The position numbers were made by a program, and so were the translations under genes. The notes below the pieces were generated by a model, which was not told where the DNA came from, did no database searches, and saw only the letters and a list, made by a program, of their open reading frames with translations. 35,494 nt of DNA, taken from positions 1-35,494 of the forward strand of contig JACQJI010000024.1 in the NCBI GenBank assembly GCA_016198045.1, in the 5' to 3' direction. Numbering within the stretch: the first letter of the stretch is position 1; the number at the start of each line of letters is the position of its first letter. The DNA is from Candidatus Doudnabacteria bacterium (GTDB lineage Bacteria > Patescibacteriota > Doudnabacteria > UBA920 > O2-02-FULL-48-8). Below, piece after piece: positions 1 to 35,494 of the stretch.

Positions 1-115
1 ATTAGAATTTCCCTCCCCTTGAAAGGGGAGGGAACAAGGGTGGGGTAGATGCTAAGGGTCGAGGGGTCCCCCTCACCCCCGGTTCCTCTCCCCTCCGGGA
101 GAGGGGTGTTCTATT
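1..115. repeat. GC-rich polypurine/polypyrimidine multi-hairpin intergenic repeat, copy A (copy B at 27299-27405)
   Basis: Hairpins TCCCTCCCC-N6-GGGGAGGGA (10-33) and CCTCTCCC-CTCC-GGGAGAGG (85-104). The first ~50 nt are nearly identical to 27299-27350. It lies directly upstream of pilB. Confidence 0.7.
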
Positions 116-147
116 TTGAAGTAAAACAGACGAAACCAAAAGAAAAC

Positions 148-1896
148 ATGAGTTTAGACCTACAGGAATTGAAGCGGGCGGTGGTGGGTAAAAAAATCGT
201 CACAGCTAAGGTCTGGGACGATTTGGTGAAGGAAGCCACGGATAAAAAACAGGCGGTGGAGCAGCTGCTGATCGACAAAAAGATTTTGGACGAAGAAAAA
301 CTGGCCCAGCTCGCCGCTGGGTTTTTGGATGCCCAGTATGCTGATCTCAAAAATGTCGGCCAAATCCCCAAGGAGGTTTTGTTGCTGGTGCCGGAGCCGA
401 TCGCCCGAAGGCATGGAGTAATTGCCTTTGGCAAAGAAAAAAATACCCTCAAACTGGCCATGCTTGATCCCAACGACCTGGAGACCAGGGATGCCATCAA
501 GAAAAAAACCGATTTGGTAGTTGAGCCGTTTTTAGTTTCCAAAAGCTCGCTGGACTGGGGATTGAAGCAGTATCACACCTCGCTGGAAGCTGAATTTGCC
601 AAAATCGTTTCCCAACCGCCAAAGGAAGGCGAGGGCGAAAAAGACGAAGTCACTCAGAAGCTTAAGGAGATGGCAGAAGAAATCCCGGTGGTGCGCGTGG
701 TGGACACGCTTTTGGAATACGCCATTTTGGAAAAAGCCTCAGACATTCACATCGAACCGCACGAAAAAGACGTCATTGTCCGCTACCGCATTGACGGCGT
801 GCTGCACGAAGTCATGACCCTGCCCAAAGTTATCCAACCGGCGCTGGTCGCCCGGATCAAAGTCATTGCCAACCTCAAGATCGACGAGCACCGCCTGCCC
901 CAGGACGGCCGGCTGAAGGTGGAAAAAGACGACTACAAAATTTCCATTCGCGTTTCCACCATTCCGGTGTTTGACGGCGAGAAGGTAGTCATGCGTTTGC
1001 TGGATGAGTCGGCCAAAGCCATGACTTTGGAAGAACTGGGATTCATTCATCGAAATTACGACACTATAATCAGGAACGTCAAAAAGCCTCATGGCGCCCT
1101 GCTGGTTACGGGACCCACTGGCAGCGGCAAATCCACCACGCTCTACACGATTATTTCCATGTTGAACACCAAAGGAGTCAATATCTCCACGATCGAGGAT
1201 CCGATTGAATACCATGTGCCAGGGGTCAACCAGATGCAAGTTAATCCCAAAATCGGATTGACTTTTGCCGTGGGGCTTCGGGCATTGCTTCGGCAAGACC
1301 CCAACGTCATCATGATCGGCGAAATTCGCGACCGTGAGACAGCCGAAGAGGCAGTGCACGCGGCACTCACCGGCCACGTGGTTCTGGCCACGCTTCATAC
1401 CAACAACGCCGGTGGGGCGCTGCCCAGGCTGTTGGATATCGGGGTCGAACCGTACCTGATCGCTTCCACGGTCAACGCGGTCGTGGGCCAGAGGTTGACC
1501 CGCCAGATTTGCCAGGACTGCAAAGAGGAAATGCATATTGACGAAGAGTACGAAGCAAGCTTGCGGAAAGAATACAACATTGACCATTTGTTGGAAATCA
1601 TGAAGCGCGAGGGGTTTATAGAGAAGAAAGCCAAGTCCTTAGCGGAGCTGACTTTCTACAAAGGCCGCGGCTGCGACAAGTGCGGCCAAAGCGGATACCG
1701 GACTCGCAAAGGAATTTTTGAAGTCTTGGAAGTCACTCCCGAAATCCAAGACCTGATCCTTAAGCACGCCCCGACTTCGCAAATCCAGGACAAGGCTGTG
1801 GAACAGGGCATGATTTTGATGTGGGAGGACGGATTTATCAAGGCTATCCAGGGCAAAACCACGATCGACGAGGTGATTAGAGTAAGTAAGGAATAA
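148..1896 (+). CDS. pilB: Type IV pilus assembly ATPase PilB (GspE family)
   Basis: Walker A VTGPTGSGKSTT, a GspE N-terminal domain, and a tetracysteine CQDC...CDKC. Start moved to ATG 148 (MSLDLQEL) because 49-147 only translates the upstream hairpin repeat. Confidence 0.9.
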   Translation: MSLDLQELKRAVVGKKIVTAKVWDDLVKEATDKKQAVEQLLIDKKILDEEKLAQLAAGFLDAQYADLKNVGQIPKEVLLLVPEPIARRHGVIAFGKEKNTLKLAMLDPNDLETRDAIKKKTDLVVEPFLVSKSSLDWGLKQYHTSLEAEFAKIVSQPPKEGEGEKDEVTQKLKEMAEEIPVVRVVDTLLEYAILEKASDIHIEPHEKDVIVRYRIDGVLHEVMTLPKVIQPALVARIKVIANLKIDEHRLPQDGRLKVEKDDYKISIRVSTIPVFDGEKVVMRLLDESAKAMTLEELGFIHRNYDTIIRNVKKPHGALLVTGPTGSGKSTTLYTIISMLNTKGVNISTIEDPIEYHVPGVNQMQVNPKIGLTFAVGLRALLRQDPNVIMIGEIRDRETAEEAVHAALTGHVVLATLHTNNAGGALPRLLDIGVEPYLIASTVNAVVGQRLTRQICQDCKEEMHIDEEYEASLRKEYNIDHLLEIMKREGFIEKKAKSLAELTFYKGRGCDKCGQSGYRTRKGIFEVLEVTPEIQDLILKHAPTSQIQDKAVEQGMILMWEDGFIKAIQGKTTIDEVIRVSKE

Positions 1897-1899
1897 CGA

Positions 1900-1927
1900 G
1901 GTTATAGATGATAGGTTATAGTTGATA
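1900..1927. repeat. Tandem heptamer/14-mer array (GGTTATAGATGATA / GGTTATAGTTGATA)
   Basis: Two 14-nt units matching at 13/14 positions in the pilB-pilC spacer. Stop codons occur in all frames. Confidence 0.6.
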
Positions 1928-1941
1928 GTAAGTTAAACTAA

Positions 1942-3156
1942 ATGCCAGAATATACATACACGGCTAGGAATAAATTGGGCGCTTCAGAGCACGACGTCAT
2001 GTCTGCCCTAAACGAGCATTCGGTGGCGGAGGCGCTGCGCGCGCGCGGCCTGAGCCCCACGGCCATTTCCGCGGTGAGGAAGTCTTTTGATATCCATGAT
2101 CTGCTGGAGGCAATAACTACCATTAAACTGATCGACAAGATCACGTTTATCAAAAATCTCTCGGTGATGCTGAGGGCCGGCTTGCCGGCGGCGCGATGCT
2201 TAAAGATTTTATCCGCCCAAACCACCAATCCCAAATTCGCCAAAATTATTTCAGAACTAGGAAGAAGCGTGGAAGGCGGCACAACCCTAGCCGATGCCAT
2301 GGCCAAGTATCCGCGAGTCTTTTCTCCAATTTTCGTCAGCATGGTCCGGGTTGGCGAAGTTTCGGGAAACTTGGAAAAAAATCTATTATATCTGTCTGAG
2401 CAGATGCAGCGCGACTATGACTTGATTTCCAAAGCGCGGGGAGCTTTGACTTATCCGATTATTGTCATGGTCGCCTTGGCGATTGTCGGATTTTTGATGT
2501 TTACCTTTGTCCTGCCCAAACTGACCGCTACCTTCAACGACTTAAACGTTCAGCTGCCCCTGATGACCCGCGTGGTTATGGCGACGGTTGACATTTTTGC
2601 GCGCTATGGGATTTTGATCTTTGTGCTGTTCCTGCTGATGATTATCGGATTTTTTTATTGGAGAAAGACTGAGAGCGGTAAAAAAATCGTTCACAAACTC
2701 GTATTTTACATCCCCATCAGTTCGCGAATTGTCAAGCAAATCAATCTCGCCAGGTTTGTCCGGACTTTTTCTTCCCTGATCAAAAGCGGCATGCAGATTG
2801 TGGAGGCTCTGGAAGTCTCTTCCCATGTCGTGGGCAACATTTATTATCAGAAAGTCATATCCGACGCCGCAGCCAGAGTGAAAGTGGGCTCGCCGCTGGC
2901 TACCAGCTTCAAAAAACAGCCCAAATTGTTCCCGAATTTAGTCGTGGAAATGATGGAGGTGGGGGAAGAATCGGGGACCACTGACCAAGTGCTGGCGGAA
3001 GTCGCCAATTTTTACGAAACCGAAGTGGACCAGACCATGAAAAACCTTTCTACTATCCTCGAACCAGTGATCATGATGGTCATTGGCGCGGTAGTCGGGC
3101 TTTTGGCCATTGCGCTGGTCACCCCGATTTATAATATTACGCAGAGCATAAATTAG
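1942..3156 (+). CDS. pilC: Type IV pilus platform protein PilC (GspF family)
   Basis: 404 aa polytopic membrane protein with the duplicated GspF-type architecture, immediately downstream of pilB. Confidence 0.9.
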   Translation: MPEYTYTARNKLGASEHDVMSALNEHSVAEALRARGLSPTAISAVRKSFDIHDLLEAITTIKLIDKITFIKNLSVMLRAGLPAARCLKILSAQTTNPKFAKIISELGRSVEGGTTLADAMAKYPRVFSPIFVSMVRVGEVSGNLEKNLLYLSEQMQRDYDLISKARGALTYPIIVMVALAIVGFLMFTFVLPKLTATFNDLNVQLPLMTRVVMATVDIFARYGILIFVLFLLMIIGFFYWRKTESGKKIVHKLVFYIPISSRIVKQINLARFVRTFSSLIKSGMQIVEALEVSSHVVGNIYYQKVISDAAARVKVGSPLATSFKKQPKLFPNLVVEMMEVGEESGTTDQVLAEVANFYETEVDQTMKNLSTILEPVIMMVIGAVVGLLAIALVTPIYNITQSIN

Positions 3157-3158
3157 TC

Positions 3159-3557
3159 ATGAATCACGTATCACGTATCACGGATCAAAAGGGTATTAGC
3201 CTCATTGAAGTCATTGTCAGTATGGGCATAATCCTGGTTTTGTTTATCTTGTATATCGCGGCCCAAAATACGGTGGTGCAGAGCAGGAAGTTGCGGTACG
3301 AAAACCTGGCTTACCATGTCGCCAACAAACAAATGGAAGAACTGAGAGGGACGAGTTTTGCGACTCTGCCGTTGTCCGGGACGATCAGTGACAGTATGCT
3401 TAGCCAGATCCCTTCCGGAAGTGGCAATTTTTCGGTTACGGATTACTCCGGCTTCAGCGGCCTAAAAGAGCTCGTGGTAACAGTGAGTTGGAATGACGGG
3501 GTTAGCAAGCAAATCCAGCTTAAGACCGTGGCCGGAAGCGGAGGAATTAATCCTTAG
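3159..3557 (+). CDS. Prepilin-type pseudopilin (N-terminal cleavage/methylation domain)
   Basis: Leader MNHVSRITDQKG followed by ISLIEVIVSMGIILVLF (class III signal peptide). The leader is encoded by an ATCACGT x3 heptamer array at 3163-3183. Confidence 0.8.
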   Translation: MNHVSRITDQKGISLIEVIVSMGIILVLFILYIAAQNTVVQSRKLRYENLAYHVANKQMEELRGTSFATLPLSGTISDSMLSQIPSGSGNFSVTDYSGFSGLKELVVTVSWNDGVSKQIQLKTVAGSGGINP

Positions 3558-3591
3558 GTATAGAGTATTTGGTATTAGGGTATATGGTATG
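3557..3591. repeat. Left GGTAT-type heptamer array flanking the four-helix-bundle ORF
   Basis: About 5 degenerate heptamers (GAGTATT TGGTATT AGGGTAT ATGGTAT), the reverse-complement word family of the array at 3951-3985. GTATTTGGTATT (3565-3576) is the exact complement of 3951-3962. Confidence 0.55.
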
Positions 3592-4518
3592 ACCAACAGC
3601 ATTAAAAATTTTAGTCAGTTAGTAGTTTGGCAAGAGGCGCATAAGCTGGCTGTTAAAGTGTATGGTTTTACCGATGCTTTTCCCAGACATGAAAAATTTG
3701 GTTTATCCTCACAGCTTCAAAGAGCCGCTGTATCCGTGCCTTCTAATATCGCAGAGGGTTTTAAGAGAGGATCTAGCAAAGAGAAAGTCCAGTTTTATAG
3801 GACAGCGGACGGCTCTTTATCCGAGCTTGAAAGCCAATTGATTCTTGCACGTGACCTCAGTTATTTAAACGAAAGTGCTTACAAAGATTTACTAAGCAAT
3901 ATCAACTCGGTCAACCGTTTATTAAACGCTTTTATAAAAAGCGCATCTAAAATACCAAATACTAAATACCATCTACCAAATACCTCTTCGGGCTTTACCT
4001 TAATAGAAATTATCGTTGTGGTTGCCATGTTCGCCATGACCATGCTGATTTTGGCTGACTTGTTTGTGGGCCAAAACCAAATTTATCGGACTCAAACCGC
4101 GGAGCTCAACGTGACTTCTGACGCCAGAGTGGCTTTGGACGAGGTGGACGCCGCGGTGAGGGCCGCAGACGTGGTGGCAGGGAGCTTCGGCAGCTTCACC
4201 ACCGGCCCGCAAACTTTGGTGTTACAAATTCCTGCCATCAACGCGTCCAACCAGATTATCGCGGCCACTTATGATTATATGGTTTATTACCTAAACGGCA
4301 CTAATTTTTTCCGGCAGATTATCCCAAATGCCGCAAGTTCCCGGTCGGCCCAGACAAAGAAGCTGGCCTCCAATGTCACCGGGTTGCTGTTTAGCTATGA
4401 CAATGCCGATTTGGCAGCGGTCAAACAAGTCGCGACCGATGTCACTGTGCAAGAGACGGCATCGCGCTACACGCGTTCCATCACTCTGTCGTCCAAATCG
4501 AAATTAAGAAACAACTGA
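3589..4518 (+). CDS. Four-helix-bundle protein (TIGR02436 / 23S rRNA IVS / Avd family) fused in frame to a prepilin-type pseudopilin
   Basis: Residues 1-~120 carry WQEAHKL...PSNIAEG...DGSLSELESQL, typical of the four-helix-bundle family. There is no stop; the frame continues through IPNTKYHLPNTSS into G|FTLIEIIVVVAMF (G at 3991). No ATG/GTG/TTG lies between 3951 and 3991 in this frame. Confidence 0.7.
   Translation: MTNSIKNFSQLVVWQEAHKLAVKVYGFTDAFPRHEKFGLSSQLQRAAVSVPSNIAEGFKRGSSKEKVQFYRTADGSLSELESQLILARDLSYLNESAYKDLLSNINSVNRLLNAFIKSASKIPNTKYHLPNTSSGFTLIEIIVVVAMFAMTMLILADLFVGQNQIYRTQTAELNVTSDARVALDEVDAAVRAADVVAGSFGSFTTGPQTLVLQIPAINASNQIIAATYDYMVYYLNGTNFFRQIIPNAASSRSAQTKKLASNVTGLLFSYDNADLAAVKQVATDVTVQETASRYTRSITLSSKSKLRNN
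3951..3985. repeat. Right heptamer array AATACCA AATACTA AATACCA TCTACCA AATACCT
   Basis: Five tandem 7-mers, inverted relative to the array at 3557-3591. Translated as part of the fusion linker. Confidence 0.65.
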
Positions 4519-5882
4519 TGTCACAGAAAGGCCAAATCATAATCATTGCCGCGGTTTTTATGCTCGTGGTGGTCGGGCTTATTTCTTCCCTGGTCGCTTA
4601 TGCCGGGATCCAGATTAAGGGACACCGGCAAGCTGTGGCCCGCGTGCTGGCGCTGAGTATCGCCGAAGCCGGCATTGAACAAGCTATTTGGAAATTAAAC
4701 AGCCAACCAGGCTACAATGGCGAGTCGGGTGTCGCCTACAACGGCGGCGCGTTTGACATTTCGATTACCAATCTTTCCGGCAGCTCCAAGCTTATTCGCG
4801 CCGAAGCGAAAGTGCCCAATAGTTCCAACCCTCGCGGCAAAAGAGTGGTCCAGGCCACCACCACCATTGATACCACCAACATCGCATTCAATTACGGGGT
4901 GCAAATAGGCGAAGGCGGCTTGGAAATGACCAACAGCTCAAGAGTCATCGGAAACGTTTATTCCAACGGCAACATCAATGGAGCTAACAGCGCCAGGATT
5001 CAAGGCACGGCCACGGTGGCCGGGAGCAGTAATGAAATCAGGGAGATGCAGGTTGATGGAAATGCCAATGCTTACTTAGTGGTGAATTCCACCATAGGCG
5101 GCAGTCTTACCACTTACCATTTGTTTGACGGCACAGTGGGCGGCAACGTGGTTGGCACCGCGCTTTCCACCTGCACGATCGGAGGCAATGCCGTTTACGA
5201 TACTATTTTCAACTGTAATGTTGGGGGGAGCAGCACCGCGCCTAATCCCGACGATTTCGTCGCAGCACCCCAGCTGCCGTTGCCCATTACCGATGAGCAG
5301 ATTGACGCTTGGGAAGACGAGGCCGAAGCCGGCGGAGTGATCAGCACCCAAAGCTATTCTTCCGGCAGCCGCAACCTCGGACCGAAAAAAATCAACGGCG
5401 ATTTGATCTTAAGCAACACGGCGCAAGTGGTGGTGACCGGCACCCTTTGGGTTACCGGACAAATCCGTTTAAGCAACAGCGCGATTTTAAGGTTGGACAG
5501 CAGTTACGGCAGTTTAAGCGGGGTGGTCTTGGCGGGAGTTGACGGCAGCAGCAGCGCCGGATACATCGAAGTTGCCAACAGCGCGCAACTGTTGGGATCT
5601 GGGACAGCTGGCAGTTATATCATGCTGCTTTCACAAAGAGTCGGGATAGCCAGCAACGCAATCAGGATGAGCAACGGCTCTGGGGCAGCCATTTTGTACT
5701 CGGGCGAAGGTGTCATAGAGATAAACAACAGCGCCGCGCTAAAAGAGGTTACGGCCTATAAATTGAAAATCACGAACAACGCGACCGTAACGTATGAATC
5801 TGGGCTGGCCAGTGCTCAGTTTTCGTCCGGCCCCGGCGGAGGTTGGGAAATGCTTGATGGGACGTGGCAACTATTACAGTGA
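4518..5882 (+). CDS. PilX-N-like minor pilin / putative tip protein with a beta-helix repeat region
   Basis: N-terminus MSQKGQIIIIAAVFMLVVVGL...SIAEAGIEQAIWKL resembles the PilX N-terminal domain. The middle has G-N-x-x-G/N repeats (GNVYSNGNINGANSARIQGTATVAG, bactofilin-like). The start overlaps the upstream stop (TGATG). Confidence 0.7.
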   Translation: MSQKGQIIIIAAVFMLVVVGLISSLVAYAGIQIKGHRQAVARVLALSIAEAGIEQAIWKLNSQPGYNGESGVAYNGGAFDISITNLSGSSKLIRAEAKVPNSSNPRGKRVVQATTTIDTTNIAFNYGVQIGEGGLEMTNSSRVIGNVYSNGNINGANSARIQGTATVAGSSNEIREMQVDGNANAYLVVNSTIGGSLTTYHLFDGTVGGNVVGTALSTCTIGGNAVYDTIFNCNVGGSSTAPNPDDFVAAPQLPLPITDEQIDAWEDEAEAGGVISTQSYSSGSRNLGPKKINGDLILSNTAQVVVTGTLWVTGQIRLSNSAILRLDSSYGSLSGVVLAGVDGSSSAGYIEVANSAQLLGSGTAGSYIMLLSQRVGIASNAIRMSNGSGAAILYSGEGVIEINNSAALKEVTAYKLKITNNATVTYESGLASAQFSSGPGGGWEMLDGTWQLLQ

Positions 5883-5908
5883 GTAGTTTGTAGTGAGTAG
5901 TGAGTAGC
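5881..5908. repeat. Tandem heptamer array GAGTAGT TTGTAGT GAGTAGT GAGTAGC
   Basis: Four 7-mers starting within the stop codon of the PilX-like gene. Stops occur in all frames. Confidence 0.6.
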
Positions 5909-5917
5909 TGGTATAAT
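5909..5917 (+). promoter_or_regulatory. Extended -10 box TGGTATAAT, 8 nt upstream of the pilM ATG (leaderless candidate)
   Basis: TGnTATAAT at 5909-5917 with the ATG at 5926 and no SD. Confidence 0.4.
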
Positions 5918-5925
5918 ACAAGCAC

Positions 5926-7008
5926 ATGATTTCACTTTTTGGAAACAAAAAAATCCAAGCTTTCGGACTCGATATCTCCGACGCTTCGATCAAAGTCATG
6001 AATCTTAGGCGTAGGGAGCAAAGCCTGATCCCGGACGCTTTTGCCGATCAGCCGCTTCCTCCGAAAATTATCAGCAACCACGTGATTGCCAACGAGCGGC
6101 GGCTCGCGGAGAGCATTACTTACGCCGTCAACAAGGCGGGAAAGCTTGAGACTAAGTACGTAGTCGCTTCGCTGCCCGAAGCCAAATCTTTTGTTCGCTT
6201 GCTCAGCATGGCGGCCATGTCCGATGCGGAAATCGACGGCGCCATCCCCTGGGAACTGGAGCAGGATATTCCCGTTCCTGTGGATCAGGTTTACCTGGAT
6301 TGGGAAGTTGTGGCAAAGACAGGAGACAAGCTAACCGTGCTGGTCGCGGCCACCCAGAAGGATTATGTTGATTCGCTGGTTGAGTCCTTGAAACTTGCTC
6401 ACCTTAGACCCGTAGCTTTGGAGCTGGAATCCCAGGCTGTTGCCCGCTGCGTGGTTGGTTTACAGGAAGCCAAAGAAACGGTGTTGATTTTGGATATTGC
6501 CAGCGTTCAGACCACCTTTATTATCGTGGAAGACGGGGTGCTGAAATACACTTCCAGCATCGGGGTGGCGGGGAACGCGTTGACTGAAAGCATTGCCAGG
6601 AGTTTGGGAATTTCCGCGGCCGAAGCCGAAAAATTAAAAAAGGATACCGGCTTGGTGCTGGAAAGCCGGCGCAATGTGCGTCAAGCGATTTTGCCGATAC
6701 TCGACAACATAATTGACGAGATCAAAAATGTTGCGAGATTTCACGAAGAGCATTCAGCAAGCCGCAAGCCGATTAGTAAAATTTTGCTCTGCGGCGGATC
6801 AGCGCGCTTGGCGGGAGTTGCTGATTATGTCTCGACTCGAGTAAACCTGGGCAGCGGCAAGCCGCTGGGCAAAGTACAGTTGGGCAATCCCTGGAGCAAT
6901 TTGGCCATTACCAAAATTGACAAATCGGTTCCGCAGACCCCGGAGCAGGCCTTAAGCTTTACCACCGCCATTGGTTTGGCGCTGAGAGGAGTGATCCATG
7001 GCAGTTAA
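5926..7008 (+). CDS. pilM: Type IV pilus assembly protein PilM (actin-like ATPase fold)
   Basis: 360 aa with FGLDISDASIKV and the pattern ...LLCGGSARLAGVADYV. Located upstream of pilN/pilO. Confidence 0.9.
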   Translation: MISLFGNKKIQAFGLDISDASIKVMNLRRREQSLIPDAFADQPLPPKIISNHVIANERRLAESITYAVNKAGKLETKYVVASLPEAKSFVRLLSMAAMSDAEIDGAIPWELEQDIPVPVDQVYLDWEVVAKTGDKLTVLVAATQKDYVDSLVESLKLAHLRPVALELESQAVARCVVGLQEAKETVLILDIASVQTTFIIVEDGVLKYTSSIGVAGNALTESIARSLGISAAEAEKLKKDTGLVLESRRNVRQAILPILDNIIDEIKNVARFHEEHSASRKPISKILLCGGSARLAGVADYVSTRVNLGSGKPLGKVQLGNPWSNLAITKIDKSVPQTPEQALSFTTAIGLALRGVIHGS

Positions 7009-7549
7009 CCTGTTACCCAAAATCGAGCAAAAAGATATTCACTTTGAGCTGGCTTATCATCAGCTGACAAATTTTTGGCTCTGGGTGCTGGGCAGCCTGG
7101 TTTTGCTGATAATTATAGGCCAGCTGTCAGCATGGCAGATCAAGAGCTGGATTAAGACAGCGGACGCGGAATTGGCAGCAAGCAGGGAGTCGCTAAACAC
7201 TGCCAGCAACCAAGAGCTCCAGAAGCAAGTTTTGCTTTTAAACCAGGAAATAGCAAACATTGACCAGTTGCGCTCAGCACACTATGCCTGGTCTGACGCC
7301 TTGATTGAACTGGGCAGTATTCTTCCGGCCGACATGGTGGTAGATATTTTGAGCCTCAATCGAGTATCGGGCCAGGTTGACATCACAGGATTTGTCCGGA
7401 ATCGAGAAAGTGTCATCAAATTTTGGTCAGATATGCACAAGGCCAAATATTTTAAGGACATCAATTTCCCGCTTTCCAATCTAGAGCAGCCTCTCGATAC
7501 GCCCTACCAGTTTACTTTTTTTATTAACGAGGAGCAGATCAAGCCGTGA
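6998..7549 (+). CDS. pilN: PilN-like pilus assembly protein
   Basis: MAVNLLPK motif, single TM segment, coiled coil. Overlaps pilM by 11 nt. Confidence 0.85.
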   Translation: MAVNLLPKIEQKDIHFELAYHQLTNFWLWVLGSLVLLIIIGQLSAWQIKSWIKTADAELAASRESLNTASNQELQKQVLLLNQEIANIDQLRSAHYAWSDALIELGSILPADMVVDILSLNRVSGQVDITGFVRNRESVIKFWSDMHKAKYFKDINFPLSNLEQPLDTPYQFTFFINEEQIKP

Positions 7550-8133
7550 CCGCGAAAATAAGATTTACATTACTGCTGGTTGGAGGGCTGTTCATCTGCC
7601 TGGGCGTGTATTTTTTCCTTTTCAAGCCGGTTTTGAATCAATTATCAGCTCAGTCCGAAGTCCTGAGGCAAAAAAATGTCGAAGTGGCTACCATGAGGCA
7701 GCAAATTATCGCTTACAAAAGCGCCCAGACAGATCTCTCCAAAGCCGTGGAGAAAGATCGGATCTTAAATGCGCTTTTGCAGCGGGAAGAGCTGGTTTCC
7801 GCCATTAAAAATTTAGAAAAAGCGGCTTCGGTCACCAAAACTTCCGAAACTTTAAAAATCAACGAACCGGGCGCAGAGCAAGATAACTTACCAGACCCGG
7901 TGGTGGAAGCCGGGGGGTATCTGGGAGAAATTCCTTACCGTGTTTCCACAATCAATGATTTCTTAGGGACTGTCCAGTTTTTGAGGTATTTGGAGCACCT
8001 GCCCCAATTTACCGAAATCGCTCAAATTAATCTTTCTGCCGAAACCGTGGATTCGGATACCCAAGGACGGATATATACCGGAAAAGTATTTGGAACCATT
8101 GATGGCGTATTTTTCGTCAAAACTTCCCCATGA
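7546..8133 (+). CDS. pilO: PilO-like pilus assembly protein
   Basis: GTG start in a GTGA overlap with pilN. N-terminal TM segment, coiled coil, then a C-terminal alpha/beta region. Confidence 0.75.
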   Translation: MTAKIRFTLLLVGGLFICLGVYFFLFKPVLNQLSAQSEVLRQKNVEVATMRQQIIAYKSAQTDLSKAVEKDRILNALLQREELVSAIKNLEKAASVTKTSETLKINEPGAEQDNLPDPVVEAGGYLGEIPYRVSTINDFLGTVQFLRYLEHLPQFTEIAQINLSAETVDSDTQGRIYTGKVFGTIDGVFFVKTSP

Positions 8134-8381
8134 AATTACCCAAAGTTAAACTTAATCTAATTCTCACCGCGGCTCTCGCGACAGTTCTACTGGTTGAGCT
8201 ATATTTGGGTTATATTTATATTTTCCGGAATTTGACTTCTGAGTCAGAAGAAGTAGCACCCCGAAACGTGGTTCGGGTCAATCTCGAGCGCTACCAGGAA
8301 ACAGTTCAGTTTCTTACCAGCCAAGAAAATTATAGCGCCGGTCCGGTTAACCTCAAACGGCCCAATCCTTTCAGACCATGA
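8130..8381 (+). CDS. Small single-pass membrane protein ending the pilus operon
   Basis: 83 aa with one TM segment. ATGA overlaps with both pilO (8130-8133) and purA (8378-8381). Confidence 0.6.
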   Translation: MKLPKVKLNLILTAALATVLLVELYLGYIYIFRNLTSESEEVAPRNVVRVNLERYQETVQFLTSQENYSAGPVNLKRPNPFRP

Positions 8382-9802
8382 ACATTCTTGAAAACTTTAG
8401 ACATTGGGTGATCGTTGGGGGGCAATGGGGGGACGAGGCCAAAGGCAAAATTACCGACCTGCTCGCCCCCTTTTTTGATTATGTCGTGCGCTACGCTGGT
8501 GGTTCCAACGCAGGACACACGACCCATGTGCCTGAGGGCAAAATCGTGGGACACCTGATTCCAAGCGGCCTGGCACAGGGCAAAACCTGTGTCGTTGGCC
8601 GCGGCGTATTTTTTGACTTCGACGCATTTCTTAAGGAATTCTCAGACGTGGAAAAAATTTTGGGAAAAAATTTGCCGTCAATTTGGATTGACGAAGCTTG
8701 CACGGTTCGCACGCCCTGGCATAGTTATCTGGAAACTTGGTTTGAAAAGACCCGGGGCAGCCGCTGGGGCAACACTACGCAGAAGGCGATCAGTCCGATG
8801 GCCAGCATTCGGGCGGCCCGGCTGGATATAAAAATTGCCGACTTGCTGGGCGATAAGCACAGCCTTATGGTCAAGCTTGGGATCCTGCAAGAAGTATTCA
8901 AGCCAATTTTCGAAACCATGCGCCAAAGCGGTGTCATTGTTAATATTGCAAGCCCTGATGAAGTCGGGTCTTATCTTATCGGCCAGGCTGAACAAATCAG
9001 AAAAAAGGTTAGGGATACGCGCCGGTTGCTTTTGGCGGCTTCAAAGCAAGGTCAGCGAATTTTATTTGAAGGCGCGCAGGCAGCGTTGCTGGATGCCAAT
9101 TGGGGAACCTGGCCTTATACTTCGTCGCCCAGCTCAACAGCAGGAGGCGTGTTTGCCGAAACCGGTTTGCCGCCGGGACCTTTGGGTGTGGGTATGGTGG
9201 TCAAAATTTTGCCGACCCGGGTAGGCGCAGGCCCCATGCCAACCGAAATCTGGGACAGAGTCGAGGCTGAGCAATTTTCCAAACAGCGCCCCGAGTTGTT
9301 TGAACAAGGACCAAGCCGAGACAACTTTTTATCCCAATACTTAGCTAATATCAACGCTCAAACAGCCACGGAAGCCGAAATTTCTCAATACTTTCAAGTC
9401 TTGGGAGACGAACGAGGTTCGACCACCGGACGAGGCAGAAGCGTCGGCTACATAGACATTCCTGCTATTCAATATGCCGCAGAGATTAACGGTCCGCAAT
9501 TTCTGGCTCTGACCAAGCTGGATATGCTCTCAGGGCTTAATTCGATCAAAGTTGCCGTAGCTTACCGCTATCAAGGGCAAATACTGGAAGCTGGAGCTTT
9601 GCCGCCGGCCAATCACCTGCACGAAGTTCGATCGATATACGAAGAATGGCCCTGTTGGCAGGAAGATATCCGCGATTGCCGCAATTTTGTGGATTTGCCG
9701 CCAAAGGCCCAGAATCTGGTCGTGAAGTTTGAAGAACTAATCAAGGTCCCGATTCGGCTGATCAGTGTTAAGCCTACTCGCGAAGCCGTGATTGTTCGTT
9801 GA
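8378..9802 (+). CDS. purA: Adenylosuccinate synthetase
   Basis: GGQWGDEAKGK P-loop, GGSNAGHT, HLIPSG and TTGRGRS motifs. Carries a ~40-aa insertion relative to the E. coli enzyme. Confidence 0.92.
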   Translation: MNILENFRHWVIVGGQWGDEAKGKITDLLAPFFDYVVRYAGGSNAGHTTHVPEGKIVGHLIPSGLAQGKTCVVGRGVFFDFDAFLKEFSDVEKILGKNLPSIWIDEACTVRTPWHSYLETWFEKTRGSRWGNTTQKAISPMASIRAARLDIKIADLLGDKHSLMVKLGILQEVFKPIFETMRQSGVIVNIASPDEVGSYLIGQAEQIRKKVRDTRRLLLAASKQGQRILFEGAQAALLDANWGTWPYTSSPSSTAGGVFAETGLPPGPLGVGMVVKILPTRVGAGPMPTEIWDRVEAEQFSKQRPELFEQGPSRDNFLSQYLANINAQTATEAEISQYFQVLGDERGSTTGRGRSVGYIDIPAIQYAAEINGPQFLALTKLDMLSGLNSIKVAVAYRYQGQILEAGALPPANHLHEVRSIYEEWPCWQEDIRDCRNFVDLPPKAQNLVVKFEELIKVPIRLISVKPTREAVIVR

Positions 9803-9852
9803 GGTTGCCTAAACCGATTAATTAAGTTAAAATCGTTTCATACTCTAAACTT

Positions 9853-11325
9853 ATGCCATTCAATATCCCAGAAGGATTCACATTCGATGATGTGCTGCTG
9901 CGTCCGGCCAAAAGCAAATACCATCCGGCGGAAGTGGATACCGCAACCGTGCTGACGCGCAATGGGATTAAGTTGGGCGTTCCTTTGGTCTCGGCAGCCA
10001 TGGACAAAGTCAGTGAGTCAACTTTTGCCGTGGCGATCGCGCAGCTGGGCGGAATCGGGATCATTCATATGAATATGACTATGGAGCGGCAAGCCGAAGA
10101 AGTCGATCGGGTCAAGCGCAGCGAATCCGGCATGATTTTTGATCCAGTGACCATTACGCCGGAACGGCCAATTTTTGAGGTGCAGAGGCTCATGGAGAAA
10201 TTCCGCATTGCCGGAGTGCCGGTGATCAATAACAACAAAGACCGCAAATTGGTGGGTATTATCACCAACCGCGATTTGCGCTTTGAGACCCGGCTGAATC
10301 TGAAAGTCTCTGAGCTCATGACCAGCAAGAATTTAATCACCACCAAAGTCGGGACCACGCTTAAGGATGCCCAAAGAATGTTCCGCCAGCATAAGATTGA
10401 AAAACTGCCCGTGGTTGATAAGCGCGGCAAGCTCAAGGGTTTGATAACGGTCAAAGACGTGCGCAAGGCTATTGCTTTCCCTCACGCGACCAAGGACAAC
10501 CGCGGCCGGCTGCGCGTGGGAGCTGGTATCGGCGCCACCGGCGATTACCTGGATCGGGCGGCTGCCTTGATCGACAGCGGGGTTGACGTGCTGGTGGTTG
10601 ATACCGCGCACGGGCATTCAACCAAAGTCTTGGGCGCGGTCCGCAAACTCAAGTCTCGATTTCCTCATATTGATGTTATCGGAGGCAATGTTTCCACCAA
10701 GGAAGGCACTCGTGATTTGATTCGAGCCGGGGCCGATGCCGTGAAAGTCGGACAAGGCCCAGGCTCAACCTGCATCACCCGGCCAGTGACTGGCAATGGG
10801 ACGCCTCAGATTAGCGCGATTATGGAATGCTTCGAAGCTGCTGCCAAAAGTAATGTACCGCTGATTGCCGACGGTGGCATCCGATTTTCCGGCGATATCG
10901 TCAAAGCCATTGCGGCTGGCGCAAGCTCGGTGATGCTCGGCATGATTTTTGCCGGCACTGATGAGGCTCCGGGAGAGGTTATTTTGTACCAAGGCCGGTC
11001 GTATAAGAAGTTTCGGGGCATGGGCTCGGTGGGAGCCATGAAAGAAGGCTCGGCCCTCCGTTACAACCAGCAAGGCCAGCCGGTTGCCAAACTGGTTCCC
11101 GAAGGAATCGAAGGCAGGGTGGCTTCCCGCGGCCCGCTGGCCGGAATCGTTCATCAGCTGATCGGGGGACTGCGGGCCGGCATGGGCATGCAGGGCGCAG
11201 GCACCATCAAGCAGCTGCAAGGCCAATCCAAGCGGTTTGTGCGCGTCACTAACGCGGGGCAAAGGGAAAGCCACGTGCACGATGTGATCATCACTGAAGA
11301 GGCGCCTAACTACAGCCAATCATAA
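9853..11325 (+). CDS. guaB: IMP dehydrogenase
   Basis: FDDVLLRP, a CBS pair, catalytic loop [11 protein letters not shown], and the [12 protein letters not shown] motif. Confidence 0.95.
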
Positions 11326-11335
11326 ATTAGAGAAT

Positions 11336-11361
11336 AAAAAAACCGCTCACGCGGTTTTTTT
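11336..11361. terminator. Rho-independent terminator after guaB
   Basis: AAAAAAACCGC-TCAC-GCGGTTTTTTT: an A-run and a T-run flank a 5-bp GC stem. Confidence 0.75.
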
Positions 11362-11464
11362 GATATTGCTGCGCCTGCTCGCATTCGTTGAGCGCTCGAC
11401 TGCGTCTGGTGACTTGTCTCGCTTCAACCCGTTCAAATCGAGTAGGGGGCTTTGCTTTTTTCTT

Positions 11465-11541
11465 TGGTGCGCCCAGTAGGATTTGAACCTACGACAGACC
11501 GCTTAAGAGGCGGTTGCTCTACCAGGCTGAGCTATGGGCGC
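11465..11541 (-). tRNA. tRNA-Lys (anticodon CTT), CCA encoded
   Basis: Cloverleaf by eye: acceptor GCGCCCA/TGGGCGC, D stem GCTC/GAGC, anticodon stem ACCGC/GCGGT with loop CTCTTAA, T arm GTAGG-TTCAAAT-CCTAC. Confidence 0.93.
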
Positions 11542-11637
11542 TCGTTGAGCTTAAGTAATCTTAGCGATTTTTTCGCGGCTTTTCAAGAGGGCTTGGAAGT
11601 GCTATTCTGAGGCAGAACCTGTTTCCAAGGAGGAAAC

Positions 11638-11748
11638 ATGCAGGTAGTTTTCATCGTCGCCGGGGCGGTTGGACTCGTGGCCGCAGTGGCCATGTTTATC
11701 AAGGGCTTCGGGCGTTCGAAGCCACCTTCATTGATCGACCGAGGCTGA
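11638..11748 (+). CDS. Unannotated 36-aa hydrophobic peptide (MQVVFIVAGAVGLVAAVAMFIKGFGRSKPPSLIDRG)
   Basis: Strong SD AAGGAGG 4 nt before the ATG. One TM segment plus a basic tail. GC-rich relative to flanks. Weak hairpin plus T9 run downstream. Below the ORF-track length cutoff. Confidence 0.5.
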   Translation: MQVVFIVAGAVGLVAAVAMFIKGFGRSKPPSLIDRG

Positions 11749-11801
11749 CGCGTCGTACGGGTTCAGTGGGAGGTCCTGATCTCCGTTCTTTTTTTTTGCG
11801 A

Positions 11802-12098
11802 TCAGGGCTCTATAGTTTTCAAAAGTTGAACCAAATCATCCAATGTTCCCAGCTTATTTTTTCTTTCAAGCTTGCACTTTTGGCACTTGTGAATCACTGC
11901 AAATTGCTGGCTTTTTGATTCTATAGCAACCGGCTTCATCAGTCCGCGGCAAGCGTTTTGCCGATCCCCGGGGTGGACGTCCACGTGCTTGCTCCAGAAA
12001 CACTGCGGGCAGTGGTTGGTGTAGCCGTCCCCGGAAACAAAAAAACCGCAATGGCCGCAGGTAAAATCTTCAATTGTTCGCGTGAATTTTTTAGTCAT
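11802..12098 (-). CDS. RNHCP domain protein (zinc-ribbon-like)
   Basis: CGHCGF...TNHCPQCFWSKH...CQKC motifs. Start set at MTKKFTRTIEDF (12098), since the longer ORF runs into a hairpin region. Confidence 0.75.
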   Translation of the reverse strand: MTKKFTRTIEDFTCGHCGFFVSGDGYTNHCPQCFWSKHVDVHPGDRQNACRGLMKPVAIESKSQQFAVIHKCQKCKLERKNKLGTLDDLVQLLKTIEP

Positions 12099-12124
12099 TT
12101 TTCTGGCGTCTCCGGAGGGATTCT

Positions 12125-12151
12125 CCGCCTTCGTGCTTCGCACTTCGGCGG
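12125..12151. other. Bipartite GC hairpin CCGCC-TTC-GTGC-TTC-GCAC-TTC-GGCGG
   Basis: Read directly from the sequence. Lies between tRNA-Arg(TCG) and the RNHCP gene. Confidence 0.5.
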
Positions 12152-12198
12152 ATGTGCTCTATTTTTATAACTGTGGCACAGAACCCCCGAAGGGTTTA

Positions 12199-12273
12199 TG
12201 GCGCGTCTGGAGGGAATCGAACCCCCATCACTGGTTCCGAAGACCAGTGCTCTATCCGTTGAGCTACAGACGC
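12199..12273 (-). tRNA. tRNA-Arg (anticodon TCG), CCA encoded
   Basis: Acceptor GCGTCTG/CAGACGC, D stem GCTC/GAGC, anticodon stem CTGGT/ACCAG with loop CTTCGGA, T arm GGGGG-TTCGATT-CCCTC. Confidence 0.93.
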
Positions 12274-12278
12274 ATAAA

Positions 12279-12328
12279 CGGTTCCGACCTGTCCGCCGTA
12301 GCTCGTAAGAGCGAAGGCGGGAGACCGT
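12279..12328. other. Bipartite GC hairpin ACGGT..CCGCC-GTA-GCTC-GTAA-GAGC-GAA-GGCGG..ACCGT
   Basis: Same architecture as 12125-12151, with a GNRA-type GTAA loop. Lies between the Nudix gene and tRNA-Arg and may act as the Nudix terminator. Confidence 0.5.
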
Positions 12329-12368
12329 TGTGATATCCGTTTCACCATGGAGACCAGGATTGAGTATA

Positions 12369-12779
12369 TCAACTGAAGAGATTTTTGTCTAAGAGTTCCT
12401 TGAAGTAAATATCCAGTTCTTCTTCTGACATGGCCCGAAGCTCATCCCAAGCAAACCATTTGTATTCTGAATGGTCAGTATCGATTTTTGGTTCACCCTC
12501 GATTGTGCCAGTATAGGTTAACCGGACCACGTGTTTGCCAGGCACTCGGAGAATATCTTGCGCTGCCACGAGTTTGATTTCGTCAACCAAATCAAGCCCA
12601 ACTTCTTCTTTGACTTCACGTTTAAGATTGTCCAGAAGCAGGCTTCCCGGATCAATCCGTCCGCCCACAATATCCCACTTGGGACCAACTTCCGGATACT
12701 TGAGAGGGTTGCGGCGGACAAGCAAATATTTGCCGTTTTTATTCTTTAGTAAGACTTTTACCCCAACTTGAAGTTCCAT
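12369..12779 (-). CDS. Nudix hydrolase
   Basis: Nudix box GGRIDPGSLLLDNLKREVKEEVGL. Confidence 0.9.
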   Translation of the reverse strand: MELQVGVKVLLKNKNGKYLLVRRNPLKYPEVGPKWDIVGGRIDPGSLLLDNLKREVKEEVGLDLVDEIKLVAAQDILRVPGKHVVRLTYTGTIEGEPKIDTDHSEYKWFAWDELRAMSEEELDIYFKELLDKNLFS

Positions 12780-12804
12780 AAGCTTTAGTCTATATTAAAG
12801 TCAA

Positions 12805-13020
12805 ATGATAGGCAAAGACGACAGAATATTGGGAGTTGAGCAGTTAGCCAAGTTTTTTGGGGTCACTGACCAGACTATTTGGCGCTGGTGCAAAGCGGGC
12901 AAAATCCCGGCTTTTAAGATTGGCGCCCAATGGAAAATCCGCCAATCTGACCTAAACAAGATTATTAATCAAAAACTAACCAAACGTGAGCAAGACAAAC
13001 ACCTCCAGCCGCTCTTCTAA
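12805..13020 (+). CDS. Excisionase-family helix-turn-helix DNA-binding protein
   Basis: LGVEQLAKFFGVTDQTIWRWCKAGKIPAFKIGAQWKI matches the HTH_17/excisionase pattern. Confidence 0.8.
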   Translation: MIGKDDRILGVEQLAKFFGVTDQTIWRWCKAGKIPAFKIGAQWKIRQSDLNKIINQKLTKREQDKHLQPLF

Positions 13021-14035
13021 TATTTTTTTATTTTGGGGCGAGGACGACTTCAGCATCAAAAGAAAAGTAAATTTTTGGAAGCAGGAGTTTGCCAAAAAAT
13101 ATCCGCAAAGTTCGGCCTTGCTGCTCGATGGCGAAGCAATTGCGCCAGCCGAACTGAGTAAAAAATTAGAAGAAGCTCTGACTCCTTCGCTGTTTTCTGA
13201 AAAGAAGCTGATTATCTGCCGCAATTGCTTCCCGACCAAGGCTTCCGATCAAGACCTGGCCGAAAGCATCATTAAGATTATCAGCGCCTTGCCTCCAGAT
13301 TATTTTTTGGTTTTTGAACAAACCAAAAAGCCTGATCGGCGTCTGGCTTCTATAAAAAAGATATTGAGCCAACCCATGGAGATTGTCTGCTTCAGCCTCC
13401 CTCATGGAAGGAAGCTTGATGCTTGGATAGCCCAGGAATTGAAAATGAACGACGCCAGAATTGAAGGAGAAGCCTTGGAGTTGCTGGCAAAATATCTCGG
13501 TCGGGATTTGTTTGAAGAGAAAAAGGCCGGCGGAAAAGTCATAGAAGTTAAAGAAGCCTTTAATTTGTGGCAAGTGCATAACGAGCTTGAGAAGCTAATC
13601 AGCCGGACAACAGAGATTAAAACAGAAGATGTCCAAGCCCTAATCAAACCAAAAGTGCCGGAAAACATCTTTGCGCTGTCCGACCAGATCATCGCCGGAA
13701 ATAAAAAACAAGCCCTGCAAACAATGGAATATTTGTTGGTGGCGGGCAGCAGTGACGAGAAGTCCGAAACCATCCGGATTGTGGGACTGTTAGCCGAGCA
13801 GTTTCGAAGCCTGGTGACTGTCAGCAGTTTTTCCAAACATCAAAACCAGCAGGAAATAGCGTCTTTGCTCGGCTGGAGTCCAGGCCGGGTATTTATCAAT
13901 CTCAAGCTTGCCAATAATATCAGTTTTGAAAAACTCAAGCAGTATTTGGGCAGGCTGCTCACAATCGATCAAAAACTTAAAAGTAGCGACACTAATCCCA
14001 AACTTTTGCTCAGCATGTTTATTCAGGAGAGCTGA
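12986..14035 (+). CDS. holA: DNA polymerase III delta subunit
   Basis: 349 aa with N-terminal IFLFWGEDDF and overall delta-subunit layout. GTG start overlaps the HTH gene, so start choice is uncertain. Confidence 0.8.
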   Translation: MSKTNTSSRSSNIFLFWGEDDFSIKRKVNFWKQEFAKKYPQSSALLLDGEAIAPAELSKKLEEALTPSLFSEKKLIICRNCFPTKASDQDLAESIIKIISALPPDYFLVFEQTKKPDRRLASIKKILSQPMEIVCFSLPHGRKLDAWIAQELKMNDARIEGEALELLAKYLGRDLFEEKKAGGKVIEVKEAFNLWQVHNELEKLISRTTEIKTEDVQALIKPKVPENIFALSDQIIAGNKKQALQTMEYLLVAGSSDEKSETIRIVGLLAEQFRSLVTVSSFSKHQNQQEIASLLGWSPGRVFINLKLANNISFEKLKQYLGRLLTIDQKLKSSDTNPKLLLSMFIQES

Positions 14036-14049
14036 AAAATCTAAAAGAA

Positions 14050-14068
14050 AACCCCCTGCTAGGGGGTT
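14050..14068. terminator. Bidirectional hairpin AACCCCCT-GCT-AGGGGGTT between convergent holA and the KGG gene
   Basis: 6-bp GC stem. It overlaps the stop codon of the minus-strand KGG ORF. Confidence 0.6.
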
Positions 14069-14228
14069 ATTCTTCGTCCTCGCGGGAGGCCGAACCGCCT
14101 TTTCGCCCTGCTTTTCTGGCTTTGGCTCGGTCATTCGCAAAGTTTCCGGGATTATTATACTTACCTTGAGCTTTCCCGCCTTTCCGGCCTGCCCGCGCGT
14201 GCCCGTCCGAATCGCCATACCATGCCAT
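14067..14228 (-). CDS. Unannotated 53-aa KGG-repeat general stress protein (YciG/GsiB-like)
   Basis: My translation is MAWYGDSDGHARAGRKGGKAQGKYNNPGNFANDRAKARKAGRKGGSASREDEE. GNFANDRAKARKAGRKGG matches the stress-induced KGG repeat. SD GAAAGGAG lies upstream. The frame differs from the spurious 151-aa ORF 13790-14245. Confidence 0.75.
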   Translation of the reverse strand: MAWYGDSDGHARAGRKGGKAQGKYNNPGNFANDRAKARKAGRKGGSASREDEE

Positions 14229-14306
14229 AGGTTTGCTCCTTTCAAATTTAGCTTAGCCTAAGTTTATTATCGAAACAATTGTACAGAATGTTACACTATC
14301 CCTGTT

Positions 14307-15053
14307 TTAGTCTATAAATAATAGCAAGTACATAACCACAATCCCCAGGACGAAACTTACCAGGTGTGGCAGGAATCTTTCTTTCTGTTTATGGGTTTCG
14401 GGAATCAAGTCGGCTGTGGCAATGTAAATAAACGACCCGATACCGATACTGATTAATATATTGACGATATTTTCGCTGTTGGTTGCCAGCAGAGCGACAA
14501 TCACGCCCAAAACTGCGGCTAATCCGGAGAGAAAATTATAAAATAAGGCCTTAACTTTGCTTAAGCCCGCATAGATTAGCACGCCAAAATCTCCGAATTC
14601 TTGGGGGATTTCATGCAGGATCACAGCAAGAGTCGTGGCCAAACCTAAGCGGATATCCACAAGATAAGAGCCGGCGATGATCATGCCATCAATAAAGTTA
14701 TGGATGCCGTCGCCGATTAAGTTGGTGGTCACCAAATGCTGGCTTAGGTGCGTATCTTCTTCTCCTTCTGTGGGATGATGGTGCCAGTGGATGTATTTTT
14801 CTATGATATAAAAAACCACGATTGTGGCTAAAATGTACAGCGAGTTTTTGAGACCCAAACTTCCCTGTTTGGCAAGTTCCGGAAGCAAATGGATAAACAC
14901 GTCACCCAGCAGAGCGCCAGCAGCGAAACTGACCAATAATATGAGACTTTTGCGCGCCAGTTTGTTTTGGATGTTAATGACCAGCAGCCCAATGAATGCC
15001 ATGAGGCTGACTATCAAAGCCGAAATGATTGAGTATAATGCCACAGTCTGCAT
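14307..15053 (-). CDS. ZIP family divalent metal transporter (ZupT-like)
   Basis: Eight-TM layout, histidine-rich loop HWHHHPTEGEED, and the signature HEIPQEFGDF. Confidence 0.9.
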   Translation of the reverse strand: MQTVALYSIISALIVSLMAFIGLLVINIQNKLARKSLILLVSFAAGALLGDVFIHLLPELAKQGSLGLKNSLYILATIVVFYIIEKYIHWHHHPTEGEEDTHLSQHLVTTNLIGDGIHNFIDGMIIAGSYLVDIRLGLATTLAVILHEIPQEFGDFGVLIYAGLSKVKALFYNFLSGLAAVLGVIVALLATNSENIVNILISIGIGSFIYIATADLIPETHKQKERFLPHLVSFVLGIVVMYLLLFID

Positions 15054-15059
15054 AAGACT

Positions 15060-15068
15060 AGTATAACA
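15060..15068 (-). promoter_or_regulatory. Extended -10 TGTTATACT, 6 nt upstream of the ZIP ATG (leaderless candidate)
   Basis: The minus-strand reading of 15068-15060 is TGTTATACT. The ATG is at 15053. Confidence 0.4.
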
Positions 15069-15078
15069 TAGACTTTTA

Positions 15079-15087
15079 TGCTATAAT
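15079..15087 (+). promoter_or_regulatory. Extended -10 TGCTATAAT, 6 nt upstream of ATG 15094 (leaderless candidate)
   Basis: Divergent partner of the ZIP promoter. No SD. Confidence 0.4.
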
Positions 15088-15093
15088 ATATAT

Positions 15094-15516
15094 ATGAATA
15101 TGCGGCTGCCCAACAAGCTGGAGTTCAAATATATCAAGGATTTGCCAGTGAAAGTCACGGACTGGATCGGGTCCTCTTGGTCGTTGCTGCTCCATACTTT
15201 ATTTTTTGCCGCTATGTTTGCTCTATATCTCTGGGGCTATGATTTTGACACCGTCCTGCTGGTTCTGACTACGTTGGTTTCTTTGGAAGCGATTTATCTG
15301 GCAATTTTTATCCAAATGACTGTTAATCGCAACACCCAGAGCTTGGAAGAGGTGGAAGAGAATATCGATGAAATTCAAGAGGGTATCCAAGAAGACGACC
15401 AGCAAGATGTCCAAACCAAGCAAACATTGCAAACCATCGAGAATAGACTGCAAGATTTAATTAAGGACATTGAAGTCATCAAGAACCAACCAAAAAACGG
15501 ACACCCCAAACAATAA
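15094..15516 (+). CDS. DUF1003-like small membrane protein with an acidic coiled-coil tail
   Basis: Two TM segments. LVSLEAIYLAIFIQMTVNRN resembles the DUF1003 / low-affinity iron permease core. Family assignment is from memory only. Confidence 0.7.
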   Translation: MNMRLPNKLEFKYIKDLPVKVTDWIGSSWSLLLHTLFFAAMFALYLWGYDFDTVLLVLTTLVSLEAIYLAIFIQMTVNRNTQSLEEVEENIDEIQEGIQEDDQQDVQTKQTLQTIENRLQDLIKDIEVIKNQPKNGHPKQ

Positions 15517-15565
15517 CCGAAACCGGCCAGAAAGGCCATTTTTTTTCGCCAAAGATCCGCGATTA

Positions 15566-15574
15566 TGCTATATT
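15566..15574 (+). promoter_or_regulatory. Extended -10 TGCTATATT, 6 nt upstream of the folD ATG (leaderless candidate)
   Basis: TGnTATATT at 15566-15574, ATG at 15581, no SD. Confidence 0.4.
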
Positions 15575-15580
15575 ATTGGT

Positions 15581-16435
15581 ATGAGCAAGGCCATAATTGT
15601 TGACGGCAAAACGATTGCCGATCAGATTACCCAAGGCCTCAAACCGCGCGTAGAAAGTCTAAAAAAAAAGGGAATTACCCCAGCCTTGGCCGCCGTAATC
15701 GTGGGCAATGACCAGGCTTCCCATACATACGTTCGAAAAAAAAGTGAGACCGCACAACTTCTCGGGATCACTTTTTTTAAATTCGCTTATCCAGCTAGCG
15801 TAACAAAACAGGAGCTCATCGCCGAAATCGAAAAAATCCAAAGCGAAAACAAGCTTCACGGCCTGATAATCCAACTGCCGGTTCCCGAAGAGCTTTGGGC
15901 AGACACGAGGGAACTGGCTAATCACATCAAGATTGATATCGATGTGGATTGCTTGTCTCATTTGGCTTTGGGCCGGGTCATGATGAACGAAAGCCCGCTT
16001 ATCCCACCCACGCCCGGAGCGATATTGGATATTTTAAAGCACCACGAAGTGGACTTGAAAGGCATGGAAATTTGCTTGGTTGGCCGCGGCGCTCTGATTG
16101 GCAAGCCCTTGGCTGTCATACTTGCTAACTATCCCGTGACTCTGACTGTGTGCGGCCGCGCCACCAAAGACCTAGCTTCGCTTACCAAAAGAGCGGACAT
16201 AATCATCACCGGCGTCGGCAAAAAAGATTTGGTTACGGGGTCAATGGTCAAAAAAGGAGCCGTGGTGGTGGATGCCGGAGTGTGCTTTGTGGGCGGCAAA
16301 ATGTATGGGGATATCGAATTTAAAACGGTATCAGCGAAAGCATCATTGGTCACGCCAACTCCTGGCGGAGTGGGGCCGATTACTGTGGCCAACTTGCTGG
16401 CGAATACGGTGAAAGTAGCGGAAGGCTCTTTGTAG
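15581..16435 (+). CDS. folD: Bifunctional methylenetetrahydrofolate dehydrogenase/cyclohydrolase
   Basis: MSKAIIVDGKTIA...AVIVGNDQASHTYVRKK...PGGVGPITVANLL. Start moved to ATG 15581 because the 37-aa extension in the ORF track has no homology pattern. Confidence 0.93.
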   Translation: MSKAIIVDGKTIADQITQGLKPRVESLKKKGITPALAAVIVGNDQASHTYVRKKSETAQLLGITFFKFAYPASVTKQELIAEIEKIQSENKLHGLIIQLPVPEELWADTRELANHIKIDIDVDCLSHLALGRVMMNESPLIPPTPGAILDILKHHEVDLKGMEICLVGRGALIGKPLAVILANYPVTLTVCGRATKDLASLTKRADIIITGVGKKDLVTGSMVKKGAVVVDAGVCFVGGKMYGDIEFKTVSAKASLVTPTPGGVGPITVANLLANTVKVAEGSL

Positions 16436-16436
16436 T

Positions 16437-16530
16437 ATGCCGCTCGGGCAGCCGCTTTTCGGACACGGCCGATGGACGGCCTAAGAGGTCGACGCATGGA
16501 AGCGCCGACCAATTGTCCTCAAAGCGGCAT
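16437..16530 (+). promoter_or_regulatory. GC-rich structured element between folD and purL (candidate cis-regulatory RNA)
   Basis: Closing helix ATGCCGCT (16437-16444) / AGCGGCAT (16523-16530). Internal hairpins GGCCG-ATGGA-CGGCC (16467-16481) and GGTCGaCGC-ATGGAA-GCGcCGACC (16487-16510). Confidence 0.3.
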
Positions 16531-16568
16531 GCCCTCGCTCTTTCACCAGTCGGCGCAATCAAATCCTT

Positions 16569-18938
16569 ATGTCCCAAATGACTGCAACAACTTTAGAGCT
16601 CAAAAACCTAACTGATGCGCAAGCTTCGGCTTTGCTCAAAAAGTTTGGCATTGATTTAACCGTGGCTGAGGCGCGCAAGATTGAGCAGGAAATCTTGCGC
16701 CGGCCCATGACTTTGACTGAAGCTGTTTGCTGGGGCATTGAAGGATCGGAGCATTGTTCCTACAAATCCTCCAAAGTTCATTTGAAACAGTTGCCGACCG
16801 AAGCGCCCAATGTCATCCAAGGCCCGGAAGAAGACGCTGGAATTGTCGAAATTGCGCGGTACAATGGCGAAAGATACGGAATCATTTTTGGGCACGAAAC
16901 GCACAATCATCCTTCGCAAATCGTGCCTTACGAAGGCGCTGCCACGGGCGTCGGTGGCATGGTGCGGGATATTTGCTGCATGGGCGGCAAAGTTATCGCG
17001 ATTGCTGACCCGCTTCGATTTGGCGATATAAGTTTGAACCGTTCCAAATGGATTGCCGGCGGCGTGGTTTCCGGAATCGCCGGTTACGGTAATCCCATCG
17101 GCGTTCCCAACATTGCCGGCGATATTTATTTTAATTCTTCGTTTAATGAAAACTGTTTGGTCAATGTCGTGGCGCTGGGCTTGGTTAAAAAGTCGGGCAT
17201 TATTCATTCCAAAGCCCCAGTGGGTGCAGCTGAGCAGAATTTTAACCTTATTTTAGTAGGCAAGCCCACGGACAATTCTGGGTTTGGGGGAGCTAGCTTC
17301 GCTTCTTTTGAACTGGAGGCTGATGCCAAAGAGAAAAATAAAGGGGCGGTGCAGGAGCCGAATGCCTTTCTCAAAAGACACTTACTGGAATCAACCTTTC
17401 AGCTTTTTGGCATATTGAAAGAGAAAGGCTTGATCGAGCAAGTCGGATTCAAAGATATCGGCGGTGGCGGGTTACTTTGTGCCTCTGTGGAAATGGCTGC
17501 CGCGGCTGATTATGGCGCCGAAGTCGATCTGGCCAAGGTCCATGTCTCAATGGAAAATCTACCAGCACATATAGTTTTAGCCGCAGAAACGCAGGAAAGA
17601 TTCATGTGGGTGGCATCAAGTGAAGTCACGGATTTCATCTTGCATCACTACAACGAAACTTGGGCTCTGCCAAAAGTTTCCAAAGGTGCCAGGGCTTCCG
17701 TGGTCGGCAAGATCACGGTTGGCGGACAATACGTTGTAAAAGCAAAAAACGGTGAGGTTGTGGTTAATGCCAAGGCCAAGGATATAACTGAAGGACTGCG
17801 ATACGATCGACCGTATCAGGCTCCCAACATCAATTTTATTGAACCAAAATTAGAAGAGCCGGAAAATTACGGTGAAATTTTGCTCAAAATTTTGGCTCAT
17901 GAAAATGTAGCCGATCGCTCGTGTGTCTATGAACGTTATGACAAAACAGTGCAAGGCATTACCGTTTTGGAACCTGGGCAAGCCGACGCTGGGGTGATCA
18001 GGCCGTTGATTGACGAAGATGTGCCAAATGAAATCAAAAATGTCGGCGTGGCTTTATCCGTTGATAGCAACCCGTTTTACGGGCGCATCAGCCCATACTG
18101 GGGCGCTGCGAATGCCGTGGTTGAGGCGATGCGAAACGTGACGGCAGTAGGCGCTGTCCCTTGGGCATTTACGGACTGCCTTAATTACGGGAATCCAGAA
18201 AAGCCTGTCAAAATGTGGGAGTTGGTAGAAGGGATTAGAGGGGTATCAGATGCTTGCCGGCAAGTTGAATTAAAGGGTTATGCCGGCAGCCCTGTCCCGA
18301 TAGTTTCAGGCAACGTCAGCCTTTATAATGAATCTAAGTTGGGTAGTGTGGACCCATCCGCCATCATTGCCTGTCTGGGCCGTTTGGAAGATTATCGAAA
18401 GGCGATTACTTTAGAGTTCAAACAAACTGGCTCAGAAGTTTTTTTATTGGGAGACAGAAAGGACGAACTCGGCGGCAGTGTTTATTACCAACTGTTTAAT
18501 GAGCTTGGCGCCAATGTGCCAAAGCCCGATTTCAAGCAAGCGCGCGACCAAATTTACGCTGTCACAGACATGATTGATGCAGGGTTGCTGCTGGCATGCC
18601 ACGATATTTCCGAGGGCGGGCTTGCTGTAACTTTATCTGAGATGTGCTTTGGCGGAGATGGTAAAAATCGAATCGGCTTAGAGGTAGATTTAAGCAAAGT
18701 TGGCAAAGATTTACTCCCGTCGCGCAAACTTTTTTCCGAAACCGGCGGGTTTGTGTTCGAAACCAAGCAAAGTGGCCAAGCAAAGACAATTGCGAAAAAA
18801 TATGGCTTGGAATTGATTGGTCTTGGTAAGACAGATGGCAAAGATCTGGTCATTAAAGATGGCAAAGAAGTCGTTCGGTTGCCGGTATCAGAAATGTCCA
18901 AAGCTTGGCTTAATGGTTTGCGGGAGAAATTAGTATAA
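16569..18938 (+). CDS. purL: Phosphoribosylformylglycinamidine synthase subunit II (small PurL)
   Basis: 789 aa with GHETHNHPSQIVPYEGAATGVGGMVRDI and duplicated AIR-synthase-like domains. Confidence 0.93.
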   Translation: MSQMTATTLELKNLTDAQASALLKKFGIDLTVAEARKIEQEILRRPMTLTEAVCWGIEGSEHCSYKSSKVHLKQLPTEAPNVIQGPEEDAGIVEIARYNGERYGIIFGHETHNHPSQIVPYEGAATGVGGMVRDICCMGGKVIAIADPLRFGDISLNRSKWIAGGVVSGIAGYGNPIGVPNIAGDIYFNSSFNENCLVNVVALGLVKKSGIIHSKAPVGAAEQNFNLILVGKPTDNSGFGGASFASFELEADAKEKNKGAVQEPNAFLKRHLLESTFQLFGILKEKGLIEQVGFKDIGGGGLLCASVEMAAAADYGAEVDLAKVHVSMENLPAHIVLAAETQERFMWVASSEVTDFILHHYNETWALPKVSKGARASVVGKITVGGQYVVKAKNGEVVVNAKAKDITEGLRYDRPYQAPNINFIEPKLEEPENYGEILLKILAHENVADRSCVYERYDKTVQGITVLEPGQADAGVIRPLIDEDVPNEIKNVGVALSVDSNPFYGRISPYWGAANAVVEAMRNVTAVGAVPWAFTDCLNYGNPEKPVKMWELVEGIRGVSDACRQVELKGYAGSPVPIVSGNVSLYNESKLGSVDPSAIIACLGRLEDYRKAITLEFKQTGSEVFLLGDRKDELGGSVYYQLFNELGANVPKPDFKQARDQIYAVTDMIDAGLLLACHDISEGGLAVTLSEMCFGGDGKNRIGLEVDLSKVGKDLLPSRKLFSETGGFVFETKQSGQAKTIAKKYGLELIGLGKTDGKDLVIKDGKEVVRLPVSEMSKAWLNGLREKLV

Positions 18939-18939
18939 T

Positions 18940-19941
18940 ATGAGCTTAACTTATAAACAATCTGGCGTGGATATAGATGCGGATTCGGAATCAGTTCGCA
19001 GGATCAAAGACGGCGTCAAGACGACTCACGATAGCAATGTCTTGGCTGGGCTGGGGAGCTTCGGAGCGCTTTATGATTTGTCGCTGATTAAAAATTACAA
19101 ACAGCCAATACTCGTCCAGAGCATTGACGGCGTGGGCACCAAAGTCAAAATTGCTTTCCTAATGGGCAAATATTCAGGCTTGGGCGAAGACATAGTCAAC
19201 CATAGCTGCAATGACATTGTCTGCCAGGGGGCCAAGCCTTTGACCTTTCTTGATTACATCGCGTCTTTCAAAACAGAGCCGAAGATTATCGAAGAGATTG
19301 TTTCCGGAATGGTTAAGGCTTGCAAAGAAGCGGGAGTCAGCCTGATTGGCGGCGAGACCGCGGAAATGTCCACAGTGTACGCGCCGAATGAGCGCGACAT
19401 TGCCGGCTGCATCACAGGAATTGTGGAAAAAGATGAAATTATAACCGGCAAAGACATAAAAGTCGGGGACATTGCTTTGGGACTCCAATCATCCGGACTG
19501 CATACGAATGGTTTTAGTTTGGTCCGGAAAATATTTTCTGATGAAGATTTGAAAGGCGATTTGGGGGAAGAAGCTTTGAAGCCCCATAAGAATTATTCAA
19601 AAAACATCCTGAAAGTTTTGGAGCAACACCAGATCAAAGGAATAGCCCATATCACTGGTGGCGGATTGATTGAAAACCCGCCGCGGATTTTGCCGGAAGG
19701 TATGGCATTGGAAATCCGGAAAGATTCCTGGGAAATTTTGCCGATTTTTAAAAAGATTCAGTCGCTCGGCGACATCGATGAAAATGAAATGTACCGAGTG
19801 TTTAACATGGGAATTGGCATGATTTTGGTGGTGAGCCCAAATGAAGGTCAGAAGATTAAAACATTGCTAGAATTTCTAGGTGAGAAGGTTTTTGAGATAG
19901 GAAAGGTAGTAAGGGGTAACAAAGAAGTAATCTTATCGTAA
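18940..19941 (+). CDS. purM: Phosphoribosylaminoimidazole (AIR) synthetase
   Basis: YKQSGVDID...GLGSFGALYDL...SIDGVGTKVKIA motifs. Confidence 0.95.
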   Translation: MSLTYKQSGVDIDADSESVRRIKDGVKTTHDSNVLAGLGSFGALYDLSLIKNYKQPILVQSIDGVGTKVKIAFLMGKYSGLGEDIVNHSCNDIVCQGAKPLTFLDYIASFKTEPKIIEEIVSGMVKACKEAGVSLIGGETAEMSTVYAPNERDIAGCITGIVEKDEIITGKDIKVGDIALGLQSSGLHTNGFSLVRKIFSDEDLKGDLGEEALKPHKNYSKNILKVLEQHQIKGIAHITGGGLIENPPRILPEGMALEIRKDSWEILPIFKKIQSLGDIDENEMYRVFNMGIGMILVVSPNEGQKIKTLLEFLGEKVFEIGKVVRGNKEVILS

Positions 19942-19951
19942 GTATATATCT

Positions 19952-20012
19952 CGCAACCCTGAACTTGATTCAGGGTCTCAGCCTGAGATGCTGAATTAAA
20001 TTCAGCATTGCG
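19952..20012. other. Three adjacent palindromes closed by a short helix (purM-purQ spacer)
   Basis: ACCCTGAA-N5-TTCAGGGT (19956-19976), TCTCA-GCC-TGAGA (19976-19988) and ATGCTGAATT-A-AATTCAGCAT (19988-20008), closed by CGCAA/TTGCG (19952-19956 / 20008-20012). Confidence 0.45.
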
Positions 20013-20031
20013 TTGCACAAGAATGTCTTAC

Positions 20032-21228
20032 ATGAAAAAAATCGCGGTTATACAATTTCCGGGAATAAATTGCGAATACGAAGGGCGGCGGGCATTGCGC
20101 TCGGCCGGGCTTGCCGCAGAATTTTTCCGGTGGAACCAAGACGCTTCAGAGCTTAAGAATTACGACGCTTTTTATATTCCCGGCGGTTTTTCTTATGAGG
20201 ACCGCATCCGGTCCGGCGCGATAGCGGCCAGAGACCCAATTATGGATGCCATAAAACTTGAGGCAGCCAAAGGCAAGCCGGTCTTGGGCATTTGTAACGG
20301 GGCGCAGATTTTGGTGGAAGCCGGCTTGATTCCAGGCCTAGATCAAAACCGTTTGGGGGCGAGTCTTGCGGCAAATAATAGAGGGTATCTGAATATCTGG
20401 GTCAGTATTAGGAACGAGTCAGAGCCCGGACGAACTGTATTTAACAATTTTCCCAAAGGCCACGAAATACGATTACCCATCGCTCATGGCGAAGGTAGGT
20501 TTGTGATCCCCCAAAATCTCCTTGATCAGCTAATCGCCAACGGTCAAACGGTTTTTCGCTATCTAGTCAATCCCAATGGCGCGGTTTATAACTTAGCAGG
20601 AGTGTCAAATCCAGAGGGCAATGTTTTGGCCTTGATGCCGCATCCGGAAAGAACCAAGGATGGCCAAGTAATTTTTGAATCCCTCAAAGGGTATTTGGAA
20701 GGAAAATTTACTTTGAAACCAGGCCCAAACCTAAGCTTCCAACCTCAAAAACAAAACCTGGAAAAATTTGCGGCGGGTAATAACTCCTTTGAAATGCTGG
20801 TTGACCTGATTATCACTGACAACGAAGCGGAAAGCCTGCAAACCACCTTGGAGCAGTCTGGACTTCGCGGCTTAAAGGTCAAACGGTTCACTCATTGGGA
20901 GTTAGGAATCGATGACCGGAGAAATTTTGAAAAATTGAGCAGGGAGCTTATTGCTTCGGGTGAGATTCTGAATACCAATAAGGAAACTGCGTACTTGGAC
21001 CGTTCTAGGTTATTTGATAACACCAAAACGATTCTGGTCCGCGATAATGAGGATTTTATTGGCCAGGGTAAATTGGCGGTGATTAACCATCGTCTGGGGA
21101 TTAACGAAATCAATTCCGTTAAACGCGGCGTTGTTTGGCAGATCAATGCCAGCGATGCAGATTGGGATAAAATTTTGCAGAGTAATATATTATTTAACCC
21201 GTATTCGCAAACCGGATACTTATTTTGA
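20032..21228 (+). CDS. purQ: FGAM synthase glutaminase PurQ fused to a tandem PurS-like C-terminal region
   Basis: N-terminal ~225 aa has KIAVIQFPGINCE, the GICNGAQ nucleophile and HPER. C-terminal ~150 aa (from ~20785) has two PurS-like repeats (e.g. DFIGQGKLAVINHRLGINEINSVKRGVVWQI). Start is 20032 (MKKIAV) or 20023. Confidence 0.85.
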   Translation: MKKIAVIQFPGINCEYEGRRALRSAGLAAEFFRWNQDASELKNYDAFYIPGGFSYEDRIRSGAIAARDPIMDAIKLEAAKGKPVLGICNGAQILVEAGLIPGLDQNRLGASLAANNRGYLNIWVSIRNESEPGRTVFNNFPKGHEIRLPIAHGEGRFVIPQNLLDQLIANGQTVFRYLVNPNGAVYNLAGVSNPEGNVLALMPHPERTKDGQVIFESLKGYLEGKFTLKPGPNLSFQPQKQNLEKFAAGNNSFEMLVDLIITDNEAESLQTTLEQSGLRGLKVKRFTHWELGIDDRRNFEKLSRELIASGEILNTNKETAYLDRSRLFDNTKTILVRDNEDFIGQGKLAVINHRLGINEINSVKRGVVWQINASDADWDKILQSNILFNPYSQTGYLF

Positions 21229-22202
21229 TGCCAGTACCTAAAGAATTTATTTTACAAAATATCAATAACGTCCTGACGGAAACCGATTTCCCGGGATTGG
21301 GTGAGAAAAAAGTGGGTAAGGTTCGCGATACTTATTTTTCCAAGGATAAAATAGTTTTAATCACCACAGATCGCCAAAGCGCTTTTGACCGGATTCTTGC
21401 GGCAATACCATTCAAAGGCCAGGTTTTAAATCAGGTCAGTGAGTGGTGGTTTAAAAAAACTTCAGACATCGTACCCAACCACGTTATCTCCGTTCCTGAC
21501 CCAAACGTTTTAGTGGCTCGGAAGTGCGAAATTTTTCCGTTTGAAGTGGTTCCTAGAGCGTTTCTGACTGGCACGACTTCAACTTCCGTTTGGGTCAATT
21601 ACCAGAAGGGCCAGCGCGAATTCGGCGGGCTTACTTTGCCCCATGGGTTGAAAAAAAACACCAAACTGGAAAGGACGATTTTGACCCCATCGACCAAACA
21701 TGAACAGCACGACCGCAACCTGACCGCCGAACAAATTGTCAGCGAAGGATTTGCCACCCAAAAGGACTGGGACAAAATTGCTGACGCCTCGCTCAAGCTT
21801 TTTGCCTTCGGGCAGAGAGAAGCCGCCAAAAACAATTTGATCTTGGTCGATACTAAGTACGAGTTTGGCAAAACGGCTGAGGGCGAGATTATATTGGTGG
21901 ATGAAATCCACACTCCTGACTCGTCCCGTTATTGGCTGGCGGATAGTTTCGAGCAACGGATCAGAGAAGGAAAAGAGCCGGAAAATATCGATAAGGAATT
22001 TTTGAGGCTTTGGTTTGCCGAGCATTGCGATCCATACAAAGACAAGGTTCTGCCGGAAGCACCCAAAGAATTGGTCGCAGAGTTATCACACCGCTATATT
22101 ATGCTTTATGAAATGATTACTGGGCAGGAATTTCGGATCGACTCAATGCCTATTAAGGAGCGGTTAAGAAAGAATTTAACCAAAGCCCAATTATTGGTAT
22201 AA
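21225..22202 (+). CDS. purC: SAICAR synthetase (long form)
   Basis: GKVRDTYF...LITTDRQSAFDRILA...LVDTKYEFG motifs. ATGA overlap with purQ. Confidence 0.93.
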   Translation: MMPVPKEFILQNINNVLTETDFPGLGEKKVGKVRDTYFSKDKIVLITTDRQSAFDRILAAIPFKGQVLNQVSEWWFKKTSDIVPNHVISVPDPNVLVARKCEIFPFEVVPRAFLTGTTSTSVWVNYQKGQREFGGLTLPHGLKKNTKLERTILTPSTKHEQHDRNLTAEQIVSEGFATQKDWDKIADASLKLFAFGQREAAKNNLILVDTKYEFGKTAEGEIILVDEIHTPDSSRYWLADSFEQRIREGKEPENIDKEFLRLWFAEHCDPYKDKVLPEAPKELVAELSHRYIMLYEMITGQEFRIDSMPIKERLRKNLTKAQLLV

Positions 22203-22209
22203 TGCCTTT

Positions 22210-22731
22210 ATGAATAGTTCGCAAGTGGCAATCATTATGGGTTCGGATTCGGATTTGGAAGTCATGTCCGAAGCCGCCAAGGTTTTAGAGGAATTTGGCG
22301 TCAGCTACGAAATGACTGTGGCGTCAGCTCACCGCGCGCCCAATCTAGTACATGAGCATGTCAGCCGCTGGAACACTGCCGGAGTCAAAGTCATTATTGC
22401 CGGGGCGGGCGGGGCATTTCACCTCGCTGGCGTCGTTGCCTCACTAAGCCCGCTCCCGGTGGTTGCGGTGCCGATAAAAACAAAAGCTTTAAACGGACTC
22501 GATTCTCTGCTCGCTACGGTCAATATGCCGCCGGGCGTGCCGGTGGCGGTGGTGGGCATCAATGCCGCGAAAAACGCGGGGCTGCTGGCGGTTGAGATTG
22601 TTGCGACTTCTGATGAAAATTTGCGGACCAAATTGCTGGCATACAAAATTAAGCTGGAGAGCGACAATAAATCCAAAGGCGAAAAACTTTCCAAACATGG
22701 ATACAAAAAATATCTAGGAAATTCCCAATGA
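22210..22731 (+). CDS. purE: PurE, class I-like N5-CAIR mutase
   Basis: VAIIMGSDSD, SAHRAP and AGAGGAFHLAGVVAS. The last resembles class I AGGAAHLPG rather than class II AGRSNGLGP. Confidence 0.9.
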   Translation: MNSSQVAIIMGSDSDLEVMSEAAKVLEEFGVSYEMTVASAHRAPNLVHEHVSRWNTAGVKVIIAGAGGAFHLAGVVASLSPLPVVAVPIKTKALNGLDSLLATVNMPPGVPVAVVGINAAKNAGLLAVEIVATSDENLRTKLLAYKIKLESDNKSKGEKLSKHGYKKYLGNSQ

Positions 22732-24086
22732 CGTTGAATTCTATTTCACCTTTAGAAGGACGGTACAAAGCAGAGATAACAGAACTAGCTCTGATTTTCA
22801 GCGAAGAAAGATTGATGGCCAAAAGGCTGGAAGTTGAGATCGAATATCTTATCGCCCTAAGTTTGAAAGCCCAACTCCCGGAGTTGCGCAAGTTTACCGC
22901 TGTTCAAGTAAAAAAATTGCGCAGCATTTACAAAAATTTTTCTCCCAAGGACGCAGAAGAAGTCAAGAAAATAGAAAAAACTACGGATCATGACATCAAA
23001 GCTTTGGAGTATTTCGTCAAGCAACGGTTGAAAAAAATTGGGTTGCAAGCGGAGTCTGAGTTTTACCATTTCGCCCTTACCAGTGAAGACGTTAATAATT
23101 TAGCTTACAGCTTGCAGCTGAGAGAAGGAGTAAAAATTTATGGCAAGGCTGTTGAGAAATTGCTAAGTCAATTGAAAAAATTGGCCGTGGAGAACAAAGA
23201 TATCGCTCTACTTGGCCGAACGCATGGCCAGCCGGCCACCCCGACTACCGTTGGCAAAGAACTGGCGGTTTTTTATTTCCGCCTCAAGACTGCCCTGCAA
23301 GCGCTATCAAGCGTTAGATTAACCGCCAAATTTTCCGGGGCCACTGGCAACTGGAATGCCCATGTCATTGCTTACCGAAATGTCGATTGGGTCAAGTTTA
23401 GCAGAAATTTCGTTCAGCAATTCGGTTTTGAGTTTAATCCTTTAACCACCCAGATCGAGCCTCACGACAAGCTGGCCGAAGTTTACCAGACGATTGTGAG
23501 GATCAATAACATCATTAAAGATTTGGACATCGATCTTTGGCTGTACATCAGCCGCGGCGTCTTTGGCCTAAAAAAATTGGCGGCCGCAGTCGGTTCGTCC
23601 ACCATGCCGCACAAAGTCAATCCGATTAAGTTTGAAAACAGCGAAGGCAATGTCGGGATCAGCAACAGCCTTTTGGTTTTTTTAGCCGACAAATTGCCAC
23701 TTTCGCGCATGCAGCGCGATCTTTCGGACAGCACAGTGCTAAGAAACCAAGGAGTGGCCCTGGCCTACGCTTTGCTGGCTCTGAAAAATACGCTTAAGGG
23801 ATTATCGAGACTGCAAGTCAACAAGCAATACTGCGAACAGGAACTAAACCAACATTGGGAAGTGCTGGCTGAACCAATCCAAGTCTTTCTGCGAAAAATA
23901 GGGTACCACAAGCCTTATGAAAAACTAAAGCAACTGACCCGCGGACATACAGTAACCAGAGAAGCGCTGCACAGTTTTATCAGAGGCTTGAAGATCAAAG
24001 AGGAAGACAAAAAGCTGTTGCTTGGTTTGACGCCGCAAAACTACACCGGACTCGCAAGTAAATTAGTGACAGAATTCTTAAAGTAA
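22728..24086 (+). CDS. purB: Adenylosuccinate lyase
   Basis: Signature GSSTMPHKVNPIKFEN. 452 aa. ATGA overlap with purE. Confidence 0.93.
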   Translation: MTLNSISPLEGRYKAEITELALIFSEERLMAKRLEVEIEYLIALSLKAQLPELRKFTAVQVKKLRSIYKNFSPKDAEEVKKIEKTTDHDIKALEYFVKQRLKKIGLQAESEFYHFALTSEDVNNLAYSLQLREGVKIYGKAVEKLLSQLKKLAVENKDIALLGRTHGQPATPTTVGKELAVFYFRLKTALQALSSVRLTAKFSGATGNWNAHVIAYRNVDWVKFSRNFVQQFGFEFNPLTTQIEPHDKLAEVYQTIVRINNIIKDLDIDLWLYISRGVFGLKKLAAAVGSSTMPHKVNPIKFENSEGNVGISNSLLVFLADKLPLSRMQRDLSDSTVLRNQGVALAYALLALKNTLKGLSRLQVNKQYCEQELNQHWEVLAEPIQVFLRKIGYHKPYEKLKQLTRGHTVTREALHSFIRGLKIKEEDKKLLLGLTPQNYTGLASKLVTEFLK

Positions 24087-24088
24087 TT

Positions 24089-24394
24089 ATGCCCAGTAAT
24101 ACAACTTTCGGCGTGTTCTTCTACGTTTATGTTTTAGAAAGCCTAAAAGACGGGGATAGATATATAGGCTACACTGGTCGTTTAAAAAAACGGGTAGAAG
24201 AACACGAAAAAGGACTAAGTTTTGCGACAAAATTTAGATTGCCGTTTAAACTGATTTATTTTGAAGGCTGCACTAATCAGCAAGACGCAAGACGCCGTGA
24301 AGATTATTTGAAAACAACCCAGGGGCGTCGATTCCTGGGATTAAGATTAAAAGAATACAAGCGTGAGACGGCGCTTGCGTCTTCCGAAAGTTGA
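24089..24394 (+). CDS. Stand-alone GIY-YIG nuclease domain protein (UPF0213/YhbQ-like)
   Basis: FFYVYVLES...DRYIGYTGRLKKRVEEHEKG...LIYFEGC...ARRREDYLKT pattern. Wedged 2 nt after purB and 9 nt before purF. Confidence 0.85.
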   Translation: MPSNTTFGVFFYVYVLESLKDGDRYIGYTGRLKKRVEEHEKGLSFATKFRLPFKLIYFEGCTNQQDARRREDYLKTTQGRRFLGLRLKEYKRETALASSES

Positions 24395-24403
24395 TATACT
24401 GGG

Positions 24404-25879
24404 ATGTGTGGAATAGCCGGAATAATTAATAAAAATCACGACGTCGCCACGGAGATTTACGACGGTTTGATTGCGCTTCAGCACCGCGGCCAGGACGCGG
24501 CGGGCATGGCTACTTTCAGCCAAAGTTTCCACTCCAAAAAAGGCTTGGGTATGGTCCGGGAAGTGTTTGGCCAGCAGGACATAGAAAGCCTGAAAGGGCG
24601 AATGGGCATTGGCCACGTGCGTTATCCCACCGCAGGCGGAATCCAGCTGGAAGACGCCCAGCCTTTCTTGTTTGGAACTGATCTGTTTAAGACCGGTCCC
24701 GGTCTGGCGCTAGCTCACAACGGCAACATATTTAACGCGTTGGATTTGAAGCACGACATTCTTGATAAACAAGAATACAGTATCAATAGTAATAATGACG
24801 CAGCTATAATGTTGCATATTATGGGATTGGATCTTTCTGCGCGAAGTTCGGCAAGTTTTTTTGACTATCTGTGCAATGCCGTAAAAAGTATCTATCAGAA
24901 AGCCAAAGGCGGATACTCAGTTGTGGCTTTGGTCGCGAACCAAGGACTGATGGCGTTTCGCGATCCGCATGGCGTGAGGCCGTTGGTCTGGGGAACGCGC
25001 AACGGCATGGATCATATTTTTGCCTCAGAAGACAGCATGTTTGGCCAGCTTAAGTTTAAACTCAAGAGAGATTTGGAGCCGGGAGAACTGGTGTTTGTGG
25101 GACTGAATGGACAAGTCAAAAGCAAAATTATTTTGCAGAAAGAATTTCGGCCGTGCATTTTTGAATACGTTTATTTCGCCCGGCCGGATGCGACTTTAAA
25201 TGGCGTCAATGTTTACCGCGCCCGGCAGCGGATGGGGGAAAACCTGGCCAAAAAAATAAAACGAATTTACCCAAACTTACCGATTGATGCGGTTATCCCA
25301 GCACCCGACTCGGCCAGCACCGCAGCGTTGAGCGCGGCTTATACCTTGGGGGCGAAGTATTCGCAAGCTTTGGTCAAAAATATGTTTATTGGTCGAACGT
25401 TTATAATGCCAGGACAGGAAATTAGACAGCAAGCCAACCACCGCAAGCTTTCGGTGATCGACCAGGAGGTGCGCGGGCAGAATGTCTTGGTAATTGACGA
25501 TAGCATTGTGCGGGGAAATGTCTCGCGGCATATCGTGAAGTTGCTGCGCGAACACGGCGCTAAGGCGATTTATTTTGCCTCTGCTTCCCCGGCTTTACGC
25601 TGGCCAGATTTGTATGGCATCGATTTGCCGACTAGAGAGGAGTATGTGGCTTATAACCGGACAGAGGAGCAAATTCGCGAATTTATCGGGGCTGACGTCC
25701 TGATTTATCAGGACCTGGCGGACTTGATCGAAGCGGTGATGCGCGAAGGAAATCTCAAGTTTAAGCGCATGCACACGGCTTACTTTGACGGCGACTATCC
25801 CACTGGCGATGTGGATGAAAAAGTTTTAGTGGGAGTAGAAGGGTTTCGCAAGGAACAGAAGAGCACATACTTAGCGTAA
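24404..25879 (+). CDS. purF: Amidophosphoribosyltransferase
   Basis: N-terminal MCGIAGI nucleophile and the PRPP-binding loop VLVIDDSIVRGN. Confidence 0.95.
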   Translation: MCGIAGIINKNHDVATEIYDGLIALQHRGQDAAGMATFSQSFHSKKGLGMVREVFGQQDIESLKGRMGIGHVRYPTAGGIQLEDAQPFLFGTDLFKTGPGLALAHNGNIFNALDLKHDILDKQEYSINSNNDAAIMLHIMGLDLSARSSASFFDYLCNAVKSIYQKAKGGYSVVALVANQGLMAFRDPHGVRPLVWGTRNGMDHIFASEDSMFGQLKFKLKRDLEPGELVFVGLNGQVKSKIILQKEFRPCIFEYVYFARPDATLNGVNVYRARQRMGENLAKKIKRIYPNLPIDAVIPAPDSASTAALSAAYTLGAKYSQALVKNMFIGRTFIMPGQEIRQQANHRKLSVIDQEVRGQNVLVIDDSIVRGNVSRHIVKLLREHGAKAIYFASASPALRWPDLYGIDLPTREEYVAYNRTEEQIREFIGADVLIYQDLADLIEAVMREGNLKFKRMHTAYFDGDYPTGDVDEKVLVGVEGFRKEQKSTYLA

Positions 25880-25965
25880 TACGGTTTACGTTGTCGAAGC
25901 CCGTAACGGAGTACGTATTACGTTATACGTCAACCGATACGGGCATCGATACCGTCTAGCGTAAT
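25872..25965. repeat. purF-purD spacer with a 9-nt direct repeat TAGCGTAAT (25872-25880, 25957-25965), a long hairpin, and ACG-type heptamers
   Basis: CGTAATACG (25875-25883) pairs with CGTATTACG (25914-25922), with an inner TTACG/CGTAA helix. Heptamers CGTAACG GAGTACG TATTACG TTATACG TCAACCG span 25902-25936. Confidence 0.5.
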
Positions 25966-25978
25966 CCGATAGGGAATT

Positions 25979-27295
25979 ATGCCTAAAATTTTATTAGTCG
26001 GCAACGGAGCCAGGGAGCATATAATTGCTTCCAAACTGGCAGCAAGCAAAGACATCACTCTTTGCATTTTTGCATCGGCGGCAAATCCGGGCATAAAAAA
26101 ATTATCTCAAAGCTATCAAGTCGGTGACTTGATGAACAATAAAGAGATTACTACATTCGCGCAAAAAGAAAAAATTGATTTTGCCGTCATCGGCCCTGAT
26201 GAGCCTTTAGGCAACGGAGTAGTTGATGCTTTGATGGCTGCCGGTGTTCCCTCTTTTGGCCCAAGCAAAACTCTTGCGCAAATAGAAGGCAGCAAATCTT
26301 TTGCCCGCAATCTTTTGGTCAAGCACAAAATCCAGGCTTATCCTAAACATAAGTCGGTTAGTAACCTTGAGGATGCGAAAAACTGGTTGGGTGAATTGGC
26401 TTCGGAGTTTGTCATCAAACCCGACGGTTACACCCGCGGCAAAGGAGTTTTGGTACAAGGAGATCATTTTCAAACCCAAGCAGAAGGATTGCAGAAAGTT
26501 TCGGAAGTTTTGCGCCATGACGGCAAAGTTTTGCTCGAAGAAAAACTGGTAGGCGAAGAATTTAGCTTGATGACTATTACGGATGGAACAAGTTTTGTAC
26601 ATCTACCCGCTGTGCAAGATCACAAACGTGCTTTCGAAGGAGACAGGGGCCCCAATACCGGAGGCATGGGGTCTTATTCTGACGCAAATTTTAGCCTGCC
26701 GTTTTTGAAAGAATCAGACGTTGAAGTAGCCCGCAGCGTCAATGAGGCCGTAGTGCAAGCATTGTTTGAAGAAACAGACTTGAAATATAAGGGAGTTTTG
26801 TACGGAGGATTTATCGCGGTCAAAGACGGCGTGAAACTTATCGAATACAATGCCCGGTTTGGCGATCCCGAAGCCATGAATGTCTTGGGAGTTTTGAAGT
26901 CGGATTTTGCCGAGTTTTGCCAAGCGGTAATAGATGAAAAGCTTGGTAGCTTTAAGGCTAGTTTTGAACCCTTGGCCACTGTGTGTAAATACGTGGTGCC
27001 AGAAGGCTATCCGGACAATCCTTTGAAAGGTAAAAAAATAGACGCGTCAGGAGTGGATCAGAGTAAGGTTGAGATCTATTACGCTTCGGTTGATGAAAAG
27101 CCGGACGGCGTATATATGACCAGTTCGCGGGCAGTAGCGGTTTTGGCCAAAGCCTCGACGATTTATGAAGCAGAGGCAATCACGGAACAGGAGATAGATA
27201 AGATAAAAGGCCGGGTGGCACACCGGTCAGACATTGGGACGAAAGCATTGCTAGAAAAGCGCGTTGAGCATATCAAGAGTATTAGGAATATTTAA
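25979..27295 (+). CDS. purD: Phosphoribosylamine-glycine ligase
   Basis: MPKILLVGNGAREH..., ATP-grasp core and NARFGDPE motif. Confidence 0.95.
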   Translation: MPKILLVGNGAREHIIASKLAASKDITLCIFASAANPGIKKLSQSYQVGDLMNNKEITTFAQKEKIDFAVIGPDEPLGNGVVDALMAAGVPSFGPSKTLAQIEGSKSFARNLLVKHKIQAYPKHKSVSNLEDAKNWLGELASEFVIKPDGYTRGKGVLVQGDHFQTQAEGLQKVSEVLRHDGKVLLEEKLVGEEFSLMTITDGTSFVHLPAVQDHKRAFEGDRGPNTGGMGSYSDANFSLPFLKESDVEVARSVNEAVVQALFEETDLKYKGVLYGGFIAVKDGVKLIEYNARFGDPEAMNVLGVLKSDFAEFCQAVIDEKLGSFKASFEPLATVCKYVVPEGYPDNPLKGKKIDASGVDQSKVEIYYASVDEKPDGVYMTSSRAVAVLAKASTIYEAEAITEQEIDKIKGRVAHRSDIGTKALLEKRVEHIKSIRNI

Positions 27296-27298
27296 GCG

Positions 27299-27405
27299 TT
27301 AGGATTTCCCTCCCCTGAATGGGGAGGGACTAAGGGAGGGGTGATGCTTAAGCCTTAAGCCACCCCCACCTAACCTCCCCCATCAAGGGGGAGGGATCCG
27401 AACCC
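27299..27405. repeat. GC-rich polypurine/polypyrimidine multi-hairpin intergenic repeat, copy B
   Basis: TCCCTCCCC-TGAAT-GGGGAGGGA (27307-27329), GGGGTG..GCTTAAG-C-CTTAAGC..CACCCC (27338-27366) and CCTCCCCC-ATCAA-GGGGGAGG (27374-27394). The 5' half is nearly identical to copy A. It ends about 10 nt before the purN ATG. Confidence 0.7.
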
Positions 27406-27414
27406 TCTACACCC

Positions 27415-28011
27415 ATGATCAACCTAGCGGTGTTCGCATCAACCAAAGGCACGGATCTTCAGGCAATCATTGACGAAATAAAAGCCGGCGGTCTTTCCAA
27501 CGTCAATCTCAAATTTGTCTTGTCCAACAAAAAGGACGCTTATGCTTTGGAAAGGGCGCGTAGTGCTGGAATCCAGGCCTTATTTTTAGATCCCATGGGA
27601 AAGACACGGGAAGAATATGACGGAGAATGTTTAAAAATTTGTCGTGAACAAAACATTGACCTTATCCTTTTGATAGGCTACATGAAAATAATCAGTCCGG
27701 TGCTGGTTGCCGCTTATCCGAACAAGATCATGAACATCCATCCATCGCTGTTGCCTAAATATCCGGCTGGAATGGATTATGACGTGCATCGAAAAGTTTT
27801 GGAGAATAAAGAGACGGAAACTGGCTGCACCTTGCATTTTGTTGAGGAGGGAGTAGATACCGGGGAAATAATCATGCAAGCGAAAGTTAAAATCGATCAA
27901 GGAGAAACTGTGGAAAGCTTAAAGTCCAAAGTGCAAGCCAAGGAGCAAGAGATTATAATTAAAACATTGAGGGAGTACGCTAATAAGAATCGCGCATCTG
28001 CGAGCGATTAG
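27415..28011 (+). CDS. purN: Phosphoribosylglycinamide formyltransferase
   Basis: LAVFASTKGTDLQAII..., NIHPSLLPKYPG, and the catalytic His/Asp context. Confidence 0.93.
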   Translation: MINLAVFASTKGTDLQAIIDEIKAGGLSNVNLKFVLSNKKDAYALERARSAGIQALFLDPMGKTREEYDGECLKICREQNIDLILLIGYMKIISPVLVAAYPNKIMNIHPSLLPKYPAGMDYDVHRKVLENKETETGCTLHFVEEGVDTGEIIMQAKVKIDQGETVESLKSKVQAKEQEIIIKTLREYANKNRASASD

Positions 28012-28042
28012 CGAAGCAGTCTATTTATTAGATTGCTTCGTC

Positions 28043-28061
28043 GTCCCGCCGTCGGCGGGAC
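28043..28061. other. GC hairpin GTCCCGCC-GTC-GGCGGGAC in the purN-purH spacer
   Basis: 8-bp perfect stem, preceded by CGAAGCA...TGCTTCG (28012-28040). No T-run follows. Confidence 0.5.
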
Positions 28062-28085
28062 TCCTCGCAAATGCGATAAATATTT

Positions 28086-29597
28086 ATGCCGAAAGCACTA
28101 ATCAGCGTTTACGATAAAACCGGCCTGCTTGAGTTTGCCAAAGAGCTGACAGTTTTAGGCTGGGAACTCGTTGCATCTGGAGGCACATTTAAATTCTTGA
28201 CTGACAATGGCCTTAAAGTGACCAAAGTTGAAGATGTCACCGGGTTTCCCGAAATCATGGATGGCCGGGTCAAGACCCTGCATCCCAAAATCCATGGCGG
28301 GATATTGGCGGATCGATCCGACCCTCGGCATTTGGAGCAAGCCAAAGCCAATGGGATTGAGTTGATCGACATGGTGGTAGTCAATTTGTACCCGTTCAAA
28401 CAGATCATCGAAAGACCAGGTGCGACCGAACAAGACGCTATCCATAACATCGACATTGGCGGGCCGGCTATGTTGCGTGCGGCTGCCAAAAATTTTTCCC
28501 ATGTTTTGGGTATTATTGATCCCAATGATTATGGATTGGTAATAGCTAAATTGAAGACCGGCGAGGTTGACTTGGAAACCAGAAAATCATTGGCGGTCAA
28601 AATTTTTGCAGTTATATCGGGGTATGATCAGCAGATTGCCAGCTATTTTTCCGCACATAAGAATTTGGTTTTGACTTTCGAGAAAGTTACAGACTTGCGC
28701 TATGGGGAAAACCCTCACCAACAAGCGGCATTGTATAAGGAGCAGGAAATCCCAGAAACCGCAGTGATCAATTCTCAAGTTTTGCACGGCAAAGAGTTGT
28801 CTTTTAACAATATTGTGGATGCTGACGCCGCGCTTAACCTCATCAAAGAATTTGAGCAGCCGGCCGCGGCAGTAATTAAGCACACTAATCCTTGCGGCTG
28901 TGCGGTTTCCAAAGACATTGATGGCGCTTTTCTTGCCGCTTACGAGGCAGATAGCAAGTCCGCATTTGGCGGCATTATCGTCTTGAACCGGGCGGCAACC
29001 AAAAAGATTGCTGAATATGTCAACAAAGTTTTTGCCGAGATTGTCATTGCCCCGGATTTCGAGCCTGGTTCCCTTAAGATTTTGGAACAAAAGAAAAACA
29101 TCCGCCTGATCAAAACCGGGCCGATCGTTAAAGCTTCAGTTGGGAAAGATTATAGGAAAATTATTGGAGGGATGCTTGAGCAGGATCTGGACCGCAAGCT
29201 GATATCAGAGAAGGATTTTAGTTTTGTCACCAAGAAAAAGCCGAGTCAGAATGAAATGAAAGATTTGATTTTCGCCTTTAAACTTTGCCGGCACGTCAAA
29301 TCCAATGCCATTGTCCTGGTCAAAAACGGCGTAACAGTCGGCGTGGGCGCCGGCCAGACGTCGCGTGTGGATTCCTTGGAAATTGCTTTAAAAAAAGCCG
29401 GGGTAAAGGTGAAAGGCGGTGTCGCGGCTTCTGACGCGTTTTTCCCGTTCCGCGACAGCGTTGACCTGCTGGCAGATGCCGGAGTTGCTGCCATTATTCA
29501 ACCAGGCGGCTCAATTCAGGACAAGGAAGTAATAAAAGCGGCCACCGAACGCGGGCTGGCCATGGTATTTACCGGAACGCGTGTTTTTCGACACTAA
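28086..29597 (+). CDS. purH: Bifunctional AICAR transformylase / IMP cyclohydrolase
   Basis: ALISVYDKTGL, MDGRVKTLHPKIHGGIL and the C-terminal AICARFT domain ending FRH. Confidence 0.95.
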   Translation: MPKALISVYDKTGLLEFAKELTVLGWELVASGGTFKFLTDNGLKVTKVEDVTGFPEIMDGRVKTLHPKIHGGILADRSDPRHLEQAKANGIELIDMVVVNLYPFKQIIERPGATEQDAIHNIDIGGPAMLRAAAKNFSHVLGIIDPNDYGLVIAKLKTGEVDLETRKSLAVKIFAVISGYDQQIASYFSAHKNLVLTFEKVTDLRYGENPHQQAALYKEQEIPETAVINSQVLHGKELSFNNIVDADAALNLIKEFEQPAAAVIKHTNPCGCAVSKDIDGAFLAAYEADSKSAFGGIIVLNRAATKKIAEYVNKVFAEIVIAPDFEPGSLKILEQKKNIRLIKTGPIVKASVGKDYRKIIGGMLEQDLDRKLISEKDFSFVTKKKPSQNEMKDLIFAFKLCRHVKSNAIVLVKNGVTVGVGAGQTSRVDSLEIALKKAGVKVKGGVAASDAFFPFRDSVDLLADAGVAAIIQPGGSIQDKEVIKAATERGLAMVFTGTRVFRH

Positions 29598-29603
29598 TGT
29601 TAC

Positions 29604-29630
29604 AAAAAATCGCCCAAAGGGCGATTTTTT
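29604..29630. terminator. Bidirectional rho-independent terminator between convergent purH and the GS gene
   Basis: AAAAAATCGCCC-AAA-GGGCGATTTTTT. Confidence 0.8.
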
Positions 29631-29638
29631 GCTTCTGA

Positions 29639-30740
29639 TTAGATCTTGAACATTTTTTCCAGAACGTCGGTTTTCGTTTCCGGAAACTCGAAGTTGCTCC
29701 AACCGTATCGGTCAGGATCAAAACCTTCGCCGCAAGTGGTTTCAATCAGAGCGGTGCAGATTTGATATGGATCCAAGTTGGCTGCCGGCCTGCGGTCTTC
29801 CAGATACCCATAGCCTTTGTTCGCGGTTTCCATAGGGATCCGGATGGAAGCGCCGCGGTCGGAAACTGCATAGCGGAAATTGTAAATGCTGCAGGTTTCG
29901 TGCTTGCCGGTTAGCCGCTTGTCATTGTCTGCGCCGTACACTCGGATATGTTGTTTGTGGAATTTACCCAATTTTTCGCAGGTTGATTTGACTAAATCCA
30001 TACCTCCGGTTTCGCGCATTTGCCGAATCGAGAAATTGGTATGGCCGCCGGCGCCATTCCAGTCGCCACTCATCGGTTTGGGGTCAAGCTTGGCGTATGC
30101 GTTGAAATCTTCACCGATTCGATAAAGCAGCCAGCGGGCAAGCCAGAGCTGGTCGGATACTTCCAGAGGCGGCAAGGTTCCCACCTGAAATTCCCACTGT
30201 GCCGGCATAACTTCCGCATTAATCCCGGAAATTGTTAGGCCCGCTTCTAGGCAGGCTTTCATGTGGGCGTCAACAAGATTGCGGCCGTGAACTTCGTCGT
30301 AACCAACCCCGCAGTAGTAGCGACCTTGGGGGGTGGGGGAAACCTTTCTCCGGCCAGCCAAGCGGCCAATCCTTGCGGTACAAGGTATATTCCTGTTCGA
30401 TGCCAAACAACGGTTCTGCTGCTTTGTATTTTTCCACGAGTTTGGCTAAAATGTGGCGGGTGTTCGAAACGTGGGGTGTGCCGTCAGGATTGAGCACTTC
30501 GCACATAACCAAAATATTGTCTCCTTTTCTCACCGGATCAGGAATGTAATAGACTGGTTTAAGCATGCAATCGCTGGAATGGCCTTCAGCCTGTTCGGTG
30601 GAGGAGCCGTCGAATCCCCAGTTGGGAATATCTTCCAGCCTCCGGACAGAGCCTGCAATAATTTTGGTTTTTGACCTCAATTTGGCGGTTGGCCGTTGAC
30701 CGTCCATCCAGATGTATTCGGCCATGATGCGTTGATACAT
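29639..30740 (-). pseudogene. glnA: Type II (eukaryote-like) glutamine synthetase interrupted by a 1-nt frameshift in a C-run
   Basis: Two overlapping ORFs in different frames (30270-30740 and 29639-30406). Motifs AEYIWMDG and GWPEKGFPHP in one, PQGRYYCGVG, MPAQWEFQVG and NGAGGHTNFS in the other. Deleting one C from the minus-strand C6 run (G6 at 30328-30333 on plus) restores GFPHPQGRYYC. Confidence 0.85.
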
Positions 30741-30821
30741 ATTATCTTTGTTTGTCCGCCTCGGCTCGACGCCGAGTCGAGACGGGTCTTTCTCCTCCTA
30801 AGAACTTAATTTTTAAAAAAT

Positions 30822-30848
30822 AAAAAAACGCCTGAGGGTGTTTTTTTT
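30822..30848 (-). terminator. Weak hairpin with flanking A/T runs downstream of the CorC-like gene
   Basis: Minus strand reads AAAAAAAACACC-CTCA-GGCGTTTTTTT. The stem is 5 bp and includes one G-U pair. Confidence 0.5.
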
Positions 30849-30920
30849 AATTCTAATATCGAATTATAAAATTATTTTAACAAATCAAAAACCGCCGTCA
30901 AATGAGGTTTATCCACAAGC

Positions 30921-32229
30921 CTAGAGACTGAGCCCTCTTTTTTTGATCAGTATGGTTTTTACGGTGCGCATGGTTTTTTCTTTGACCGTGAATTCCAAAT
31001 CTTCGTGAAGCACGGTATCGCCTTCCTTGGGGAAGCGTCCCAGTTTATGCAGAATAAATCCCGAAAGAGTGGTGAACTCCTTGTTTTCTGGCAGTTCTGA
31101 TTTGAAATGGCGGTTGAAGTCCATGACTGAAACCTCACCCAAGACCAAAAAGTGGCCGTCTTGTTGTTCTATGACGATATTACTGGCTTCATCGGTTTCA
31201 TCGGAAATATCGCCGACGATCTCCTCTAGAATGTCTTCCATGGTCACCAAACCCTCGATTTCGCCGTGTTCGTTTGTAACCATGGCCATGTGGAACTTTT
31301 TTCCGCTGCAGCCGGCGCAGCACTTCGCTTATCTTCATGGAATTCGGCACGAAGTAGGGCGGGGTCAGGAAATCCTGAACCCGTTTTTTGGAATTCTTAC
31401 CCAGACTGTCGAGCAATTTTTTGGTATAGAGAATGCCGATAACGTTGTTGAGCGTGTCCTGGTAAATTGGCACGCGTGAGTAATCGGAATTGACCGCTTG
31501 CCGGATGATTTGATCGGCGTCCTGTTCAATGTTAAAGGCCACGATTTGGATACGGGGAGTCATGATCTGTCCGACAGTCAGGTCTGAAAATTCAAAAACA
31601 TTTTCGAGCATGTAATGTTCCTCCGGCGCGATTACCCCCGCCTGCCGACTTTCAGAGATGAGGGTTCTGATTTCTTCTTCCGAAAGTCTTGACTCGGTAA
31701 AAGTCGTGGAATCCTTGAACAGTTTGAGGATGAGGTTGGAGGAGAAACTTAGCAGTTTGATTAGCCAGTAACTCGCCTTGGATAGCCACCAAATCGGATA
31801 TGCGGCGAATAGAGAAAAAGTTTCGGCGTATCTAAGCCCCAGCGATTTAGGCACCAGTTCGCCGATGATCAGGTTAAAGTATGAGACCAGGATTACGATT
31901 AAGGCAAAACTGATGGGATATGAATTGCGTTCAATAAACGGTCCGTCTAGTTTTCCTATATATTTAGAAAGATCTTCCGCGATGCTGGCTCCGGCAAAGG
32001 CCGATGCGACAATGGTGATCAGAGAAATCCCGATCTGCATGGTCGCAAACAGACTTTCCGGGTTCTTGTGGAGTTGCAGAATGATATTGGCTCGCCTGTT
32101 GCCCTGTTTTGCCAGACTGGCGATCCTGGTTTTTCTGACCGAAATTAGAGCAATTTCGCTGCAGGCGAAAAAGCCGTTGAGCAACGTCAGCAGTAAAACA
32201 ATGAAGATTTCCAAAAAAATGTTGTCCAT
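30921..32229 (-). pseudogene. CNNM/CorC-type transporter (DUF21 + CBS pair + CorC_HlyC) interrupted by a 1-nt frameshift in an A-run
   Basis: ORFs 31198-32229 and 30921-31289 overlap in different frames. Removing one A from the minus-strand A6 run (T6 at 31297-31302 on plus) gives [33 protein letters not shown], the canonical CBS-to-CorC junction. Confidence 0.85.
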
Positions 32230-32234
32230 AAACT

Positions 32235-32255
32235 AAAAAACCGCCGAATGGCGGT
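32235..32255 (-). terminator. Intrinsic terminator ACCGCC-ATTC-GGCGGT plus U6, ending 5 nt before the CorC ATG
   Basis: Plus strand shows A6 (32235-32240) then ACCGCC GAAT GGCGGT (32240-32255). Confidence 0.65.
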
Positions 32256-32407
32256 CATGACCGGCAGGAGATTATTGCCTAACAGCCATGAAACCGCCCG
32301 AAAAGAGCCTAGTTACTTGTTGTTTCCGTGGCACGGCAACCCAAATTTTCTTTAGTGCAATTTTCATGCTAGTCATTATATTATAAAACAAAGGTGCAGG
32401 CAACTAG

Positions 32408-32716
32408 TTAATAATGCCAGAGGTAAAATCCCAGGATCAGCAAGACACCAAGGATGATGCTGACATTCAAACGCATCAGCCGTTTTTGAATTTTGTTTTC
32501 ACTGGCATCGCCCGACATAAAATAATAAACGCAAAACATGAGAATAAACACGGCGATCGTCAGCCAGCTTTTGCTGACCCAATGGTGCCCGGTCAGGCTT
32601 TTGAGCCAATTTTTTAGGCCAGGAGAAAACTCAGCCGCCATTGTAATTACGACTACAAACCACACGCTGTAAAGCGAGGCGGTCACAGATGCATTGATTG
32701 ATTTTAAAGTCTTCAT
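32408..32716 (-). CDS. Hypothetical 3-TM membrane protein (motif SLTGHHWVSKS)
   Basis: 102 aa and hydrophobic. 6 nt downstream of the preceding membrane gene. Confidence 0.65.
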   Translation of the reverse strand: MKTLKSINASVTASLYSVWFVVVITMAAEFSPGLKNWLKSLTGHHWVSKSWLTIAVFILMFCVYYFMSGDASENKIQKRLMRLNVSIILGVLLILGFYLWHY

Positions 32717-32722
32717 GGAAGA

Positions 32723-33172
32723 TTATGCCCACCTGGCGGCGGCGGAAATGATATATCCGAGCAAGCCCAAGAAAAGAGCGGTGCCTGCCGTAAGTGCCAC
32801 CAAAATTTTGTAATTTTTGTTATTTTTGGAATTAAGATAAGTCAGCATAAAAATAGTGAATGCTACTGGGACCAAAAACAAAAAGATGTGCTCCTTGGCT
32901 TCCATGGCCACACCGTGCGCCCAGGGTGCTGCGCTTTTTTGAATGATCGGCTTAACCAGCGGCCCATAATATTTGACATAATAGTAGCCGCCTGCAACCC
33001 AGGTGAGTATAAAAGCTACGAAGGCGCCAAATGAAACCGCGCGCATTCTTTTTTGCGCGGTTGAGGAAGCGATTAGTTCCCCCAAAAGCCAAAGCAAAAG
33101 ATCAATGCCGAGAATGGCAAAGCCGAGGTGCAAACCGACCAGTACTGGTTTGTTAGAAAGGATAAAATCCAC
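32723..33172 (-). CDS. Hypothetical 4-TM membrane protein
   Basis: 149 aa with four hydrophobic segments and a conserved-looking APWAHGVAMEAKEH loop. Confidence 0.7.
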   Translation of the reverse strand: MDFILSNKPVLVGLHLGFAILGIDLLLWLLGELIASSTAQKRMRAVSFGAFVAFILTWVAGGYYYVKYYGPLVKPIIQKSAAPWAHGVAMEAKEHIFLFLVPVAFTIFMLTYLNSKNNKNYKILVALTAGTALFLGLLGYIISAAARWA

Positions 33173-33183
33173 GTTTGTCTTTT

Positions 33184-33209
33184 AAAAACCGCCAGGAAGG
33201 CGGTTTTTT
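33184..33209. terminator. Rho-independent terminator after cspA
   Basis: AAAAACCGCC-AGGAA-GGCGGTTTTTT, usable in both orientations. Confidence 0.75.
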
Positions 33210-33220
33210 GTTGAAAAGAT

Positions 33221-33418
33221 TTAAGCGCGCTTTACGTTGACCGCGTTCTTGCCCTTTGGCGACTCTTCGACATCGAAGGTGACTTGATCGCCTTCCTTGA
33301 GCTCGTCGAATGTCATATCAACGAGGGAGTTGCCATGAAAGAATAAATCTTTTTCCTGACCTTCAACGGTTATGAATCCAAAACCTTTGTCGGTCTTTTT
33401 CTTGATTACACCATTCAT
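33221..33418 (-). CDS. cspA: Cold-shock protein (CspA family)
   Basis: RNP1 KGFGFI and RNP2-like DLFFH motifs in a 65-aa protein. Confidence 0.93.
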   Translation of the reverse strand: MNGVIKKKTDKGFGFITVEGQEKDLFFHGNSLVDMTFDELKEGDQVTFDVEESPKGKNAVNVKRA

Positions 33419-33492
33419 AGATTATTGTTCAGTGATTACTAGTTAAGATATTAATATTAAGCTCGACTACTTCTCAAACATAAATATCATTT

Positions 33493-33521
33493 AGTATAGC
33501 GTATATTGGAATTTTACGCAA
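33493..33521 (-). promoter_or_regulatory. Sigma-70-like promoter for cspA (TTGCGT-N17-TATACT)
   Basis: On the minus strand the -35 is at 33521-33516 and the -10 at 33498-33493. This implies a ~68-nt 5' UTR. Confidence 0.45.
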
Positions 33522-33603
33522 CCATGCCATGCAGAAATCGACGCTGGGGCAGGATGATTTGAGATGATTTATCAATACCTGCCCCATTTCTTCTGTCGCA
33601 CTG

Positions 33604-33876
33604 TCAGTGATCGAAGTCCCGCTCGGTGTAGTGCGTTGGGTCCGGCAGCGGTCGGGCCCGAGGCGGATACCCCACCAGTATGCCAATCCCGACTAGCACC
33701 ATAGGGACTGCCAGCTCGGCTAGGAAGATTGCCGGCTGTGAGGTTAATCCCATGCTGATCAACCACATGCTGACCGGGTCGCTGAACGGCCGAGCCGCGA
33801 GCATGGAAATGAGCACAAACATCACCCAGACGAACGCCGCCAAATCCAACACCAGTGCGCCGATCAAGCGGTTCAT
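33604..33876 (-). CDS. GC-rich 90-aa membrane protein, possibly foreign
   Basis: Start chosen at MNRLIGAL because of the strong SD GAGGAGGG 5 nt upstream. Three hydrophobic segments. Visibly higher GC than both flanks. Confidence 0.55.
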   Translation of the reverse strand: MNRLIGALVLDLAAFVWVMFVLISMLAARPFSDPVSMWLISMGLTSQPAIFLAELAVPMVLVGIGILVGYPPRARPLPDPTHYTERDFDH

Positions 33877-33921
33877 ATAAACCCTCCTCGCGAACACGAG
33901 TTGGTGGAGAACTTACCATAA

Positions 33922-33968
33922 CTTCCGAAACTCTGAACGCTAGTTGCTAGTGTTCAAAGTCCCGAAAG
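33922..33968 (-). ncRNA. Long strand-specific hairpin in the leader of the GC-rich membrane ORF
   Basis: About 23 stacked positions around a CAA loop. Four positions are G-U pairs on the minus-strand RNA but C-A mismatches on the plus strand. Confidence 0.4.
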
Positions 33969-34067
33969 CCTAAAGGTATATTAGTATAATAGGATACTTA
34001 CAATAAAGCAATTAGATCGAAAATATCAAACTTTTTAGCCGAAAGGCGGATTGGCGATGACATAATT

Positions 34068-34382
34068 TTATCTATCGATATTTTTATGTTTTCTGGCTAA
34101 TAATGCAAACCGATCAAAATACTTTTGCAAATCTTCGGGAAAGTCTTCACAGCTATGCTCTCGTAAGCGGAGCAGCTCCCGCTTGCGGTAAAAATCCCAG
34201 CGCGGATCGCTAATTGTCAAATCTAACAGCTCCAAATATCTTTCAAGCGCTGAGTTAAATCTATCGTTGTCCTTTCGTTTTCGGCTCGAAATGATGCGGC
34301 TGTATTCACTACCTACGTTTCCTAATTGTTCGGCGATGGTCATGGTAAACCATCGACCATCGGCTAAGTCTTTATGAAGCAT
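34068..34382 (-). CDS. Hypothetical helical 104-aa protein
   Basis: TAATG overlap with the upstream gene. Predicted all-helical (AEQLGNVGSEYSR...LELLDLTISDPRW). No family recognised. Confidence 0.7.
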   Translation of the reverse strand: MLHKDLADGRWFTMTIAEQLGNVGSEYSRIISSRKRKDNDRFNSALERYLELLDLTISDPRWDFYRKRELLRLREHSCEDFPEDLQKYFDRFALLARKHKNIDR

Positions 34383-34726
34383 TATTTTATAAGGCTATTA
34401 ACGATCTCGGTGATTTTTTTTCGCAGTTCTTCATTTTCTATGCTACGCGATTTATTGCCCTGGCTTGGACGTAGATTTATCATTGAGTCAAATTCAACCC
34501 AGTTTTCCCTGGGTTGATCAATATAGATGTTGATTCCCCATAAATTTTCTTGTTTTGATCCTTGGGTCAAAAGTAGAGCTTCCTGATCAGAATGCAAGTC
34601 GCCGCCAACGGCCATGATTTTTTCCTCAATATCAACCACAGTTTTGATCATGTCGCCAAAGCGTTCTTCTGCTAACTTTTTCAGGTCAGCCAGTGTTATG
34701 AAGTCTTTAATAATTTGAGTCGGCAT
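34382..34726 (-). CDS. Small conserved protein, DUF5674-like (assignment from memory)
   Basis: Start reset to MPTQIIKDF (34726) because the longer ORF overlaps tRNA-His. Motifs IMAVGGDLHSDQEALLL, WGINIY and FDSMINLRPSQGN. Confidence 0.7.
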   Translation of the reverse strand: MPTQIIKDFITLADLKKLAEERFGDMIKTVVDIEEKIMAVGGDLHSDQEALLLTQGSKQENLWGINIYIDQPRENWVEFDSMINLRPSQGNKSRSIENEELRKKITEIVNSLIK

Positions 34727-34731
34727 TTTTC

Positions 34732-34806
34732 TGGGGTGCCTGATGGGAATCGGACCCACGTGACCAGCGCCACAGGCTGGCGTTCTACCATTGAACTACA
34801 GGCACC
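34732..34806 (-). tRNA. tRNA-His (anticodon GTG) with encoded G-1 and CCA
   Basis: GGTGCCTG...: extra 5' G opposite C73, D stem GTTC/GAAC, anticodon stem CCAGC/GCTGG with loop CTGTGGC, T arm GTGGG-TCCGATT-CCCAT. Confidence 0.93.
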
Positions 34807-34810
34807 ATGA

Positions 34811-35095
34811 TTACTTGCGTTCCATCTGTTCCAGCGAGCGGATGAAATTTTCCAAAGTGTGATCTGGCAGGTCAAATATGGTTTCTCTATCTTCTCGACG
34901 ACTGCTACCAGCCAATAAATGAAACAAATGATACTTTTCGTGTTCAGGGTGAGCTTTTTTGAAAGCCGCAACAAATTCCATCAAAGCGTCAAATCGAGCC
35001 GGGTGATCAAAAACTTCATCTTTGACAGCAGCAATTATTTTATCCAGCTGCGCAAGCTTAGCCTCTTGGCTTAAATCTTTGCCTTCTTCATTCAT
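34811..35095 (-). CDS. Hypothetical 94-aa helical protein
   Basis: Start at MNEEGKDL in an ATGA overlap with the upstream membrane gene. Stops 4 nt before tRNA-His. Confidence 0.65.
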   Translation of the reverse strand: MNEEGKDLSQEAKLAQLDKIIAAVKDEVFDHPARFDALMEFVAAFKKAHPEHEKYHLFHLLAGSSRREDRETIFDLPDHTLENFIRSLEQMERK

Positions 35096-35400
35096 AATAC
35101 TGCAATTAAGATTAATACAATTATAGTCAGAACTAGCAAACAAGCAATCGTGTAAGCCAGCAATTGAACGCCTTCTTTTTTGCCGCCGGAAAGATATATC
35201 ATGGCCGGCCGGACGAATATTAGGCTCCCAACCACAGCCGCGGAAAGCACGAACAGCATCAGGAACGCCACCGGGCCAAAGAAGTTATCTTCAGGATTGG
35301 CTCGATTCTCTATAACTTGCATGATCGTAGTAACAACAGTTACGTAAACCAAAACAAGTAACGAATTTATAACCGCGATTTTGAGAAGCTTATAATCCAT
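35092..35400 (-). CDS. Hypothetical 3-TM membrane protein
   Basis: 102 aa with three hydrophobic segments. Lies 25 nt downstream of tRNA-Arg(TCT). Confidence 0.65.
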   Translation of the reverse strand: MDYKLLKIAVINSLLVLVYVTVVTTIMQVIENRANPEDNFFGPVAFLMLFVLSAAVVGSLIFVRPAMIYLSGGKKEGVQLLAYTIACLLVLTIIVLILIAVL

Positions 35401-35425
35401 ATTTTTAATTTTTTGCCGCCCTCCC

Positions 35426-35494
35426 TGGTGCCTCTGGAGGGAATCGAACCCCCATTAGTGGCTTAGAAGTCCACAGTTCTATCCATTGAACTAC
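35426..35494 (-). tRNA. tRNA-Arg (anticodon TCT), 5' end truncated by the window edge
   Basis: 3' portion reads ...GTTC-AATGGAT-GAAC, anticodon loop CTTCTAA, T arm GGGGG-TTCGATT-CCCTC, then CAGAGGC-A-CCA. The loop-proximal anticodon-stem pair is an A-G mismatch. Confidence 0.8.

Follow-up and report, generated by a model that had tools for sequence, protein, structure and literature searches.

An IVS-type four-helix-bundle cassette in a pilus operon junction of a Candidatus Doudnabacteria bacterium and its in-frame fusion to a minor pseudopilin

The pilus operon of a Candidatus Doudnabacteria bacterium harbors an AT-rich insert between two of its pseudopilin genes, at positions 3554-3990 of the window, the whole stretch of 35,494 nucleotides analyzed here. 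Between two inverted arrays of heptamers, the insert contains a four-helix-bundle (4HB) open reading frame (ORF) of the PF05635 family, which includes proteins of rRNA intervening sequences (IVSs), and this frame continues into the second pseudopilin, pilin B, whose own start codon is gone. The explanation that we consider on balance probable, if far from assured, is that a selfish cassette of the IVS type was recently acquired in the operon junction and that pilin B is made as a fusion and trimmed by a leader peptidase.

The surroundings of the insert are those of a pilus operon. PilB (49-1896), PilC (1942-3156) and PilM (5926-7008) lie around the fused pilin, which confirms the pilus/T2SS-type context, and the locus is syntenic with those of the relatives L003 and L004. 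The 25 large ORFs scanned in the window are pilus, purine-synthesis and other housekeeping genes, and no rRNA was detected at the locus (Rfam run on the window matches tRNAs only), the flanks of the cassette being pseudopilin genes. The upstream one, pseudopilin A (3159-3557, forward strand), carries an N_methyl motif and is 69-72% identical to pilin A of L003 and L004; its TAG stop (3555-3557) now forms part of the first word of the left array of the cassette. Just before the insert lies a conserved junction, GGAGGAATTAATCC (3540-3553, forward strand), which in orthologs comprises the Shine-Dalgarno sequence and spacer of pilin B and is followed by ATGA or GTGA. The comparison of this junction took in L003, L004, L085, L086, L087 and L088. 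The orthologs read AATCC(A/G)TGA, the start overlapping the stop, and continue with a leader of 5-12 residues (MKKSRPDSNQKG/F in L085, MMKSRG/F in L086), whereas the window reads AATCC-TTAG and has lost the pilin B start. Alignment of the orthologous pilus operons, which an earlier note on this DNA had proposed as a way to define the empty site, accordingly locates the insert at the stop/start overlap and bears out the suggestion that an insertion destroyed the pilin start. Third-position GC is 0.375 in the 4HB ORF of the cassette compared with 0.59-0.65 in the neighboring pilus genes. This sharp break in composition, together with the ordinary short leaders at the ortholog junctions, argues for insertion, and the insertion appears to be young because its composition is unameliorated and the sole other copies, in the Logan assemblies SRR12113383 and SRR12113385, are 100% identical in DNA across 1812-5816 (3.4-4.0 kb).

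The left array (3554-3591, forward strand, GC 0.34) reads TTAGGTA TAGAGTA TTTGGTA TTAGGGT ATATGGT ATG; it is rich in purines and T, has three TAG triplets and closes with the ATG of the cassette. The right array (3950-3985, forward strand) reads AAATACC AAATACT AAATACC ATCTACC AAATACC T and is called by TRF with period 7, 5.0 copies and 78% matches. The earlier note had described two arrays of degenerate heptamers in opposite orientation bracketing the ORF. Both are present, the left one more degenerate than the right: its words are of the GGTAT type at a spacing of 7-8 nt and less regular, and TRF calls period 15 with 2.3 copies. The exact complementarity of GTATTTGGTATT (3565-3576) to 3951-3962, found as that note had given it, is part of the best inverted pair, 3557-3576 with 3951-3970, in which 18 of 20 positions are complementary. 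Allowing up to two mismatches, the 12-mer has 11 occurrences where 3.07 would be expected, and six of these 11 lie in the two arrays. The duplex between the arms (3556-3590 with 3950-3985) amounts to -29.8 kcal/mol, and in the minimum-free-energy fold of 3540-4000 the ORF is enclosed by the stem (z = -3.65, none of 100 shuffles as good). The arrays can therefore close into an imperfect stem of about 27 bp with the ORF in its loop, an rRNA-IVS architecture inside a pilus operon, as had been recognized from the letters alone.

The 4HB domain (3589-3948, forward strand; residues 1-120, without a stop) belongs to the family to which it had been assigned. It matches PF05635 with an E-value of 2.3e-38 and 131 bits (cut-off 33.8) over profile positions 2-106 of 106, and TIGR02436, the S23p/23S-rRNA-IVS protein family, with an E-value of 9.4e-36 and 122 bits (cut-off 24). 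The AlphaFold2 model places helices at residues 12-28, 39-59, 63-89 and 95-120, with pLDDT of about 90 over residues 12-120, and in Foldseek it superposes on PDB 2GSC (Xcc0516) with TM 0.96, rmsd 0.7 Å and 35-37% identity, and on 2RLD (BT_0352) with TM 0.88. 2GSC is a homopentameric ring, whereas the 4HB of the cassette was modeled as a monomer. The family is large, with 4,998 database clusters at E <= 1e-10, and the earlier note had pointed out that it includes the accessory protein Avd of diversity-generating retroelements (DGRs). Membership in PF05635 and TIGR02436 holds, and the fold is that of DGR Avd (4DWL, 8UB7; TM 0.85-0.89), but the cassette protein is no DGR Avd: it scores 40.3 bits against a cut-off of 80 for NF033474 and 34.3 against 40 for PF22296, no reverse transcriptase domain was detected among the 25 large window ORFs, and no template or variable repeats were seen.

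The fusion ORF runs from ATG 3589 to 4518 and encodes 309 aa. As had been proposed, no stop follows the bundle, and the frame passes through the right array into a prepilin cleavage/methylation motif, G-1/FTLIE (3991-4008, forward strand; G-1 at 3991-3993, E+5 at 4006-4008; TIGR02532). The N_methyl profile PF07963 matches residues 132-155 above its cut-off (24.1 bits vs 21.2), and in an alignment of 19 orthologs G135 is invariant and F136 nearly so. The mature minor pseudopilin B (3994-4518, forward strand) is GspJ/XcpW/EpsJ-like, with 27 homologs at 50-71% identity and Foldseek matches to 3NJE, 2RET and 5VTM; the window protein is the only one in this set to carry PF05635. Translated in frame, the right array gives the linker KIPNTKYHLPNT, modeled as disordered (pLDDT <50 at residues 126-133) and joining two well-folded domains; the pilin part contains a helix at residues 138-192. 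The leader counts 135 residues including G-1, the length the earlier note had estimated. That note had also found no ATG, GTG or TTG between 3951 and 3991, and the last in-frame candidate before G3991 is indeed TTG 3838, which was rejected as a pilin start since it lies deep within the bundle. Stops at TAA 3948/3963 and at TAA 4001/TAG 4004 bar the other two frames, and an internal, non-canonical start is unlikely: ATA 3934 and ATA 3952 are the only in-frame candidates, and each lacks a Shine-Dalgarno sequence. Pilin B thus appears to be translatable solely as a fusion, and the ATG of the cassette (3589), preceded 8 nt upstream by a weak Shine-Dalgarno sequence, AGGG, is on these grounds the sole credible start of the 309-aa ORF.

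For a metagenome assembly it has to be considered whether an error in the A5 run at 3936-3940, or a chimeric join, has produced a false fusion. This is hardly credible. The same design recurs in 14 unrelated genomes, the two further assemblies are identical across the junction and reveal neither a stop nor an independent pilin start, and an A5-run error was rejected as no indel there would restore a pilin start. A phase-variation switch has more to be said for it, and we still hold it to be very improbable. According to this proposal, gain or loss of a 7-nt unit in the right array, which lies within the coding region and whose unit is not a multiple of three, would shift the frame into the stops at 3948/3963 or 4001/4004, turning the pseudopilin off but leaving the 4HB on. 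Heptamer copy number does differ among Coxiella strains (PMC4990558), (AAATACC)n arrays encode prepilin leaders in the unrelated contigs L101 and L132, and solo arrays occur at other junctions of the same pilus operon, all on the forward strand: one at 3163-3187 (TRF: ATCACGT x 3.6) encodes the leader of pseudopilin A, MNHVSRITDQKG, and two lie outside the cassette as context, a GGTTATA-type period-7 array filling the PilB/PilC spacer (1899-1929) and AGTGAGT x 4.3 in the spacer between a large pilin-like gene and PilM (5878-5907). The degeneracy of the five units in the right array nevertheless disfavors slippage, the array has the same length in all three (identical) assemblies, and slippage would leave the complementary left arm and the 4HB ORF unexplained.

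A more serious alternative, to which we give real weight while still thinking it unlikely, is a young pseudogene: the insertion would have knocked out pilin B, the in-frame junction would be a matter of luck, and the 309-aa product would be unmade or non-functional. The start codon of pilin B is lost, the insertion is recent enough, with identical other copies, that decay has had no time to show, an open in-frame junction over 14 codons has a chance of about 1 in 6, and the branch of the window is long for both pilin A and pilin B. Yet the divergence of pilin B does not exceed that of the intact pilin A; its share of the total branch length is 0.62 vs 0.57, both long, and a rate acceleration specific to pilin B was not seen. 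Its TGA stop (4516-4518) overlaps the ATG of the next gene (TGATG, 4516-4520), and the downstream genes are in this way still translationally linked. Moreover, the same architecture occurs 14 times in other lineages. In these 14 of about 85 relatives the stop is missing and the frame continues into prepilins (L025, L061), pilin-like proteins (L030, L057, L065) or, in the others, Sec signal-peptide proteins. Their tails are only 36-54% identical within each group, yet remain open, in frame and equipped with G/FTxIE or AxA/A motifs, which indicates that the fusion arrangement is old and maintained. In one of the 14, L057, the 4HB is interrupted by a stop at its codon 6. Fusion affects only a subset of cassettes, and the partners are exported proteins generally, pilins as well as Sec signal-peptide proteins. 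In L075 (Omnitrophota) and L088 the 4HB has a stop that is followed within 0-3 nt by a prepilin ATG, with the right array encoding the leader; read as sequences, these two show an unfused intermediate. ORF-less inserts at the same junction as in the window (L003, L004, L087, L088) keep the pilin frame open in 4/4, which implies that pilin B is under selection; their folding is modest in L004 (z -2.0) and L003 (z -2.4) and not significant in L088 and L087. A profile of 13 fusion junctions, too short a query for a set of 5.8 billion proteins, returned only five short 4HB proteins from it.

Judging from these comparisons, the fusion is probably in use. Against its use it can be argued that a young insertion has left selection little time to test this particular fusion, that the ribosome would have to melt a stable stem, and that an RNase III cut, if made as in rRNA, would part the pilin from its sole start codon. 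Clipping of the leader by prepilin peptidase is plausible, and the conserved cleavage motifs in the old fusions lend it indirect support.

The heptamer arrays are a common property of related genes. The comparison took in 81 related 4HB genes from many phyla, all with both flanks complete, and period 7 was best in 63 left and 66 right flanks. Arms in inverted orientation are complementary at 17/24 or more in 77 of the 81, and own-arm complementarity averages 18/21 compared with 13.9 for cross-pairs. Altogether 65 distinct heptamer words are used, and the left consensus falls within one base of the reverse complement of the right in 44% of cassettes as opposed to 6.5% of cross-pairs. The words vary between genes but match, and covary, between the arms of one gene, so that both the complementarity and the covariation of flanks, which the earlier note had wished to see checked in homologous cassettes, are found. 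Among the Saccharibacteria cassettes that precede one and the same gene (MDRNLALEF...; L014, L017, L020 and L027), a compensatory arm change can be seen by eye, C:G in L014 standing against T:A in L017 and L027. The association is one-way, that is, 4HB genes have arrays and arrays do not imply a 4HB gene: the array word AATACCAAATACNAAATACC has at least 120 matches in metagenome contigs, with only 1/80 of its arrays adjoining a 4HB gene and 13/80 having a nearby reverse-complement partner, and these arrays are therefore mostly solo repeats. Among the 71 unfused cassettes, 68 have a co-directional ORF upstream, ending a median of 45 nt away, and 60 have one downstream, starting a median of 40 nt away. 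The left array is rich in stops: in 69% of cassettes all three frames meet a stop within 45 nt, compared with 40% in shuffles.

A stem of this length could serve as an RNase III substrate, excision itself being suggested by analogy, and the stem might be regarded primarily as an RNase III site that cleaves or regulates the operon mRNA, for example by uncoupling pilB-pilC-pilA from the downstream genes or by tuning stability, with the fusion ORF secondary. A long imperfect stem enclosing the ORF, an anatomy identical to that of the Coxiella IVS, whose first heptamer is the site of RNase III cleavage, and arm complementarity kept across the family although the word is free would all agree with such a role. 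It seems improbable to us as the primary explanation: cleavage at the right arm leaves pilin B without any start, long-maintained in-frame fusions are hard to square with it, and the mismatches in the stems (57 G.U vs 52 A.C) show no G.U bias, hence no sign that selection preserves a sense RNA hairpin rather than DNA, or that the stems reflect more than shared history.

Under the favored explanation of a recently acquired selfish cassette, events at this locus can be envisaged as follows. The cassettes would live within co-directional gene junctions and rely on host transcription, and this one would have landed exactly on the stop/start overlap of pseudopilin A and minor pseudopilin B. In consequence its first TAG would terminate pilin A, and the ATG and short leader of pilin B would have been removed; as this copy has no stop, pilin B would be translated from ATG 3589 as a 309-aa precursor consisting of the 4HB domain, a 14-residue disordered linker from the right array, G/FTLIE and the pilin. 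The precursor is expected to insert N-in via the hydrophobic helix of the pilin, and prepilin peptidase to cut after G135, leaving the mature pseudopilin in its normal form and freeing the 4HB protein in the cytoplasm. The proposal would also account for the survival of fusions only on exported proteins, because the leader peptidase removes everything upstream of the cleavage site. By analogy with rRNA IVSs, the stem may also be an RNase III target or gate translation.

The earlier note had left a choice between a new type of cassette hitch-hiking on pilin genes and an insertion that destroyed the pilin start. The two are not exclusive and both hold, except that this is not a new pilin-specific type, because the class is widespread in co-directional gene junctions of many kinds. 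A broader joint reading, possible and here advanced only tentatively, is that there exists a general class of operon-junction cassettes, not described before, which carries PF05635 'IVS' genes as cargo. Its defining feature would be complementary tandem-heptamer arrays whose word is free to vary; the left array would bring incoming ribosomes to a halt, whatever their frame, right before the ATG of the cassette, and the right one would be read as protein and repeatedly co-opted as a leader or signal peptide of the exported protein downstream, sometimes also as its sole start. If this is true, some CPR pilins and surface proteins are obligatorily made as 4HB pro-proteins and matured by leader peptidases, and the rRNA IVS is just one habitat of the element.

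The S23p/IVS family was first recognized some 30 years ago and is very abundant, and to our knowledge no function has been established for it; it has been discussed almost only as an rRNA curiosity. Here the unit of an ORF in a heptamer hairpin occurs in ordinary operons, its arms co-evolving while the word drifts, and in CPR bacteria, for whose episymbiotic lifestyle pili are central, it can apparently serve pilins and secreted proteins as both translational start and pro-domain. We know of no described prepilin whose leader is folded and about 135 aa long, and the arrangement may represent a new route to making exported proteins. The locus and its relatives offer handles on the role of the element, be it RNA processing, translational coupling or mobility, and for annotation they imply that fusion ORFs of this kind deserve to be kept, neither discarded as errors nor arbitrarily split.

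Among known systems, the pilin itself is conventional. Pilin B shares the G/FTLIE motif, the N-terminal hydrophobic helix and the beta domain with the T2SS minor pseudopilins GspJ, XcpW and EpsJ, and its companions PilB, PilC, PilM, PilN and PilO are those of type IV pilus/T2SS operons; it differs in its leader, 135 residues with a folded domain and no start of its own compared with about 5-12 residues in orthologs. Free-standing TIGR02436 relatives are single-domain proteins, 116-143 aa long among the closest in the databases (identity up to 62%) and 114-143 aa over the best 120 homologs, and those examined have the same inverted heptamer arrays, whereas the 4HB of the cassette lacks a stop and makes up the N-terminus of a 309-aa ORF. 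Heptanucleotide repeats such as the cyanobacterial STRR and the GGGAATC-type of Xanthomonas/Nostoc are tandem 7-nt units in spacers, sometimes inverted pairs, with variable words (PMC4692102); the cassette arrays, in contrast, bracket one gene family and complement each other, and neither S23p nor intervening sequence occurs in that paper. In the literature searched, heptamer repeats were linked to PF05635/S23p in the Coxiella IVS only, and neither cassettes outside rRNA nor fusions to pilins turned up, one of the searches concerned being swamped by the word 'heptamer'. In the Coxiella 23S IVS, tandem GACAGAT heptamers (two to three copies plus one degenerate) directly precede the S23p ATG and lie within the stem cut by RNase III (PMC4990558), just as the left array of the cassette ends in ATG, and a paper on rRNA insertions in CPR bacteria describes 23S_rRNA_IVP in such insertions. 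The 23S rRNA IVSs (Leptospira, Coxiella, Xanthomonas-type) and the cassette have in common the protein family, an ORF in the loop of a terminal-inverted-repeat stem, expression from the host transcript with no promoter of their own and a patchy, insertion-like distribution. They differ in location, a helix of 23S/16S rRNA as against an mRNA junction of a type IV pilus operon, in the ORF, which in the cassette has no stop, is fused downstream and has its right arm translated, and in the consequence of RNase III excision, which is harmless in an rRNA IVS and would be harmful at the cassette.

In this Candidatus Doudnabacteria (CPR) genome, a type IV pilus-like operon occupies the first 8 kb of the window; its closest named homologs come from Doudnabacteria MAGs, and the remainder of the window carries purine-synthesis and other housekeeping genes as well as tRNAs. 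The operon comprises PilB (49-1896), PilC (1942-3156), pseudopilin A (3159-3557), an ORF joining a four-helix-bundle (4HB) protein to pilin B (3589-4518) and a large pilin-like gene (4518-5882), and includes PilM, PilN and PilO. Residues 1-120 of the joint ORF are a clear 4HB protein of PF05635 (E 2e-38) and TIGR02436 (E 9e-36); the nearest solved structure is Xcc0516 (PDB 2GSC; phmmer E 6e-19), on which the AlphaFold2 model (pLDDT 90) superposes with a TM of 0.96. The last 175 residues form a GspJ/XcpW/EpsJ-type minor pseudopilin. A left array of GGTAT-type words (3554-3591) and a right array of period 7 (3950-3984; 5.0 copies, 78% matches) flank the 4HB part. The two arms are complementary at 18/20 positions (3557-3576 vs 3951-3970), their duplex amounts to -29.8 kcal/mol, and the minimum-free-energy fold closes the ORF inside the arm stem (z = -3.65). 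No stop follows the bundle: the right array is read in frame as KIPNTKYHLPNTSS, a linker forming the sole disordered segment of the model, and then G↓FTLIE (arrow, cleavage site). TTG 3838 is the final canonical start in this frame; both other frames are closed. Assembly error as the source of the fusion is ruled out, since two Logan assemblies made independently match the window's DNA here exactly.

The segment 3554-3990 is an insertion that removed the start of pilin B. GC falls to 0.31-0.40 across 3557-3990, and GC3 is 0.375 in the 4HB part vs 0.59-0.65 in every neighbouring pilus gene. In orthologous operons pilin A ends in GGINP and a stop, and pilin B starts at an overlapping ATGA or GTGA directly 3' of the conserved GGAGGnATnAATCC, with short leaders, MKKSRPDSNQKG↓F and MMKSRG↓F in comparison loci L085 and L086, respectively, and M-x(3-8)-G↓F in most other homologs. 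The window retains GGAGGAATTAATCC followed by TTAG in place of the ortholog start, so that pilin A is terminated by the first TAG of the cassette and the ATG of pilin B is lost. Among 27 pilin homologs only the window's protein carries PF05635, and the nearest relatives of its 4HB part, with no more than 62% identity, are about 120 aa long and free-standing, so the fusion at this locus is lineage-specific and recent. Cassette, insertion point, lost start, open frame and intact cleavage motif are all directly observed in the window, confirming the earlier note's description of a bundle ORF, bracketed by inverted heptamer arrays, that runs into a start-less pseudopilin.

The same region holds other inserts in related operons. 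The pilin B leader of L004 contains a hairpin of inverted heptamers without an ORF, L003 and L087 have other inserts, structured or repetitive, at the pilin A-pilin B junction, and the pilin frame is open in all four insert-bearing relatives (L003, L004, L087 and L088). In L003, the closest ortholog, the pilin B leader (L003:5984-6100) has 39 residues, beginning with three ATG-containing 9-nt units (ATGACGAGA, ATGCGGTAT, ATGTTTAAC) and continuing with a perfect CCCCCCTTG/CAAGGGGGG hairpin and another CAAGGGGGG; the in-frame insert here differs in kind from the cassette that the window has at this site. PilM of that genome is called as two overlapping ORFs of 219 and 138 aa (L003:8121-9139), suggesting a frameshift or assembly error there; the window's own PilM is intact. 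Solo period-7 arrays also occur in the window's operon: GGTTATA-type words fill the PilB-PilC spacer (1899-1929), ATCACGT x 3.6 encodes the pilin A leader MNHVSRITDQKG (3163-3187) and AGTGAGT x 4.3 precedes PilM (5878-5907). No inverted partners were seen for these three, and period-7 matches in the window outside the operon have 2-3 copies only (6757-6771, 24280-24295, 27347-27361, 30682-30703).

The arrays extend far beyond this locus. The comparison covered 80 loci from GTDB genomes whose 4HB proteins share 40-55% identity with the window's; they include CPR phyla, Omnitrophota, Atribacterota, Bacteroidia, Planctomycetes and Proteobacteria, as well as a single Undinarchaeota contig. Almost all of these genes have a tandem array directly 5' of the ATG and its reverse complement directly 3' of the ORF, with words that vary by gene (e.g., AAGTTGT/ACAACTT, CTAAGGA/TCCTTAG, ATACGAT, GCATGTA, TAGAATA/TATTCTA), and heptamer arrays are thus a hallmark of the family. 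In 81 cassettes with complete flanks, the best period was 7 in 63 left and 66 right flanks, and 65 distinct consensus words were found. Mean complementarity was 18/21 between own arms vs 13.9 for arms of different cassettes, and the left consensus and the reverse-complemented right consensus differed at no more than one position in 44% of cassettes vs 6.5% of cross-pairs. Complementarity reached at least 17/24 in 77/81. Two outcomes that the earlier note had named as refuting its reading, homologs without such flanks or with non-complementary ones, were checked for and did not overturn it. Neighbouring cassettes in one genome differ in word (three in L052, two each in L053 and L057), so the arms of each cassette co-evolve as a pair. 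Stem mismatches (57 G.U vs 52 A.C) did not point to the sense RNA as the form under selection. Arrays do not imply cassettes, since metagenomes commonly contain (AAATACC)n as a solo repeat and only 1/80 matches adjoins a 4HB gene, with an inverted partner in 13/80. Two of the 80 (L132, MKKNIPNTKYQIPNTKFG↓FTLIE, and L101) encode leaders of unrelated prepilins with a normal ATG, no adjacent 4HB gene and a peptide repeat shared with the window's linker. Several genomes have two or three cassettes that are adjacent or separated by a few kb (L052:1942-4331, L040, L092, and L005 with L006, whose upstream flanks on one Uhrbacteria contig are identical), and a 2.2-kb contig of an Undinarchaeota MAG (L073), binned as a DPANN archaeon, carries a cassette with TATAGTA/TATACTA-type arrays, which could reflect genuine archaeal carriage or a binning error.

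Unfused cassettes sit tightly between genes: a co-directional ORF ends a median 45 nt before the ATG in 68/71 and another starts a median 40 nt after the stop in 60/71. Because the arrays occupy the entire spacer at these junctions and leave no room for a promoter, the cassettes are carried on the operon transcripts of their hosts. C is scarce in left arrays (8%), which are poor in that base and rich in stop triplets (376, vs 174 of their reverse complements), and stops close every one of the three frames within 45 nt of the ATG in 54/78 cassettes vs 40% of shuffles, which is consistent with a unit length not divisible by three; these stops may serve to halt incoming ribosomes. Signs of movement or turnover include the window's break in composition, differences in presence/absence between orthologous operons, and L088, a related Doudnabacteria operon in which the cassette (719-1102) lies instead at the PilC-pilin A junction and its right array encodes the pilin A leader MSSSRIKDHQSG. 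There, 19 nt of the right array (ATGTCATCGTCAAGGATCA) reappear in an ORF-less heptamer hairpin at the pilin A-pilin B junction and pilin B leader (L088:1500-1590), which looks like an intra-operon copy or deletion derivative.

Fusions recur in 14 of about 85 relatives, in which the 4HB gene has no stop and the frame continues for 145-390 codons; in 14/14 the tail starts with a hydrophobic export signal and no Met before it. The tails are prepilins downstream of PilC (L025, ...ERG↓FTIIEL; L061, ...DSG↓FTMIEL), pilin-like proteins upstream of PilM (L030, L057, L065), or cohesin-like surface proteins with a Sec-type signal peptide and AxA↓A (L005, L006, L024, L032, L043, L051, L053, L069, L077). 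One of them, L057, has an in-frame TAA at 4HB codon 6 in an A-rich run (L057:2986-3010), either a sequencing error or a decaying copy. Tail identity is only 36-54% inside each group, so the in-frame junction and cleavage motifs have outlasted long divergence, which argues that the fusions are translated and processed. Unfused intermediates exist. In L075 (Omnitrophota) the 4HB stop, as TAATG, leads into a prepilin (MTCLRYTIYDIRYTKCG↓FTLLE), with the right array, (ATACGAT)5, as its leader. In L088 the stop is followed by 3 nt and ATG-SSSRIKDHQSG↓MSLIE, and in L089 (4HB 61% identical to the window's) by 2 nt and a dockerin-like protein that starts with ATG and takes its signal peptide from the right array. 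In the TAGAATA/TATTCTA group the array reads YSIFYIL (TAT TCT ATA TTC TAT ATT CTA), the hydrophobic core of a signal peptide. Such array-encoded Sec signal cores (e.g., VFQILNSIFLILLLLLIPYSRFLIPNS, SYILNSIFFLILLFSTFYILNPS) occur downstream of 4HB in dockerin- or cohesin-like surface proteins of L089 (2870-2960), L016 (558-640), L032, L043, L053, L077 and L051. Apparently, the repeat DNA can act as a portable export signal. The simplest explanation for exported-only partners is tolerance, because leader peptidases discard everything that precedes the cleavage site; the pattern goes back to only four or five independent fusion events and therefore carries modest statistical weight.

For the window, translation would start at ATG 3589, behind a weak Shine-Dalgarno (AGGG, 8 nt upstream) or by re-initiation once ribosomes reach the pilin A stop, which lies 31 nt upstream; the pilin helix would insert the precursor into the membrane N-in, and prepilin peptidase would cut after G135. 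The recurrent fusions to exported proteins favour such a functional pro-pilin, as does pilin B, which shows no divergence specific to it: the window's share of total branch length (window vs L003 and L004) is 0.62 for pilin B and a similar 0.57 for intact pilin A, with 0.31-0.37 for PilB, PilC and the large pilin, in which the three are equidistant. The long branch of both small pilins suggests recombination, or faster evolution restricted to them. Against a functional pro-pilin stand the youth of the insertion and a clash with RNase III cutting, if such cutting occurs; to our knowledge, the size of its leader is also unprecedented, which counts against it. We lean slightly towards the functional pro-pilin; that the fusion is merely a young knock-out seems unlikely, and the remaining probability falls to RNA-processing or phase-variation roles, which are compatible with a functional pro-pilin.

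In a literature search of incomplete coverage, neither non-rRNA cassettes of this kind nor their exported-protein fusions were found, and the locus is an entry point to a broader PF05635-family regularity that we did not find described in the literature searched. We read the feature as a cassette of the rRNA intervening sequence (IVS) type, with an S23p protein, residing in an mRNA and, by a narrow preference, supplying the start and pro-domain of a pseudopilin. The earlier note's interpretation, a new cassette type hitch-hiking on pilin genes or an insertion that destroyed the pilin start, is partly supported. Its reading of the architecture as IVS-like was correct, because a CPR study has recorded 23S_rRNA_IVP ORFs in rRNA insertions and the Coxiella 23S rRNA IVS shares the anatomy of the 4HB cassettes: 2-3 tandem GACAGAT units and a degenerate one stand directly before the S23p ATG, within a stem cut by RNase III, and their number differs among strains (PMC4990558).
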